IMG/VR virus record: IMGVR_UViG_3300045988_077016
Location: 1-61,256 of that record
From: a virus
Strand: one strand, 5' to 3'
DNA length: 61,256 bases
Made by a program: the position numbers and the translations under genes. How positions within the stretch are numbered: the stretch's first letter is position 1; each line of letters opens with the position of its first letter. Below the pieces are notes generated by a model that ran no database searches, was not told where the DNA came from, and saw only the letters and a program-made list of their open reading frames with translations. Positions 1 through 61,256 of the stretch are shown piece by piece.

Positions 1-12
1 TCTAAAAAAGTA

Positions 13-41
13 TTGACAAATATCCAAATAAGTGTTATCAT
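13..41 (+). promoter_or_regulatory. Early sigma-70-type promoter, cassette copy A (same physical copy as 61216..61244 if the genome is circular)
   Basis: TTGACA at 13-18, a 17-nt spacer containing ATATCCAAATA, and an extended -10 TGtTATCAT at 33-41. Followed by a GGGAGG RBS and ATG at 94. Confidence 0.7.
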
Positions 42-93
42 AAAACCATAGAAAAGAGATAAATATATAAACAATTTAAAGGGAGGTAATATT

Positions 94-306
94 ATGACAA
101 AATTCACACAAAAACAGTTAAAAGAGTTAGTAAAATCGGGTGCAGCTGTCGATATAACAAACGGTGATGATGCTACACGTGAGAGCATCGAAAGCAAAGA
201 GGGCTATTATACACAAATAGGCTATCCCATAAGAGTTTATGCAATTATGGGGAAAGATAAAATCGTTAAATATTTAAAAAATTGGTACAGTGTGAAAAAT
301 AAATAA
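94..306 (+). CDS. Hypothetical early protein (70 aa)
   Basis: ORF with AAAGGGAGG RBS 7 nt upstream of ATG and a TAA stop. First gene behind promoter cassette A. No recognisable motif. Confidence 0.7.
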   Translation: MTKFTQKQLKELVKSGAAVDITNGDDATRESIESKEGYYTQIGYPIRVYAIMGKDKIVKYLKNWYSVKNK

Positions 307-319
307 TCGAGGTGATTAA

Positions 320-697
320 ATGCAATATAAAATAAGTAAACGTGTTATATCTGTTAAAAATACCAAGCGTATTGCTGCTACTGTTGCTTATATTAATAAT
401 TGTAAATATAGTTATAGTTCTGGCATGGTAGCATTCTATGCCGCCGAGGAGACTGATGTAAATAAAGCCTTGGCGTTGTATGATAAATTAATACAGAACA
501 CACGCTATAAGATGTATAATAAGGACAGTGTGGAGCTGGTAGGATGTGGAAAAAACGCTGATTTATATGTTTTAGGGTTATGCTATGCTTTACTACATTC
601 CCCAGCTCAAGGGGAGGATATTATGTTAGCAGCTGAAAAGCGGGCCAGCAATATGTACAGTCTGGGATTTGCAAGTATACAAAAAATTATTTTATAA
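320..697 (+). CDS. Hypothetical early protein (125 aa)
   Basis: ORF with GAGGTG RBS and a TAA stop. Its last ~20 nt are part of the repeated cassette (the same 3' sequence recurs at 61176-61200). Confidence 0.7.
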   Translation: MQYKISKRVISVKNTKRIAATVAYINNCKYSYSSGMVAFYAAEETDVNKALALYDKLIQNTRYKMYNKDSVELVGCGKNADLYVLGLCYALLHSPAQGEDIMLAAEKRASNMYSLGFASIQKIIL

Positions 698-714
698 AAA
701 TATCTAAAAAAGTA

Positions 715-743
715 TTGACAAATATCTAAAAAAGTGTTATCAT
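715..743 (+). promoter_or_regulatory. Early promoter, cassette copy B
   Basis: TTGACA 715-720, 17-nt spacer, TGtTATCAT ending at 743. The spacer reads ATATCTAAAAAA instead of ATATCCAAATA. An AAAGGAGG RBS precedes ATG 787. Confidence 0.7.
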
Positions 744-786
744 AAAACCATAGAAAAAAGATAAACAATTTAAAGGAGGAATTCAT

Positions 787-1017
787 ATGGAATATCCAAA
801 AGAAATTTACTTGGATGGTTATACATATACGCAAATGTATGAACATGAAAAGGGTGGGATGTATTATCATTCGGGGGAATGCACCGATGTTATTATAGGT
901 TTATTTATTAGTTTATATCCAGATGGAAGATTAACATATTTATGGGGTGGATATGAACATGAATATGGGAAATATGATTTTGAAAATAATAAAAAGATTG
1001 GAGACGAAAATATATGA
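787..1017 (+). CDS. Hypothetical early protein (76 aa)
   Basis: ORF with a strong RBS, overlapping the next gene by 4 nt (ATGA). Confidence 0.65.
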   Translation: MEYPKEIYLDGYTYTQMYEHEKGGMYYHSGECTDVIIGLFISLYPDGRLTYLWGGYEHEYGKYDFENNKKIGDENI

Positions 1018-1271
1018 AATATTCGGTAAAGATTGATAAAGGTATTTCTGCATTATCATATTATTTAAATAAAGTAATTGAGGAAATTGAAGCTGTTTGG
1101 GGTTGGGATATACGTATCAATGTAAGTATTGATGTACGTATGATTGATGATTGTGAAATTTATTTTAACTTTGATATATACAATCAGATAATAGAAATCT
1201 GCAATAGGCCGACTTGTGATGATTGTACTTCACTTAATGCTGTTATAGAACTGATTAATGACCTGGGTTGA
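1014..1271 (+). CDS. Hypothetical early protein (85 aa)
   Basis: ORF translationally coupled to the upstream gene. TGA stop. Confidence 0.65.
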   Translation: MKYSVKIDKGISALSYYLNKVIEEIEAVWGWDIRINVSIDVRMIDDCEIYFNFDIYNQIIEICNRPTCDDCTSLNAVIELINDLG

Positions 1272-1289
1272 ATAAGGGGGAGGTTAGAA

Positions 1290-1856
1290 ATGAGTAGGAG
1301 ACTAAATACAGCGGGAGGCTGTGCTGCTTTGATAGCATTTCCCATAGGTGCGGTATATGGATTAGTTAAAGAGGTGTGTAATTATAATGAGCGTAAAAGA
1401 CTTAGAGAAGAACAGGAGCAATTTGAGCGTGAGCAAATCAGATTCGAACAAGAGCAACAGGAAAGAGAAGCTGCGGAGCGTGATGCTTTAATATCTGGAG
1501 AAAATGAATACGCTATAATTGAACTTATGCAAGATGATAAAAAACGTGCGGCTGAATTAGATTTTAACGACATCGAATTAATAAGAGGTGTTATAGATGC
1601 TTTTGCTATGTACGCCAAAGACTTGTTTACATCAGCTGCGGGAGATATAATCATATCTGACATAACAAGGGAACCTGACCTAACGGCTATATTCTGCATA
1701 TGCAATAACGATAAAATCAGTAAAAATTATAAACGTAAAATATATAATGACAGATATGGGTACTATTTTAAATTGGATAATAAAAGATGGTATTTTCATA
1801 AAGAGCTGCCAGAATTTATTATTACTGATGACTTCGATGCCCCGTGTTTACGATAA
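1290..1856 (+). CDS. Hypothetical membrane-anchored coiled-coil protein (188 aa)
   Basis: GGGGGAGG RBS. N-terminal hydrophobic segment GGCAALIAFPIGAVYGLV, then an E/Q/R-rich heptad-like stretch (RLREEQEQFEREQIRFEQEQQEREAAERD). Confidence 0.7.
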   Translation: MSRRLNTAGGCAALIAFPIGAVYGLVKEVCNYNERKRLREEQEQFEREQIRFEQEQQEREAAERDALISGENEYAIIELMQDDKKRAAELDFNDIELIRGVIDAFAMYAKDLFTSAAGDIIISDITREPDLTAIFCICNNDKISKNYKRKIYNDRYGYYFKLDNKRWYFHKELPEFIITDDFDAPCLR

Positions 1857-1919
1857 CAAATAAAAACCTCTCCCATGTAATGGGGGGGTAATTTTATACT
1901 ATAATGAGGAGGATTATAT

Positions 1920-2342
1920 ATGGCAAGAGTTGACACATTATCAGAACAGACCAAAAAAGAGATATTAAAACTATATGTTGACGGTAACATAACAGTAAAA
2001 GAAATATGTCAATTATATAGTATAGGATGCAAAGCGTTAAATGATTTGTTGCTACAAACTAATACTCCACATCGTGCGTAGTACCGAGTTGGGCAAAAGC
2101 GTGCTACAGCTAAAGGCAAAAAGCATTGTAGACACTGTGGGAGCAGAATTAATCCTCCCGGCGCTGTTTTTTGCTGTCAGTGCGGCAAGCCACTTTTGAC
2201 AGATAAAGAAAGAGTAATACAGATGCTGGAGCATCTGACTAATCATTTCATTTGTTTAGAACAGTCTAAACGGGACAGCTACATAGCCGAAGTCAATGCT
2301 ATTATAAAGCTTGTAAAGGCTTTAAATATATCAGATGATTAA
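1920..2342 (+). CDS. HTH plus zinc-ribbon protein interrupted by one in-frame TAG (2079..2081). The minimal product is 1920..2081 (53 aa) and the readthrough product is 140 aa.
   Basis: GAGGAGG RBS 7 nt before ATG 1920. After the TAG the same frame stays open for 87 codons and encodes CRHCGSRINPPGAVFCCQCGKPL, a classic CxxC..CxxC zinc ribbon. No ATG, GTG or TTG occurs in frame between the TAG and the ribbon. Confidence 0.6.
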
Positions 2343-2357
2343 AATATCACATAACAC

Positions 2358-2396
2358 AAAAAATGCCTTGTAAAGTCAAATTACAGGGCATTTTTA
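2358..2396. terminator. Bidirectional intrinsic terminator between the convergent plus-strand island and the TerS-like gene
   Basis: AAAAA-ATGCCTTGTAA-loop-TTACAGGGCAT-TTTTT: an 11-bp stem with one G-U pair, flanked by an A-run and a T-run. Confidence 0.75.
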
Positions 2397-2402
2397 ATAT
2401 CA

Positions 2403-2864
2403 TCAATCTGGTATGTTATCTTCCCCAACAAACTGTACTAATTGAGCAGCATCAACATTCACGTTTGTTTGATTTAATCCATTCATTAGATTAAGCTCTT
2501 TTATAGGCTGCAGAATAGCATTTAAACGGGACATTGTGATAGGTTTATCATTATTATATAAATCATCCTCTGCACGCTCAATCACTCTCATAAGCTTTTC
2601 AGTTGCCACTTCTTTAGTCCAAACGGCTTTTTTTGTCTCATAGTCTCGCACATCCTCCATAAGGCCATCATAATAAGAGCGTATGTTTGACCTTTTTAAA
2701 TACATCTGTGCTTTACGTTTTAATAAGTCCTCATTATCTGATGTCATTTCAACACCAAAATTTTTAGAATAAGATTCAGCGGGAGTTAATCCATTGTTTA
2801 CTATATCCTTCACGAAGTATCGTTCAATATCCTTCAGCGGCCTCAATACTTTATTATCACTCAT
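2403..2864 (-). CDS. terS: Putative terminase small subunit (153 aa)
   Basis: N-terminal HTH-like FVKDIVNNGLTPAESYSKNFG and a helical C-terminal half, resembling Terminase_2-type TerS proteins. The call rests on pattern recognition only. The gene is not adjacent to terL. Confidence 0.45.
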   Translation of the reverse strand: MSDNKVLRPLKDIERYFVKDIVNNGLTPAESYSKNFGVEMTSDNEDLLKRKAQMYLKRSNIRSYYDGLMEDVRDYETKKAVWTKEVATEKLMRVIERAEDDLYNNDKPITMSRLNAILQPIKELNLMNGLNQTNVNVDAAQLVQFVGEDNIPD

Positions 2865-2907
2865 TTAATATTCACCTCCATAACAAAACTAATAAATAAT
2901 TAATTAA

Positions 2908-2980
2908 CTGGGCATGATAGATTTGAACTATCGTATGCAGGAGTCAAAGTCCTGTGCCTTTACCGCTTGGCTAATGCCCA
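2908..2980 (-). tRNA. tRNA-Gln (anticodon UUG)
   Basis: Minus-strand cloverleaf. Acceptor stem TGGGCAT/ATGCCCA; D arm GCCAAGCGGTAAAGGC; anticodon stem CAGGA/TCCTG with loop CTTTGAC. T arm GATAG-TTCAAAT-CTATC, discriminator G, no encoded CCA. The 5' half closely resembles bacterial tRNA-Gln. Confidence 0.9.
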
Positions 2981-3055
2981 ATAAAGGCGAGCAGCAACGC
3001 CCGCCCCAATATAAAGAAAGGAGTTTGTAAAAAATGGAATACATTTTACAATAAC

Positions 3056-3084
3056 AGTATAACACAGTACACAATTTTTGTAAA
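3056..3084 (-). promoter_or_regulatory. Sigma-70-type promoter upstream of the tRNA-Gln and TerS-like gene
   Basis: Minus strand: TTTACA, 17 nt, TGtTATACT (extended -10). Confidence 0.55.
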
Positions 3085-3092
3085 CGATAATC

Positions 3093-3155
3093 AATTTTCA
3101 ATTTGCAAATTTTTGATTTTAAATCCGCAAATTTTCAATACGCAAATTTTTGATT
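3093..3155. repeat. Two 26-bp direct repeats (3093..3118 and 3130..3155), 37-bp period, upstream of the tRNA promoter
   Basis: AATTTTCAATTTGCAAATTTTTGATT versus AATTTTCAATACGCAAATTTTTGATT (2 mismatches). Confidence 0.8.
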
Positions 3156-3171
3156 TGATTTCCGAAAAATT

Positions 3172-3345
3172 TTATTCCGAACTTTTCTTTTTTACAATTT
3201 GTTTATGACAGTTTTCTTTTTTGTACTTCTCAAAACACACCTTACCCATACCCACTCTTTGAGCATCTTCATTCTTTAATATACGGTTGCACCGCAAACA
3301 TCGAGAATATTTTTTATCGTCAATTAATCCGCAATTTTCTTGCAT
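3172..3345 (-). CDS. Small zinc-ribbon protein (57 aa), below the ORF-track cutoff
   Basis: AAGGAGAATAA-ATG RBS. Translation is MQENCGLIDDKKYSRCLRCNRILKNEDAQRVGMGKVCFEKYKKENCHKQIVKKKSSE. The CxxC..G.G..C pattern is typical of small phage Zn-ribbon proteins. Overlaps the 3' end of 3324..3545 by 22 nt. Confidence 0.6.
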   Translation of the reverse strand: MQENCGLIDDKKYSRCLRCNRILKNEDAQRVGMGKVCFEKYKKENCHKQIVKKKSSE

Positions 3346-3545
3346 TTATTCTCCTTCTTTCGTTTCCCAACTCGATAACAGGTGTAGCTGCAAAAATAAC
3401 TATTAGCAGTAGCATTGCGATATTTAAGTTTATACACATAATCGGAAGTTATATAAAATACTTTACCACAAATTGGGCAAGTCTTTCTTCTACTCTTTAA
3501 ATAACTATCCCACGTACAATTATAATAATCTGACAAGACAGTCAC
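3324..3545 (-). CDS. Small zinc-ribbon protein (73 aa)
   Basis: CPICGKVF...CSYTCY cysteine pairs. TAA stop. Confidence 0.65.
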   Translation of the reverse strand: MTVLSDYYNCTWDSYLKSRRKTCPICGKVFYITSDYVYKLKYRNATANSYFCSYTCYRVGKRKKENKCKKIAD

Positions 3546-3556
3546 CTCGATTTACA

Positions 3557-3826
3557 TTAGATATGTTCGAAATAATCACAATCAGCACTACGGGATTTGC
3601 TGCATACACATTTATCTATACCGCAAATAGACTTTGAAAACTCATTACCATTTTTATCAATGCCAATGTGGTCTTTGATGATATGCTTACAAACAACACA
3701 ATTTTTTGCATTGGGGTTTTTTAGACAAGCTCTTTCGTGTCTATCCGCAATTTTATAGCTTTTAAATATTTTACCGCAATACCCACAAAGATAACCATAT
3801 GTTCTTTTGGACATTAACATCACCAC
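3557..3826 (-). CDS. Small C2HC/C2H2-like zinc-finger protein (89 aa)
   Basis: CGYCGKIFKSYKIADRHERAC (CxxC-x12-H-x3-C) plus further Cys pairs. Confidence 0.65.
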   Translation of the reverse strand: MVMLMSKRTYGYLCGYCGKIFKSYKIADRHERACLKNPNAKNCVVCKHIIKDHIGIDKNGNEFSKSICGIDKCVCSKSRSADCDYFEHI

Positions 3827-4026
3827 TCTTCTATATTTATTTCAATAACTTTATACATTGACGTATCAACGGTTACTGTCTCCGTTGTTAAAGACTTTAT
3901 TGTACATACGTTACTATCTACATCACGTACAACCGAATAAACATCAGGCACTAATTTAAGAACTTCATCGTCTTTAGTTAATATTGCAACATCTTCAATT
4001 TCGAGATTTATCATGTGTTCGCCCAC
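3820..4026 (-). CDS. Hypothetical protein (68 aa)
   Basis: ORF with a GTG start in a tightly packed operon. Confidence 0.5.
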   Translation of the reverse strand: MGEHMINLEIEDVAILTKDDEVLKLVPDVYSVVRDVDSNVCTIKSLTTETVTVDTSMYKVIEINIEEW

Positions 4027-4029
4027 CCC

Positions 4030-4971
4030 CTATAAAATATTTACAAGCAAATAATCAATCGCAATTTCCGGCATTACAGTGCCGTTCTTGATGCCCTGTT
4101 CGATATTCGTAATCAACTTTAGCATAAATATTATATCAGCATTAGTGTATACATTAGACTTCTCTTTCGCCAATTTATACTGAAACGGCGTCAAACCTAA
4201 ATCTACGGCTTTTATATTCTTAGGAGCGGTCTGCACTGACAGGATATTTTTAAAGCCGTTATACAATGTGCCAAGTGTTAATAATTCGGGCTCACCAATC
4301 TGTTTTGCCTGTACAGAATACTTTTTAACTGCATCTATATCATGGAGCAGTATCGCATCTGTAAACTTAAATGTTATGTCACCTATAGGTGCTGTAATTA
4401 TACCCGCAGTAACTAATTTATTAAATGCTTCATCGAATGATATACTTCGATACTCCGCAAAATGCCGTATTTTATCCTCCTCTAAACGTATACGATTATA
4501 ATTACTCTCACACATTGATATAAGCTTTTTTACGCAATTTTCCGAAAAGTTTGGTAAATCAGCTAAAATGTAACTTTTTAAAATATTGTCCGATAACACA
4601 TCAAACTCACAAATTGTATCTTTATACTGCTTGTAAAACTTACTACGCTTATCTAAACTGTTATAAACTATAACCAATATTGCATCGTGCTGAATTACGG
4701 TGTTATTTACGGTCTCCCACGATTTATCATCTTTGAGGTATGATTTATCGTCAGACACTACAAAACACATCCTACCGTTATTCAAACGTGGTTTTTTAAT
4801 TGTTCTCACAGCTTCGGAAACGGTGTCAAACCTAATCGTATCGATGCATCCAAATGTTTTTGCAATTTGTTTAATATAAGTATCTCTTACATATATCTCA
4901 CTGCCTGTAAAAATATACAAATGCAAGTTTTTTTTGTTTATAATACTCTTATGCAATTCCCTTAATTCCAT
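4030..4971 (-). CDS. holA: Clamp-loader delta-like subunit (HolA-like)
   Basis: Size, position after the two AAA+ clamp-loader genes, and delta-like N-terminus (LYIFTGSEIYV...). ATG at 4971 has a GGTGAGGTG RBS; the ORF-track start at 4995 is an upstream alternative. One of only four genes ending in TAG. Confidence 0.55.
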   Translation of the reverse strand: MELRELHKSIINKKNLHLYIFTGSEIYVRDTYIKQIAKTFGCIDTIRFDTVSEAVRTIKKPRLNNGRMCFVVSDDKSYLKDDKSWETVNNTVIQHDAILVIVYNSLDKRSKFYKQYKDTICEFDVLSDNILKSYILADLPNFSENCVKKLISMCESNYNRIRLEEDKIRHFAEYRSISFDEAFNKLVTAGIITAPIGDITFKFTDAILLHDIDAVKKYSVQAKQIGEPELLTLGTLYNGFKNILSVQTAPKNIKAVDLGLTPFQYKLAKEKSNVYTNADIIFMLKLITNIEQGIKNGTVMPEIAIDYLLVNIL

Positions 4972-4975
4972 AAGC

Positions 4976-5797
4976 TCACACCTCACCAATATCAATCAGA
5001 GATAAAAAATAAGACAGTACAGCAGATTTTTTATTCAGGTTACGGGTTACCAAATTATGCTGCAATTCAGCCAGTTTGGTTATCGCCTGTGTTAATCCAT
5101 ATAATTCTTCCTCAGTACCATTGTCTATCTTATTAAATGCTTTAAGTAGTATAATGTGCTTAAGTCCAATTAAAACATTGTCAAGCGGATAAACGCCGTT
5201 ATCATCATCTGTATACTTTATATCATTTAATAACGGTATACCTGAATACAACTTATGTGGATTACAGAACAGTGTAAAAAGTGTATTGCAATAATCCGCC
5301 ATTTTCTGTTTATCTACACTCCTTACACGTTCAATATCCCCAGGACATTCACAAAACGCTAAATATTCATCGAACTTTGGTTCGTATTCGCATAACTCAT
5401 TAACAGAGTATTCTTCCATGTGCAATTCAACACATCGACTTCTGAGCGTTTCCAATAACATTGACATAGATGGTGCGGTTAAAATAAAATGTGCATTATT
5501 AGGTGGTTCTTCTGTAATTTTTAATAACGCATTTTTAGCATTTAAGGACATCTTATGTGCATTTGCAAAAATATACGCTGTAGGAATAGTTATTGTGTAC
5601 GCCTGTTTTATAACTTCTCGCACCGAATCAACATCACAGCTGCAATCAATTTTTGTAACACCCATAGCCGAACAAATTTCATTTGCTAAAGTGCGTTTGC
5701 CCCAGCCGTCACGCTGGGTAATTACGATAAATCTTGGGAAACTCTTTACTTTAGACCATTTCTTTATCTGAGATTTTATATTCTCCTGACCAATCAC
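4976..5797 (-). CDS. holB: Clamp-loader delta-prime-like AAA+ subunit (HolB-like)
   Basis: Degenerate P-loop GWGKRTLA, LLKITEEPP and SRC motifs. GTG start overlaps the upstream stop (GTGA). Confidence 0.65.
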   Translation of the reverse strand: MIGQENIKSQIKKWSKVKSFPRFIVITQRDGWGKRTLANEICSAMGVTKIDCSCDVDSVREVIKQAYTITIPTAYIFANAHKMSLNAKNALLKITEEPPNNAHFILTAPSMSMLLETLRSRCVELHMEEYSVNELCEYEPKFDEYLAFCECPGDIERVRSVDKQKMADYCNTLFTLFCNPHKLYSGIPLLNDIKYTDDDNGVYPLDNVLIGLKHIILLKAFNKIDNGTEEELYGLTQAITKLAELQHNLVTRNLNKKSAVLSYFLSLIDIGEV

Positions 5798-6849
5798 TTA
5801 TTATTCCCCCTACAAAATAACATAAAATGACATTCAATTAATTCTTTTACAGCTGTTTCCCATCGTAATTTATTATTTAGCTCAACTACCATATCCAACA
5901 CATCTGCAACATCATTATAATTCAACTGCTCACAATACACTTTAATTTGATTTGTCGGCGGCAATGATGTAAAATCCAAAGAACTAAACAACTTAAATTT
6001 TAAAACATCTAAAATAAAAAACTGGAATTGTTTAAGATACAAACTTAAGTTAATGCCATTAGAATTGAGTTCCTCAACAAATTTTACACTTATAGCATCT
6101 CGATATACTAAAGCATCTAACAGCTGAATTTTATATTTAATATCAGTGTCTCCTAAAACATTAGCAACATCATCAACCGTAATACGATTAGTTAGAGATA
6201 ATATTTTATCGAGCATTGTAATACCATTACGCATACCGCCGTCAGCACATTTAGCAATATATGCCAATGCTTCATCATCGGCAGTGATTTTATCTTTTCT
6301 GCTTCGTGTCTGATTTTCCAAGTCGCATATCTGCTTTAATCTTGCCTGTATGCCCCCAACAGATATACGATTAAAGTTATATCTTTGCACACGGCTTAAT
6401 ATCGTTGCTGGTATCTTTTGCGGGTCTGTTGTACACAGTATAAATATAGCTGTTTTAGGAGGTTCTTCGAGTAGCTTAAGCAATGCTTGCCAAGCGTTAT
6501 TAGAAAATGAGTGAACCTCATCACAAATAAATACTTTATATTCACTGTCAATTGGTTTCTTTTTACTATCTTCTATAATCTGTCTAACATCTTCGACACC
6601 GTTATGTGATGCAGCATCAAGCTCTATTGGTTTGCCCTTTCCTTTATTTATCTCATTTGCAAATATTCTTGCAGTAGTTGTTTTACCGTCCCCAGCCGGG
6701 CCACAAAATAAATAGGCCTGTTTAAAAGTACCGGTATTAAGCTGATTAAGCAATATTTGTTTAATATAATTCTGTTCAACCAATTCATCAAATGTTTTAG
6801 GACGATACTTAACCGCCAGTGTTTGATTTGTAAATTTTTCAATCAACAT
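5794..6849 (-). CDS. dnaX: Clamp-loader ATPase, DnaX (gamma/tau)-like
   Basis: KYRPKTF, Walker A GPAGDGKTT, Walker B CDEVH, LLKLLEEPP, sensor SRVQ. ATG 6849 has a GAGGT RBS; the ORF is open to 6870. Confidence 0.85.
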   Translation of the reverse strand: MLIEKFTNQTLAVKYRPKTFDELVEQNYIKQILLNQLNTGTFKQAYLFCGPAGDGKTTTARIFANEINKGKGKPIELDAASHNGVEDVRQIIEDSKKKPIDSEYKVFICDEVHSFSNNAWQALLKLLEEPPKTAIFILCTTDPQKIPATILSRVQRYNFNRISVGGIQARLKQICDLENQTRSRKDKITADDEALAYIAKCADGGMRNGITMLDKILSLTNRITVDDVANVLGDTDIKYKIQLLDALVYRDAISVKFVEELNSNGINLSLYLKQFQFFILDVLKFKLFSSLDFTSLPPTNQIKVYCEQLNYNDVADVLDMVVELNNKLRWETAVKELIECHFMLFCRGNNK

Positions 6850-6856
6850 TATTACC

Positions 6857-7117
6857 TCATTTCTCAACATTTTTTATAATTCTAACATCATTAGAATCCA
6901 ATTTTATAACATATTCAGTACCATCTATGTAACGTAAATAAGCAGACACCAAATTATAAAATTGATACTGTGCAAAAACAATCTCGTCTTGAGCGTAGTT
7001 GTCTTTGTAGTCAAATTCATGTACATACTTACCAAAGGTTAAGGCGCCAGAATTTATATCATCCAAAAACGACATAAACTCATCTATAACGATTTCATAG
7101 GCACGTATCATCGTCAA
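6857..7117 (-). CDS. Hypothetical protein (86 aa)
   Basis: ORF in operon context. Confidence 0.55.
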   Translation of the reverse strand: MTMIRAYEIVIDEFMSFLDDINSGALTFGKYVHEFDYKDNYAQDEIVFAQYQFYNLVSAYLRYIDGTEYVIKLDSNDVRIIKNVEK

Positions 7118-7350
7118 TAATCAGCCTCCAAATCTATATCATGTGAAAGTTGAAAACTTATACGACCAACTGTTTTAAGAGTATCTTCTACAGTTGCCTT
7201 ACACGGCGCCCTATGGTCATTACCGTAATTAGTCCAAAAATCTTTTCCTTGTGAACGTCTATGACCGTTATATGTTTTAGCGTATAATACTTCATCTTTT
7301 ACCAATTCAAGTGATTTTATCATAAAGTCTATTTTATCTAACTGGTTCAT
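7114..7350 (-). CDS. Hypothetical protein (78 aa)
   Basis: ORF with a 4-nt overlap with its neighbour. Confidence 0.55.
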   Translation of the reverse strand: MNQLDKIDFMIKSLELVKDEVLYAKTYNGHRRSQGKDFWTNYGNDHRAPCKATVEDTLKTVGRISFQLSHDIDLEADY

Positions 7351-7759
7351 TTATATAATTACCCCTCTCTATTGAATTATCTTTCTGTACTAAATTAAAG
7401 TATCGTTGTTTATAGTCAAATACAAAATCTAAATTGTAAGAACTAAATCCTATATTATACTGATTTTGGCCCACTTCTCGGTACATGATTTCAAAATACG
7501 GTTTATTTTTATTGCCTGTTACAATTATATAAATACTATCAACATTAATTTTCTCACAGTTATCAATGTTTGACACTAAAAGCTCGCAAATATTCATATT
7601 ATCTGCAACAGATTTACTAAATTTGCTCAAATATGTACACCCCCCATCAACCACGCTTATAACTAACCGGTTCAATGCAAATTTCTTTGAAATACGGTAA
7701 TTTTTCGATTTCCTCACAAAATATACGCCATTCCTTGAGTCTATGATTTTTTCTGGCAA
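7334..7759 (-). CDS. Hypothetical protein, start uncertain
   Basis: The ORF overlaps the ThyX-fold gene by 113 nt, so the real start is probably internal (GTG near 7654 or ATG 7597). Confidence 0.45.
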   Translation of the reverse strand: MPEKIIDSRNGVYFVRKSKNYRISKKFALNRLVISVVDGGCTYLSKFSKSVADNMNICELLVSNIDNCEKINVDSIYIIVTGNKNKPYFEIMYREVGQNQYNIGFSSYNLDFVFDYKQRYFNLVQKDNSIERGNYINEPVR

Positions 7760-8342
7760 AATACATATTTTTTAAGACCTGATAATTTAACATCACTGTT
7801 CTTTTTTGATTATAGCTTGACGGTAAAAGCTGTATCATCTGCCACCAGTATCTCTTGTCTTTGGTTTCAAGATACTTTTTTCTATAAGCGTTAAGTACGG
7901 CAACAGTATCAACAAACATTGTGTAAGCAGATGTATCATTCAAGCAAATAACTGCCCCGCAACCATCCAAATCATATTCGGCATTGATTGCATCATCCAT
8001 TAAATGCTCACAACTGAAATCATCCAATGTAAGTTCTTTACTATGTATCTTGTGCATTGTTGAGCAAGAATTGACAACCGTACCAACCTTATAGGTGTCG
8101 AACTCTTTCCACCAGTACAGGGGTGCTGTAATGTCCATTGTTACTACTATCATTCTTAAAAATTTTGAATCGTCATCTCCTGCTGCTGACAACTGTTGCA
8201 TAAGTTTTAAATCATTGTTACCTAAACACCATTTATCACCATCAAAAATTGTGTCGGATTTTTCCCAACTGTTCATTGAGTTTCTCATACCTCTGATAGC
8301 TGGTCTCCAGCCGTAAACGTCAATATCCTCTATTTTAATCAT
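7647..8342 (-). CDS. ThyX-fold (flavin-dependent thymidylate synthase-like) protein with a non-canonical signature
   Basis: By-eye alignment to ThyX. AIRGMRNSMNSWEKSD aligns near the N-terminus. ITAPLYWWKEF aligns to the ThyX AP-F-ARQWFRHR segment. C-terminal ARKNHRLKEWRI aligns to the ThyX R..AQ.EIR segment. The RHRxxSxxxxSxR motif is replaced by DTYKVGTVVNSCSTMH. Confidence 0.55.
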   Translation of the reverse strand: MIKIEDIDVYGWRPAIRGMRNSMNSWEKSDTIFDGDKWCLGNNDLKLMQQLSAAGDDDSKFLRMIVVTMDITAPLYWWKEFDTYKVGTVVNSCSTMHKIHSKELTLDDFSCEHLMDDAINAEYDLDGCGAVICLNDTSAYTMFVDTVAVLNAYRKKYLETKDKRYWWQMIQLLPSSYNQKRTVMLNYQVLKNMYFARKNHRLKEWRIFCEEIEKLPYFKEICIEPVSYKRG

Positions 8343-8752
8343 TCTTCGTCCTCCTTGTACAATTTAACATGTTTCCATGTCATTGTAGAGCGATTTGCCC
8401 AGCTGGTAGCACCATCAAGCCAAGCTAAACGCTCATTAGTACACGCATCAATACCGGCAAAATATCTCCTATACCAATTTATCTCATCGTCACTCACAAG
8501 AACCTTTGTGTCAATCGGAACTTTCGACCAGTCAACCTCTTCTTTTTCTTCTTCAACATATTCAGAATTTAGCCACTTTTCCATTTCACACGCGTTTTTA
8601 CATATAGACGCCCCATTTGCATTAAATTTACACTTTTCGCAACACCGGTCCGAACAATCAACTAATTTATTCGTGTGAATTTCTAATCCAATATATGATT
8701 GTGCTATTACATGTTTAAGCAATTCGTCTTTATATTTCTCATAATTAGTCAT
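8339..8752 (-). CDS. Hypothetical Cys-rich protein (137 aa)
   Basis: ORF with CSDRCCEKCKF...C..AC. Confidence 0.55.
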   Translation of the reverse strand: MTNYEKYKDELLKHVIAQSYIGLEIHTNKLVDCSDRCCEKCKFNANGASICKNACEMEKWLNSEYVEEEKEEVDWSKVPIDTKVLVSDDEINWYRRYFAGIDACTNERLAWLDGATSWANRSTMTWKHVKLYKEDEE

Positions 8753-9003
8753 TATAATTTCCCCCTATAATATGTTTGTTTACGACCATCGGACAATTCT
8801 ACTGTAATTGATTTTGGTGCTCTTATATTTATGGATTTATCAAATGGATTTATTGACATACCATCAACAGACAAAGTATAATCATATTCAAAACATAATA
8901 TCTTCTTTGGCACAAGGTGTGAATCTTCACAATCCACACATTTTTCTAAAGAAGCCCACTCTTTACCGCAATAGTCGCACTTATAACGCTTAACCTCTTT
9001 CAC
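8752..9003 (-). CDS. Small zinc-ribbon protein (83 aa)
   Basis: YKCDYCGKEW...CVDCEDSH. Confidence 0.6.
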   Translation of the reverse strand: MKEVKRYKCDYCGKEWASLEKCVDCEDSHLVPKKILCFEYDYTLSVDGMSINPFDKSINIRAPKSITVELSDGRKQTYYRGKL

Positions 9004-9020
9004 CTTTTATACCAATCCTC

Positions 9021-9467
9021 TCAATTATTATTGGATAATTTATACGTGACTACCTTATAATCATCCTCACCCAACCGTTCACGTTTTTTAAGAGCTGCGT
9101 CATAAGTATGATATGCCCCACCACGGGCATTAAATATAACTTCACCAGTATTAATATTTTTAACTCCAAACAGTTTGTCAACACTTGTTTTAGTTACATC
9201 TATACGCTGCCCACAATTAGGGCAATAGTGTATATCAGACACACTTTCAGTGTCTATTATCATACCACAATTAGGGCAAAACTTTGAATTATTAATAACA
9301 TTAACTGCTTTAATATTTTGACGTTCTACAACATCTCTTAATTTAGGCACCGCTTTTTCATATGAGTAACTACATTCTTTTGACGGGAACAAACAATAAA
9401 TACTACGTTCAAATATATTTATTAAATCTAACATTACATTAAGTTCATCTAACGAATAATCATTCAT
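9021..9467 (-). CDS. Zinc-ribbon protein (148 aa)
   Basis: CPNCG...CPNCG double CxxC. Confidence 0.6.
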   Translation of the reverse strand: MNDYSLDELNVMLDLINIFERSIYCLFPSKECSYSYEKAVPKLRDVVERQNIKAVNVINNSKFCPNCGMIIDTESVSDIHYCPNCGQRIDVTKTSVDKLFGVKNINTGEVIFNARGGAYHTYDAALKKRERLGEDDYKVVTYKLSNNN

Positions 9468-9823
9468 TGCAATGCCTCCTCAATAGTTCTACTAATACAA
9501 TCAAGTGATAAATTAGGCAAAGCTTTTAAAAACCAGTATTCATTCATAACATAGTAATTCTCTCCATTAGGTTCAAAGTTAAAAGCTAAAAAGGAACCTT
9601 CTTTGCCTTGCTCAAACGCCTGTTTTTTTGCCTTATCTAACCATTCTTTTTTAATTGATACTGATTTTGTCTCTTTTGTTACTGTTTTGGCTTCAATCAA
9701 AAAATGTTCTGTTAAAATATCCCCTGCTGAAAACTTTGTGCCGCCAGAATTTGGCGTAAGTTTACCACCTGTAATCTTTGCAATATGCCTTTCCTGTTCG
9801 CTACTATAATCTCTTGTACTCAA
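9464..9823 (-). CDS. PD-(D/E)xK nuclease, Holliday-junction-resolvase-like
   Basis: SGG...AGDILTEHFLIEAKT (D...ExK) in a ~120-aa protein. Confidence 0.55.
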   Translation of the reverse strand: MSTRDYSSEQERHIAKITGGKLTPNSGGTKFSAGDILTEHFLIEAKTVTKETKSVSIKKEWLDKAKKQAFEQGKEGSFLAFNFEPNGENYYVMNEYWFLKALPNLSLDCISRTIEEALQ

Positions 9824-10067
9824 TATTTAACAACTCCTCTATATCACAATCACTTAATTCATCGAGCTTGTATGCGTATTCGTCAACTTTTGCAATATAA
9901 GTATTTACAAGTGTTGTATACTTATTTAATCTGTAAAGATATACACAAACTGATACGAAAAACGCTGCAAATACAACTATCATCACCCTAAGTGTTATAA
10001 TCCTCCTATTCCAAGTATCTATAAGCCCGTTTATATCCGCATTGTTAAGTTTGTCAAATTCTCCCAA
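9804..10067 (-). CDS. Small membrane protein (87 aa)
   Basis: TM segment MIVVFAAFFVSVCVYLY. Ends TAG TAG. Confidence 0.5.
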   Translation of the reverse strand: MGEFDKLNNADINGLIDTWNRRIITLRVMIVVFAAFFVSVCVYLYRLNKYTTLVNTYIAKVDEYAYKLDELSDCDIEELLNIEYKRL

Positions 10068-10085
10068 TATTAAATCCTCCCAACA

Positions 10086-10403
10086 TCATTGAATTTCCAA
10101 TAACTGCATAGCGTTCTTTACTATTAAATCATCCGTATACGGTAAATCAAATCCCGATGAACCATCAAAGTTTTTAAAAGCTTCTGCATATATAACTTTA
10201 CTCGCTATATCAGGATTATCTTTTTGTAACTTTACTAATTCTTTAGCCCATCTGTCCCACGTAGCATCACTGATTAAATTAGTATTTTGATTATAGTATA
10301 AATAACTATGTACAAGTAGCTGCAAACGTCTTTGTTGTATCTTAGCCGCTATTGTTGATGTATAATTTATAGGTTGTATTACTTTTTTACTTATTAACCC
10401 CAT
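10086..10403 (-). CDS. Protein resembling the NAD-ligase Ia / N-terminal helical domain
   Basis: LLVHSYLYYNQNTNLISDATWDRWAKELVKLQKDNP resembles the LigA YY..d.P.isD.eYD..eL..lE..P pattern. ATG 10403 overlaps the upstream TAA (TAATG) and has a GAGAGGG RBS. Confidence 0.4.
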   Translation of the reverse strand: MGLISKKVIQPINYTSTIAAKIQQRRLQLLVHSYLYYNQNTNLISDATWDRWAKELVKLQKDNPDIASKVIYAEAFKNFDGSSGFDLPYTDDLIVKNAMQLLEIQ

Positions 10404-10750
10404 TAATATACCCTCTCGACAAAATCTACTTTTACCCAACCCGTAAAATCGTTAGACTGTATCTTATATAAACCGCCTTTAATGTCAATTACCTTAGCTA
10501 CAACATTACGTAGATGTAATGCTATACCGCCATTCCAGCGGTTTATTAACGATTTCTGATTGCTTTCATCGTCAATGTAATCTTCCTTAAACATAAAATC
10601 ATAGGTACGACCAAGTCTAAGAGATTGTTTGTCGATGTCAGACACTATAACAGACAATGTTTCGCCTGATTTTAGACTATCTACTGCATCATAGTAATTA
10701 AGACCACCTATATCAATATGTCTGTCAATAGCATTTAATAAATCTTGCAT
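10403..10750 (-). CDS. Hypothetical protein
   Basis: ATG 10750 with an AGGTGA RBS; the ORF is open to 10771. Confidence 0.55.
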   Translation of the reverse strand: MQDLLNAIDRHIDIGGLNYYDAVDSLKSGETLSVIVSDIDKQSLRLGRTYDFMFKEDYIDDESNQKSLINRWNGGIALHLRNVVAKVIDIKGGLYKIQSNDFTGWVKVDFVERVY

Positions 10751-10754
10751 AATA

Positions 10755-10982
10755 TCACCTACAATCAGCATTTCTCAGTAATTCTACAATTCGGGCTACA
10801 ATCAACTGTCGTTCAAAATTTTTAAAATCATCCTCACTACCAGTATAACTAAAATCGGGTAACCAACCCCTTACAATAGAACTAAGTCGATTAGCTAAGG
10901 CATCATTTGACATAGCATCTATTTCAGCTCTGCATTCATCATAGTCCCTTTGTTCATATGTCACTATCGTTTCAACTATCAT
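10755..10982 (-). CDS. Hypothetical protein
   Basis: ATG 10982 behind a GAGGAGAAGAG RBS; the ORF is open to 11000. Confidence 0.55.
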   Translation of the reverse strand: MIVETIVTYEQRDYDECRAEIDAMSNDALANRLSSIVRGWLPDFSYTGSEDDFKNFERQLIVARIVELLRNADCR

Positions 10983-11041
10983 AATCTCTTCTCCTCTCAA
11001 TAAATCAATAGCATTAATACAATTACTTAAGTACTAACGCT

Positions 11042-11070
11042 ATTATACGATGTATTACACCGTTTGTAAA
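11042..11070 (-). promoter_or_regulatory. Consensus sigma-70-type promoter
   Basis: Minus strand: TTTACA, 17 nt, TATAAT, in the 110-nt gap after recA. Confidence 0.6.
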
Positions 11071-11109
11071 GATTTATTAAATAAAAACATTAAATAAAAA
11101 TATTTATAT

Positions 11110-12153
11110 TTATGTATTCAATTTTTGGTTAATATTCTCTGTCAGTAAGTTTCGGTAAGTTTCATTATCATTCAAAAACTCAGCTAAATTGGGTTTACCT
11201 TGGAACTTAAGCGGTTTATTTTCTTCGTCACAATAAATTTCACCATCAACATCCACCAAAGTAAACCACGCACCGCCCTGTACAATCAAACTTATTTTTA
11301 GAGCAACATCAATTAAATCGGATATATAATCAATACCAGTAAGATACTTTAATGTATAATACCCCATTTTACGGTCTGGTCTACTTGCTTTTGATTTAAT
11401 TACAGCACACTGTACTAAATTACCTGCTGGGTTTTCGGTTGATTTACTTACTTTATTACCCTTATCGTCTATATAATCACCTTTACGGAATTCAAGGCGA
11501 ACAGTGGTATTATGTTTCCAACCTCTACCGCCGGTAGTAGTTTTACCGCCATACATACTGTGCATATCATCACGTACCTGATTAATGCCTAACAATACAC
11601 ACTTTGTTCTTGCACAAATGGGCACAGCCTTCTTGGAAAACAGCGTCAATGCTTGAGATATACCACCATACGTCTTTTCTTCCATAGTTTTCTGATAAGC
11701 TTGCTGTGAGACCATAACACCTAAACTGTCTATAATTAACAACGATACTTCGCCAGTGTCCATTATAGATAACGCTATATCAAACAATTCTTCCGCAGTT
11801 TCTTGTTGTGGCTGTATTAAAACAAGACTTTCAACATCTACTCCTAAGGTATGCGCCCAATAAGATGAGAATGTGCGTTCACAGTCCATATATACAACTT
11901 TCTTATCTGTATACTTTCTCTGTGCTTGTGCAGCTAAATCTAATGCTGTTGTGGTTTTACCGCTACCCTCTTCACCATAAAACTCTACAATTCTGCCAAC
12001 GGGTATGCCTCCATAAAGCATATAATTTAATCTGGGAGAGCTGAATGGTATACGTTCAATGTCTGTATAATCTTCAATACCGCCGAGTGTAATCATATCA
12101 TACTTACTCTTTTTGTTTATGTCTTTTATAATAGCATCTAATCCGCACGCCAT
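11110..12153 (-). CDS. recA: RecA-family recombinase
   Basis: Walker A GEEGSGKTTTALDL, Walker B LLIIDSLG, RecA-like length (347 aa). Confidence 0.85.
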   Translation of the reverse strand: MACGLDAIIKDINKKSKYDMITLGGIEDYTDIERIPFSSPRLNYMLYGGIPVGRIVEFYGEEGSGKTTTALDLAAQAQRKYTDKKVVYMDCERTFSSYWAHTLGVDVESLVLIQPQQETAEELFDIALSIMDTGEVSLLIIDSLGVMVSQQAYQKTMEEKTYGGISQALTLFSKKAVPICARTKCVLLGINQVRDDMHSMYGGKTTTGGRGWKHNTTVRLEFRKGDYIDDKGNKVSKSTENPAGNLVQCAVIKSKASRPDRKMGYYTLKYLTGIDYISDLIDVALKISLIVQGGAWFTLVDVDGEIYCDEENKPLKFQGKPNLAEFLNDNETYRNLLTENINQKLNT

Positions 12154-12157
12154 TTAA

Positions 12158-12685
12158 TCACATCCTATCTGATTCCGTAATATCATATGATGCAATACGT
12201 CTTGACATTACCTTTTTAATAGAGTTGAGCATTTCATAAGCTGCATCTATTCTTGACCGTATCTTTTTATACGCTCTCTGATACACAACAGTTGCAACCA
12301 ACTCATGCTGTGACGTTAAATCTGCCACGCTATCTTTATCGGCTACTGTACCTTTAGCGTGCTGTCTGGCTATATTAAAAACTTCTACTCTTATGGCTCT
12401 TGCAACATCTTCCCTAATACCAACAGCCTCTTGTGCTTCACTTGCAAAGTATATTAATGATGGTATATTTAATGCAAAATCATCCAACTCCTCGTCAGAT
12501 ACTTCTTGGCCAGATTTTAAAATATCATCTATCTGTTGCATATAATCATCAAGAGGTTTACAGTATGTTTTTACAATACGATTGACCATATTATCAATAG
12601 CGGAAGAGTTACATTCAGCTCTTTCCAAACACTCATTTAATCTATCTATGCTAATACTTTTAGCCATTACCTCTGATTGGGCCAT
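12158..12685 (-). CDS. Hypothetical protein, start uncertain
   Basis: ORF open to 12712. The ATG at 12685 has the best GGGAG spacing. Confidence 0.5.
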   Translation of the reverse strand: MAQSEVMAKSISIDRLNECLERAECNSSAIDNMVNRIVKTYCKPLDDYMQQIDDILKSGQEVSDEELDDFALNIPSLIYFASEAQEAVGIREDVARAIRVEVFNIARQHAKGTVADKDSVADLTSQHELVATVVYQRAYKKIRSRIDAAYEMLNSIKKVMSRRIASYDITESDRM

Positions 12686-13064
12686 TTCCATCAACTCCCA
12701 TAATTGTACCATCTTTATTAACGTGTAACGCTCTTAAAAAACCGCTGTATATACATAAAAAATCTTCTAAAGACAGCGTAACTTCCCATTCCTCACCGTT
12801 TTTACGATGGAATACAGCTGGATATTCCTCGTCTTTACTATCATCTATTGCCTGCTGTAACGCTTTTGTAAGATTAAGGTTTTCAACTCTTTTACATTCA
12901 ATATGCAAATAAGGCACACCGATAACATCGGCGTCACCGTTAGCACCACAGTACTGCTGACCTCTACGGGTATCAAATCCGTAACGATTTAAAATGTGGG
13001 AGAGTTCAAGCTCTCCCCGTTTACCTTTATTTCGTGAGTTTATCTTTTTTGCCAAATAAATCAC
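12660..13064 (-). CDS. PD-(D/E)xK nuclease-like protein
   Basis: GDADVIGVPYLHIECKRVE (D...ExK) after KGKRGELE. Confidence 0.5.
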   Translation of the reverse strand: MIYLAKKINSRNKGKRGELELSHILNRYGFDTRRGQQYCGANGDADVIGVPYLHIECKRVENLNLTKALQQAIDDSKDEEYPAVFHRKNGEEWEVTLSLEDFLCIYSGFLRALHVNKDGTIMGVDGNGPIRGNG

Positions 13065-13417
13065 CCCTTATTCGTAGAAACATCTTTATCTATCATATGT
13101 ATTTCCGATATAAACGCTTTACGTATAGTATTTGTCAGCTGTGTAGCCTCAGCCACAAGTTCATAGGTCGACTGCATAGGCTTGATTAAAACCGTACACT
13201 TTGTACTTGCATCATCTGCCCTAATTGCTTTCCAATACTCCTGTAAACCCTCTTTGGTATTATTTAACGCCTCAACAACTTCTTCTAATTCTTCGCTTAT
13301 CACACCGATGGCCTCATGACTGGAATTATAATACGGGCCCCATTCGGCACTGCTTCTCTTATATTCGTTGGCAACAATAGTATAGACTTCTCTCATTAAT
13401 TCTTCCACTAAATACAC
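13061..13417 (-). CDS. All-alpha MazG-like NTP pyrophosphohydrolase candidate
   Basis: SHEAIGVISEELEEVVEAL acidic helix pattern. A GTG start at 13417 or 13408. Confidence 0.35.
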   Translation of the reverse strand: MYLVEELMREVYTIVANEYKRSSAEWGPYYNSSHEAIGVISEELEEVVEALNNTKEGLQEYWKAIRADDASTKCTVLIKPMQSTYELVAEATQLTNTIRKAFISEIHMIDKDVSTNKG

Positions 13418-13505
13418 TCCTCATTTAAAATAACGTTTTCTTGGACTGATTTATAATTGATTTACAATTCAATACAACATGTTCGCAGTAGTTAATCATT
13501 TAACA

Positions 13506-14300
13506 TCAACTCTTTCTACACACAGTTTTATATTTGCACCACTTACACTTCTTGGTATCTTCTGGTTTGGGTGGTATTATTAATCGTTCCACGTAGCCCT
13601 CACATTCAAGCAACCTGTTGTAAAAACTCTGTTTCATAGCATCTGTAACCTCAAATAATTCGGGACATTCAAGACTACAGTTATCCCTATTTTCATACAA
13701 AACAAAAGCTTTTGTTAAATCAAGCTCTGCACAATATGCCGTAACCTGATTAAAGTGTTCTTTATCAACAGATTCTTTGCCCGCAGCTTTAAATGATATT
13801 TGATTTTTAAACTCAAACAAATAATATTCACCGGTCGAAATACGCTGAACGATGCCATCACATAAGAACATCAATTTCCAAACATCATCAAACAGCTTTG
13901 TTTCTGCACCGCTTTTACCAACTACTGAAAGTGACTGACATTTACCGGCTTTATGCTTTTGTTCTATGTACTCGGCAACATCAATATATCGCCAATCGTA
14001 ATGCATATCTTCCATATGCTCAAGGACAGTTTGTATAGCAACATGTCTACGACTGCCTGTATCTGCCATACCTATAGAATTATATTCTGTAAAAGTATCG
14101 TCAACATCTGCTTTGGTACGCATAAAATACATCTGTCTAAGGCAATTTAATGAGGAAGGTTTATACCACTCAGACGGTTTATGCGACCTCTCTTTATCGT
14201 ATTTTTCTATGGCCGTCATTACGTCAGTAAGGAAGACTTTATTAAGTGGTCTATTATTCTTAGCTGACGTAATGGCAGAAATTAAGCGTTTTCTACTCAA
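13506..14300 (-). CDS. Cas4/RecB-like PD-(D/E)xK exonuclease with an Fe-S cysteine cluster
   Basis: N-terminal Cys (SLNCLRQ), D...FEFK core, and C-terminal CKWCKYKTVC triad. Confidence 0.7.
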   Translation of the reverse strand: MSRKRLISAITSAKNNRPLNKVFLTDVMTAIEKYDKERSHKPSEWYKPSSLNCLRQMYFMRTKADVDDTFTEYNSIGMADTGSRRHVAIQTVLEHMEDMHYDWRYIDVAEYIEQKHKAGKCQSLSVVGKSGAETKLFDDVWKLMFLCDGIVQRISTGEYYLFEFKNQISFKAAGKESVDKEHFNQVTAYCAELDLTKAFVLYENRDNCSLECPELFEVTDAMKQSFYNRLLECEGYVERLIIPPKPEDTKKCKWCKYKTVCRKS

Positions 14301-15412
14301 TTTGCAGTGGCATTATTAGAAAGTTCCTCATCTTCAAATAATGCAATAACTGATACAATATTACCGCTTGATAACTTAATGGCGTTTTCATCACCGAATG
14401 AAATTGCAACATTATCTGTCGGGATTGATTCTAACTGAGCTTTAAAAAGTGGCACATCTACACAGCATACAAATGGTGTAAAGTTAGTACTATCTGCGTA
14501 TCTAACCAATTCTTCAAGGCTTGATTTCTTACTTTTGATTAAAATACCATCGTTCTGGAAGATAAAATATGCACCGTTTCTGTCGTAAGGCTCAATAAAT
14601 AATGAGAGCCTGTCAAGTACAGCCTGCATAGACAGCTTTGTAACTTTGCAGCTACTTGTAAATGCTTTATCAAGATATGTACACATATCCTCAACAGGAA
14701 ATTCTTCAAGTCCACTATGCTGCCAACCAATAACAGTTAAATCCCCGCAGTAGAATTTTATAGCACCGTCAGCAGTTGTTGTAAAAGAAATATCCTCATT
14801 GTCTGACAAAGACACTAAATCAAACATATTACGGGAAATAAGCATTGGCTGACTGCAAATGTTCATTAAGCTAAAGCATATAGCGTTTTCATCCGATGTA
14901 ATTGCCTTATCGGCTAAATAATACGCACAAAAGCAATCATCATCTGTTGATGTACTTAAAGCTGCTTTATTTACGGCTATAACAGCTTTTACTGTTGAAA
15001 GCTTTAACTTATTCGCACCTGTATCATCATCAATAGCCGGTGAAAATTCGGGGTAAGTAACGAGACCCTCTTCATCAACGGGTAAGGAAATTTTATAAGT
15101 ACCATTACCGGTAACCTTAAGTACATCGCCAATAACTTCAAGTGTAACCTTATCGCAAGTTAATTTAGATACAAGCTTACTAAATATATCAACGGGTACT
15201 ACGCAATAAAATGGCTCTCCTGTATATGCTTCACCAAAGACATTAAACCATGTCATAGTATCTGTCGTTGTTAAACAAATTCTATTATCTGTGCTTTCAT
15301 TCTTTGATATTAACATCATACTTGTTATAGGTAATAATCTATTATTACCCGCCCCCTTGATAGCTTTTGCCACCATCTTTTTAAATTCGTCTGTTTTTAC
15401 TGTAATCTTCAT
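14297..15412 (-). CDS. dnaN: DNA sliding clamp, DnaN (beta)-like
   Basis: 371 aa with a three-domain beta-clamp-like layout. N-terminus is MKITVKTDEFKKMVAKAIKGAG..LLPITSMMLI. Confidence 0.75.
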   Translation of the reverse strand: MKITVKTDEFKKMVAKAIKGAGNNRLLPITSMMLISKNESTDNRICLTTTDTMTWFNVFGEAYTGEPFYCVVPVDIFSKLVSKLTCDKVTLEVIGDVLKVTGNGTYKISLPVDEEGLVTYPEFSPAIDDDTGANKLKLSTVKAVIAVNKAALSTSTDDDCFCAYYLADKAITSDENAICFSLMNICSQPMLISRNMFDLVSLSDNEDISFTTTADGAIKFYCGDLTVIGWQHSGLEEFPVEDMCTYLDKAFTSSCKVTKLSMQAVLDRLSLFIEPYDRNGAYFIFQNDGILIKSKKSSLEELVRYADSTNFTPFVCCVDVPLFKAQLESIPTDNVAISFGDENAIKLSSGNIVSVIALFEDEELSNNATAN

Positions 15413-15416
15413 TTAA

Positions 15417-16286
15417 TTACTCCTTTCTATATTTTTCACTTATAATTTTAGGTACTGCTTTATCCCAATCAATAACATGATGGAAACGCTTATTAGTGAC
15501 ACCCATTGTATACATCTTTACACATGATGGGCAAGCCATAATAGTATAAAATGTTTTTACATATGTGCCGGAATCTAAGTACCCATCTGACATACCACCT
15601 GATAAAGATTGGGTAGCTAACTGGTCAATAGATACATCGGCTACTGTGAAAAATAAATAACCTCGTGAGCCCAAATTAACATATGTTGTAACATCTTCAT
15701 TCATCTTACCCGACCACCTAAATGGTCTATCTGTTCTACAAAAGAAGGCATTCATAGCCTTTCTGGTTAATCTGTCTTTACATACTTTAGAGTTTTTACC
15801 GCCAATAAAATCGCCTATCTGAGATAATGCCACTGTATGTGCATTTGAAGTATCTAAAAACTCCAAAACAATGTCAACAAGTTCATCGAATTTACGAATA
15901 TACTCGGTGCCCAAATGTTCGCCTTGAACGACACGACTTCTAAAATTTGTATAGTCATCGTCAAGCTCTAAAAAATATTTATATCCTAATTTTTTTGCTA
16001 TATCAAAACAAGCACATCGGGCATATAAAATAGCTTTACGGTCATTATCTGGGCCCATAGCATCAACCTTTAATGCCTGCAATAACTTATTAAACATATA
16101 CACATTATCCTCACCGTACAGAGAATAGTATTTGTCTGCATCTGCGTCCTCATTGTCTATGACAAGGATAATTCGACCAGTATATCCAGCCTGTTTCAAA
16201 GCTTTATACGTATAAACATTATCTGCTCTACCGTGTGTCAATATAAACACCACAAAATCTGTCCAATGTAACATACTAATCACCAA
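15417..16286 (-). CDS. Glycosyltransferase-like (GT-A-like, DxD) protein
   Basis: N-terminal beta-alpha FVVFILTHGRADN, ILVIDNEDADA, acidic ELDDDY motif. Overall reminiscent of phage base-glycosyltransferase (TAGT-like) families. Recognition by eye only. Confidence 0.4.
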   Translation of the reverse strand: MVISMLHWTDFVVFILTHGRADNVYTYKALKQAGYTGRIILVIDNEDADADKYYSLYGEDNVYMFNKLLQALKVDAMGPDNDRKAILYARCACFDIAKKLGYKYFLELDDDYTNFRSRVVQGEHLGTEYIRKFDELVDIVLEFLDTSNAHTVALSQIGDFIGGKNSKVCKDRLTRKAMNAFFCRTDRPFRWSGKMNEDVTTYVNLGSRGYLFFTVADVSIDQLATQSLSGGMSDGYLDSGTYVKTFYTIMACPSCVKMYTMGVTNKRFHHVIDWDKAVPKIISEKYRKE

Positions 16287-16289
16287 CTC

Positions 16290-17249
16290 TCAAATAAACT
16301 GATAGTCAGTTAAATTAGACATACAATGATAAACGGCCTGATTTGGCCCGGTTAACCGACATGGTACGTCACACATACTCATATTAGTTACAAACTTGGA
16401 CTTCTTTTCAAGTATATCATCATCCATAATATGACCAACTATTTCATAAGGTTTATGGCAACAATACATAACATTGCCATACTCGTTAACAGCTATCTGT
16501 GACCAATTCGCTATACATTTATCAAAACGCTCACCTAACATTTGCCATTTATAATTAAGCACAACACGTTCATCAATCCTCTGAATAGATTCAATCGCCG
16601 CTATTATTGTTTTTGCACACTCCCGATTTTGTGGGTTCTTTAAATAATACTCACCGTCGGTAGATTCAACAGGACGTATTACAATATAATCAACATCTAA
16701 ATCAGCATTAGCGTTATAAAATTTATACACTTCATCAACTGTATTCGCCAACATTTGTATGCCCAATGACGTTTTAATATCATTCTCTTTCTTCCACTTG
16801 GCATACTCCTGAATATTATAGCGGGTATGCTGATAAAAACGTACACCACGTTTTGCCGCATAGCTATCTTCATCCCAAGCATCTAAAGACACTTTTAAAT
16901 AATTGGGTTTAATGTACTTAAGATTATTAAAATTTGTATTAATACCATAAGCAGTATTGGTACTCTCCAGATAACCTGCGATAGCATCAAATTCAGGATT
17001 AACTGTGGGTTCACCCCCACCAGTTAATATAATACCCAATACACCAAGCTCTTTAAGTCTGTTTACATAAACAACAAAATCCTCATATGATACACATTTT
17101 GTACGCTGGGGTAATTTCCAACGATTGTATGTACAGTAGCCGCACTTATTGTTACAAAAATTAGTTAAAAACATATCTGCGGTAATCGGTCGCCTATCGT
17201 AGAACATTCTGTCAATATACCCCATAATTTTTGAATTACTAATAGCCAA
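16290..17249 (-). CDS. Radical SAM enzyme
   Basis: CNNKCGYC (CxxxCxxC), GGGEPT SAM-binding motif, and extra C-terminal cysteines (MYCCHKP, MCDVPC). Confidence 0.85.
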   Translation of the reverse strand: MAISNSKIMGYIDRMFYDRRPITADMFLTNFCNNKCGYCTYNRWKLPQRTKCVSYEDFVVYVNRLKELGVLGIILTGGGEPTVNPEFDAIAGYLESTNTAYGINTNFNNLKYIKPNYLKVSLDAWDEDSYAAKRGVRFYQHTRYNIQEYAKWKKENDIKTSLGIQMLANTVDEVYKFYNANADLDVDYIVIRPVESTDGEYYLKNPQNRECAKTIIAAIESIQRIDERVVLNYKWQMLGERFDKCIANWSQIAVNEYGNVMYCCHKPYEIVGHIMDDDILEKKSKFVTNMSMCDVPCRLTGPNQAVYHCMSNLTDYQFI

Positions 17250-17264
17250 AACAATTTCGCCCCC

Positions 17265-17648
17265 TCACTCATTCGCAGAATCAATTAACTTTAATATGTC
17301 CTTTGAAAATTTAACATATCCATTGGCAATGGCATCACCAACATCCACTATAACTAAAGCAGACTGTTCCATTAATCGTTGCATATCGACATCTGTATTA
17401 GCATAATAATCGGCTATCTTACCGTAATTAAAAGCCAAATGTCGAGTTGCAGCTAATCTTAAAAACTGCTTCTGTTCTTCAGGTACATTAGACTTATTTA
17501 TTGCGTACAGTAATTCTTTATACTTAGTCTCATCAACAAGTTCGCCAATTTTTGGGCAATCATAATTCGGTAAATATTGAGGTATTTTAATTTTTGATGT
17601 ATAATTTGATTTTATTTCCTGTTTATCTCTCTTAAATGATAATCCCAT
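17265..17648 (-). CDS. Hypothetical protein (127 aa)
   Basis: ORF between the polymerase and the radical SAM gene. Confidence 0.6.
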   Translation of the reverse strand: MGLSFKRDKQEIKSNYTSKIKIPQYLPNYDCPKIGELVDETKYKELLYAINKSNVPEEQKQFLRLAATRHLAFNYGKIADYYANTDVDMQRLMEQSALVIVDVGDAIANGYVKFSKDILKLIDSANE

Positions 17649-17651
17649 ATA

Positions 17652-18563
17652 TTACACCTCCACAGGGTCACCATACCAACATTTTGTAATTTCACTGTCG
17701 CACTTCATTGGTACAGATATTTTATCTTTAGCCGAATCAATCATTATCATAGATAATCTATCTGCAACCTTTTTAGCATTTTCGATGGGACATTCCCCAA
17801 TCACCTCATCATGGACCTGTAAAAGTATCTGAAAACCCCATTCTTTTAATAACTTATCATCATGTACATGAATCATGGCTGTTTTTGACATATCGGCTGA
17901 TGTACCTTGAATAATACTATTAACACACTGTCTACTTGCATCTGTTATCTTAAGTGTATTATCTTTAATCTCAATACCCTGTGCAGCTAACAGTTCCCGT
18001 ATTTTTGATTTCCCCTTAGAGGAAAATGTTTTCTGCAACATTGACGTATATTTATCAACAATAGACTGTGGTACAGTTTCGTCAACAACAGCATCATTAA
18101 AACTCAATGGATTAAAGTTGGGAGAATTACCGTTTACATACTTAAATTCATACGGTTTAAGTAACATATTGGGTAAATGTCTTACCCTACCCCATGCAGT
18201 TGTAACATAACCATGCTCACTTGCAAATTGTTCCGTTGATTTAATAAAATCTTCAACATGAGGGAAAGCATCAAAAAATTTACGTGTCAATTTCTTTGCT
18301 TCATCTACCGATACACCTAATTGCTCTGCTACCGATTTATCACCCCTTGAATACATCAACCCCAAAACAATCGATTTACAAAAACTTCTACGTTCTTTAC
18401 CTTCGGGATTAACCGTACCGTCAGGTCTAAACTCCCTACATTCATCATAGGGCACATCATATACTAATGATGCTACCCAAGAATAAATGTCTTTACCTTC
18501 CGCATAAGCACCAATCAAATTTTCATCACCGCTAATGTGCGCCAATGTTCGTGGTTCTTGCTG
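17652..18563 (-). CDS. polA: DNA polymerase I family, exon 2 (palm/fingers C-terminal part)
   Basis: Begins QQEPRTLAHISGDENL (the continuation of Pol A motif A). Contains RRSFCKSIVLGLMYS (motif B-like) and QVHDE (motif C). Confidence 0.85.
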   Translation of the reverse strand, partial: QQEPRTLAHISGDENLIGAYAEGKDIYSWVASLVYDVPYDECREFRPDGTVNPEGKERRSFCKSIVLGLMYSRGDKSVAEQLGVSVDEAKKLTRKFFDAFPHVEDFIKSTEQFASEHGYVTTAWGRVRHLPNMLLKPYEFKYVNGNSPNFNPLSFNDAVVDETVPQSIVDKYTSMLQKTFSSKGKSKIRELLAAQGIEIKDNTLKITDASRQCVNSIIQGTSADMSKTAMIHVHDDKLLKEWGFQILLQVHDEVIGECPIENAKKVADRLSMIMIDSAKDKISVPMKCDSEITKCWYGDPVEV

Positions 18564-19540
18564 CTAACTGTTATTGTAGTTCGCTACACTACACCCCACT
18601 TTTCAATGGGTGTCGGGCTATATCTTCGTGTATCACGTTTCGACACGCTTGTGCCTACTCTACTTGCTGTCTTACCGTTAATATCGAATAAGAAAGGTTT
18701 TCGATAGCCTCCACACACGATTATTCTTTATACCATTTAGGAAACTCATATATATTATGCTTATATGTGTATTTACCGTATTTAATACTCTGTTTTATCT
18801 TACGCTGATAAACACACTCAGCTAAAGTATCGAATGGGTTTTCAACCGTTTTCCACCAATTATAGCCATCCCTATATGAGTGAAAATGTCGTTCATTACC
18901 AAATTCGTCTACACAAAAACAACCAATCGAACGAGTATCGCCGCTACCGAAATTATGATTACCTTTAGCCTTCTCTGATAGCTTGCGGCGGTGTTCATCT
19001 GAAAATGGGTGTATCTTACGATACTCTCGCATAGACTTCGATATTTTATTACGAACAATCTCTGACCGCATAATATCATCATGCTTCTGTTTGGGCTTCT
19101 CCTCAAACATGATATTATTATCGCCGCCGTAGCTCATATTATAACCGCTACGAACTGAATCATACTTAACAATATAATAAGTTTCTAAATAGTTTAAATC
19201 ATCTAAACTATCGGCTGTATCAATCTGTTCAAACTTAAAATTTTCCACGCCATACTTACGCATAGCATTATACAAATGTCTTGAATTACCATATTTTGCA
19301 CATTTTAAATGCTGCTGTTTACGATGCTCTAATGTGTTTATAGTTTGACCAATATACACCTTACCATTTATTTGATTTATTATCTTATAAATTATCATAA
19401 CATCACCCCAAATAAAGTATAACACAATAATTGAGTTTTGTCTATAAGATAACTTATTAGAATAATCTTGCTCGGTATTACCATATCTAATGACTTAAGT
19501 TTCACCGACTTAGTGACATTTTACTTCTCCCAGTATGTTA
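18564..19540 (-). mobile_element. Group I intron (977 nt) interrupting polA inside motif A
   Basis: Exon 1 ends ...ACTTCTCT. Intron nt 11-18 (GGAGAAGT) pair with it, giving the U-G wobble at the 5' splice site (P1). The intron ends in G (..AGTTAG|CAGCAA). Splicing restores ADFS-QQEPRTLAHISGD. Confidence 0.8.
18721..19398 (-). CDS. GIY-YIG homing endonuclease (intron-encoded)
   Basis: IYKIIN..GKVYIGQT...R...H plus YNMSYGG. ATG 19398 follows a GGGGTGA RBS; the ORF is open to 19425. Confidence 0.8.
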   Translation of the reverse strand: MIIYKIINQINGKVYIGQTINTLEHRKQQHLKCAKYGNSRHLYNAMRKYGVENFKFEQIDTADSLDDLNYLETYYIVKYDSVRSGYNMSYGGDNNIMFEEKPKQKHDDIMRSEIVRNKISKSMREYRKIHPFSDEHRRKLSEKAKGNHNFGSGDTRSIGCFCVDEFGNERHFHSYRDGYNWWKTVENPFDTLAECVYQRKIKQSIKYGKYTYKHNIYEFPKWYKE

Positions 19541-20893
19541 AGAGAAGTCAGCACCAACAAGAACATAACCATCTTTAGCACAGAACATCTTTCGTATTTC
19601 CTTATTATGGGAAGGTATGTTCTGTAAATTCGGGTCCGAGCTTGAAAATCTGCCTGTTCTTGCCCCGTACTGATTAAAAGAACCGTGTAATCTACCTGTA
19701 TTAGGGTTTACCATTTCTGGTAGTTTGTCTATATAAGTCGAAAGTAATTTTACCGTACCTCGATAATCTAATATAGCTTTACTTAACGGATGATTTAATG
19801 CTGTCAATATTTCTTCACCTGTGCCCCTTGGACTTTTCTTATCGGGTGAAGTTAATCCTAAAACATCATATAACAATATAGCTATCTGAGCTGGACTACC
19901 AACATTTATCGGGTCCGACAGTTTATTATCGGGATTAGCTTTCTTGTATGCCTCAATCTGTTTACTGTAGTTATTAATAATACTGTGTACTGTCGCCACC
20001 TGTTCATCGAGTATCTTGTGATACTTTTCAGACAGTTTCTTAGCGTATTCAATATCAAGAGTTATACCGGTATCTTCCATATCTACAACAACATCAATCA
20101 GCGGCATTTCGATATTCATAAATACACTATATTGTCCGGGTAATTTACGTCTATTTAATACTGTCTGCTGATACTCATATAATTCAAACGTCTTTATAGC
20201 ATCACCAGCAGCATATAAATAAGCTACATTAACGGGTACAAGTGTAAAAGAAAGCCCATCAAACAACTTCTCATAAGTATACGCTTCATCGTCTGTTGAA
20301 TTACAATATTTCAAATGCAGCGTTTTCAATGCCGCCGATTCATTTTCATCAATGCACCGGCTTGCCAACATCGTGTCCCAATAAGCATACAGCTTAATAC
20401 CTATATGGTTTCTGATAACACGTATATCAAATTTTGCATTGTGCATTACCCATTTAATGTCCTTTAAATTATTAAAACAGTTATATAGAAATTCTTTTGT
20501 GGGCTGATTGGCCACCCTACTGCCCGTTATATAACTGATATGACCATAAGGTATGTATACAGCTTTTTCACCAGGCGTATACAAACATATACCAGCTAAA
20601 TCGTCTAACATAGGATTTAAACCGCTTGTTTCGGTATCTAATGCAGCTGTACCATTAGACTGTATAAGATTAAAGTAATCTTCTATCTCTGCCTCTGTAC
20701 GTAATACCTTATACTTATCTTTATACTTACCTAATTTAGTATTTACATAAGCACTAAGGGTATTTATTGTATCAAGTACATTCTTACCGCCCTTAACAGT
20801 TGCACCAACTGTTATAAGATTTTTAGATTTATTAATTATATCTGTATCACGTTTCTTATTATCAACTACCGGCACTTTCTTTATTAAACCCAT
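19541..20893 (-). CDS. polA: DNA polymerase I family, exon 1 (3'-5' exonuclease domain and N-terminal polymerase domain)
   Basis: Exo I motif ALDTETSGL. Ends VGADFS, then the first intron codon is TAA. Confidence 0.85.
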
Positions 20894-20897
20894 TTAA

Positions 20898-21596
20898 TCA
20901 ACTCCTACGTGAACGTCTTGAAGTATTATCAACTGTTTCAGCTCTGCTTGGGGACCTCCTCGATGTAACCGGTTCACGATTATTTTCCACCGCAGGTCTA
21001 CGTCTAACATTAGCGGGCTGATTATTATTGTTTGTATCAGTATTAGGGAAAACGGCGTTTTCAATGTAATATTCCATATCCTCAACAGACTTATCTAAAA
21101 CAATCGAGCCAAGTAATTCAGGTTTTTCAATTTCGTTTAAGTCGATAGGTTTTTCGTTGGGGCATGGATATATTTCATATGTTGTCTGTGTGTCACCCGG
21201 TCTACCATGACGTTCTATCTCAAAAACTGTGTTGTAAAGTGGGTAATATCTATTTGCAAGACCTTCAAGTCTTGTAATAAACTGCTTACCTCTTTCCCAA
21301 ATCTTAACCTTACCATCGTCTAAACAATACATAACAACAAATCTTGCAATATTGAGTTTATAACCATCACGACAAAGTGGGCATACATTTAAGTCCTCAC
21401 CGTATTCTCTGGGACAATTCACATAACGCTCTTTGCCATTCAACTGTACTTTGTGAGCAGTAAAAACATCTAACTCACTGCAATCAGCAAACATAAACTG
21501 TACTTTAGCGGTATCACCATCAGTCTTAAGTACAAACCACTCACCACTATTACTGGGTACGTATTTGTCTGCATCATTATTAGCTATTCTTGCCAT
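20898..21596 (-). CDS. Zinc-binding protein, possible ssDNA-binding protein
   Basis: Position between polymerase and primase. CPREYGEDLNVCPLC motif and a basic R/S-rich tail. No firm family assignment. Confidence 0.3.
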   Translation of the reverse strand: MARIANNDADKYVPSNSGEWFVLKTDGDTAKVQFMFADCSELDVFTAHKVQLNGKERYVNCPREYGEDLNVCPLCRDGYKLNIARFVVMYCLDDGKVKIWERGKQFITRLEGLANRYYPLYNTVFEIERHGRPGDTQTTYEIYPCPNEKPIDLNEIEKPELLGSIVLDKSVEDMEYYIENAVFPNTDTNNNNQPANVRRRPAVENNREPVTSRRSPSRAETVDNTSRRSRRS

Positions 21597-21612
21597 AATT
21601 TAATCTCCTCTC

Positions 21613-22197
21613 TTAACTATTCTTTCTGTAAAAGATACCGTCCGAAATTATTGAACGCATAATCGGTGACTGTGACGTACTTTGGAAAACAAATCTTGCA
21701 CGTAATACTTTATTCCACTCAGCAGGATAAAGTTTATCCATTCGTCTACGATTATCAGCGGTTAAAGAATCAGGGTGAGCTAAAACAACTAATTTACGTC
21801 TGTTAATTCTCACATAAAAGACTGCTTTACCCTTATACAACACTTTGGCATCAACTGATTTAGTATACTGGATAACAAGGTTTTTATCGTTATAAGACCT
21901 AACAATACTTGAAAAAATATCCATTAATTCTTTACCTGTTGATTCGCCCCTATCTCGATGTGTGGTATCTTCAATTTCAGTTTCTTTTACAATAGCATCA
22001 ACTTCTTTTTCCGCTTCTTTGATTTCTTCCTCAGGTCTATCCTCTACCCACCAACGCTCAAAGTTAGAATGAGTTACACACTTAACGCCGACACTATCAA
22101 CATCAATGTATATCATTTCATCATCGATTTTAACGACTGTACCAGTGAGCAAAGTTCTTCGATTTAAGACCTTCATGTTCTTTTTTGGCATTGCCAT
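21613..22197 (-). CDS. Hypothetical protein (194 aa)
   Basis: ORF with an AGGAGAGGA RBS, downstream of promoter 22235..22263. Confidence 0.6.
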   Translation of the reverse strand: MAMPKKNMKVLNRRTLLTGTVVKIDDEMIYIDVDSVGVKCVTHSNFERWWVEDRPEEEIKEAEKEVDAIVKETEIEDTTHRDRGESTGKELMDIFSSIVRSYNDKNLVIQYTKSVDAKVLYKGKAVFYVRINRRKLVVLAHPDSLTADNRRRMDKLYPAEWNKVLRARFVFQSTSQSPIMRSIISDGIFYRKNS

Positions 22198-22234
22198 ATA
22201 GTCCTCTCCTTTCTATCTAAATTTTACAATTCAT

Positions 22235-22263
22235 ATATTACACGACTATATCCAAAAAGTCAA
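22235..22263 (-). promoter_or_regulatory. Sigma-70-type promoter
   Basis: Minus strand: TTGACT, 17 nt, TAATAT. Shares TTGACTTTTTG with the promoter at 27287..27314. Confidence 0.6.
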
Positions 22264-22270
22264 TAGTTAT

Positions 22271-23224
22271 TTAATAAATTTCTTTTAAATTTAAAACTTC
22301 TTTATCGAGGTCATTCAAATCTTTGCCTTCCGGTATTACATACTCTGTTATTACTTTACTTCGACTTAAATTTTTACGTAATTTCTCCGCTGCACGCCGA
22401 CCAGCTGCATCGGGGTCTGTTGCAAGTATATATTTACGCACAGGTAACCCATTCAATATTTTGTACTGTTCCTTGGTACCCGTACCCAACAAAGCAACCG
22501 CGGGTATATCAAACTTCCAACAAGTAAGTGCATTAAATACGGACTCACATATCACAGCATACTGATAAGCTTTTTCCACAAAGAGATAAGCTGCATAGAC
22601 AGGCTTGTCAACATCCTTCGGATAGTTAAAAAACTTGTAATTAACAGACCTACGAGCAACGAAAACACAGTTGCCATTAATATCACGAATGGGTATAGTA
22701 ATGCAAGCAGTAGCAGCGTCATACCCAATATCAAATTTGCTAATAAGTTCATCGGTCAACCCCCTTTTATACATATATGGGTGGATATATCTGTATCTAT
22801 CAAGTTCTTCTTCTGTTACATAATTCGTTTTTACTTCATTTTTAATTCGTTTTCGAGTTAAATTTAACTCGATGGGCTTACGTTCTTCGACTGTTATAGA
22901 CACAAAGTTTTTTGATAACCATGACTTACCATACTGCCCCCTATCATCATAACCAAATATCCTTGATATTACATCGTATAAATTACCAGAATACCCACAC
23001 GTAAAACAATGCGCCTCCATGGTAGATTTATTAATACCAAAAGAGGGTTTACGTTCTTGGCCGCCTTTATGGAACGGGCAGGTAACCATTAAATCGTTAC
23101 CCGATTCTTTTATATCTTTAAAAATACTTAATCCTGCAAATGTAGCCTGTCTGCGTAATTCCACTAAAACATTATACTCAGACTGCATTATGGGATTACC
23201 ATTAACGGAAAACATTCGGCTCAC
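22271..23224 (-). CDS. dnaG: DNA primase (DnaG-like: CHC2 zinc finger plus TOPRIM)
   Basis: CPFHKGGQERKPSF...CFTCG zinc finger. TOPRIM residues E (VICESVF) and DPDAAG. Confidence 0.85.
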   Translation of the reverse strand: MSRMFSVNGNPIMQSEYNVLVELRRQATFAGLSIFKDIKESGNDLMVTCPFHKGGQERKPSFGINKSTMEAHCFTCGYSGNLYDVISRIFGYDDRGQYGKSWLSKNFVSITVEERKPIELNLTRKRIKNEVKTNYVTEEELDRYRYIHPYMYKRGLTDELISKFDIGYDAATACITIPIRDINGNCVFVARRSVNYKFFNYPKDVDKPVYAAYLFVEKAYQYAVICESVFNALTCWKFDIPAVALLGTGTKEQYKILNGLPVRKYILATDPDAAGRRAAEKLRKNLSRSKVITEYVIPEGKDLNDLDKEVLNLKEIY

Positions 23225-23591
23225 TCCTCCAAGATACTATAATATCATATGCTTTTTGTAATGTTTCCATATCAAAATAAGCAAAATGACAATCTTCCGG
23301 TGCTACCCCCAACTGTTCAGCTAACTTATCATATAAAATCCTACGCTCAGAAGGTGTTTCCCACATATTATCAAAGACTTCATGGCATTTACGTCTTAAT
23401 CTACGCATAGGTTTATTAGCTAAAATACCTCTTGCTCTACGATATTTGTCTTTCGTTGCCCCGACATAGGCGTGACAAGCAGTACAAAAATAAATATGCT
23501 CAGTCTCATTTCTTGTAATATTTTTCTTTTTGGTGTAAATAACTTTACCACCACATAAATTACATACTTTAGGATAATAGCTAATACTCAA
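23202..23591 (-). CDS. Zinc-finger protein (DUF3268-like)
   Basis: CNLCGGKV...FCTACHAYVG. Confidence 0.5.
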   Translation of the reverse strand: MSISYYPKVCNLCGGKVIYTKKKNITRNETEHIYFCTACHAYVGATKDKYRRARGILANKPMRRLRRKCHEVFDNMWETPSERRILYDKLAEQLGVAPEDCHFAYFDMETLQKAYDIIVSWRSEPNVFR

Positions 23592-24853
23592 ATAGATTCC
23601 CCCCTATCTCTAAATCGTTTTCTTTGATTTTCCACACGTTCTGAATTATCTGTATCATCGTCAGTAGCCGGTATATATAAAAACGTACCCTTGTCAATAT
23701 CCCAAGCATAAAGAACTTTAGCGTTATTAATACCGTTACGATGTTTCTTAACTGTTAATTCAACTCCCGGCTCTTTTTGCTTGATTGATATAATCATACT
23801 TGCATTGTGGGCTATACCATCAGAATCACGTATATTCTCAACTTCCGGACTTGCATTAGCATCCATACCCAATCTATTAGACTGTACAACTGCTATAACG
23901 GGTATTTGTAATTCAACACTCAAATCCATTAAATCTTCTGATATATTAGTTAATGTCGTTGTTTTATTATCGCCACGTTTACCACGTTCATCCCGCAAAT
24001 ATGATAAACCGTCTATGCCTAAAACATCAACCTTATTCTGAATACAAAAATTACGTAGCTTAGATACTGTAACTGCTCTACCAAAGTCTTTGGGAGTAGC
24101 AACATAAAACGGTATCTTATTCTTTGTTAAACGGTCTATATAACTTTTATAGTCTATGTTTTTACCCCTTAATAAAGCTGTATTAGATATATTTGCATTT
24201 AAAGTGTCGAATCTATAACCAATACGATTATATGACATTTCAGGCTCTATTAAAGCCACAGTAAGCTTTGTACGCCAAAGATACTCTAACATCTTCAACA
24301 AAATCCATGTTTTACCCTCACCAGTACGGGCTAACAGTACAACAAATTCTTCCCCCTTATTCAGACCGCCAATTATCTCGTCAAGCTCATTAAAACCGGT
24401 GTGTAACAACACGTTCTTGCCACTCTGACGGTCTAAAAATTCGTCATAACGGGCTTTGGCATCTTTAATAATATTATGACCGACCACACCACCATTAGAT
24501 GCAACTAATTCTGGCAGCATGGATTGTAAATACTCAACAGCAGAGTAGGAATTAGTCTGCAATAACTCAGCTATACGATTAACAACTGGTACAACTTTTG
24601 TATACTGATACTCCTCTCTAATCGTATCAAGTAAATATTGGTCACTCTCTATAACATTCAATACACTAAAACTGGGAAATTTGTTTAAAAAAGTTTCAAC
24701 ATCGGGCACATTACCATAAGTGGAATAATGGTCTAATAAAAATCTATACTCTTCTGGATAATTAGTAAAATACTCCTCTGTCAAGTTGTTATCAGTAATT
24801 AACGATATACTTTTTGTGTTTAAAACTTTACTAATTATCTGCACATCTGTCAT
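23588..24853 (-). CDS. dnaB: Replicative DNA helicase (DnaB-like)
   Basis: Walker A ARTGEGKTW, Walker B VLGIDGLSY, and the QSNR motif. Confidence 0.85.
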   Translation of the reverse strand: MTDVQIISKVLNTKSISLITDNNLTEEYFTNYPEEYRFLLDHYSTYGNVPDVETFLNKFPSFSVLNVIESDQYLLDTIREEYQYTKVVPVVNRIAELLQTNSYSAVEYLQSMLPELVASNGGVVGHNIIKDAKARYDEFLDRQSGKNVLLHTGFNELDEIIGGLNKGEEFVVLLARTGEGKTWILLKMLEYLWRTKLTVALIEPEMSYNRIGYRFDTLNANISNTALLRGKNIDYKSYIDRLTKNKIPFYVATPKDFGRAVTVSKLRNFCIQNKVDVLGIDGLSYLRDERGKRGDNKTTTLTNISEDLMDLSVELQIPVIAVVQSNRLGMDANASPEVENIRDSDGIAHNASMIISIKQKEPGVELTVKKHRNGINNAKVLYAWDIDKGTFLYIPATDDDTDNSERVENQRKRFRDRGESI

Positions 24854-25608
24854 AATGTCACCTCGTTTTTATTACGCTTATCTGTTTCTGTAAAATGTAT
24901 GTGTCTGCTTGTACCCCAAACACGACTGTACAAACGCTGACCTAAAAAGTCTTTCATGTTTTCTTCGTCTGCATTACCTGTATATATGTTAGATAAACCG
25001 TTAGTAATACGATAATCGATATACGTTAAAAGTAGCGTATGCTCATACGGGGTTAAACTCTGTACTGCTATATCATCCCAAACAACTAAATCTGCTGTAT
25101 ATATCTTATGCACAAGTGATTTTAAACCGCGTTCATCACCCGAAAAACTGGCTTTGTGCATTGCTAATAATTTTGGCACGAACACAAACACACCTCGACA
25201 ATTAAAACCGTTACCACTCCATACCTCATTAAAGTATGACACTAACAACCTTGTTGCCCAGCTTGTTTTACCATTACCAGTTGATTCTGAATAAATATAC
25301 AAATTTGAACCGTCGCGCACAAAATCCAAAATTGATTGTTTTACACCTATAAGCTCTCTAAAAGCTACTCGGTCACTGCCATCTGCATAAAGTTTCGGCG
25401 GTAAATAATTCTGTTTCGGTAATTCAGCCAGTTCGCATAATCTACGCATTTCCATAAATCTGATACAACGACCTGTACAGTCGCCCGTGTCAGCTAAGTT
25501 ACACACATCTTTGTACCACACACAATCTGCATTCACATTTACACCCCCTAAATTTGCCGTTATTTCGCCTGTAAGCAGTTTTAACTCACCAGACGATAAA
25601 TTTATCAA
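24850..25608 (-). CDS. DnaC/IstB-like AAA+ helicase loader
   Basis: Walker A ESTGNGKTS and Walker B LVVWDD. Confidence 0.7.
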   Translation of the reverse strand: MINLSSGELKLLTGEITANLGGVNVNADCVWYKDVCNLADTGDCTGRCIRFMEMRRLCELAELPKQNYLPPKLYADGSDRVAFRELIGVKQSILDFVRDGSNLYIYSESTGNGKTSWATRLLVSYFNEVWSGNGFNCRGVFVFVPKLLAMHKASFSGDERGLKSLVHKIYTADLVVWDDIAVQSLTPYEHTLLLTYIDYRITNGLSNIYTGNADEENMKDFLGQRLYSRVWGTSRHIHFTETDKRNKNEVTL

Positions 25609-25672
25609 GACCGATTATAAAATTAACCACAAGTCAAAATACAGGAAATTTTCGACAGCTAAATCAATGAGC

Positions 25673-26686
25673 TTAAAACCATTCGACCTCTCCTCGGGCA
25701 ATTCGCTCATTCCTTGCTCTGATTTCTTCCTCAGTTGGGCCAGATTTTAACTTATCACTTTCCCAACTGGGTCGACCGGCTTTACTAAAGCCTTTAGTAC
25801 GTGTGTAATTTTCGATTGAGTAAATCAGAGTTGTATGGCCGCAAGCTATCGCACGATTGATAATCTCGATACGGTCTTTGTCGTTTTTTACGTTGTCAGA
25901 CAAGGCAGTTAATTGACCACGTACGCCCTCCGGCGTACAGTGGGCTTTCGCCGTTACTAAAACATTCCCAAACTTCTCCAGAGCTGATGTGACTGTTTCG
26001 GAGAAACCAAATTCGTCAGAAATCCTAAAGAACATATCTCCGTAGTCGTTTTTTGCTTTTTTGGATTTTTTAGTTGTGAGTGTTTTCGGGGCCGCATTTT
26101 TTGCGGTTCCGTTAGTGCTATGAGAAATACTTTTAGTATTTCGAATAGTGCTAATTGATATATCTGTATTATTTGTTTTTGTATTATTATATATAGTATT
26201 ATTTGGCTCCGTTTTCGTAAACCCTTGGGTTGTCGAATTCGTTAAGTCAAGGGGCTCCGTTTTCGTAAACCCTTGATGTTCAATATTTTCACATCTTGGA
26301 GAAACCCCGGAATCGTCAGCTTTTTTAACTGAATCTGTCGTTGTTTTAGGTTCTGTTATCTCCAATACTTCAGCAAGTTTATTCTCGTCAATTTTATAAT
26401 GAATTACAGCAGGTAATCCGATTAATTTTGTGGACAAAATACCCATCTTTATTAGTGTGTTAATAACTTTTCGCTGCTCATACATGGTTACACCTAAATT
26501 ATCCCGTAAATCTTCTCTGGTGTAATAAAAATATTCACCATCGACTAATTTATCGTTATGTTCTAAATAAGCATATTTAGCGTACATTTCGCCGATTATA
26601 GCGGCACTTGTTAATCCTAATTTTTTGCAGAGAGTTTTATTAACGATGAAATACCCCCTTGAACTTAAAACATTTGCCAAACTCAT
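25673..26686 (-). CDS. Replication initiator / replisome organiser (DnaD-like)
   Basis: N-terminal winged-helix-like region, a Thr/Asn-rich linker with the duplicated peptide QGFTKTEP, and a DnaD-like C-terminal region. Lies immediately upstream of the loader and helicase genes. Confidence 0.6.
   Translation of the reverse strand: MSLANVLSSRGYFIVNKTLCKKLGLTSAAIIGEMYAKYAYLEHNDKLVDGEYFYYTREDLRDNLGVTMYEQRKVINTLIKMGILSTKLIGLPAVIHYKIDENKLAEVLEITEPKTTTDSVKKADDSGVSPRCENIEHQGFTKTEPLDLTNSTTQGFTKTEPNNTIYNNTKTNNTDISISTIRNTKSISHSTNGTAKNAAPKTLTTKKSKKAKNDYGDMFFRISDEFGFSETVTSALEKFGNVLVTAKAHCTPEGVRGQLTALSDNVKNDKDRIEIINRAIACGHTTLIYSIENYTRTKGFSKAGRPSWESDKLKSGPTEEEIRARNERIARGEVEWF
26205..26275. repeat. Two perfect 23-bp direct repeats (26205..26227 and 26253..26275) inside the initiator gene, candidate origin iterons
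   Basis: GGCTCCGTTTTCGTAAACCCTTG occurs twice with a 48-bp period. Confidence 0.8.
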
Positions 26687-26783
26687 AAACTTTACCTCCT
26701 TTAAATATTAATATTTTTGTGTGTAAATTTTATTTAATGTTTTTTGAATTATTGGTGTATAAATATACATATATTTTGCATGA

Positions 26784-27053
26784 TTATACGATACTTATAC
26801 TTTTCTTGACTCCATAAGGTCTGATTATTATATAACCGAGTTTTTCTAATTTCTCAGCACAATCTTTAATATGACCAGCATTACAGCCACAGATTTTAGA
26901 TACATCAATCCATCGTACCATATAATTACCTGTTACAGAGCTTTTACAGAGCGTATATAACACACCGTAAAGTAATTTATCTAAGTGACTTAAGTTCTTG
27001 TCCTGGGACACTTTAACGGGTATTACAATCTCTTCGAGTTTCTGAATGTGCAT
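26784..27053 (-). CDS. Winged-helix/HTH DNA-binding protein (89 aa)
   Basis: LSHLDKLLYGVLYTL...WIDVSKICGCNAGHIKDCAEKLEKLGYI resembles a wHTH fold. Confidence 0.5.
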   Translation of the reverse strand: MHIQKLEEIVIPVKVSQDKNLSHLDKLLYGVLYTLCKSSVTGNYMVRWIDVSKICGCNAGHIKDCAEKLEKLGYIIIRPYGVKKSISIV

Positions 27054-27090
27054 TTCTTATTCCACCTTTCTATGATATAAATTATTATAA

Positions 27091-27142
27091 ACAAAAATAT
27101 CGTTATGGCTCAAGAGAGGTTCGTTGAGTGCCATAACGATAT
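27091..27142 (-). terminator. Strong intrinsic terminator/attenuator in the leader of the wHTH gene
   Basis: Minus strand: ATATCGTTATGGC(AC)TCAA-loop-TTGAGCCATAACGATAT followed by TTTTGTTT. Confidence 0.7.
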
Positions 27143-27286
27143 TTATAAATCCCAATTAATGACTTGCATGGTCACGATATATAAAGTCGGCGTCCCAACC
27201 TTAGATTCATTTTTTTGTGTATAGTGTCTTTACTTGTTCACGCCACGCATAGTTAGGAAAAGCGTTAGCATTACGGTTACATTTTT

Positions 27287-27314
27287 AGTATAGTCGTATT
27301 TCTCAAAAAGTCAA
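27287..27314 (-). promoter_or_regulatory. Sigma-70-type promoter
   Basis: Minus strand: TTGACT, 16 nt, TATACT, about 190 nt upstream of the terminator at 27091..27142. Confidence 0.55.
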
Positions 27315-27557
27315 TCACTTTTTAGGATTAAATATATTTTCAGTATTTATGTCTAATAATTTAAAAACTCTATGCTGATATTCTTGTACCATTTGTAAAA
27401 CCATCCAGTTAGGTATCGCATTACTAACATCGGAGGCATCATAAACGGTAAAGCCGCCATTCTTAGTTTTTACAATTCGAATTTCTTTAAAGAGTTTATA
27501 AAATATTCTATCTATCTCCCTAAGAGTTTTTAATTTCTCTTCCTCAGTTAAATCCAT
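27315..27557 (-). CDS. Hypothetical protein (80 aa)
   Basis: ORF with a GGGGGAAA RBS. Confidence 0.6.
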   Translation of the reverse strand: MDLTEEEKLKTLREIDRIFYKLFKEIRIVKTKNGGFTVYDASDVSNAIPNWMVLQMVQEYQHRVFKLLDINTENIFNPKK

Positions 27558-27569
27558 TAAATTTCCCCC

Positions 27570-28151
27570 TTATTTAAGGCCTAAATCATTTTTCGTGTTA
27601 AGTAATGCAGTATCTACTTCATTAAATACTGTGTCCCACAGGTCTTTACGCTGGGTATTAATATCTTCATTAGGGTTTACAGTACGTTTTTCCGAATAAT
27701 CAAACTTATACCAAACGCCGTTAAGCTCTATACTAATACCAGTACCAGCCGAAATCTCAATATTTTCTACGTGACAGTTGCATTTATCTCCACAGCTGCA
27801 CTTTGTTTCTGTTTCAACTTTGTTCTGTACTGATGTGTCAGTGTCATAAGTTTCCGTTTCATGTGTTGTGTCAAGTACAGGTTCGTCTGATTCTGTGGAG
27901 TTTGTTTTCCAAGGCATATCAAGCACTTCTTTAGGCACATCTGCATCAACTGGAGCTTCGTTAGGTTCTTCTACAACATTTGCAGGTGCATCAACCGCAC
28001 CAACAGATTCTTCACCCGGCTCATAGCCACCACATTCTTCGCATGATACTGTAATCTCTTTGTTGTTTTCGTCTAAATCAACAAAATCAATACCATTACA
28101 TTCAGCACAACAAGCATCATTAGGGTCACCAGCATATTTACATTTAAACAT
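27570..28151 (-). CDS. Acidic Cys-cluster protein
   Basis: ATG 28151 behind a CAGGAGGA RBS; the ORF is open to 28193. Motifs CCAEC, CEECG and CSCGDKCNC around an acidic linker. Confidence 0.6.
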   Translation of the reverse strand: MFKCKYAGDPNDACCAECNGIDFVDLDENNKEITVSCEECGGYEPGEESVGAVDAPANVVEEPNEAPVDADVPKEVLDMPWKTNSTESDEPVLDTTHETETYDTDTSVQNKVETETKCSCGDKCNCHVENIEISAGTGISIELNGVWYKFDYSEKRTVNPNEDINTQRKDLWDTVFNEVDTALLNTKNDLGLK

Positions 28152-28170
28152 AATATTATCCTCCTGTAAT

Positions 28171-28467
28171 TTATTTATCAATGTTTTTAACAAGTTCGTC
28201 TACTTGATTTCGGTTAATTAACTCAAGCAGCAGTAATGAATATCCTATAATATCTACAACTGTGTCTGATATACTTTCATTGGTTATTGTAGGATTTTGT
28301 TTGTTTAGTGTTAGATTTTCTAACCTATTGAGTTTATCGGTAATTCTTATAAAGTAGGCATACCAACCGTACTCATTAAATGTACGCTCAAATGCGGCGT
28401 CATAGTCGGTGTTTTTACGCTCAACAAGATTACTGATTGCATTACCAATTGTTTGTATGTTGCCCAT
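28171..28467 (-). CDS. DUF1599-like / MazG-superfamily all-alpha protein
   Basis: KNTDYDAAFERTFNEYGWYAYFIRITDKLNRLENL matches the K..DY...f....G....ir..DK..Rl..L pattern. Confidence 0.45.
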   Translation of the reverse strand: MGNIQTIGNAISNLVERKNTDYDAAFERTFNEYGWYAYFIRITDKLNRLENLTLNKQNPTITNESISDTVVDIIGYSLLLLELINRNQVDELVKNIDK

Positions 28468-28480
28468 ATATTACTCCTTT

Positions 28481-28909
28481 TTAGCTTTTTAAACCAACTC
28501 TAACTGTATGTACTGGTTTACTGTCTATGCAGTTAGTCAATTCAGCTGCATCAATCTGATTGTTGTAAATAGCCTTTTCAAGGGCATCTTCATCTATGTA
28601 CGGCTGCATTTTAACGATGCTGCCCCATAATTCTGTCGAGATTTTACCGTTATCAACCATAGAATTAAGTATTTGTATACAGCTGTCAGTATTAATAGTC
28701 TGTCGATATGATGTTGAAACACTACATTTGATATTATTAACTTCAAGCGTATCAATACCCGCATCAAGATAATAGTTTTTTATTGTTTCTTTTTCATTGT
28801 CACATATCTTTTTAATTGATTTAAGCTGTTTGTCATGGTCATAATAATCCTCTATTAGATGATTAATAGCTGGTTCGTTCGGTTTACCTGTTGTTAAATC
28901 GTTGTTCAT
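28481..28909 (-). CDS. Hypothetical protein
   Basis: ATG 28909 with a GAGGGGGA RBS; the ORF is open to 28933. Confidence 0.55.
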   Translation of the reverse strand: MNNDLTTGKPNEPAINHLIEDYYDHDKQLKSIKKICDNEKETIKNYYLDAGIDTLEVNNIKCSVSTSYRQTINTDSCIQILNSMVDNGKISTELWGSIVKMQPYIDEDALEKAIYNNQIDAAELTNCIDSKPVHTVRVGLKS

Positions 28910-29291
28910 CGAATACATCCCCCTCATAAACAAGTTTACTGTGGATTTCGTGGTAGTCTTTATGTTGTCTTGCTAAAGTTCTTCTACCCTTATTACCTTT
29001 TATGTAGGCATTATTAAAATCAGACATACAGCCTTTATGAGTTGTAACGATTTTAGCTTTGAAGTCTTTAAACATCCACACATCGTCTTTATGGAAGAAC
29101 TTAGTACCTCTTCTGTCTAAGTAGACAAAATCGGGTAATTGAATACCATTAGGCTTGGGAAAATTGGGATTATACCACCACTTAAGCCATTTACGAATTG
29201 TAGACGGGGTAACACCGATTGCATACCCAATGTCTGTTGTTGTTACATAATCATCATTATTTATTACTTTTTGAACTGGTTTTTTAGGCAA
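28884..29291 (-). CDS. HTH DNA-binding protein
   Basis: TTTDIGYAIGVTPSTIRKWLKWW helix-turn-helix. Confidence 0.55.
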   Translation of the reverse strand: MPKKPVQKVINNDDYVTTTDIGYAIGVTPSTIRKWLKWWYNPNFPKPNGIQLPDFVYLDRRGTKFFHKDDVWMFKDFKAKIVTTHKGCMSDFNNAYIKGNKGRRTLARQHKDYHEIHSKLVYEGDVFDEQRFNNR

Positions 29292-29305
29292 ATAAACACA
29301 CCTCC

Positions 29306-31027
29306 TTAGTCTAAAATATAGTGCAACACTTTACCAACATTTTCTTGTGGTAATTTACCGTCAATTAATAAGTCAGCCATTTTACCTTTACCATATACAA
29401 TTTCTTCTATAGCTTCATCTATAGTATTTTTAGTAACTAATGTAATTATGCTGACTGTGCCTTTTGTACCTATTCGATACGCCCTATCTTCTGCCTGGTC
29501 TTTCAATGCCCTGTTCCATGGGCTATCCATAAAAATAACTGTCTGTGCAGCTGTGAGCGTAAAACCAGTACCCAAAGCACCTATTGTACCTATAATGACT
29601 TCGCAATTTTTATCGTTCTGGAATCTCACTTTTTCAATATTACGTGTGGTCTCATCGACATCACCGGTTATATAAGCTGGGTGATATTTGGCTAACTTAT
29701 CCCGTATAACATCTGTTACAGCTGACCAATTGGAGAATATAATGCACTTTTCATTCTTCATGTGTATTTCCTCCACTAATTCAAGTAATCTGTCCATCTT
29801 AGCTGATACTTGTACAGTACTACTTAAAATGCCTGTCCAAGCGGTGGCTTGTCGTAGCCTAATTAATTCAGACATGGGATTATGTGAGAGCTGTATTTTA
29901 TCAATGTCTTTTCGTAATGCCGTTTTTACTTCTTCATAGATTTTAGCCTGTTTTTTGTCCAACTCAACATATTCTGTCGAACGAACCTTCGGCGGCAAAT
30001 CAAGCACCTCTGTTTTTAATCTACGTAACATAGCTACACTCATAATAGATTGTAATTCATCTAAGTTTTTATAGCTTAAAACTTCTGTACCTGCATACCC
30101 ACCTAAAACACAGTAATGTTTTTTAAATTCGTAAAAACTGCTGTTGATATAATTAGTCCATTTAAGGGGTACAAATAAATCTAATGGTGTATTCATTAAA
30201 AATGTACCACTCAAAGCTATTTTTCTTTTACATTTTAAGGCTAAAATAGCTCTACCCTGTAGGGACGTTGGATTACGTGATTTATGTGCTTCATCAAATA
30301 TTACAGCATCAATTTCGCCCATTTTACAGAGGTTATTTATACACTCCACCATGGGGAACACATATTTACCACTTTTCTTGTAAGCTAATTGCCTAAGTGT
30401 TTCGATGTTTGTAATGATGAAGTAATTGTCGGGTAAATTATTGAGGTCATTTAACTTATCGTCACTGTTACCTATGTATTTTTTACCCTTTTTAGTGTAT
30501 CTTGTACCCAAAATCCACGATTTTTCATTGCTGTGTATTTTAACTTCTTCTTCCCAGTTGTATTTAAGCCCATTAACACCACAGATAATTAAACAGTGTT
30601 TAGCGTTATTACGCTCTTTATTAATTGTGCATATGTCTATTATCTGTTTAGTTTTACCTAAACCTTGGTCATCACCCAATAGCCAGGTGTCATGCTCAAG
30701 GCCATAATTAATGCCATCAAGCTGATAACTATAAGGCTGTGTTTTAAACTTAAAATCAGCCGGTATCAAACTCCCGCCCTTTTCAACACTCCTTTCAAAT
30801 GTGCCTGTTAATTTGATTGTATAATCTTTTAATACTTTATTACATACAATAGCAATTAATGAGTATGGTATTTCCCAGCATCGTTTATCAGCTAAATATA
30901 TACGGGTAGACAGTGATTTTATTTTGGTGATTAAATCAGAGTCGTAATCACAGTATATAAAGCCAGAATATGGATTAATTATACTTTTCTTTAGCTTAAC
31001 AGGTTTATCAATAACTATTTCTACCAT
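29306..31027 (-). CDS. SNF2-family helicase/translocase
   Basis: Motif I DDQGLGKT, motif II FDEAHKSRN, LSGTFLMNTPLDLF, and helicase C motif DRAYRIGT. ATG 31027 is downstream of the promoter; the ORF-track start at 31066 lies inside the promoter. Confidence 0.85.
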   Translation of the reverse strand: MVEIVIDKPVKLKKSIINPYSGFIYCDYDSDLITKIKSLSTRIYLADKRCWEIPYSLIAIVCNKVLKDYTIKLTGTFERSVEKGGSLIPADFKFKTQPYSYQLDGINYGLEHDTWLLGDDQGLGKTKQIIDICTINKERNNAKHCLIICGVNGLKYNWEEEVKIHSNEKSWILGTRYTKKGKKYIGNSDDKLNDLNNLPDNYFIITNIETLRQLAYKKSGKYVFPMVECINNLCKMGEIDAVIFDEAHKSRNPTSLQGRAILALKCKRKIALSGTFLMNTPLDLFVPLKWTNYINSSFYEFKKHYCVLGGYAGTEVLSYKNLDELQSIMSVAMLRRLKTEVLDLPPKVRSTEYVELDKKQAKIYEEVKTALRKDIDKIQLSHNPMSELIRLRQATAWTGILSSTVQVSAKMDRLLELVEEIHMKNEKCIIFSNWSAVTDVIRDKLAKYHPAYITGDVDETTRNIEKVRFQNDKNCEVIIGTIGALGTGFTLTAAQTVIFMDSPWNRALKDQAEDRAYRIGTKGTVSIITLVTKNTIDEAIEEIVYGKGKMADLLIDGKLPQENVGKVLHYILD

Positions 31028-31056
31028 CTGTACAATCTCACCTCCTTTATGAGTAG

Positions 31057-31085
31057 AATATAACACGAGTGTAACATATTGTCAA
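31057..31085 (-). promoter_or_regulatory. Sigma-70-type promoter heading the minus-strand replication operon
   Basis: Minus strand: TTGACA, 17 nt, TGtTATATT. Closely related in sequence to the plus-strand early cassette promoter. Confidence 0.65.
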
Positions 31086-31093
31086 GAGTTTTT

Positions 31094-31133
31094 AATAAAA
31101 AAAATAAACAGCAGTATAAAAACTGCTGTTTAT
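31094..31133 (-). terminator. Intrinsic terminator closing the cargo/late transcription unit
   Basis: 12-bp stem ATAAACAGCAGT/ACTGCTGTTTAT with a 6-nt loop, followed on the minus strand by T7-8. Confidence 0.8.
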
Positions 31134-31282
31134 CAGAGGATAATACATTGATTATTTTATTTGCGTGTCGCCAAACACACAAAAACAAGAAGAGATTAAC
31201 ATTAAATAAATTTAAGGAAAGTAATCAGAAAACAAATGTTATTTGTTTGTACTTTTTATGTTAGCACACATTTTAAATTATG

Positions 31283-31753
31283 TCAATATGATTTAACAAC
31301 TTTTTGATAATATCTCCAAGCTTTACCTTCTGCCACATCTATATCTTCTAACCATGCTTTAGCTAATTGTATATATGTGTTTGAATCATTGCCAAACACA
31401 CCATAATTATCACTGTAAAGCATATTTAACACAAAATAGAAGTCATACTCATTAAAGCGTTTAAAAACAATGCCCGCTTGTTTAGCTGCATTTGTTGTTT
31501 GTTCTAAATCCCAATGTTCACCGACTGAGCCGTCCATGTTTTGCATACCAGCAACGGCGGCATGAGCGGTTTCTTTATCGAAATGCTCACCATAAACACT
31601 TACGTATAAATCGTTGGAAACCATTTTCTCTATTTTAGGATTTTCTATTTTTAAATCCGTTAATAGTTCATTAAAAATGTTAACCCACTCATTGAATATG
31701 TTTAGTGCATCATCCTTATTACGTACTTCTTCATAAAGCTGTTTAATGGTCAT
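31283..31753 (-). CDS. Hypothetical protein (cargo operon)
   Basis: ATG 31753 overlaps the upstream TAA (TAATG) behind GGGAGGTG. No recognised motif. Confidence 0.6.
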   Translation of the reverse strand: MTIKQLYEEVRNKDDALNIFNEWVNIFNELLTDLKIENPKIEKMVSNDLYVSVYGEHFDKETAHAAVAGMQNMDGSVGEHWDLEQTTNAAKQAGIVFKRFNEYDFYFVLNMLYSDNYGVFGNDSNTYIQLAKAWLEDIDVAEGKAWRYYQKVVKSY

Positions 31754-32121
31754 TAACACACCTCCCAAGCACCCCAAATTATACTATCGCCACAATCCCA
31801 TGTGTCATATATAGTACCGTCTATAATGCAGGTAATATGACCTCTCATAGTCAGCAAATATGTGCCAAATGAGTGCGTTGTTATAAATTGTTTTATACTC
31901 AATCTACGCCCATCACACCTATAACAAACACTGGGGTAAAGTCTGTTTAGATATTTTTCCACAAACCCCACATCGTCAAGTATTGTACATTGTTGTTGGG
32001 CTAATATACTTAAATCAGTATAGACTTCGTCCCAATCTTTGTGTTGGGCAGTACTTATAGCTCTTATAACACAATCATTTACTTGACGATTTTGTGGGTT
32101 GCAGTTATAGTACTTATACAT
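31753..32121 (-). CDS. Cys-His(-Asp) papain-like peptidase/transferase-fold candidate (cargo operon)
   Basis: NRQVNDCVIRAIS (candidate nucleophile Cys) and RGHITCIIDGTIYDTWD (candidate His/Asp). Assigned by eye only. Confidence 0.35.
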   Translation of the reverse strand: MYKYYNCNPQNRQVNDCVIRAISTAQHKDWDEVYTDLSILAQQQCTILDDVGFVEKYLNRLYPSVCYRCDGRRLSIKQFITTHSFGTYLLTMRGHITCIIDGTIYDTWDCGDSIIWGAWEVC

Positions 32122-32612
32122 CAGAGTTCTTTAATTTTGCGGGCGTATTTTTTAATTATATCAACACCTTCTTGACCGTCTACACTTTCCTGAAGCTCCT
32201 CGATAAAACAAACTACACTGTCCATCATATATTCAAGAGCCTCTAAGCTCTTATCTTTGGCACCATAGTTACCGCCCCTACGGTATTCATCGTAGCTGTC
32301 CATGTAGTCATCGTAGCCATCCATCATACGTGTAAAATACATTTTAGGGGCATGGCGATTATATCTACCGCTCATGTCTCTATCATCGTCACGCATCATA
32401 TATCTACCACGACTATCTCTACGTCTTGCACCAAAATCCTCATCGTAATCTCGTCTATATCTCATGGTTACTGCCTCCTTTTGACATTCTTCGTCAACTA
32501 AATTTTTATGAACCGCAACAAGTGTTTGTAGTGTACTAAGATTATCAGTGTCAATACCACTATTTTCAATATTCTTAATACTTTGTTCGATTAATTCTTT
32601 TATTTTATCCAT
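32121..32612 (-). CDS. D/R/Y/M-rich protein (cargo operon)
   Basis: TAAGGAG RBS before ATG 32612. The central ~70 aa are dominated by R, D, Y and M (RYRRDYDEDFGARRRDSRGRYMMRDDDRDMSGRYNR...). Confidence 0.6.
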   Translation of the reverse strand: MDKIKELIEQSIKNIENSGIDTDNLSTLQTLVAVHKNLVDEECQKEAVTMRYRRDYDEDFGARRRDSRGRYMMRDDDRDMSGRYNRHAPKMYFTRMMDGYDDYMDSYDEYRRGGNYGAKDKSLEALEYMMDSVVCFIEELQESVDGQEGVDIIKKYARKIKEL

Positions 32613-32624
32613 AATCAACACTCC

Positions 32625-33014
32625 TTACACTGTTGCGGTAGTAAGTAATGTTGCAGGTGTTACTGATGTACACGGTAAACAGTTTTTACCAATGTACTTA
32701 AATACACCTGTTCCTACTGCTGTCGATACTCTTGTGGGGTAAATCCTACGTGTTCTGAGTTGTGAAGCATAGATTGGTGTACAATCTTTATTTAAAAAGT
32801 CGAATACAGTTGTACCACCGTTTATAGTAAACACAACTGGTGTTGCTATTGTTACCGTAGTGGGTATTGTTTGAGCAATCACAATACAGTATCTACCATT
32901 GTTTAGATAGTTGCCTTCGGGTAAGTCTATTGTTAATTGGTTATTTGCAAATGTAACACTTCTTGATATTACAAGGTTGTTACACAGTTTACAGTTGTTA
33001 ATGCAATTAGACAT
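32625..33014 (-). CDS. Cys-capped beta-rich small protein (cargo operon)
   Basis: N-terminus MSNCINNCKLCNN, a T/V/I-rich body, and C-terminal CLPC. AAAGGAGG RBS. Confidence 0.65.
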   Translation of the reverse strand: MSNCINNCKLCNNLVISRSVTFANNQLTIDLPEGNYLNNGRYCIVIAQTIPTTVTIATPVVFTINGGTTVFDFLNKDCTPIYASQLRTRRIYPTRVSTAVGTGVFKYIGKNCLPCTSVTPATLLTTATV

Positions 33015-33107
33015 TATATAACCTCCTTTGCTTAAAATAATAGGAGATAGTGTGGTTTACTATCTCCTATAAATCACACTAAAATAATAGTGGAAATATT
33101 TAATTAA

Positions 33108-33926
33108 TTATGCACAGCAGCCGCCGTTGTTGTAACCACAGCCGGTTGTATTATATCCATAGGGATATGAATAGCTCTGATAGGGTGAGCAGGTAAGATA
33201 TGCCGGAATTGGTACGGGTTTAAGCTGATTAACCAGTGTCTGTGTCTGTGCATTATTCTGTAATGCAAGTTGAGCAGACTGTAACTCAGTTCTAAGGGCT
33301 GTAATCTCATTCTGTGTAAGCGTGTCAATAATTCTTTGTGTGTTAGCATTATTGGCATTAATAATGTCACAAGTATTCTTTGCCATATTATAGTTTACAC
33401 CGTCAATACTTCTCTGTGTTTCACAGCAGCAGTTTTGGAGATTAAAACCAAGTGTGTTAATGGCCTGATTTACGCCATTGAAACCGTTGCAAAGGTTAGA
33501 ATTGATTGCATTTGAGTTGGAATTTATAGCGTCCCTTGTCTGATAACCTGTTTCAGCAATACTTGACTGTGTTTTGCAGCAACATTCAAGGAGCTGATAA
33601 CCAAGGTTAGCAATGCTACTGTTCATTGAATAAAAACCATCACAAATACCGTTTTGAATACCTCTTGCAGCGTTATCAAGCTGACTGAAATTCATGGCAT
33701 CTGAAAGGCTCTGTTGTGTCGCAGGTGTGCAACAAGGTGACCAATTAGCAGCACTGTTACCATCATTGCCATTTCCATTAAAACCGTTTCTGCCCCAACC
33801 GAGGAATGCGAAGATGAGGAATACTATAATCCACCAACTGCCACCATCTCCCCAAGAGTTATTACGATTGTTGTCATTAGTCAAAAGGGCAACATCCGAA
33901 GCACTTAAACCGTCTGAATAAGCCAT
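33108..33926 (-). CDS. Single-pass membrane protein with duplicated CCC-containing repeats and a Y/G/C-rich tail (cargo operon)
   Basis: TM segment WWIIVFLIFAFLGW. Two ~45-aa repeats (CDGF..N..IANLGYQLLECCCKTQSSI and CNGF..NQAINTLGFNLQNCCCETQRSI). Coiled-coil-like ITALRTELQSAQLALQNNAQ. Tail reads CSPYQSYSYPYGYNTTGCGYNNGGCCA. Confidence 0.7.
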   Translation of the reverse strand: MAYSDGLSASDVALLTNDNNRNNSWGDGGSWWIIVFLIFAFLGWGRNGFNGNGNDGNSAANWSPCCTPATQQSLSDAMNFSQLDNAARGIQNGICDGFYSMNSSIANLGYQLLECCCKTQSSIAETGYQTRDAINSNSNAINSNLCNGFNGVNQAINTLGFNLQNCCCETQRSIDGVNYNMAKNTCDIINANNANTQRIIDTLTQNEITALRTELQSAQLALQNNAQTQTLVNQLKPVPIPAYLTCSPYQSYSYPYGYNTTGCGYNNGGCCA

Positions 33927-33977
33927 AATAAAACCTCCTTAAAAAAATAAATTATTGTATATAAGTTTTTGCAAAAA

Positions 33978-34223
33978 CTATCTTTTATTAATATTCTGCA
34001 TAAAAGCGGGAAATTCTTTGTCGAAATCTATACCACGTTCTTTTAAAATATTTCGGGCAAACTGCTCTACTTGCTGACTTTGACCATTGTTTGCCATGTT
34101 TATAAGATTAGTAATCATGGGATTTTTATTCATGCCCATCATTGATAAGGCATTCATAAGCAACTGTTGAGGATTGCCTCCACCGCTCATAAACATCTGC
34201 AATATCTGCATAGGGTTATTCAT
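33978..34223 (-). CDS. Met/Asn/Gln-rich small protein (cargo operon)
   Basis: 81-aa ORF, ATGA-coupled to the upstream gene. Ends in TAG. Confidence 0.6.
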   Translation of the reverse strand: MNNPMQILQMFMSGGGNPQQLLMNALSMMGMNKNPMITNLINMANNGQSQQVEQFARNILKERGIDFDKEFPAFMQNINKR

Positions 34224-34729
34224 TAATTATCACCCTTCCTTTTATAATCTTTTAAATCATCTGTTAAGTCACGTAACTGACGTTTGATGCTTTTGATTTC
34301 TTCTTTAACATCTTTCATATCCTTGGGTTCTTGTTTTAACATTTCCTGTACATCGTCTACTGTTACATATTTAGGCTGTTCCTGTTTTATATCATCAGGC
34401 GTTACAGGTTTATAAATAACTGTTTTACTGGTGCCATCCATTTGAAGTTGTTTAGTTACAATAGCACTACCATCAGTAATGGGAAAATAGCTAATACTAC
34501 CATCAAGAGGTATGTCTGTTGCTTTTACAACTTCAATACTATCAACTGATTTACCCTGTAATCCCACAGTCTGTACAGGTGTTTGTGGCATAAACTGTTG
34601 AGTATTTGGCTGTGTGTACTGTGGCTGAGGTTGGGAAAACTGTGGATATTGTTGCTCTAACATACCCAATCTCTGCTGTTGTTGCATCATCATTTGTGGG
34701 TTATACTGATACATGTTATTACCAAACAT
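34223..34729 (-). CDS. Protein with a Q-rich (prion-like) N-terminus (cargo operon)
   Basis: 17 Gln in the first 55 residues (QMMMQQQQRLGMLEQQYPQFSQPQPQYTQPNTQQ), then a beta-rich core and a charged coiled-coil tail. Confidence 0.65.
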   Translation of the reverse strand: MFGNNMYQYNPQMMMQQQQRLGMLEQQYPQFSQPQPQYTQPNTQQFMPQTPVQTVGLQGKSVDSIEVVKATDIPLDGSISYFPITDGSAIVTKQLQMDGTSKTVIYKPVTPDDIKQEQPKYVTVDDVQEMLKQEPKDMKDVKEEIKSIKRQLRDLTDDLKDYKRKGDN

Positions 34730-34730
34730 A

Positions 34731-34850
34731 TTAATACCTCCTGTACTTTTTAATCTTAGCGGCTAAAAGGCTGGCAGCTTGTTCAGCATCAGTCTTAGAC
34801 CAACCACCTACATTAATTAAGTAATCAACTAACATCTTATCTGTCAACAT
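34731..34850 (-). CDS. Possible 39-aa protein, below the ORF-track cutoff
   Basis: ATG behind a TGGAGG RBS. Translation is MLTDKMLVDYLINVGGWSKTDAEQAASLLAAKIKKYRRY. The stop lies 1 nt before the next ATG. Confidence 0.4.
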   Translation of the reverse strand: MLTDKMLVDYLINVGGWSKTDAEQAASLLAAKIKKYRRY

Positions 34851-34895
34851 TCTACCAGCCTCCAATTATTATTTATCTTATGTATTTATTATCGC

Positions 34896-34935
34896 ACAAA
34901 AATAAAGCTATCGTTTAATAATTAAACAATAGCTT
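34896..34935 (-). terminator. Intrinsic terminator after the sigma-like gene
   Basis: 12-bp stem AAGCTATCGTTT/AAACAATAGCTT (1 mismatch) with a 7-nt loop. Minus strand continues TTTATTTTTG. Confidence 0.6.
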
Positions 34936-34958
34936 ATAGATATAAATTTAACATAGAT

Positions 34959-35282
34959 TTAATTCGTTTTTAATATGTCTAAATATTGCTGTAATTCGGG
35001 CGATAATAAAACGCCTTGTGTATCTAACAAATACTTAAGCTGTTTTCGAGCTTTAGTGATTAAATTGTCAATGGATTCTTTTGTTAAATTCATTTCTTCC
35101 GCAATTTCAACATGAGATTTTTCTTCGACATAAAACAACCACAATACCTTTTCGTACCTATATTTTAGACCAATAGAAGAAATGATTAGTTTTAAATACA
35201 CTTTAGACATACGTTTTAATAGATTATTAAATTCGCTTTGTGTTGTATCAGCCACATCGTAATCCTCCTTAAAATTGTACAA
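34959..35282 (-). CDS. Sigma-70 region-4-like HTH protein (107 aa)
   Basis: KVLWLFYVEEKSHVEIAEEMNLTKESIDNLITKARKQL matches the region 4.2 pattern. No region 2 is present. Confidence 0.6.
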   Translation of the reverse strand: MYNFKEDYDVADTTQSEFNNLLKRMSKVYLKLIISSIGLKYRYEKVLWLFYVEEKSHVEIAEEMNLTKESIDNLITKARKQLKYLLDTQGVLLSPELQQYLDILKTN

Positions 35283-35314
35283 TATGGTTAAGGATTAGAT
35301 ATATTGCACTTAAA

Positions 35315-35665
35315 CTATTCTGCTTTGTTATAGGCATTACTTTGGGATAATGTACTATCTGAAATGTCGTTTAGTATTATACCATTATCTCCAGCGACCA
35401 TTTCTTCTGCTGTTTGTTCAGAACATAAAGAACCATTACTTAAAAAGTCACATAAATTTTGCTGTGCTTTACTGTATGTTATTACCAATGCGGTGCTAAA
35501 TATTGCTACAACCAAAACTACACAGATAAACGCTATTTTAATAATACTCACAAGTTTTTCATTTACATCTTTATAAACAGCCGCATCTTTAACTTTTCTG
35601 TCGAGTTTTTCCTGTAGCATTTCCATTTTGTTTAGTTCTTGTTCGATTGTATCAAAATTTTGCAT
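35315..35665 (-). CDS. Coiled-coil plus TM protein (XhlA-like lysis accessory candidate)
   Basis: N-terminal coiled coil, TM IIKIAFICVVLVVAIFSTALVI. Adjacent to the endolysin. Ends in TAG. Confidence 0.45.
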   Translation of the reverse strand: MQNFDTIEQELNKMEMLQEKLDRKVKDAAVYKDVNEKLVSIIKIAFICVVLVVAIFSTALVITYSKAQQNLCDFLSNGSLCSEQTAEEMVAGDNGIILNDISDSTLSQSNAYNKAE

Positions 35666-36399
35666 TAGTTATCCCCCTTAACAGAAGATGATGGTTTAAA
35701 ATTTTTTACATCAGTATCTTTTTTAATCTGTAAAACTCTAACAATCATTGCAATTACCTGTTCTCTTGTGGCAAACATTTGAGGCTGTGTGCCATCAGAT
35801 ATACCAAGTTCTTTAGCTTCTGCTATATCAGCTTTAGCCCAATCGCTACAAGGTTTTTCAGCACGTTCGGCTAAATTATTGTTCAAAAGTTTATCAAAAT
35901 CTGTCTGTGACATTGTTTCACCTTCTCTTAGTCTGTTTTCGACTTCGGTCAAAAACCAAGTTAAGTCTAAACCATCTTTTATGTAATTTTTATCTATTAA
36001 TATTCTGGGACAGTTCTTACCGTTCCATTGAAAATGTGTTTTGATATTTTTGATACCAAGCTTTTTCATTTTTAAAACCGTTAGTTGTACAGCATTTTCA
36101 AGTGTTTTTCTACGGTCACCACTTTCGCAAATTTCAATGGATAATGATGTAGTGTTACCATAGGTATTACCACAATGATAAGCTACTTCATTATCTGGTA
36201 TAGCCTGTATAATCTCTTTTTCATCGACACAATAATGCCAAGATGCAATACGTGTATTCGAGGGGTTATCAAACCAATCACGCTCATTACGTGCAGTGCT
36301 TTTAGTATTAGCTGTTGAGTGTATTGTTATTGATGTTTTATTTGTTTGTATACCCGGACGTAATTTGGGGTTATTTAAAAATTTTTGAACTATTATCAC
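35665..36399 (-). CDS. Endolysin: N-acetylmuramoyl-L-alanine amidase (Amidase_2/PGRP fold) with an SLH-like C-terminal module
   Basis: ITIHSTAN...SWHYCVD...AYHCG...SIEICE...H..W.GKNCP. The C-terminus DWAKADIAEAKELGISDGTQPQMFATREQVIAMIVRVL resembles one S-layer-homology repeat. Confidence 0.8.
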   Translation of the reverse strand: MIIVQKFLNNPKLRPGIQTNKTSITIHSTANTKSTARNERDWFDNPSNTRIASWHYCVDEKEIIQAIPDNEVAYHCGNTYGNTTSLSIEICESGDRRKTLENAVQLTVLKMKKLGIKNIKTHFQWNGKNCPRILIDKNYIKDGLDLTWFLTEVENRLREGETMSQTDFDKLLNNNLAERAEKPCSDWAKADIAEAKELGISDGTQPQMFATREQVIAMIVRVLQIKKDTDVKNFKPSSSVKGDN

Positions 36400-36587
36400 T
36401 TACCATCACCTTCATTAGTTGGTTTATTAAGCTGAGTGCCAAAATAAAAAGAAATTACAACTGTAAAAATTGTTAAAAACTGTTCCGGCTGAATATGCTG
36501 TGTACAAGCTAAATAAGCGAATACACCAGTTAAAACTAAAGTAACAATAGTCTTAACATTTATCAATTTGATTAACGCTTTAGACAT
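36396..36587 (-). CDS. Holin (63 aa, two TM segments)
   Basis: TM1 IVTLVLTGVFAYLAC, TM2 FLTIFTVVISFYFG, and a charged C-terminus. 4-nt overlap with the endolysin. Confidence 0.7.
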   Translation of the reverse strand: MSKALIKLINVKTIVTLVLTGVFAYLACTQHIQPEQFLTIFTVVISFYFGTQLNKPTNEGDGK

Positions 36588-36654
36588 AAAATCACCTCCC
36601 TAATAGTTTATATAATCATATTATCACTAAAAATTGACAATTACAATAGACAAA

Positions 36655-37764
36655 TTAAAAAATTTTTAGCTTAACCTTCAACTCTGACGCACTTTTTATA
36701 TGCGTATAATGCGGATACGACTTAATCGCCTTGTAAGCAGCAAGTTCTGCGGCTGTAAGCGGTGTTTCAATGGGTGTGGCGAGTATGTATATAACGATTG
36801 CACCAGTTGTCAATTTTCCCGTTGTACTCATATACTTAGTAGATAGTTGTTCATTATTATAGGATGCAATTTTTCCTATTCTCTGCACAAACACACCCCT
36901 CTTAAAATCTACTTCGTCACACACCCATTGTTGCCCTGTACTGTCTGTATAATTACCGCCAGTATCAACAGGTATACCGCAAAGTCCATTAGGTGTATTG
37001 ATTGTAAGTGTTTGGCTATTGCCGTTATTGTCTGATACCACCACATCTACACTGCCGCTGTCACCTATGCTGTTGATTGGCTGAGGATAGTCGGGATTAG
37101 GTGAAGGTATGCCGCCTGTATATGGTTCATAATTTGTTAATGTACTGCCTTTTTGCAACATTGGTTTCGTAAAATAGAATTGTCCGCCCCAGTTTGCAAA
37201 TACTAAAACTACACGATTTACATTTTCATCAAAATCATCTTTAACGCTGAATGATAAACTGTATCTTGTATATTCGTCTATCTTTGATGTTACATAAAAC
37301 TCCGCAAGATTAAACTTTACCCAGTCTTGTCCTTTTGTATTTGTATAAAATGCAATCAGTCTTACTGGGTTCAATGTATTAAAACTACCTTTAATATATC
37401 CAGAAAACGTATATGTTTCACCGACTTTGAATTTAATATTTTCTGTATGAAAATTAGGTTTAACCGATATGCCCGTATTTCTATTACCATTTTCCACATC
37501 AGCATTGACCTGCCATTCTCTGCCAGCAAAATCCGTATCTGGATTTACGATTGCTATTTTAGCATTATTTTGTGGGATAAAATAATAAGTACTATTAACC
37601 AGATTAGCTCCCGTAGTCGTTTCTTGCCAACTCTTTCCATACAGATGCAATCCCAACTCTGCACGATATGTATTATTTGCCGCTATCTCTGTGCCTTGAT
37701 ATTCATGCTCTTTTGCATGGTAGCGGTTGTTGCCATGCAGCAATAACATATTATCACTTCTCAC
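36655..37764 (-). CDS. Tail fibre / receptor-binding protein with a CBM-like beta-sandwich
   Basis: Last structural gene before the lysis cassette. Beta-rich, N/T/G/Y-rich composition. Confidence 0.5.
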   Translation of the reverse strand: MRSDNMLLLHGNNRYHAKEHEYQGTEIAANNTYRAELGLHLYGKSWQETTTGANLVNSTYYFIPQNNAKIAIVNPDTDFAGREWQVNADVENGNRNTGISVKPNFHTENIKFKVGETYTFSGYIKGSFNTLNPVRLIAFYTNTKGQDWVKFNLAEFYVTSKIDEYTRYSLSFSVKDDFDENVNRVVLVFANWGGQFYFTKPMLQKGSTLTNYEPYTGGIPSPNPDYPQPINSIGDSGSVDVVVSDNNGNSQTLTINTPNGLCGIPVDTGGNYTDSTGQQWVCDEVDFKRGVFVQRIGKIASYNNEQLSTKYMSTTGKLTTGAIVIYILATPIETPLTAAELAAYKAIKSYPHYTHIKSASELKVKLKIF

Positions 37765-38975
37765 ACAATCACCGTCCTTGACCAGTTATAATAACTGCCA
37801 TCATACAAAAACGTATATTGATACATACCACCTGTTGGCAAGTCCATATAGTCATAGTCGTAAGCTTTCTTGCTGTTTTCCGGCAGTGTTATATCTAAGT
37901 CTGTCTGTATAAGTCCGACTGCTCCGTTATACACGTTCCCGATACTTACAAGGTCAGCAGTAAGCTTGATTTTGTCAGCCGCCGAATAATCCCACACACC
38001 ATCATCAACAATCACAAAACTCTCATATCGTTTAGGTTTATTAATTAAGTCGGTATAACTGCCCGTTGTTGCGACAGTGGCAAGCTGTAAGATATTAAGC
38101 AGGTAATCTTTAGTCGGAGCAACAAGCTGTATGTCAGTCAGCCATACCCAAGTAGGATTGCTTAACGCCGTACCATCTATTGCCGTTGTATAGTACATAT
38201 AAGCGGATTGTACATCACCCAGCACAAAACAAATGTCCTTTTCTTTGGGATTTGCGATAGCTCGCATCTCTTCAATAGTCTGTGTAATGTATATTGTTGG
38301 CATTAAGCCTATAAGCTTACGTTGCTCTTCGAGGATGGCTCGGCTTTCCGTAACCATTTCAGACACCTCTGTCTTATCTGTGCCGACCTGTTCGGCAAGT
38401 TGTTTTGTCGTAGTTACGTTGGTGTCAGTCTTATCCTTGTTGAGTGATGCCGCATTGGCTTGTTCAACAGCAGTATCTTTAGCTATTACTGCATCGTTTT
38501 TAGCTGCAAGGGCTGTATCGGCATTAATTTTAGACGATTGCACATAAGACTGTAATTCTTCTTTGGATATATTTAAAACATATACAATATCAAAATCCGC
38601 TTCAATATAACTTTCGGTTGTATCAATACTGGGTGTGTTACCATTAATAAGTTCAGTACCGATAGTTTTTTTGCACAGAAATATTTTATAATCTATCTTA
38701 CTGACCGATTTATTTGTAAAATTTATCTGTATACCAAAATAAACCATTTTCACACCTAAAAAAGTTAAGGTGTCCTCTTGAGTAAATGGTACATAAAAGT
38801 ATCCGTTGTTAAGTTGTACTTTATCCGAACCATCCTTTTTATATGTTTTAGTGACAGTAGGATTATTGTCTTTTGTGCGGGATAAATAAAACTGTATACT
38901 ATCTACAGTATCTATTAAGATATTATTCAGGTTTACTTTTAACATTAACGTACTACCCGGGTTAATTACGTTCAC
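37761..38975 (-). CDS. Tail fibre protein
   Basis: 404 aa with a central Ala/Thr-rich coiled-coil segment (ALAAKNDAVIAKDTAVEQANAASLNKDKTD). Call also rests on position. Confidence 0.5.
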   Translation of the reverse strand: MNVINPGSTLMLKVNLNNILIDTVDSIQFYLSRTKDNNPTVTKTYKKDGSDKVQLNNGYFYVPFTQEDTLTFLGVKMVYFGIQINFTNKSVSKIDYKIFLCKKTIGTELINGNTPSIDTTESYIEADFDIVYVLNISKEELQSYVQSSKINADTALAAKNDAVIAKDTAVEQANAASLNKDKTDTNVTTTKQLAEQVGTDKTEVSEMVTESRAILEEQRKLIGLMPTIYITQTIEEMRAIANPKEKDICFVLGDVQSAYMYYTTAIDGTALSNPTWVWLTDIQLVAPTKDYLLNILQLATVATTGSYTDLINKPKRYESFVIVDDGVWDYSAADKIKLTADLVSIGNVYNGAVGLIQTDLDITLPENSKKAYDYDYMDLPTGGMYQYTFLYDGSYYNWSRTVIV

Positions 38976-38994
38976 ATTATCACCTCTTTACATT

Positions 38995-39022
38995 AAAAAA
39001 CGGTGGTAAATTAATACCACCG
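38995..39022 (-). terminator. Intrinsic terminator inside the tail gene block
   Basis: CGGTGGTA-AATTAA-TACCACCG followed on the minus strand by T6. Confidence 0.65.
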
Positions 39023-39034
39023 CATATGAATTTA

Positions 39035-39436
39035 TCAAATGAGCATTTTGTAGAAACTGTGAAGAAGTGTATAAGCTGCGACATCGTCTTTATTTGTGTA
39101 GACAATTTTCTTTGTGTCTGTATCGGCAATATAGAATTTATCACCTCTGGCCGAAATTACTACAAAGTTTTCTCCGATGTCCCATATATCGTACACTTTA
39201 CCGTTTACACAGGGTTTACCATCTTTAGCTGTGACTTCATCAGTCTTAATAAATTTACCTTCAATGCTACCTGCTCTGTCCTCATATTCAGTAGCTTTAA
39301 GCATACCCTTTTCGGAGAGATAAAGATAACATACACCATCATCAGGAATAGGTGTTTTAACACCCTTATCATAAGTATAGTCGTGGTGAGCATCAGCTAC
39401 CACTGTTTTCTTTTCAATAAGTTCACGCATAATCAT
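39035..39436 (-). CDS. Hypothetical protein (133 aa)
   Basis: AAGGAGG RBS and a protein-like composition. The fully antisense plus-strand ORF 39026..39448 is rejected. Confidence 0.65.
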   Translation of the reverse strand: MIMRELIEKKTVVADAHHDYTYDKGVKTPIPDDGVCYLYLSEKGMLKATEYEDRAGSIEGKFIKTDEVTAKDGKPCVNGKVYDIWDIGENFVVISARGDKFYIADTDTKKIVYTNKDDVAAYTLLHSFYKMLI

Positions 39437-39444
39437 AGACCTCC

Positions 39445-39609
39445 TTAAGCAACTGTTGTAACGGGATTACCATCAGCATCTAAACCGAGTGCTTCAAGTT
39501 CTGTTGTGACAGCTTTTCTGTATCTTGTGGGAACAAGCGGTACAGATTTATTTTCGGGGTTGCAAGTTCTTCTACCTGCGATTACAAGTGCTAAGTACAT
39601 ATCTACCAT
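39445..39609 (-). CDS. Small protein (54 aa), paralogue B
   Basis: AAGGAGG RBS. Translation is MVDMYLALVIAGRRTCNPENKSVPLVPTRYRKAVTTELEALGLDADGNPVTTVA. The ORF-track version (to 39747) over-extends through the paralogue upstream. Confidence 0.6.
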   Translation of the reverse strand: MVDMYLALVIAGRRTCNPENKSVPLVPTRYRKAVTTELEALGLDADGNPVTTVA

Positions 39610-39655
39610 ATTTAAAAACCTCCTTATAAATAAAAAGATAATAAGTGACTTTAGA

Positions 39656-39808
39656 TTACTGAGCATTGCCGTCAGCATCATACCCACCCGCCTTAAGCAT
39701 AGCCTTAACTGCTTCTCTATATGTTGCGGGTACAAGGGGTACATCAAGGTTGTCTAAATTACAAGTTCTTTTGTGTGCTAATACTAACTGATAATACATT
39801 TCTTTCAT
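39656..39808 (-). CDS. Small protein (50 aa), paralogue A, below the ORF-track cutoff
   Basis: ATGA overlap with 39805..40122. Translation is MKEMYYQLVLAHKRTCNLDNLDVPLVPATYREAVKAMLKAGGYDADGNAQ, similar along its whole length to paralogue B. Confidence 0.55.
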   Translation of the reverse strand: MKEMYYQLVLAHKRTCNLDNLDVPLVPATYREAVKAMLKAGGYDADGNAQ

Positions 39809-40122
39809 TCAGTTGTGCCTCCTCCACTTAATGCTAATACAGCTTCGTAAATAGTTGCTTGAACCTCTTGGTCGTTTAAACGGTTCTCCAGATTCTGCTC
39901 ATACTGGTCAGCTATTGCCTCCATAATAGTTAACTGTGCTTCACTTATTTTATCTGTGTCAGATAATTCAAACCGTTGTGTGGCCCAGTTATACTTCTTA
40001 CCAATGAGGTTATCTGTATTTTCTATTGTGTCTACATTAACATAAAACCTACTGGATAAATTATGGTCATAATAGAAAATATCAGTACAAATATTTTCTA
40101 AATTTATTTTAGCAAATTTCAT
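39805..40122 (-). CDS. Hypothetical tail-associated protein (105 aa)
   Basis: ORF in the tail fibre block. Confidence 0.55.
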   Translation of the reverse strand: MKFAKINLENICTDIFYYDHNLSSRFYVNVDTIENTDNLIGKKYNWATQRFELSDTDKISEAQLTIMEAIADQYEQNLENRLNDQEVQATIYEAVLALSGGGTTE

Positions 40123-40125
40123 AAA

Positions 40126-40764
40126 TTATCGCAACCTTTCTATTTTATACCAATCTAACGATATATCTCTATTGGCTTGAGCAGTTAATTTAAATCGAAT
40201 ACGTGTAATATTTACTGCTGTTACATAACAATATAACTGTTGTTTACCCTGTTCATCAAGTTTAGTACTATTTCCAAAAGGCATAGTATATAATTGGTCA
40301 CTACTTAAAACTTCTCCAGACGAATCTTCATTTTTAATTTGTAGCTCAATATGTAGCCCAATAAACGCACTCGTATTTGCAGTATACGGGGATGTACCTT
40401 GAAAGGTTATTTTATATACAGCGTTATCAGTTTGATTAATTATCACATTATTAATATCGTGGGTAACAGTTGAACCTTGAGTATTTTCAGCTATTTCCAC
40501 ACCGTCAGTAAATGTAGTTGGTACAACTAACTCAGTTGTATTACCCCTAATATCTTCCTCAATTAAGGGCTTTAGTATCGATATAACTTCATTAGTTTGT
40601 TGGGTTACATTGGCTAATTCAGTTAATACTTTATTTAATTTAGCCATTAGGGTACCAGTCGTTACTGATGCCCCTCCCCCATCATCAGAGGTTACACCAA
40701 TTCTGTTTTTAACAGCATCTAAAGTTGGTTTATCTGCTATTTGTACTCTATCCCCTGTTGCCAT
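40126..40764 (-). CDS. Tail fibre-associated protein (212 aa)
   Basis: ORF with a GAGGAGG RBS, downstream of the baseplate genes. Confidence 0.5.
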   Translation of the reverse strand: MATGDRVQIADKPTLDAVKNRIGVTSDDGGGASVTTGTLMAKLNKVLTELANVTQQTNEVISILKPLIEEDIRGNTTELVVPTTFTDGVEIAENTQGSTVTHDINNVIINQTDNAVYKITFQGTSPYTANTSAFIGLHIELQIKNEDSSGEVLSSDQLYTMPFGNSTKLDEQGKQQLYCYVTAVNITRIRFKLTAQANRDISLDWYKIERLR

Positions 40765-40765
40765 G

Positions 40766-40939
40766 TTATACCTCCTCTAAATAAACTATGCCATTAGCTG
40801 CTACGCCCCATTTATATTTAATGCTACCATCTTCTGAATATACATATTGAGCATCATATATACCCTTTTCGATTCTATTCATATCTTCGGGCATAACGGT
40901 ATCATTTGTTTGCCAGTTTGTTTTTGCGTTAAATGCCAT
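40766..40939 (-). CDS. Small tail-fibre N-terminal-motif protein (57 aa), below the ORF-track cutoff
   Basis: TAATG coupling. AKTNWQTNDTVMPEDMNRIEKGI resembles the conserved K.dW...D....D.NRIE fibre N-terminal motif. Confidence 0.5.
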   Translation of the reverse strand: MAFNAKTNWQTNDTVMPEDMNRIEKGIYDAQYVYSEDGSIKYKWGVAANGIVYLEEV

Positions 40940-41841
40940 TATAAGCCCTCCTTTATACGTATAGTATGTTTCATTATAACTGACTGCTCAACAGGCACAT
41001 ATAAGTTACTTGCAAACATATTAGTACTCGCTTTATCTAATATATTAATAGTATGTATTGTATCAATGCCAGAATCAGGTGTAACTTGATAGCTTAATGT
41101 AACTACACCCACATTATTTTCAACAGTAGCGCCAACAGATATAAAATCTGTTATAATTGCTTGACCCTCATTAATTAACACTGTTTTTATATTATCTGCT
41201 ATGCCTTTAGCGGCGTTCAATAATCCTGCATTTGCTATGGAAGGTACACTTGCCATTTTTTTAATCACCTCGTCTGAGTAGGACAAAAATGGTTTCTGTC
41301 CCAAGTTCCATGTTACACCAAGTCTGTAATTGTATACAAGATTAGCTGTTGATACTTCCTCATTAACAAGCATTAAATCACTTATTGTCGGTAAATTTAC
41401 ATACACCATATTAGCAGGTTTAATTCTTGTTAATGTAACAGCTACTTCATGTGCGTATACTTGATTTTCCGCAACTGATTCTATGTATATTGTATAATTA
41501 TCATAATCTATTGTCAATGTGTATTTGCCGACACCAATTAATTCGTCAAGTCTTTCCCGTAAAAATTTAGTGGTAAACGGTGGCTGCATCGAAATCCTGT
41601 TCATTAAACGTATTCGTCTGAAATCGAGTGTTTCGACAGATGGATTTGCCATTATACCAAGTTCATTTTCTCGATAACTTATAGCACGTTCATTTGATGT
41701 CATTATAAACTGATTATCGAGTAGTGTATTCAATTCATCTTCTGCAACATTAAAATTTTTATTTTCAGTATCAACAATTTGTTGTATTTCTTCAACATCT
41801 TTGTATACTAAGGGGAAATATTTACCAATATCAACTGACAT
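40939..41841 (-). CDS. Baseplate/tail protein, XkdU-position (DUF2313-like)
   Basis: Synteny after the baseplate J gene; 300 aa. Confidence 0.5.
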   Translation of the reverse strand: MSVDIGKYFPLVYKDVEEIQQIVDTENKNFNVAEDELNTLLDNQFIMTSNERAISYRENELGIMANPSVETLDFRRIRLMNRISMQPPFTTKFLRERLDELIGVGKYTLTIDYDNYTIYIESVAENQVYAHEVAVTLTRIKPANMVYVNLPTISDLMLVNEEVSTANLVYNYRLGVTWNLGQKPFLSYSDEVIKKMASVPSIANAGLLNAAKGIADNIKTVLINEGQAIITDFISVGATVENNVGVVTLSYQVTPDSGIDTIHTINILDKASTNMFASNLYVPVEQSVIMKHTIRIKEGL

Positions 41842-41854
41842 TTACATTACCTCC

Positions 41855-43021
41855 TTACGATTGCTGAGTTAATGTTACAGTACCGAGTTTTGGTAACTGT
41901 TGTGATTGAGCTGTTTCAATTAATTCTACATCGTTTGCACTATCATTAAGCGTAACATTAGTTACATTGGCTACACCACTGACCCTTAGTATGTTTGCAA
42001 TTATACGTGCTACATAAACAGTTACATGGTAATTATTTAATTCATCAGCTATACCCCAATTAACTCTTAATTCATCGAAATAATATTGAATAGCTTCTCG
42101 CACAGATGATTGTATTTGACCTAAAGTCACGCTACCTGTTACAGCTATTGTGGCTTTAATATTTATGGTAACTTCTGTCGGTGTTGTTACAGTTACTACA
42201 TGACCTATTGGAGCCATGCCCAAACCAGTACCCTTATCACCGTTTACGTTTTCTGGGTCAATCAGTTTTTCTAACGCCGATATAAATTCGGTTGAAATTG
42301 GATTGTATTCGGCATCAACAACACTTAATTTAACTGTGCCTCCACCATTCCAAACTGGATAAACCTGTACTTCACCAACACCATCAAGCGCCCTAATTTC
42401 TTCATCGTACTGGGCAATATTACCACCAAAGGGTTTTTGACTTAATCTTAAATAATATCGGGTACGTAATTCATCGTCAGTCTCTTGGTTTTGAGCGGGT
42501 TCAAGCAGTGTACTCATTGTAGCTGTTGCAATGCCAGAAATAAATGTAATGTTAATTAACTCACCTGTGTAATCATTACCTGTTATACCAGCTAACTCAC
42601 ATCGTAAAGCATACGCACCTGATACTGTTTTACCCTCTTCATCGATGTATGCTGATTCTACATAATAATTTACGGGTACTGATGCTGATACAGTTGTAAA
42701 TCGTGTGCCAACCGGTACTGAAATAGGTGAACCAGATTCATCTGCAAAATCAGCTCTTTTTAAAGCATACGTAGCTTGATACCTTGACATACCCTGTTCT
42801 TTGACACGTAAATCAAGATATTCACCTGTGGCACTATCTGCGTATGTATTACGATATACTTCTTTTAACTGCAAATAAAATTCGGCTAATTGATATGCGT
42901 GAGGTGCAACGGCGTCCCACATTATAGCGCCTTGTCGTTTATCGTAATCGTCTGATATTCTTACAAGACTTTTTGATAACAGATATTCGTATGTAAATTC
43001 TTGTAAGTAGTCACCAATCAT
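41855..43021 (-). CDS. Baseplate J-like protein (XkdT-like)
   Basis: 388 aa, placed by synteny within the Xkd-type module. Confidence 0.65.
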   Translation of the reverse strand: MIGDYLQEFTYEYLLSKSLVRISDDYDKRQGAIMWDAVAPHAYQLAEFYLQLKEVYRNTYADSATGEYLDLRVKEQGMSRYQATYALKRADFADESGSPISVPVGTRFTTVSASVPVNYYVESAYIDEEGKTVSGAYALRCELAGITGNDYTGELINITFISGIATATMSTLLEPAQNQETDDELRTRYYLRLSQKPFGGNIAQYDEEIRALDGVGEVQVYPVWNGGGTVKLSVVDAEYNPISTEFISALEKLIDPENVNGDKGTGLGMAPIGHVVTVTTPTEVTINIKATIAVTGSVTLGQIQSSVREAIQYYFDELRVNWGIADELNNYHVTVYVARIIANILRVSGVANVTNVTLNDSANDVELIETAQSQQLPKLGTVTLTQQS

Positions 43022-43416
43022 ATAGCCACCTCCGTTTCATAATTCAAGTCACCAAAAATAGTCCTAACTAAAAAAGTAACGTGTAAAGAATTGTAATCAG
43101 TTTTTTCAAATGCAAAGTCGGTAACGTCTTTTATTCTATTATCTTGCTTTAACGCATCATTAATTATACGGGGTATTTCAGCTATTACATAATCAAAATC
43201 TTTGCCAAGTAATTTAAGTAATTGCTGACCATAATTCCAATCGTAAATCTCATATGCGTATTTATCTGTATTTAGTATTTTCTTTATTGCCTGCATCACT
43301 GAATCTGCGCCATCAATTTTACCCATAATTCTATGATTTTCCATATCTAAACGATACGTTAAAGACGGTTGTATGTCAGCTTCAATAATTTTAGGAGTTA
43401 TAGTATTTGGTATCAT
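43018..43416 (-). CDS. Baseplate wedge protein, gp25/W-like (XkdS-position)
   Basis: 132 aa, 4-nt overlaps on both sides. Confidence 0.5.
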   Translation of the reverse strand: MIPNTITPKIIEADIQPSLTYRLDMENHRIMGKIDGADSVMQAIKKILNTDKYAYEIYDWNYGQQLLKLLGKDFDYVIAEIPRIINDALKQDNRIKDVTDFAFEKTDYNSLHVTFLVRTIFGDLNYETEVAI

Positions 43417-43769
43417 CCCTGTATCATTACTCCTTCCTTACGTTGTAATACGTAATAGAGTTGACCTCCATTGCATTTTATCATGTACACTGTATCACCC
43501 TTTTTTAGCCCTCGCCAAAGTAATACTTTTTTCTGTTCAACGGATGTATTTCGTGTCGCACCATCATCTGTATACTTATGACTATGGTGTATATCAACTG
43601 ATGTTTGTATACAAAACGGCGAAAGAATTAAAAACGTCTTGCTATATTCAACGCTGCCAACTTTTATTTTTAGTGGTGATGTGCTTGTAACACTGCCTAC
43701 AACTAAATCAGATGAATCATTGGGTGTGTATGTCACTTTTTTAATTGTTCTTGTCATACTTGCTGCCAT
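43413..43769 (-). CDS. Baseplate hub/spike small protein (XkdR-position)
   Basis: 118 aa, placed by synteny. Confidence 0.45.
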   Translation of the reverse strand: MAASMTRTIKKVTYTPNDSSDLVVGSVTSTSPLKIKVGSVEYSKTFLILSPFCIQTSVDIHHSHKYTDDGATRNTSVEQKKVLLWRGLKKGDTVYMIKCNGGQLYYVLQRKEGVMIQG

Positions 43770-43770
43770 A

Positions 43771-44748
43771 TTAAATCACCAACCTAACCGTTAAATCCAT
43801 AAGATGTTCGTTGTTTTTTAGTTTATGTGTACATTCAGTGACGAGTAGTTTTTTATAAACAGATAAATCACCAATGTCGGCTATATCTACTGTAATAAAA
43901 CTACCGGCACAAACATCAAAATTACCTAAACAATTAGAAAACTTAAGCTCTCTGCTTTTATTATCGTAGAGTTTAAGCATATTTGTTGCTTGCTGTTCTA
44001 TTTGTGCCAAATTTAAGTTTTCATCGACTTTTTTATAAAGCTGTAATAAGCCCCATTCTTTTATGTCAGCACTATTTTTTACAATGTATACAGTATGTTT
44101 ACCTGTTTCGGAATCATCACGATATAGCTTAACTTGATTGTATACATTTTTATCAATAGATGTTTCATAGCTTAAATTGGTGACACCACTTTTATCACCT
44201 AATACAACACCAGTATCAAGTGATTTTGTGTTTATATGCTCAAGTGTGCCAAAATTATCTCTGATTATAAACCACTCAGATGTATTAATTAAGGTATCAT
44301 CAAGAGCATTTTTAATCATTTCATATAGATATTTATCCGATTCACTTCTTGGCGCACAAATATAACTACTGCTATCAACAATTTTATAATTTAAACCATA
44401 CTCATTACAAAGTTGTGCGAATATTTGTGAAGAAGTCATATTTTCAAAAGCTTTTGAGTCTTTGTTTTTTAAATAACGTATTTGGTCAAAGGCGGTACAA
44501 GATATTTGTTCAACATCTTCATCCCTCGATTTGGTAAATACATAACCCTTAAATATACCTCTACCATCAATACTAATAGATATTGTTGCACCTTCCCAAA
44601 AGGCTAAACCGTCTAAACGTATTACTTTAAAAGTGCATTTACCGGCGTTATCTTCAATATAAGAGGTTATAGATATGTCATATATAGCCTCTGATACATC
44701 GTATAGAATATTATGTCTATTATCAAATATAGTTGCTTCTATATTCAT
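43771..44748 (-). CDS. Tail/baseplate hub protein (XkdQ / late-control-D-like position)
   Basis: 325 aa, placed by synteny after the tape measure and the XkdP-position gene. Confidence 0.5.
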   Translation of the reverse strand: MNIEATIFDNRHNILYDVSEAIYDISITSYIEDNAGKCTFKVIRLDGLAFWEGATISISIDGRGIFKGYVFTKSRDEDVEQISCTAFDQIRYLKNKDSKAFENMTSSQIFAQLCNEYGLNYKIVDSSSYICAPRSESDKYLYEMIKNALDDTLINTSEWFIIRDNFGTLEHINTKSLDTGVVLGDKSGVTNLSYETSIDKNVYNQVKLYRDDSETGKHTVYIVKNSADIKEWGLLQLYKKVDENLNLAQIEQQATNMLKLYDNKSRELKFSNCLGNFDVCAGSFITVDIADIGDLSVYKKLLVTECTHKLKNNEHLMDLTVRLVI

Positions 44749-44812
44749 TCTATAACCTCCACATTATTTAATCTGTATTTATTATACAATTATTAGGTTA
44801 AAATGTAAATGT

Positions 44813-45541
44813 TTAAGCTAAAGTAATATCACTATCTTTTACCCAGCCTACCCACTCACCATCTTCGCTTGTTACATGATATTTACATGAAGCGTTTTTC
44901 TTGATGAAGTCAACCTTACACTTAAAATCAGATTTGGTTGCATTTGTTATGTCACCTGTACTTGCTGTATATACATTACCATTTACAACAACGCTGCAAC
45001 CAACTGTAATCTGTTCGGGCAATAATGTTGGCGTGTCCATACTACCTATAACAGGTAATTCAGTATTTGTAGATGAATAACCTGTTGTCAGCGTTGGCGT
45101 TAATATCTTCACATGATATGGTACATATTCTTTTAACTCTAAAGAGTAGTAACAATCCTCATAGTCACCACCTTGATTGTAATACTCAAAGTTTTCAACG
45201 GTTACTAAAGTGTTAAAATTAGTGCCCGTTACAACAAATCTACAAGGCTTTGCTTCATCCATTATACGTGTAAAGAAATCTTTGTAAAACTCGACTGATT
45301 CAAACCTACGTTTAGTATTAACACCTGTCCACCAATTTTCGTATGGGAAAAAGCTTTGGAACTTAATTGTGCCGAGTTTCTTTTTCTTTGGTATACTTAT
45401 TTCACCCAACTGTATTATTTCAACATTTTTATTATTACCCTTATAAGTAATAGTCAGCTTTTCGGGATTTACTGGGAGTTGTACTGATATACTGTCGTAT
45501 TCAAAAAATAATCCTATATTTCCAAATGCCAATAACCTCAA
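44813..45541 (-). CDS. Tail protein at the XkdP position, start uncertain
   Basis: 242 aa immediately downstream of the tape measure. I could not identify a LysM motif. Confidence 0.45.
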   Translation of the reverse strand: MRLLAFGNIGLFFEYDSISVQLPVNPEKLTITYKGNNKNVEIIQLGEISIPKKKKLGTIKFQSFFPYENWWTGVNTKRRFESVEFYKDFFTRIMDEAKPCRFVVTGTNFNTLVTVENFEYYNQGGDYEDCYYSLELKEYVPYHVKILTPTLTTGYSSTNTELPVIGSMDTPTLLPEQITVGCSVVVNGNVYTASTGDITNATKSDFKCKVDFIKKNASCKYHVTSEDGEWVGWVKDSDITLA

Positions 45542-45547
45542 CCCCCC

Positions 45548-47635
45548 TTATCCCATTACAACAGATGTTGCTACTTCTTCTTCAAGCATCTGTGATAATC
45601 TGTTCATTATCATGTCAACATCGACAGTTTCTTTAATGTCACCAAAGTTGTTTGTCATTGTTGGTGTACTTGTAGACACATTAATTAAAAAATCTCTTGC
45701 CGCAATATCTTTTAATAATGCTATATCTTCATCTGATAACTGTACTTCACCGCTACTGTCAAGTTTACCGCCCTTAATTTTAGATGCAACTGCACCGTCC
45801 TCAACGGGTACACCCCCTCCAGCACCAGCTGTTTGAGTGGCTGCATCATTTGCCGCAGCCATCCAGTCAGACACACCGCCTGCATTATCAAGTGAACTCA
45901 GTATTGTTGAAGTCAAGTCGCCAGCTTTTTCGCCTATTTTATTGGGGTCAAACTGGTCATATTTATCCCAAATATCCCCAATGGTTCCGACTCCTGCTCT
46001 CGCTTTTTCAAAAGCATTGTCTCCGAATGAGTTTAAGCTGTTTGCGGCCGCAGCCAACTTATCACTTATACTACGGGCATTATTTGTGCCAGCATTTTTA
46101 ATGCTGTCTGGCAAAACCTCTGTACCCAAAAAGGGTAAATCGGCATCACCGAATTTATCACCCAAGTCAGCGAAACCGCCAAAAACTTTACTTAACGCAT
46201 TAAGTATGCTGCCAATCATAGTGGCTATTGCACCAAGCACACCAGTTGCGATTGAGTATAAAAACCAAAAAGCACTCACTAATGTTGAACCAACAGCTAC
46301 CGCAAACTGAACAACTTTAGCTATGGCTGTAACAGATTTCTGTATAATATCTGTAAATGTTTCTCCACTTTTTTCATGTAGGTTTTTAAAGTAGTCAATA
46401 GCACTTGATATGGCAATACCGAGCAATAATGCTTTACCATGAGCAATTATAAATCCTGCTGCTATATACGGTAGTATTTCCATAGCCGCTGCGGCTAAAT
46501 CGTCAAAATTTTCTGACAACCATTCGATGCCGTCAGCAGCAGCATTAACGCCAACAGACATAATTCCAAAGAAACCGTCCACAACAGTTGACAAAGTTTC
46601 CCAGAATTTAATAGAATCTTCACTTTGTAGCCAGTCCATTATGTCTGTTATACTCTGATAAAAGCTTTTCATACCCGCACCGTTTGAGGTTAAATTGGAC
46701 ATCATCATACCCCACATGGTGGTAATGGATTCTTTAACTTGCTCAACTGTCCATGGCATAGCTGCAAAATCTTCATTTATCTTGTCAGACATTAATTCGA
46801 AAGCTTTAGTTATTCTTTCAGCAGTTAATTCACCCTGTGAACCCAATTCTTTCAAGTCGCCGAAAGTAACATCTTTATCAAAAATGCCTTGCATATTCAA
46901 GCCTTCTGCTAAATACTCACCCATTCGGGGTGCGTACTGTCTAATAGCTTTAAGCTCTTGTCCTTGTAAAGTGCCTTGACCTAATGCTTGAGATAACTGC
47001 AATAATACTGATTCAGTTTCTTTAGCATTAGCACCACCAAGAATAAGTGATTTATTAACTGCCTCGGCAAATTTAGCACTTTGTTGTATAGCATTTGCAC
47101 CAGAATAAACGCCTGTTGCTAACATACGGTTTACAAGGTCAGATGTTGCATTTAAACTTGAGCGTGATGCTAAAGCAGATTTACCTATAACATTATACAT
47201 TACATCATCACTAAAACCTGATGTATTATATGCTGACAACCTGGCTTTTTGTAACTTTATACTGTCAGACGTATCAGTTAATTTCGATGTTAGGTCTATC
47301 GCTTTATTACCGATTTTGGACATTAGATAGTAGACAGATGCTAAATCCTGTATTGATTGTTTAGTGTCTTCCACAACTGTTTTTACAGCTTTAGCGGCTG
47401 CTTGCATTCCAGCAATAAAGCCTGTTCCAGCAGATATGCCACCATACCCAGCGCCTCCTGCGCCCGCACCTGCACCCATTGCCCCATTTATCGCACTCGC
47501 CATACGTTGAGCCGCTTGTGCAGTTTGGTCGAACTGAGTTTCTAATGTTTTCGCATTTCGGCTAAGTGTTTTTAATGCGGGGCTCATTCTGTCAACAAAT
47601 TCCATAGAAACTCTTAAATTTGTATCACTTGGCAA
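45548..47635 (-). CDS. Tail tape measure protein
   Basis: 695 aa, Ala/Gly-rich with hydrophobic helices. TTG start 5 nt after AGGAGGTGA. Follows the frameshifted chaperone. Confidence 0.85.
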   Translation of the reverse strand: MPSDTNLRVSMEFVDRMSPALKTLSRNAKTLETQFDQTAQAAQRMASAINGAMGAGAGAGGAGYGGISAGTGFIAGMQAAAKAVKTVVEDTKQSIQDLASVYYLMSKIGNKAIDLTSKLTDTSDSIKLQKARLSAYNTSGFSDDVMYNVIGKSALASRSSLNATSDLVNRMLATGVYSGANAIQQSAKFAEAVNKSLILGGANAKETESVLLQLSQALGQGTLQGQELKAIRQYAPRMGEYLAEGLNMQGIFDKDVTFGDLKELGSQGELTAERITKAFELMSDKINEDFAAMPWTVEQVKESITTMWGMMMSNLTSNGAGMKSFYQSITDIMDWLQSEDSIKFWETLSTVVDGFFGIMSVGVNAAADGIEWLSENFDDLAAAAMEILPYIAAGFIIAHGKALLLGIAISSAIDYFKNLHEKSGETFTDIIQKSVTAIAKVVQFAVAVGSTLVSAFWFLYSIATGVLGAIATMIGSILNALSKVFGGFADLGDKFGDADLPFLGTEVLPDSIKNAGTNNARSISDKLAAAANSLNSFGDNAFEKARAGVGTIGDIWDKYDQFDPNKIGEKAGDLTSTILSSLDNAGGVSDWMAAANDAATQTAGAGGGVPVEDGAVASKIKGGKLDSSGEVQLSDEDIALLKDIAARDFLINVSTSTPTMTNNFGDIKETVDVDMIMNRLSQMLEEEVATSVVMG

Positions 47636-47640
47636 CTATC

Positions 47641-48248
47641 TCACCTCCTTGTACTACGTCTATTAACAACATTTCTACCACCATTTAATCTGTTTCTCTG
47701 CTCTTTTTCGGATTTAAGTCGTTCTTCAACTATTGCTCTTAAAACAATCTTTTCCCGATAAGGCATCATTAAAAAATCGGAAGGTTTCCAATGAAGCTTA
47801 GTTACACAATAATAGCATAACCAAGCCTCACCGTCACCTTCCTTTAGGAGTTTTTTACCTCTTCAACCATTTCTTCTTGTTCGACCTCGCCGAAACCAGA
47901 GAACTGTTGAATAGCAATAGCCAGATTTATAACTTCACCACCAGTGAGTATCTTATAAAGTAATGCTTTGGGGTTTGTGGGACAACCTGCTTTAGCAAGC
48001 CATTCAGCATCTCTAAAATTGGGGGCTACACAATGATTGAGTACGATAGTTTCATTAAATTTCTGTATATCAAATTCACGTTTGCCCTTAGCACCAACTT
48101 TCATGCACTGTTTTTGATATTCGTTAAGTTTAACACCGTCAATACAACTAATTGTAAACGGTTTATCTTTTAATCTTTCTGAAATGATTACCTCTTTAGT
48201 TAAATCATTGACTGTGTTCTCGAGAAGGAACATCTGTAAATCTGTCAT
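47641..48248 (-). CDS. Tail assembly chaperone long form (G-T analogue) made by a -1 programmed frameshift
   Basis: Slippery heptamer A AAA AAC (47856..47850) sits 2 codons before the G stop. The -1 frame is open for 70 codons up to the TGA that overlaps the tape-measure RBS. Confidence 0.75.
47844..48248 (-). CDS. Tail assembly chaperone short form (XkdN-like)
   Basis: 134-aa ORF between the tube and tape measure genes. Confidence 0.8.
   Translation of the reverse strand: MTDLQMFLLENTVNDLTKEVIISERLKDKPFTISCIDGVKLNEYQKQCMKVGAKGKREFDIQKFNETIVLNHCVAPNFRDAEWLAKAGCPTNPKALLYKILTGGEVINLAIAIQQFSGFGEVEQEEMVEEVKNS
47850..47856 (-). other. -1 ribosomal frameshift slippery site A_AAA_AAC
   Basis: Fits X XXY YYZ in the zero frame GTA AAA AAC. 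Confidence 0.7.
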
Positions 48249-48290
48249 ATATAAAACCTCCTATATATTAAGTATTATTTACTTTAATTA

Positions 48291-48773
48291 TCAGCTACCT
48301 AATACAGGCACACCAAATTCATCGAGTAATTCGGCATCATCGAATGTAAATGATATATTTTCGTCTAATACTTCTGAATCAACATCAAGTTTACCCATAA
48401 TAACTGAGTCCAGTGTACAAGTTCTGAGTAATGTTGTCTGTTTACCGATGGAACTTCCTGGGTCATCATTAATAAGAGTAATATCGAAGTATACGGGTTT
48501 ACCTGTTTTCATATACTTAATAGCCATTTCTCTAAAACGAGAAGTAGCATAATAAAGTGTTGCTGTACCTGCGCCTGTCCAACCATTGGGTTTATGTTGT
48601 TCACCACGTTTACCGAGTGTTCTAATGCCTGTTTTATTGATTGTACAGGTTGCTTCGATGTTCTTTATCATAAATAAATCCTCAACAGTGGACGAACCGC
48701 TTTCATCCTGAACTACCATTGTAGCCCAACCCTCTTGTCCAGAGATTGTGTCACCAGCTTTAAAGTAACTCAT
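48291..48773 (-). CDS. Tail tube protein (XkdM-like)
   Basis: 160 aa, directly after the sheath gene. Confidence 0.75.
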   Translation of the reverse strand: MSYFKAGDTISGQEGWATMVVQDESGSSTVEDLFMIKNIEATCTINKTGIRTLGKRGEQHKPNGWTGAGTATLYYATSRFREMAIKYMKTGKPVYFDITLINDDPGSSIGKQTTLLRTCTLDSVIMGKLDVDSEVLDENISFTFDDAELLDEFGVPVLGS

Positions 48774-48788
48774 TTAATTCACCTCCGA

Positions 48789-50150
48789 TTAAGCATCAAC
48801 ATTAACAACCATGTAAAGTTTTTCCATAGAATCTACGGGTTGTACTGTAAATTCAGCCACAACAGCATCTACGTCAGTACCTTTAAGCACAGTAATGTCA
48901 TCAGCACCATTAAAATTTTGGATAGCATTGATGCCCTGTAATTCGCTACACATACTGATTAATTCGCCCTTATAGATATTTCTGCCGTTATCGTTATTGT
49001 CCATTTTACCAGCATAATTGCGGTTAAATATTAAAGCTGCTGTATTGCCTATTTCGTCAAGTACACGAATAACCCTGTTTTTGGAAAAAGCTTTATTTTT
49101 ATCTGTTGTGAATGTGTGTAAAGAGTTTATGTCCTGCTCAATTAAAACTGCTCCATCCTGTCTTTCTGAAAGAACGAACCAACCTGCTTTGAGCTTATCT
49201 ATAATTTCTTTATCGTCATAATAGTTAATAATGTCAATAGCATCCTCAACTACCCTACAAGTATTGCTTTCATTTACAGCTGCACCGGCTGTGATACTTG
49301 CGGCATAGAGTTGGAATAACTCTGGTGTAACTGTATCTGTTGCTGTCTTAAAGCCCTGTGATGTCTTAATAATACCTTCATAGTCAGTATCATAATTATA
49401 ACATACAGCTTGAGCCTTCTTACCTAAATCATCACGACAAGTCTCAATAAATGATTTTACAAGAGGTGGAACAGTTGTTTCTGTTGTCTGAATAGCTAAA
49501 CATTGCCAGTTCTCTCTCTTAAGTAATTCAAAGAATTTTGTATAAGCAGTACTTGCTGTAACTGTACCGTTTGTACCACCTGTGAGAGGTACACCAGCTG
49601 TTTCTGTGGGTTTAGTAGCTGTCGATGCTGACGGTACTGTAAATTTAACCCAATCAGATTCAATGCTTGTTAAATCACCAAGTTTTGTAATTACAAATGA
49701 TTCTTTAAGCACGCCACTGTAAAGCACCTGTAATGTAAAAGATGTTGATTCTTCATCGTTAGCCACAATAGCTAAAGCAATATTGTTACCGATTGTACCA
49801 GCGTATTTAGCTGTTGCTGTAACCGTTGATACTGTGCCTGATGCACTTGTACCACCATTATCTGCTCTAAAGAAAAATCCTTTGTAACTTCCTGCTAAGG
49901 CCATTCTATAGGGTAAACTTTCAGCTGTATCAAACGCTGTACAACCAATTTTTTCAAGGCTGCTACCGTCAATTAAATCAGAGCTGTACACCTCAATAAG
50001 TTCATTGTTCGGCCCCCATGACATAGGTAATGCAATAGCTACTACACCACGTTCACCAAGAGTGCCTATAGGTTTGGGAACAGATTTAAAGTTGATATAT
50101 GCTCCCGGTCTTACTTTATTTTGTACTGTCCAAGTACCTCCTGCTGGCAT
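48789..50150 (-). CDS. Contractile tail sheath protein (XkdK-like)
   Basis: N-terminus MPAGGTWTVQNKVRPGAYINFKS is the typical sheath start; 453 aa. Confidence 0.85.
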   Translation of the reverse strand: MPAGGTWTVQNKVRPGAYINFKSVPKPIGTLGERGVVAIALPMSWGPNNELIEVYSSDLIDGSSLEKIGCTAFDTAESLPYRMALAGSYKGFFFRADNGGTSASGTVSTVTATAKYAGTIGNNIALAIVANDEESTSFTLQVLYSGVLKESFVITKLGDLTSIESDWVKFTVPSASTATKPTETAGVPLTGGTNGTVTASTAYTKFFELLKRENWQCLAIQTTETTVPPLVKSFIETCRDDLGKKAQAVCYNYDTDYEGIIKTSQGFKTATDTVTPELFQLYAASITAGAAVNESNTCRVVEDAIDIINYYDDKEIIDKLKAGWFVLSERQDGAVLIEQDINSLHTFTTDKNKAFSKNRVIRVLDEIGNTAALIFNRNYAGKMDNNDNGRNIYKGELISMCSELQGINAIQNFNGADDITVLKGTDVDAVVAEFTVQPVDSMEKLYMVVNVDA

Positions 50151-50152
50151 CT

Positions 50153-50617
50153 TTAATTACCTCCTTTACCGTAACTAATAAAACCTTCAGTTTCAAGTGT
50201 ACGCATTTTGTCAATAGATTCTTCCATTTTATTAACTCTAAATGAATACTCTACGAAAAAATGTAACACATTATCCATTATTTCGAAACGCATATTGCTT
50301 GCAGTAACACGTTTACCAGATACTGTAATGTTATCGAGTACCTCAAATAATTTGTGACCAACAGCATTACAATAAGTTTGTTTAGTATCTTCTTTATCAT
50401 TGGGGTGACAGCGTACATCTAAAAAATAGATACGTTCACCCGAATTACGTAAGCCCTTAACGTGTGTCGTATTTAACTGTTGTATGAAAAAACAAGGTTT
50501 TACCATACCCTCAAGTGGCGTATCTTTATAAACCGTTGTTATTTCATTCTTAAAGCCATCTAATAGCTTCATAGCTACCTGTGACACCACATCGGTTGCA
50601 GATAAACTTGTCGGCAT
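50153..50617 (-). CDS. Tail completion/terminator protein candidate
   Basis: ATG 50617 behind a GCAGGAGG RBS; the ORF is open to 50635. Placed by synteny before the sheath. Confidence 0.5.
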   Translation of the reverse strand: MPTSLSATDVVSQVAMKLLDGFKNEITTVYKDTPLEGMVKPCFFIQQLNTTHVKGLRNSGERIYFLDVRCHPNDKEDTKQTYCNAVGHKLFEVLDNITVSGKRVTASNMRFEIMDNVLHFFVEYSFRVNKMEESIDKMRTLETEGFISYGKGGN

Positions 50618-50660
50618 TAATAAAACCTCCTGCATCTATCAAGAATATTTACTACTGTAT

Positions 50661-51161
50661 TTAAGTACCGTTATAAACAAATTCGGTACCACCAACTGAC
50701 ATACTACCGTTACCTGATAAATAACTCTGTAGCCATTTTGTAAAGTTCAAGCCAAATTGTTTATTAACATCATCTAAAAAGATTTGTAACGGTACAGTTA
50801 TCATAAATTTACCGTCTACCCAATCAGCATCACCCTCACCAACACCACTTTTATACGGCTTTGCGTGACCGTACTCAACCCAACCTGAATACGGCGCTGT
50901 ATTTTCAAAAGTTATTTTTACTGATGTGCCGTTCATTTCGATTTTAGGTGAAATCCAGCTGTTAAGTAAGTTACCTGTATAAATCGGTGTACGTTTTTTT
51001 GCTTCACGATTTATTTTTAATGCTTGCATGGTTGCCCAGCTTTGTAACCATTGTGGGAAATAAGTTGTAGCAGCACTTAAACCATCTACAAAAACTGAAT
51101 ATTGTCTATAATTAAACCCGCTGACATTACGCATTGGGTCTATATTACCTAAAGCCATCAA
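50661..51161 (-). CDS. HK97 gp10-like head-tail joining protein
   Basis: KKRTPIYTGNLLNSW...APYSGWVEYGH matches the gp10 pattern (tG.Lr.S......Ya..vEyG). Confidence 0.65.
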   Translation of the reverse strand: MMALGNIDPMRNVSGFNYRQYSVFVDGLSAATTYFPQWLQSWATMQALKINREAKKRTPIYTGNLLNSWISPKIEMNGTSVKITFENTAPYSGWVEYGHAKPYKSGVGEGDADWVDGKFMITVPLQIFLDDVNKQFGLNFTKWLQSYLSGNGSMSVGGTEFVYNGT

Positions 51162-51172
51162 ACATCACCGCC

Positions 51173-51571
51173 TTAAGCTGATGTATCGATATTAAGCATT
51201 GCCTCTGTATGCGTATCATAAGCAGCTGGCAAACCTAATATACCCTCATACTTCATAAGTACTTCATTTTCAGTACTCATTCTGTCTATATAGATATGGT
51301 CACCAGCTTTTACATCAGTAAATATTGGAAAAAATACTTTTGGGTTAGTTTCAACTGGATTTTCGTCAATAGCTTTATTAGCAGCACTTTCAAGTCTGTA
51401 TCTGCTAAAAGATAATCGGCATTTATGATTTTTAACTATGGGATTTTCTGTGTCGAGTTTTACTGTAGTTGTACCATCGGAATTTATAACCGACCTTCTT
51501 CGACATATAGTACAACGGTCAGTCATAGCAGCCTCTAATACTCTACGGGCCTGAAACACGTTCATTACCAT
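51173..51571 (-). CDS. Head closure / head-tail adaptor protein
   Basis: 132 aa, placed by synteny. Confidence 0.5.
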   Translation of the reverse strand: MVMNVFQARRVLEAAMTDRCTICRRRSVINSDGTTTVKLDTENPIVKNHKCRLSFSRYRLESAANKAIDENPVETNPKVFFPIFTDVKAGDHIYIDRMSTENEVLMKYEGILGLPAAYDTHTEAMLNIDTSA

Positions 51572-51984
51572 ATCCTCCTAAATCGATTTAATTCTTCTCG
51601 GTAATTCAGAATGATTTCATCAAGATTATTGGTGTGAGCAGCTAATCCCCTATAAGTTGGATTGGTAATGGTTAATGTACCCTCTTTCCAAGAGCTGTCA
51701 CCCATTGAAATAGTACCAAATGAACCTATAAGAGCATTAATATCACCATCAGATATAGTATCATCTGTTGTATGTGTATTATTTGCAGCCATTTCATAAT
51801 CCAGTAAATCAAGTGTCATGTTAGCCCATGTAAAATAGAGCGCCTTAGGTACTTCTGGTCTTACGCAGTAATTTTTAATACGCTGTTCAACCTCATTTAT
51901 AGCTAAAGCAATATATACATCCTCTAAATCCAACTCTGGGCGTTTAAGGTGTACGATTTCCATTATTGTACTATTATAATCCAT
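51565..51984 (-). CDS. Head-tail connector (gp6-like)
   Basis: 139 aa, ELDLEDVYIALAINEVEQRIKNYC pattern, placed by synteny. Confidence 0.55.
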   Translation of the reverse strand: MDYNSTIMEIVHLKRPELDLEDVYIALAINEVEQRIKNYCVRPEVPKALYFTWANMTLDLLDYEMAANNTHTTDDTISDGDINALIGSFGTISMGDSSWKEGTLTITNPTYRGLAAHTNNLDEIILNYREELNRFRRIW

Positions 51985-51999
51985 GACACTCAGCCTCCA

Positions 52000-52191
52000 T
52001 TACTGTTCTGTAGCTTTTTCGTCTATGTCAAGAGCAGATAATTTTCTTCTCTGTTTGGTGTGTCTAAGTACTTGACAACCCATAGCCATAAATTCTTCCA
52101 CTTCTGTTTCCCCCACTTCAAAGGGGGTACGGGCAGGAATTACCTGCCCATTATATTTAAGTTTAGTGTTGCACATTACTGTTGCAGACAT
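52000..52191 (-). CDS. Hypothetical small structural-module protein (63 aa)
   Basis: ORF after the capsid gene with a GGAGG RBS. Confidence 0.5.
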   Translation of the reverse strand: MSATVMCNTKLKYNGQVIPARTPFEVGETEVEEFMAMGCQVLRHTKQRRKLSALDIDEKATEQ

Positions 52192-52213
52192 ATTAACTAC
52201 CTCCCCCTACATA

Positions 52214-53293
52214 TTAGTATTTAATGTTAAATACCTTGTTCATGTTTTCGAATGAAGGGAGTACAATTTCTGAAACAGATGTAATAACATTTACAGGAAG
52301 TGATTCTTTCTTAGTGAGAATTGCGATACCTGTATTAATGATTGAAACATTAGCATCTGTGTTACCGCTCATAAGGTCTGCTTCTTCCGGTGTTGTACCG
52401 TACCAAGTCTTACCAAGTGTGCCGGCAGGAAGAAGTGTGATGCAGCCTGATGTGGGGTAGAAGTACTGCTCAACACCCCTAAAGTCTTTATAAAGTTTAT
52501 CAGCAATCTGGAAACTAATGCCTGTTTTCTTTGTCAGATAATCCATAACCATGTTATCTGTTACAATGATACTATTAGCACCGATAGCTGTAATTGTCAT
52601 ATCTTGTTTGATATTCTTATTAAGAGTAATATCAATCCAAGTGTCATAACCAAGAATAGCTCTTGTAAGATTAATACCCCTCTTTTTAGCCTCTCTTACT
52701 GTATCAATAATATCTGTTACAGGGTTACTGTTCTCATGGTCACTCCACTTACTTGTACCAGCAAGTGTTGTGATATTCTTGCTTGCCCATGTACCATTCG
52801 GGTCATAGTTATATGTGTAATTAGCACTCTGACCTGATGTATTCTGTGATTGAAGTGAGAAAGCACCGTCTGTAATAAGTTTAAGTCGCATGATTTCGGG
52901 AATAACTTTAGCGCCGTCTACAAGATTCTTTTCATCGTCAAAAATTCTTCTAATGATTTCTCTTGCGTAGCTATCATTATTGGCCTCCATGAACATAAGG
53001 AGCTGCTGTCTATCTTCCTCACCAATTCTCATAGCTTCTCTAAAGAATGGCATACGTGTCTGTTCAATGCTGATGTTACCTCTATCTCTAAGGGGCGGTT
53101 TAGCATCGAACGCTGATGGGTTAAGAGCAACTGGAAGAGTATCATATCCCTTAATCCATTCAAGTCTTAAGCCCTGTTTCTTATCGTTAGGGAAAAGCAC
53201 CTCACCAATCATGGGCAGCTCATTTGAATAGAGTGTTTCATAGTAGGCTGCAAGTGCTTGTGATGTTACCATATCATAAATTGATTTAGCCAT
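52214..53293 (-). CDS. Major capsid protein
   Basis: 359 aa, preceded by the scaffold and decoration genes. N-terminus (MAKSIYDM..ALAAYYETL...VLFPN) resembles E-type capsid proteins. Confidence 0.8.
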   Translation of the reverse strand: MAKSIYDMVTSQALAAYYETLYSNELPMIGEVLFPNDKKQGLRLEWIKGYDTLPVALNPSAFDAKPPLRDRGNISIEQTRMPFFREAMRIGEEDRQQLLMFMEANNDSYAREIIRRIFDDEKNLVDGAKVIPEIMRLKLITDGAFSLQSQNTSGQSANYTYNYDPNGTWASKNITTLAGTSKWSDHENSNPVTDIIDTVREAKKRGINLTRAILGYDTWIDITLNKNIKQDMTITAIGANSIIVTDNMVMDYLTKKTGISFQIADKLYKDFRGVEQYFYPTSGCITLLPAGTLGKTWYGTTPEEADLMSGNTDANVSIINTGIAILTKKESLPVNVITSVSEIVLPSFENMNKVFNIKY

Positions 53294-53310
53294 TTATCTT
53301 ACCTCCTTCA

Positions 53311-53970
53311 TCACGCTACTGTTACAATAGTTACAGCATCAGCGGGTACGTCACCTGTTGTAGTTGCAGCTGCTTTAGGTACTACTGTAACAGTACCAGC
53401 AACAGCGGCGGCTGTATTCTTAGTTGTAAATGTTACAAAGTTACCTGCGGGGTCAACTGTGATACTATCAACTGATACCTTTGTTGTAGTTTCACCTGTA
53501 ATTGTCCAATTAGCTTTATTCGCAGCGGCATCCCTAAACTGTGTACCGGCGATTGATACAACAATGTTGTGCATTGTACCATTTGCCTCACCGGCAGATG
53601 CAGAAACGGGATTTGTTACAGAAAGGGTTGAAGTAATTGACTGTAACGGTAAGAATGTAATCTGCTTAAGGTTTGTCTTAGCGGCTGCAGCGGGAATTTC
53701 GGGAAGTTTGTCTGTTCTAATAAAACCATGAATAATTACTGCTACAACAGCATCACCGTATGTAACATCATAATCATTCATAATAACGCCGATGGCTGAA
53801 CCTGTATTTGATGGGTATATTGTACCGGCTTTAATTATCTTATGACCTTCAATGTCTTTTGCAAGAGAACTACCCTTCTCAATAGTCTGTGCAATAGCCA
53901 CATAATGGTCGGGAATTGCTAAAATCTGCTTTGATGTAGTAAAATCTTGTGTTCTATACTCAATAGCCAT
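53311..53970 (-). CDS. Head decoration protein with an Ig-like C-terminal half
   Basis: N-terminal half fits the G.i...a.GV...D...G.a..a.v..hG decoration-like pattern. C-terminal half is a T/V/A-rich beta (Ig-like) segment. Confidence 0.55.
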   Translation of the reverse strand: MAIEYRTQDFTTSKQILAIPDHYVAIAQTIEKGSSLAKDIEGHKIIKAGTIYPSNTGSAIGVIMNDYDVTYGDAVVAVIIHGFIRTDKLPEIPAAAAKTNLKQITFLPLQSITSTLSVTNPVSASAGEANGTMHNIVVSIAGTQFRDAAANKANWTITGETTTKVSVDSITVDPAGNFVTFTTKNTAAAVAGTVTVVPKAAATTTGDVPADAVTIVTVA

Positions 53971-54632
53971 TAATTTGTACCTCCTTTAAAATAAGTGTTA
54001 TTTGCTGTTTCTAATGCTTTTGACTGATTAATTACATCTTGTGCTAAAGATTTAGCAAATGCAACATCAGCACTAACATTATTGTTTGGATTATTGTTGT
54101 TATTACTATTTTTAGGGGATTGACCAAAAAACTGATTCTGCTGATTTTGATTCGCAGTTTTAAAGTAATGCGGTTTACTCTGTTTAAGAGCATCAATCTG
54201 TTCCGTTAAACCAGATTCAATTTTACCGTCTTTAAAAACTACTTTGGACATATCAATTTTAGGGAATACATCGTCCATATCAACAACTATATCAGAGAGA
54301 GTGTTTCTAACGAGATTTTCTTGTAAAAGAACCGTTGCCTGATTATCATACTTGTTTTTCCAATCAGTAATTTGAGTATTCAAATCAGCAATAGTAGTAT
54401 TAAGCGTTGACACATCGTTTTCAAAAGGTTTTAACCTTTTCACCTCATTTTGGGCAGCCAGTAAATCATTCTGTAACGTTGTTTTCTTATTATTGGCTTC
54501 ATTAAATACCTCTTTGCTGACATAGTTATTATCAAGCACTGATTTAAAAAGACTGTTTATATTTGATAATATTGACGTAGCAACGGTTTCTTCAATTCCC
54601 GACTGAATAAGTTGTTCTTTAGTAATAGCCAT
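53970..54632 (-). CDS. Scaffolding protein
   Basis: 220 aa, helical and coiled-coil-rich with an N/Q-rich linker, immediately upstream of the decoration and capsid genes. Confidence 0.65.
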   Translation of the reverse strand: MAITKEQLIQSGIEETVATSILSNINSLFKSVLDNNYVSKEVFNEANNKKTTLQNDLLAAQNEVKRLKPFENDVSTLNTTIADLNTQITDWKNKYDNQATVLLQENLVRNTLSDIVVDMDDVFPKIDMSKVVFKDGKIESGLTEQIDALKQSKPHYFKTANQNQQNQFFGQSPKNSNNNNNPNNNVSADVAFAKSLAQDVINQSKALETANNTYFKGGTN

Positions 54633-54704
54633 AAATATTTCCTCCTCAATCTTCGACTTTTTACGGTGGTATCTCCCACCAGACTGATATTATTTTACAT
54701 ATAC

Positions 54705-54733
54705 AGTATAATGTATTCATAAATATTTGTAAA
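54705..54733 (-). promoter_or_regulatory. Sigma-70-type promoter upstream of the scaffold/capsid genes
   Basis: Minus strand: TTTACA, 17 nt, TATACT, followed by a GGTGG-GAGATA-CCACC hairpin in the 5' UTR. Confidence 0.5.
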
Positions 54734-54740
54734 TACATAT

Positions 54741-55787
54741 TTAACGATATTTTTTAATGTAGTCCATTATATACTGCTGATTTTCTGGTAAGTTTTCCTT
54801 TAACCAGGATGTAATTGTAGTACGTCTTGAAATCGTGCCCAATCTATTTAATTTCTTTTCGACATCGTTTGTTAAAATGGGTCTAATGGAAGACCTGCAA
54901 TTATAATGTAGTGGCGGTACATTAACGCCGATTGCGGCATCAGATAAATTAAATACAGAACCATTCATGTTTCTGCATATTTCAGTTGTTCTTTCATCTA
55001 ATACGGCCACATATTCATATTTGGAAATCGAAAGACTCTGCATTAAATCTGTATGTGCTTTATTATTTACCAGTGTAACAAAACTACGTGTATTAGCCAC
55101 ATCACCATTATACCGTATTTTTAATAATGGGTTAATTTCATTCATTATAGTATTGACAGTATATCCCATGGCAATAAATTGTGGTAACTTTGTATCTAAA
55201 GTATTCTTAAGCTGTGTGGTACTATACTCCGCTTTATCATAATAGTTGGCTCTTTCCCAAGACGTTTTTGCGGCATGACTGCCCGCTGAACCTGATAAAG
55301 GTAGAAAATCAATATCTTTTTCAACACCGTTTCTATAATTATATAAATCTACATAATAGGCACCCATATAGGTGTCCGTTAAAAGGGACTCTGTGTACTC
55401 AAGTTTCTTTGTTGCTAATAACAATACATAGTACCAACACATATATTGTAAATACTCTAAGACTGTTAATGTTTTACGTTCAGCCAGCTTACGGGATAAC
55501 GTAAAAAATTCTTTTGTTATCGTATTCAAATCAAAGCTGTTGTATGCCACCTTTATTTGAGCTTTAAATTTCTTTAGTGCGGCATCGTCTAATCTTTTAC
55601 GTAAATCTATATATAATAATTTATCACCGCTACCATATTTACTAAATATAAATACAAGTTCTTTTTCGAGGTCATTGGAAAGTGTTTCATAAATAGCCTT
55701 TAGCTGTTTTTCAAAGTCTAATGTGCCTCTTTCGGACATAAGCATACAATTAACAGAGGAATCAATCCAATACTTTTCATCACGCAT
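54741..55787 (-). CDS. Head morphogenesis protein (SPP1 gp7 / Mu F-like)
   Basis: DERTTEICRNMNGSVF...PPLHYNCRSS signature. Confidence 0.8.
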   Translation of the reverse strand: MRDEKYWIDSSVNCMLMSERGTLDFEKQLKAIYETLSNDLEKELVFIFSKYGSGDKLLYIDLRKRLDDAALKKFKAQIKVAYNSFDLNTITKEFFTLSRKLAERKTLTVLEYLQYMCWYYVLLLATKKLEYTESLLTDTYMGAYYVDLYNYRNGVEKDIDFLPLSGSAGSHAAKTSWERANYYDKAEYSTTQLKNTLDTKLPQFIAMGYTVNTIMNEINPLLKIRYNGDVANTRSFVTLVNNKAHTDLMQSLSISKYEYVAVLDERTTEICRNMNGSVFNLSDAAIGVNVPPLHYNCRSSIRPILTNDVEKKLNRLGTISRRTTITSWLKENLPENQQYIMDYIKKYR

Positions 55788-55793
55788 TGTTTA

Positions 55794-57323
55794 TCACTCC
55801 TGACCAGATGTTCTTATTTGACCATTGATAGTATTACTGGGTTTACTACCATATTGATTTTCAAGTTCAAGTTCTTCTATATCGTCATGTTTCATATTTT
55901 CCATTTCTTTATCAACGCTACGTGTCCAAGGGTGGTTAGCTGCAATAGTTTCATCTGATATAATACCTTTACTTGTAAACGCATTTGTAATCGTTTCAGT
56001 TTCATTAACAATTACATCCGTATTAAAGAGAATAGAATACTTAACCGAGCTGTAATCAATACCCGTTCTACTCTTAATATCAAAAAGTATAAAATTGAGT
56101 AATTCCATTATAGATGTTTCAAGCTCGGGTGACCAATCGCTACAATCCATATCAAGGTCAGCATACATAAATCTAAGGGCTACGCCAGATGTATCTCTAA
56201 TATCCTTATCCGCTGTATTAACGCCTTGACCAAATTCATAAATATCCTCTCTTAATCGTTGTAAATGTTTATCAAGCTCAGTGATATTAAGTGGTGTGTC
56301 TAATGACCTTGCATCACCATCACCCTGTACAAAGATTGTTCTATATTCATTTTTATTTTGGACAAATTCTTCCTTACTTTCGCCGTCATAGTTTACTACA
56401 ACAGTAATTGAGTTTGGTACGTCATTAATAAGGTCAGCAATATAGCTTGTTTTTTCGTCATAATCATCTATAAGGGATTTTATCTTTGACAAAAGAGGTA
56501 TTTCTTCTGGATTATACTTAAATGGTATAAATGGTACTACTCCCCATGATAAACCAGCAGAACTACGTTCTTCTAATGTCATGCCAAAATACTGAGGGCC
56601 CATAGCGTTCATAAATACACTTGTGTTAGGCAAAAGTATACCGTCATCATTATATTGATAATAGTAAACATTATTTTTGGTGTAATACTCAATGTATTTA
56701 TGCTCAATACGTTTACCGGTTGTATAATCAGCTACTTTATACTTTCTAATGACGCCTGTTAAAACAGTGTGGTCAATATCTTCCCAAATTGGTGCAATTT
56801 CTCTACTGGGTATACGCTTAAAACTGAGTTTACCATTTTCGTTATAGTAAACCTGTAACCAACCCAGACCATCTACGATAGAATCTCTTGCACAGTTTTT
56901 AATTGTTTTGTGCAAACTCTTTGTGTAGTAATCTTTAATTGCTTTTATCATTTCTTTAGCCCGTTCATCGTCTGGCTCGTCTGCATCAATAGTAAATGTT
57001 TTACTAATCATGTAACCAAGTTTTTGTTTAACAAGCTTTTGTAAATAGTTATGACAGAGTTTGTTATTAGAAAGTACTTTAGATTCTTTAAGTATAGGGT
57101 TATTTCCTTCGTCCTTACCTATTACAGTACGCTTTTTGTTTAAAACATCTGTTTTATTTCTATAATAAGCTTCGCACTTATCCATAAATGTTCTTTGAGG
57201 ATTATTTTCCCATTCAGCTAAATATGTAGTAATGAATGGTATAAAACTGTCAGCAGATTGTGTTGGCGGTATAGACGCCATAAGTCTGCCATCGTCTGTG
57301 TAAGTATATAATACTGTGTCCAT
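55794..57323 (-). CDS. Portal protein (SPP1 gp6-like)
   Basis: 509 aa, lying between terL and the gp7-like gene. Confidence 0.8.
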   Translation of the reverse strand: MDTVLYTYTDDGRLMASIPPTQSADSFIPFITTYLAEWENNPQRTFMDKCEAYYRNKTDVLNKKRTVIGKDEGNNPILKESKVLSNNKLCHNYLQKLVKQKLGYMISKTFTIDADEPDDERAKEMIKAIKDYYTKSLHKTIKNCARDSIVDGLGWLQVYYNENGKLSFKRIPSREIAPIWEDIDHTVLTGVIRKYKVADYTTGKRIEHKYIEYYTKNNVYYYQYNDDGILLPNTSVFMNAMGPQYFGMTLEERSSAGLSWGVVPFIPFKYNPEEIPLLSKIKSLIDDYDEKTSYIADLINDVPNSITVVVNYDGESKEEFVQNKNEYRTIFVQGDGDARSLDTPLNITELDKHLQRLREDIYEFGQGVNTADKDIRDTSGVALRFMYADLDMDCSDWSPELETSIMELLNFILFDIKSRTGIDYSSVKYSILFNTDVIVNETETITNAFTSKGIISDETIAANHPWTRSVDKEMENMKHDDIEELELENQYGSKPSNTINGQIRTSGQE

Positions 57324-57679
57324 TAGTTACCTCCAAGTCTATTTTCTAAATTAGTTATTTGTTGGTCTATAGTATCAACTCTACGATGTAAGCTTTTGTA
57401 CTGTTGAATTAATTCAGTGTTAGACATCAATAAATTACGATAATCTTTTTCAATATTTTCAAACTTCCTGTCAATTTTTACATCTGTATTGGTCATACCA
57501 TGTTTTATTTCTTCAAGCTGCTGTTTAATATATCGTAAATCAGACTGAACTTCGCCATCACATACACCATCTTGTTGGGAGTCCTTTTTACTGTTCTTTA
57601 AAACACCTATTATACTTAATACACATGATATAAAAACTAAAACTGCATAAACATTAGACACTGATAAATTTTCTTGCAT
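57323..57679 (-). CDS. Membrane/coiled-coil protein between terL and portal
   Basis: ATG 57679 after AAGGGGGG. TM segment VYAVLVFISCVLSIIGVL, then a coiled coil. Confidence 0.5.
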   Translation of the reverse strand: MQENLSVSNVYAVLVFISCVLSIIGVLKNSKKDSQQDGVCDGEVQSDLRYIKQQLEEIKHGMTNTDVKIDRKFENIEKDYRNLLMSNTELIQQYKSLHRRVDTIDQQITNLENRLGGN

Positions 57680-57749
57680 ACACCACACCCCCCTTAACAT
57701 AATATTTTATTATCAATTACATTATATAGTATTTATACGATGTATACAA

Positions 57750-59012
57750 TTAAAAACTGAAATTATTACCACCGAGATTTTCTGTTGCATAACGTAACGG
57801 GTCAATCAAGTGGTTATAATCGTCAATAGGCTCATTAATAATCTTACCATCAGTATTTTTGTCCCATACATAGTTGTTTAATTCTATAATCATATTCTCA
57901 CATCGAGGGTGTACAATGATTTCATAGTCTTGTAGTTTTAATATACCAGCTCTTACTGAATCGTTACCCTTTTTAGCAGGTCTTATTCTTGTTAAACCCA
58001 AAGCTTTTACCTCTGCAATAGATTTAGGTTCAGCACTATCTGCCTTGATTAACTCTTTATCCCAATGTAGCAGTTTTAAATCACGTACAAGCTGTGCATT
58101 GGTTACACCTGTTTTATAATATTCTCTCGGTATATAAATACGTTTTTCTTTCTCACTGGCCAAACAGAATATAACACCTGTCGGCGCTGTAAAGCCCCAG
58201 TCTAAGCCAAACAGTTTTTGATAAATGGCCATACCATATCTATCTTCCCTGTTCATAACTTCCACTTCGTCAAAGTTTTCGATATGCCAATTTGTAAAGA
58301 TAAGACCCTCTGCAATACCCCAATTACCTAAACCCTCAATACTATAACGTCTTGGTTGAGTTTCTTTCATCTTATTAAAAACACGCCTGTCATCATCACC
58401 GAGAAACTCATTACATAAATAAGTTGTAGTATCAGTGAATATATCTTCATCAGCGGGAGCATCAAAGAATCTTTTCTTTATCCAAATATTCTCACTCCAA
58501 GGGTTAAATGTCAAAGTAATCTGTTTAAAATATCCGGGTGGTAATTCACCTCTTATGGACATATCCAATTTATTAAATTCTGATTCATCTGTTATCTGAA
58601 AGGCCTCCTCCACCCAACACCAGCAGAGATAACCTCTTTCAGTTGTAATTGATGTAATAGATTGTGGGTCATCAAAACCTCTAAACAGTATCTTTTGACC
58701 AGTTGGTATATAAGTCATTTCCAAAGGATTCATAGTAGTTTTCCATAAATGCTTAACACCTAACTGATTTATAGCCCATTTTAATTGGGCGAAAGTAGAA
58801 TCTCGATGGGTATTAAAGAATTTTCTAACTACTAAAGTATTAGATAAAGGCATTTTCATCATATTGAAAATAATCCATAAAGCTGTTGTACAGCTTTTTT
58901 TACTACCACGCCCACCTTTAACTACTCTGTATCTACCTTTAAATCGCCAAAATTTACCGTAACCACCACCTATGACCTGAGATAGATTAATCACGGTTGG
59001 ATTGTTTGCCAT
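57750..59012 (-). CDS. terL: Terminase large subunit (PBSX/XtmB-like)
   Basis: Walker A KGGRGSKKS, Walker B-like CWCWVEEA, and a C-terminal nuclease region with conserved Asp residues; 420 aa. Confidence 0.85.
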   Translation of the reverse strand: MANNPTVINLSQVIGGGYGKFWRFKGRYRVVKGGRGSKKSCTTALWIIFNMMKMPLSNTLVVRKFFNTHRDSTFAQLKWAINQLGVKHLWKTTMNPLEMTYIPTGQKILFRGFDDPQSITSITTERGYLCWCWVEEAFQITDESEFNKLDMSIRGELPPGYFKQITLTFNPWSENIWIKKRFFDAPADEDIFTDTTTYLCNEFLGDDDRRVFNKMKETQPRRYSIEGLGNWGIAEGLIFTNWHIENFDEVEVMNREDRYGMAIYQKLFGLDWGFTAPTGVIFCLASEKEKRIYIPREYYKTGVTNAQLVRDLKLLHWDKELIKADSAEPKSIAEVKALGLTRIRPAKKGNDSVRAGILKLQDYEIIVHPRCENMIIELNNYVWDKNTDGKIINEPIDDYNHLIDPLRYATENLGGNNFSF

Positions 59013-59202
59013 ACATATTCTCCTCCTGCTGTGACCTAACTATATTAAAGTGTTCTCGCCACTTAAAGTAATCACCTAAAGAATAAATACACTCTTTGAA
59101 GTATTGTTCATTATCACAAAATGCACAAGCTGTACTTTTCGGTCGGTCAAAACAAATTAATCTACTAAGACAGTAATTACATTGATGCGAATAATCCTTC
59201 AT
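58987..59202 (-). CDS. Small Cys-rich protein upstream of terL
   Basis: ATG 59202 behind an AGAGGTGA RBS. The ORF-track TTG start at 59241 lies inside the 18-bp palindrome. Motifs CNYC...CAFC. Confidence 0.5.
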   Translation of the reverse strand: MKDYSHQCNYCLSRLICFDRPKSTACAFCDNEQYFKECIYSLGDYFKWREHFNIVRSQQEENMYGKQSNRD

Positions 59203-60113
59203 AATTAAGTCACCTCTTTTTAATTTTTTAGATATATCCAAATTTGGATATTATTCATTTGTATATGCTAAATATGTATACTATATTAATATAATCCAGC
59301 CTCGGCGGGCTGAATGAAGTATATATTATATATAACATAATAATAAAGAAAAAACAAGTAATTAATGCCCATATCCCCTATATCCAAAAATCTATCCAAT
59401 TATTTATCCAATACTCTATCTAAATTTGGATACCCATTTACCCCAAGAAAAAAATATCCAAATATCCTAATTTAGATATTCTTCTCCTAATTGCTATATA
59501 TCTAAAAAAGTATCTAAATTTGGATAGAATATTTTTGAGCCGAAAAAATTTTTTGGATAGAGTTTTTCCTGTCCTATACCCCCCACATGACTATCCGGAC
59601 AACAGCATCACGCAATCGGGGTCATACCCCCCCCGTTCATGTATATGCTGATGGGCGACAGAGCTGAATAATATATCTAAAAAACATGATAGAATAGATA
59701 CTTATAATAGACTTAATATAGAATCATCTGAGGAGTTCCTACATTATATATAGTAGTTAATACATATTAATATATCTATGATTCTGCTGCATCTGATGTC
59801 TATGTAAGCCACCGCCTATATGTGATATGTCTATACGCAGCTGATGCATGTGTAATAATAGGATATATCCAAATATCCTAATTTGGATATTGAATAACTA
59901 TGATAATATAGCTATATGATATTTAGATATACTATTTATATTAATATACATATACTAATATATCCATTCTGTACCGCCGGGCAGAGGCAGTATATATAAC
60001 AGCAAAGCATATATATATCCAAATAAGTATCTAAATTTGGATAGATTAATAAATATCTATATTTGGATATTATTCAATGTTTCACGTGAAACATATGTGT
60101 GAAACGCTTAATC

Positions 60114-60180
60114 ATAGCTAAAAAGCATGATATACGGCGAACGATAGCTAAAAAGCATGATATACGGCGAACGATAGCTA
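60114..60180. repeat. Tandem direct repeat, 2.2 copies of a 30-bp unit
   Basis: ATAGCTAAAAAGCATGATATACGGCGAACG at 60114..60143 and 60144..60173, plus a partial ATAGCTA. Confidence 0.9.
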
Positions 60181-60445
60181 TATTTGATAATGGGTGGAAA
60201 CGGTATTATCTGGCATGAACTGGTCTATTAGGCATGACTGCTTATTATTACTACTACTATAACTAATACTATTATTAATAACTACTCATTTAATCCCCGC
60301 CGCCCGGGAGCAGAATAGATATATGTACATATACATGGGAGCTGCTGGAAGTATTGATTTTATCAGCTTTTTTGAGGTTTATATCCAAATTTGGATATAT
60401 CCAAATTTCATTACAAAAATATCTAAAAAAGTATCTAAAAAAGTA

Positions 60446-60474
60446 TTGACAAATATCCAAATAAGTGTTATCAT
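60446..60474 (+). promoter_or_regulatory. Early promoter, cassette copy C
   Basis: TTGACA, 17 nt containing ATATCCAAATA, then TGtTATCAT. Precedes the AAGGAGG RBS of 60567. Confidence 0.7.
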
Positions 60475-60566
60475 AAAACCATAGAAAAAAGATATTTAAA
60501 AAATATCTAAAATATTGAATATCCAAATTTATATCCAAAAAACACTAAAATAAGGAGGAGATTAAT

Positions 60567-60686
60567 ATGGCAGCTTGTGCAGTAATGGGAGTATATTTCA
60601 TCGTGATACTCATAATTTACAGAGCTATTGAATGGATATGCTATGGCATATCCAAAAAGAATGAGGAAAGGGGATTAAACAAATGA
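60567..60686 (+). CDS. Small membrane protein (39 aa), below the ORF-track cutoff
   Basis: TAAGGAGGAG RBS. Translation is MAACAVMGVYFIVILIIYRAIEWICYGISKKNEERGLNK. ATGA overlap with the next gene. Confidence 0.6.
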   Translation: MAACAVMGVYFIVILIIYRAIEWICYGISKKNEERGLNK

Positions 60687-61126
60687 TTAAAAATTATGTT
60701 TGTTATAAGACTTTAAAAAAGACTGCTAAAACTAATAATTTATATATCTATGATAGGGGTACTTTAAATACTCCTTATGCCGCCGACTTGGCGCTGCTTA
60801 ATAACATGGATGTATCTGACGATGATTTCAAAGCAATAAATGATGAACTAACTAATTTAAATAATATTGATATATTTACAAACACACCAAACGGCATCAG
60901 CTTTATAGATTTCGACAACTTTAAATCGGCAAGACTGTTTTATTGGTTTTACAGACATCGAGTATATTCGGCAGACGGTAAACATTTGTATAACATTTTA
61001 CAGCTTGCTAAAATACGCTATATAACATATACCCGTAAATCTGTATATGATGAATTTGGTGTTGAATCCGATATAGAATTAGATTGTGGCTATTCTGCTC
61101 CTGTAACTGACATAGACTTAGGTTAA
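60683..61126 (+). CDS. Hypothetical early protein (147 aa)
   Basis: ORF coupled to 60567..60686, followed by a terminator. Confidence 0.7.
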   Translation: MIKNYVCYKTLKKTAKTNNLYIYDRGTLNTPYAADLALLNNMDVSDDDFKAINDELTNLNNIDIFTNTPNGISFIDFDNFKSARLFYWFYRHRVYSADGKHLYNILQLAKIRYITYTRKSVYDEFGVESDIELDCGYSAPVTDIDLG

Positions 61127-61132
61127 TTATAG

Positions 61133-61161
61133 AGATACCCATTAATTGGGTATCTTTTTTA
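61133..61161 (+). terminator. Intrinsic terminator
   Basis: AGATACCCA-TTAAT-TGGGTATCT followed by T6. Confidence 0.8.
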
Positions 61162-61203
61162 TTTACTCCCCGATGTTATACAAAAAATTATTTTATAAAA
61201 ATA

Positions 61204-61256
61204 TCTAAAAAAGTATTGACAAATATCCAAATAAGTGTTATCATAAAACCATAGAA
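61204..61256. repeat. 53-nt terminal overlap identical to nt 1..53, a sign of circular closure or assembly overlap
   Basis: Base-by-base comparison of both window ends. The overlap lies within promoter cassette copy A (TTGACA 61216..61221, -10 at 61239..61244). Confidence 0.9.

What the first reader, a model, noticed from the sequence alone, without database searches (positions are those of the whole stretch)
59234..60540. 1.3-kb non-coding region saturated with TATCCAAAT/ATTTGGATA sites that also occupy the early-promoter spacers and abut the late operon
By manual count, about 20 copies of the 8-9-bp site occur here as perfect 18-bp palindromes (59234, 60381), imperfect palindromes and direct arrays (59381-59412). 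The same site sits between the -35 and -10 of early promoter copies A and C. One perfect palindrome lies directly in front of the RBS of the first late/packaging gene (59202). This is the pattern expected for a dimeric phage regulator acting as an early-to-late switch or autoregulatory sink. The half-site also differs by only one base from the DnaA box (TTATCCACA versus TTATCCAAA/T), so recruitment of host DnaA as an alternative origin is a second hypothesis. A centromere-like or pac-recognition role is a third.
Basis: partly seen in the sequence, partly recalled or inferred. Interest (0 to 1): 0.65.

Follow-up and report, generated by a model that had tools for sequence, protein, structure and literature searches.

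The report
Phage early/late control region, operator arrays
The 1.36-kb gap between the early and late genes of this human-gut phage holds about 33 conserved copies of a short DNA word. They also sit inside every early promoter, so they are most likely the landing sites of one phage-made regulator that times gene expression, and that protein is not yet identified.

Summary
The intergenic region 59203-60566 holds 29 exact TATC[C/T]AAA sites (33 by weight matrix, 0.8 expected). The other ~57 kb is at chance level, apart from the three early-promoter copies and one further promoter at 22.2 kb, each with a site in its 17-bp spacer. Across eight strains with identical TerL, site cores vary three times less than the rest of the region (p = 1.3e-6). 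Sister lineages (TerL 74-85 % identical) keep the same layout but use their own word: TA-TCC-AAAT here, TA-GGT-AAAT, TA-TGT-AAAT, TA-TGG-GAAT or TAGGTACAA elsewhere. In each lineage the word lies next to the first early gene and just before the ribosome-binding site of the first late gene.

Best reading: operator arrays for a phage-encoded, lineage-specific DNA-binding protein that switches the divergent early and late operons. DnaA recruitment is effectively refuted, because no site in the region is within one mismatch of TTATCCACA. An origin is better placed inside the O-like initiator gene, and no partition ATPase was found among the larger genes scanned. A packaging (pac/TerS) role stays a live rival. 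The binder is unresolved; the leading candidate is the 71-aa Cys-rich first late protein. I rate it a new variant of a known kind, of moderate interest.

The parts
59203..60566 (.). Intergenic control region between the divergent late (-) and early (+) operons. It holds ~33 TATC[C/T]AAA half-sites.
59227..59251 (.). Three-site block TTTAGATA|TATCCAAATTTGGATA|T, including a perfect 18-bp palindrome. It lies just upstream of the RBS (59211-59216) of the first late gene and is an inverted copy of 60381-60405.
   Evidence: (I1, 96 % complementary)
59381..59432 (.). Array 1: four direct half-sites at 12-bp period, ending in the 16-bp inverted unit 59417-59432.
59455..59478 (.). Array 2: TATCCAAA + TATCCTAATTTAGATA, a 27-bp module duplicated at 59865-59891.
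   Evidence: (D5)
59499..59526 (.). Array 3: TATCTAAAAAAG + TATCTAAATTTGGATA, a 37-bp module duplicated at 60012-60048. An isolated site lies at 59552-59559.
   Evidence: (D1)
59859..59889 (.). Array 4: back-to-back site plus TATCCAAATATCCTAATTTGGATA.
60016..60069 (.). Array 5: TATCCAAATAAG + TATCTAAATTTGGATA, plus the imperfect palindrome TATCTATATTTGGATA.
60381..60405 (.). Array 6: perfect 18-bp palindrome plus an abutting third site, upstream of early promoter C.
60420..60474 (+). Early promoter C. Two TATCTAAAAAAG sites lie upstream, then -35 TTGACA (60446-60451), site 60454-60461 in the 17-bp spacer, and TG-extended -10 TATCAT (60469-60474).
60504..60539 (+). Three direct half-sites in the 5' leader of the first early operon, upstream of the RBS at ~60553.
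61202..61244 (+). Early promoter A, with an upstream site, TTGACA, spacer site 61224-61231 and TATCAT. The same bases reappear at 1-53 because the window ends overlap by 53 bp (circular assembly).
701..743 (+). Early promoter B, with an upstream site at 701-708, TTGACA 715-720, spacer site TATCTAAA 723-730 and TATCAT 738-743.
22214..22263 (-). A fourth promoter that is not a copy of the early one. It has TTGACT (22263-22258), TATCCAAA (22249-22256) in the 17-bp spacer and TAATAT (22240-22235). A second site (22214-22221) lies before the RBS of gene 21613..22197. The region is identical in 10 strains.
58987..59202 (-). First late gene, a 71-aa Cys-rich protein that overlaps the terL start by 26 nt. 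It is the leading but unproven candidate binder.
57750..59012 (-). Terminase large subunit (Terminase_3 and Terminase_3C domains).
2403..2864 (-). TerS-like protein (weak PHROG 1595 match, TerS-type N-terminal HTH motif). It is the rival candidate binder.
59743..59770 (-). Promoter-like TTAATA-16-TATAAT reading toward the late genes. It is conserved in L094 and L026 and may be the late or leader promoter.
60080..60180 (.). Other repeats in the same region: palindrome GTTTCACGTGAAAC (60080-60093) and a perfect 30-bp tandem repeat x2.2 (60114-60180). Their function is unknown.

Best explanation
The region is the transcriptional control region of a ~61.2-kb contractile-tailed phage from human gut samples. 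The phage has its own replisome, and no integrase was seen among the genes scanned.

**What binds (inferred).** The ~33 half-sites (A)TATC(C/T)AAA(T/A) are operators for one phage-encoded, sequence-specific DNA-binding protein. It would bind as a dimer on the eight 16-bp inverted units TATCYAAATTTRGATA. It would bind cooperatively or in higher order on the 12-bp direct arrays.

**What binding would do (inferred from position).**
- One site fills the 17-bp spacer of every early sigma-A-type promoter and another lies just upstream of the -35. More sites lie in the early 5' leader. Binding should therefore shut the strong early promoters by occlusion.
- Sites between the putative late promoter and the RBS of the first late gene should gate the late operon.
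- The clustered arrays between the two operons would raise local occupancy, or allow looping between the inverted terminal blocks 59227-59251 and 60381-60405.

**Status of the steps.** Shown here: site enrichment, site placement, conservation within the species, and change of the word between sister lineages. Inferred: that a protein binds, the sign of regulation, and the binder's identity. My working guess for the binder is the 71-aa Cys-rich first late protein, at a sub-probability of about 0.3.
For: 1. **Enrichment.** There are 29 exact and 33 matrix sites in 1.36 kb, against chance level in the coding DNA.
2. **Promoter placement.** A site lies in the 17-bp spacer of all three early promoter copies and of a non-paralogous promoter at 22.2 kb. 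Every early-promoter copy captured in the nine strain loci scanned (L226-L233, L225; one to three copies per locus) keeps a spacer site, varying only at C/T and flank positions.
3. **Purifying selection.** In the window plus eight strains with identical TerL, 17 of 232 site-core columns vary against 238 of 1199 other intergenic columns (odds ratio 0.32, p = 1.3e-6). Eight of the 17 are at the degenerate C/T position.
4. **Homologous layout with changed specificity.** L026 is colinear with the window, with TATCCAAA replaced by TTAGGTAAA at the same positions, including the palindrome before the RBS. L234, L236, L238, L240, L242 and L245 each have their own TA-NNN-AAAT-type word. It is concentrated upstream of the first late gene and, in L236, L238 and L240, also lies right before the first early gene.
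5. **Not DnaA.** No canonical DnaA box lies in the region.
6. **A better origin candidate exists elsewhere**.
7. **Binder guess.** The Cys-rich gene co-occurs with TA-NNN-AAAT arrays in six lineages and is always immediately downstream of the lineage's palindrome. It is absent from L243, L244, L009 and the L013 group, which lack such arrays.
Against: - No binding protein is identified. None of the candidates has a recognised DNA-binding domain above threshold.
- The single-sequence AlphaFold model of the Cys-rich protein is unreliable (pLDDT 57).
- Covariation for the Cys-rich protein is ambiguous. L245 and L238 share TTAGGTAAA but differ strongly in the variable patch around W48.
- The lineages that carry both the gene and the arrays form one TerL clade, so their co-occurrence is not independent evidence.
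- In L234 and L238 most sites lie within ~300 bp of the late operon, which also fits a packaging site.
- In relatives at 57-60 % primase identity (TerL ~66 %), the promoter equivalent to the 22.2-kb one lacks their array motif.
- One pairwise comparison (window against L094) showed no difference between core and non-core substitution rates.
- There are no expression or binding data.
Confidence: 0.55

Rival explanations
1. Packaging recognition region (pac). The arrays would be the binding sites of the small terminase, either the TerS-like protein 2403..2864 or the Cys-rich protein acting as a specificity subunit. They would wrap around an oligomeric ring next to terL. Headful packaging would start here and run into the late genes, so the early anti-defence module would be packaged last and injected first.
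For: - The arrays abut the terL operon in every lineage, and in L234, L238 and L245 they are largely confined to the 300-700 bp upstream of it.
- The 12-bp direct arrays suit wrapping around a multimer.
- TerL belongs to the Terminase_3/PBSX group, whose annotated relatives include staphylococcal phages; that these are headful packagers is my own knowledge.
- The TerS-like HTH differs between the window and the L238/L234 lineages, whose words differ.
- The Cys-rich gene occupies the classical terS position, overlapping terL.
Against: - This reading does not explain sites in the spacers of early promoters 0.8-1.5 kb away, conserved in all strains, or in the promoter at 22.2 kb.
- It does not explain the sites right before the first early gene in L236, L238 and L240.
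- In well-studied pac phages the site lies in or beside terS (own knowledge). Here terS is 4.2 kb away and has its own separate upstream repeat motif.
- TerS HTH helices are almost identical in L238 and L234 although their dominant words differ.
Confidence: 0.2
2. Replication origin with iterons. The sites would be bound by the phage initiator, either the O-like protein 25673..26686 or the winged-helix protein 26784..27053, and the AT-rich stretches between the arrays would unwind.
For: - The region is non-coding, 30 % GC, and dense in direct and inverted repeats, which is the classical look of origins in phages of Gram-positive hosts.
- The phage encodes an O-like initiator, a DnaC-like loader, a DnaB helicase and a primase.
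Against: - A more typical origin candidate lies inside the O-like gene at 26112-26275. It has a 20-nt inverted repeat, a 25 % GC tract and two perfect 23-bp direct repeats.
- Relatives with non-homologous initiators have their own repeats at that same map position. This is as expected if initiator and origin travel together.
- Placement of sites in promoter spacers and before RBSs is not an origin property.
Confidence: 0.1
3. Binding sites for a host transcription factor that the phage uses to sense host state, as Spo0A boxes do in phi29 and Nf. In this reading, the different words in sister lineages would reflect different hosts.
For: - No phage-encoded binder could be named.
- There is precedent for host-factor boxes around phage early promoters (PMC2731898, abstract seen).
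Against: - Six closely related lineages (TerL 74-85 %) each have a different but related word on a conserved scaffold. This is the pattern of a co-diverging phage protein.
- Several of those lineages come from human-gut sample series (sample names).
- I know of no firmicute regulator with this consensus (own knowledge).
Confidence: 0.08
4. Recruitment of host DnaA through degenerate DnaA boxes, as an alternative origin or a DnaA sink.
For: TATCCAAA resembles the core of TTATCCACA. More distant relatives (L012, L014, L111) do carry TTATCCA(N) clusters.
Against: - All 23 matches to TTATCCACA with at most 1 mismatch lie outside 59203-60566, against 24.3 expected genome-wide.
- The base before TATC is A in 30 of 40 sites and T in 1 of 40.
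- One third of the sites are TATCTAAA.
- Sister lineages have TAGGTAAA, TATGTAAA or TAGGTACAA at the same positions.
- The one TTATCC site (59405) is lost in strain L094.
Confidence: 0.02
5. Centromere (parS/parC-like) of a phage-plasmid, bound by a ParB/ParR-type adaptor.
For: Arrays of short direct and inverted repeats that overlap a promoter resemble parC of plasmid R1 or the omega sites of pSM19035 (own knowledge).
Against: - No ParA/ParM-type ATPase, no ParB and no plasmid Rep turned up among about 60 genes scanned. These include all the larger genes of the early and middle (replication) regions; most structural genes of the late operon were not scanned.
- The genome looks like that of a virulent phage with a full replisome and a DNA-modification module.
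Confidence: 0.02

Closest known systems
Cluster A mycobacteriophage (L5, Bxb1, Trixie) immunity repressor with operators and 'stoperators' (PMC6550527, PMC9283540)
   Same: - One phage protein acts on many copies of a short site.
- Some sites lie inside the early promoter and others in transcribed DNA.
- Related phages carry similar but not identical consensus words that track divergence of the phage.
   Different: - There the sites are 13-bp and asymmetric, spread over the whole genome, oriented with transcription, and bound by a known HTH repressor of temperate phages.
- Here the sites are 8-9-bp half-sites, mostly in inverted 16-bp units.
- 33 of them are packed into one 1.36-kb intergenic region.
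- No integrase or repressor gene was seen, and the binder is unknown.
phi29 p4/p6 early-to-late switch at the divergent A2c/A2b and A3 promoters (PMC3100819, PMC10899789)
   Same: - A virulent phage of a Gram-positive host.
- Divergent early and late promoters share one intergenic region.
- Phage proteins bind multiple sites, repress the early promoters and turn on the late one (abstracts).
   Different: - phi29 does this in ~220 bp with four p4 sites plus non-specific p6 multimers.
- Here there is 1.36 kb with ~33 specific sites, and the sign of late regulation is unknown.
- No p4 or p6 homologue was detected.
Omega repressor of pSM19035 and ParR-parC of plasmid R1 (own knowledge, not checked in the library)
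   Same: Contiguous arrays of short repeats in direct and inverted orientation overlap promoters and are bound cooperatively by small dimers.
   Different: - Those are 7-bp or 11-bp units bound by ribbon-helix-helix proteins, and they double as centromeres with a partner ATPase.
- No such ATPase is seen here.
- An RHH-like ORF occurs only in the more distant L013/L098 group. That assignment is my own reading of the sequence and has no Pfam support.
SPP1 pac region (pacL/pacR bound by TerS G1P) and lambda cosB R sites (own knowledge)
   Same: Repeated short sites lie next to the terminase genes at the start of the late operon.
   Different: - Those regions have few sites (3-6), lie in or beside terS, and are not known to sit in the spacers of distant early promoters.
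- Here terS is 4.2 kb away.
Lambda-type origin iterons inside the O gene (own knowledge)
   Same: Lineage-specific inverted-repeat sites are bound by a dimeric phage protein.
   Different: This phage has a separate O-like gene with its own internal repeat and AT-rich structure at ~26.1-26.3 kb.
Aca-repressed anti-CRISPR operons (own knowledge)
   Same: Strong early promoters drive small accessory or anti-defence genes and carry inverted repeats. An HTH gene sits at the end of the early operon (1920..2342).
   Different: - That HTH gene is truncated here and in other strains.
- No gene of its size sits at the equivalent position of the sister lineages that keep the arrays.

Membership tests
DnaA-box cluster (DnaA-dependent origin or DnaA sink) | Several 9-mers matching TTATCCACA with at most one mismatch | tested here: not met
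   Of the 23 such matches, none lies in 59203-60566, and the genome total equals the shuffle expectation of 24.3.
DnaA-box cluster (DnaA-dependent origin or DnaA sink) | T at box positions 1-2 and C at position 8 | tested here: not met
   The base before TATC is A in 30 of 40 sites. Position 8 is A in 37 of 40 sites and never C (the other 3 have T).
Phage multi-operator regulatory region (repressor/operator, stoperator-like) | Sites overlap core promoter elements | tested here: met
   A site lies in the 17-bp spacer of three early promoter copies and of the promoter at 22.2 kb.
Phage multi-operator regulatory region (repressor/operator, stoperator-like) | Sites conserved relative to neighbouring non-coding DNA | tested here: met
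   17 of 232 core columns vary against 238 of 1199 others, p = 1.3e-6, in the window plus eight strains.
Phage multi-operator regulatory region (repressor/operator, stoperator-like) | Site consensus diverges between related phages while positions are kept | tested here: met
   Shown for the window against L026 and for L234, L236, L238, L240 and L245.
Phage multi-operator regulatory region (repressor/operator, stoperator-like) | An identified cognate DNA-binding protein whose recognition residues covary with the site | tested here: inconclusive
   The Cys-rich protein has a variable patch, but L245 and L238 conflict. The TerS HTH is also compatible. No recognised DNA-binding fold was found.
Phage multi-operator regulatory region (repressor/operator, stoperator-like) | Binding and a regulatory effect demonstrated | not testable with these tools
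   This needs EMSA or ChIP and reporters.
pac/cos recognition region bound by the small terminase | Adjacent to the terminase genes | tested here: met
   The arrays end 30 bp from the late operon that starts with the Cys-rich gene and terL. The TerS-like gene is 4.2 kb away.
pac/cos recognition region bound by the small terminase | Virion DNA ends or a packaging series start in the region | not testable with these tools
Contig ends of the strains fall at repeated promoters or at arbitrary places.
Lambda-type iteron origin | Iterons plus an AT-rich tract inside or next to the initiator gene | tested here: not met
   The region is 33 kb from the O-like gene. That gene carries its own repeat and AT-rich structure, as do relatives at the same map position.
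Plasmid or phage centromere (parS/parC) | A partner ParA/ParM ATPase and a ParB/ParR adaptor gene | tested here: not met
   None was found among the roughly 60 genes scanned, which cover the early and middle regions and part of the late operon. Many small ORFs remain unannotated.
Aca-type autorepressed anti-defence operon | A conserved HTH repressor gene in the operon it controls | tested here: not met
   The HTH gene 1920..2342 carries a TAG nonsense codon here and frameshifts in other strains. No gene of its size sits at that position in L234, L238 or L240.

The most novel reading that the evidence does not exclude
The ~70-aa Cys-rich protein is encoded as the first late gene and overlaps terL. 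In this reading it founds an unrecognised family of DNA-binding proteins that read TA-NNN-AAAT words. It would act both as the shut-off repressor of the early (anti-defence) promoters and as the specificity factor that marks the genome for the terminase. The 33-site array would work as a copy-number-dependent sink that couples the early-to-late switch to genome replication. The easily re-tuned central triplet would give each lineage a private regulatory and packaging identity.
Probability: 0.12. Interest if true: 0.7.

Novelty: new variant of a known kind. Interest (0 to 1): 0.45.

Why it matters
The phage is common in human gut metagenomes: more than 20 near-complete genomes carry an identical TerL. 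Its early genes look like an exchangeable anti-defence or host-takeover cassette, and sister lineages carry ArdA in that module. The arrays give a concrete, testable handle on how such uncultured phages time early shut-off and late gene expression.

The series of sister lineages is a natural experiment in how a DNA-binding specificity drifts. They share the scaffold and differ mainly in the central three bases of the word. If the binder turns out to be the small Cys-rich protein, that would add a new DNA-binding family. If it is TerS, it would link packaging recognition to promoter control.

Tried and rejected
1. **Nucleotide search of the region against 50,697 phage records.** No match.
2. 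**Rfam at gathering and at E <= 1, and folding of the putative leader.** Nothing was found, so a non-coding RNA gene is not supported.
3. **Scan of IMG/VR for the 16-bp palindrome.** It gave 54 single chance hits and no relative.
4. **Literature search for the site sequence.** Nothing relevant.
5. **Early proteins as binder.** They have no Pfam or PHROG hits. They are not conserved between strains or lineages.
7. **gp194 (21613..22197) as an autoregulated binder.** Its promoter in relatives at 57-60 % primase identity lacks their array word. It has no structural or family match.
8. **Structure prediction of the Cys-rich protein.** The single-sequence model has pLDDT 57 and is unusable for fold search.
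9. **Profile searches of the Cys-rich and TerS-like alignments against PDB sequences.** Only insignificant hits.
10. **Search for more Cys-rich homologues.** Only its own cluster, the L026 contig and no genome hit were found.
11. **RHH assignment of the small ORF before terL in the L013/L098 group.** No Pfam support.
12. **Single pairwise test of site conservation against L094.** No signal. The multi-strain test replaced it.
Full report
**Genome context.** The window is a complete, circularly assembled phage genome. Its last 53 bases repeat its first 53 (strings printed). GC content is about 34 %.

Nearly all genes are on the minus strand. The late operon runs from 59202 down to about 35315 and contains these genes:
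- a 71-aa Cys-rich ORF;
- TerL at 57750..59012 (Terminase_3);
- portal, capsid, sheath and tape-measure genes (strain annotations);
- an amidase endolysin.

A 107-aa sigma-region-4-like protein follows. Then comes a long replication and nucleotide block:
- an SNF2 helicase;
- an O-like initiator, a DnaC-like loader, a DnaB helicase and a primase;
- a family A polymerase split by a GIY-YIG gene;
- a radical-SAM enzyme and a TET-associated glycosyltransferase;
- clamp, clamp loader and RecA.

The block ends with tRNA-Gln and a TerS-like gene at 2403..2864.

The plus strand carries only the small early genes from 60567 to 2342. They form three units, each driven by a copy of one near-consensus promoter, TTGACA-17-TG-TATCAT. 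The finding is the 1364-bp gap between these divergent early and late operons. The samples that hold the phage are human gut metagenomes.

- TATCCAAAT occurs 18 times against 1.67 expected.
- The looser TATC[CT]AAA occurs 29 times in the region and 21 times in the other 60 kb.
- A weight-matrix scan gives 33 hits in the region against 0.83 in shuffles.
- Outside the region the sites are explained by promoter copies A and B, by a 73-bp intergenic promoter at 22.2 kb, and by chance. Twelve remain where about 12.5 are expected from composition.
- The sites form eight 16-bp head-to-head units, five 12-bp direct steps and a few 8-bp, 22-bp and back-to-back arrangements.
- The two outermost blocks, 59227-59251 and 60381-60405, are inverted copies of each other. 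Each abuts the start of one operon.
- The region has no credible ORF, no Rfam family and no unusual RNA fold in the stretch tested.

**Where the sites sit.** In each early promoter one site fills the 17-bp spacer, and one or two TATCTAAAAAAG units lie just upstream of the -35. In copy C three more sites lie between the transcription start and the RBS.

A promoter that is not a copy of these lies at 22263-22235 on the minus strand (TTGACT-17-TAATAT). It also has TATCCAAA in its spacer, plus a second site before the RBS of gene 21613..22197. This stretch is identical in ten strains.

On the late side, a perfect palindrome plus a third site lie between a weak promoter-like sequence and the RBS of the Cys-rich gene.

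**Conservation within the species.** Looking up the exact TerL protein returned more than 20 contigs of about 61-62 kb. I aligned the intergenic regions of eight of them with the window.
- They are 86-99.8 % identical to the window, and each keeps 27-31 sites.
- Site-core columns vary in 17 of 232 cases against 238 of 1199 elsewhere in the same region (p = 1.3e-6). Eight of the 17 core changes are C/T toggles at the degenerate position.
- Every early-promoter copy captured in the nine strain loci scanned keeps a spacer site.
- Early gene content differs between strains. The sites are therefore more stable than the genes they precede.

**Comparison across lineages.** This was the most informative step. 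The nearest IMG/VR relative is L026 (TerL 83 %). It is colinear with the window upstream of the Cys-rich gene, but TATCCAAA is replaced by TTAGGTAAA at the same places. This includes TTAGGTAAATTTACCTAA directly before the RBS.

Lineages recovered through TerL clusters show the same design with their own words:

| Lineage (TerL identity) | Word |
|---|---|
| Window | TA-TCC-AAAT |
| L238, L242 (84 %), L026 (83 %) | TTAGGTAAA |
| L245 (84 %) | TTAGGTAAA / TACCTAAA |
| L236 (85 %) | TTATGTAAA (19 of 20 copies in the region) |
| L234 (85 %) | TTATGGGAA paired with TTATGTAAA |
| L240 (74 %) | TAGGTACAA |

The words share TA-NNN-AAA(T), and the window's TATCTAAA differs from TATGTAAA by one base. 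In L236 and L238 a site sits between the -10 and the RBS of the first early gene. In L240 three direct sites precede the first early gene.

Relatives with TerL about 66 % identical have 2-2.4-kb intergenic regions with other palindromes and arrays. The architecture is therefore a family trait, and the word is a lineage trait. This is the signature of a phage-encoded DNA-binding specificity that drifts with its sites. It is the same logic as stoperator motifs and repressors in Cluster A mycobacteriophages (PMC6550527).

**Alternatives.**
- *DnaA.* No 9-mer within one mismatch of TTATCCACA lies in the region, and the genome total is at chance level. The base 5' of TATC is A, not T. Sister lineages use unrelated words.
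- *Origin.* The O-like initiator gene carries a 20-nt inverted repeat, a 25 % GC tract and two perfect 23-bp direct repeats at 26112-26275. Relatives with non-homologous initiators have their own repeats at that map position. The origin is better placed there.
- *Centromere.* No partition ATPase or adaptor was found among the genes scanned, which include the larger genes of the early and middle regions.
- *Host factor.* This cannot be excluded, but it fits poorly with six related words on one scaffold.
- *Packaging.* This remains a serious rival. The arrays abut terL, and in L234, L238 and L245 they are concentrated close to it. Their direct periodicity would suit a TerS ring. The reading does not explain the conserved spacer sites in distant early promoters, the 22.2-kb promoter or the early-proximal sites of sister lineages. 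In addition, terS lies 4.2 kb away behind its own different repeat motif.

**Who binds?** This is unresolved.
- *Early proteins.* They are not conserved.
- *The HTH/zinc-ribbon ORF 1920..2342.* It has a GAG-to-TAG nonsense change here and frameshifts at A5 and T6 runs in two other strains. No gene of its size sits at that position in the sister lineages.
- *The Cys-rich protein.* It is present in every lineage that has TA-NNN-AAAT arrays, and it always lies directly behind the lineage's palindrome. It is invariant around W48 within the species and variable there between lineages. It is absent from L243, L244, L009 and the L013 group, which lack such arrays. Against it, L245 and L238 share a word but not the patch, the lineages form one clade, and no DNA-binding fold could be recognised.
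- *The TerS-like HTH.* It differs between the window and L238/L234, and it is nearly identical between L238 and L234. The word sets of those two lineages overlap but are not the same. It therefore stays possible.
- *Sigma-like, MerR/Xis-like and winged-helix proteins elsewhere in the genome.* These could not be compared across lineages with the look-ups available.

**Verdict.** Its main interpretation, a phage regulator acting on early promoters and the late operon, is the best-supported reading, with confidence about 0.55. The DnaA idea is refuted, the centromere idea is unsupported, and the pac idea is the main rival at about 0.2.

In kind this is a multi-operator phage control region, which is well known. 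Four features are unusual:
- the density, with about a fifth of 1.36 kb being sites;
- the family-wide conservation of a large repeat-filled intergenic region;
- the clean series of retuned words;
- the lack of any recognisable DNA-binding protein to go with them.

Noticed in passing
1920-2342 (+): The last early ORF (HTH plus zinc ribbon) has an in-frame TAG at 2079-2081. Sibling strains have GAG there and a continuous 140-aa protein. Two other strains carry frameshifts at A5 or T6 runs, so the C-terminal half is repeatedly broken while the 53-aa HTH part stays intact.
   Followed up: yes
26112-26275, inside gene 25673..26686 (-): An origin-like structure lies inside the O-like initiator gene. 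It has a 20-nt inverted repeat, a 25 % GC tract and two perfect 23-bp direct repeats (GGCTCCGTTTTCGTAAACCCTTG). Relatives with different initiators have their own repeats at the same map position (L174 1876-2292, L183 2389-2465).
   Followed up: partly
2403-2864 (-), 2907-2981 (-), 3090-3160: The TerS-like gene is separated from terL by the whole early module and the intergenic region. It follows tRNA-Gln(UUG). Its promoter (TTTACA-17-TATACT) is preceded by 3-4 copies of a different repeat, TCAAAAATTTGCR.
   Followed up: partly
59297-59312, 59969-59984, 60294-60309: Three short GC-rich hairpins with related sequence (GCCCG..CGG) lie between the site arrays. Each sits next to an AT-rich TTAATATA-like stretch. 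They are not typical terminators. The first is kept in strain L094 but absent from L026.
   Followed up: no
60080-60180: Palindrome GTTTCACGTGAAAC, with a third TGAAAC 8 nt on, followed by a perfect 30-bp tandem repeat x2.2 (ATAGCTAAAAAGCATGATATACGGCGAACG). GCATGA recurs at 60213 and 60233. This may be a second binding motif.
   Followed up: no
59743-59770 (-): Promoter-like TTAATA-16-TATAAT reading toward the late genes. It is 88 % conserved over 33 nt in L026 and nearly identical in L094, about 540 nt upstream of the first late gene. The leader it would make crosses arrays 1-3.
   Followed up: partly
17652-20893 (-): The family A DNA polymerase is split into two ORFs by a GIY-YIG homing-endonuclease-like gene (18721..19425).
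   Followed up: no
15417-17249 (-), 28171-28467 (-): A TET-associated glycosyltransferase, a radical-SAM enzyme and a DUF1599 'nucleotide modification associated' domain are present. The phage DNA is probably hypermodified, which could affect how proteins read the sites.
   Followed up: no
60567-2342 (+); L226-L233, L234, L238: Early gene content differs between strains that share an identical TerL. Sister lineages carry ArdA, DUF932, DUF2786/DUF7168 and LPD11 in the early module, so it looks like an exchangeable anti-defence or takeover cassette.
   Followed up: partly
L006 3567-3780; L009 3900-5900; L013 4260-5300; L098 7560-9300: Relatives with TerL about 66 % identical have 2-2.4-kb intergenic regions with several repeat families. 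These include 16 tandem copies of a 13-14-bp unit containing AAAATGTTTCC, ACGAGATATCGTACC, CCACAAGATATTGTGG and CCGAGTCG. A family-wide ATATAGTA motif occurs up to 19 times.
   Followed up: partly
L013 5826-6011; L098 9826-10020: In the L013/L098 group the small ORF just before terL (MSNRNLRRIHTTVS...) reads like a ribbon-helix-helix protein. It sits where the window has the Cys-rich ORF, but it has no Pfam support.
   Followed up: partly
L012 5130-5180; L014 4600-4910; L111 9000-9260: A more distant group (TerL 55-58 %) has clusters of TTATCCA(A/G/C)N upstream of terS that do resemble DnaA boxes. The similarity to the window's word is probably coincidental.
   Followed up: partly
34959-35282 (-): A 107-aa protein with only a sigma-70 region 4 domain lies between the lysis genes and the middle genes. 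It may be a late-transcription factor. Its target could be the family-wide TATAGTA motif.
   Followed up: no
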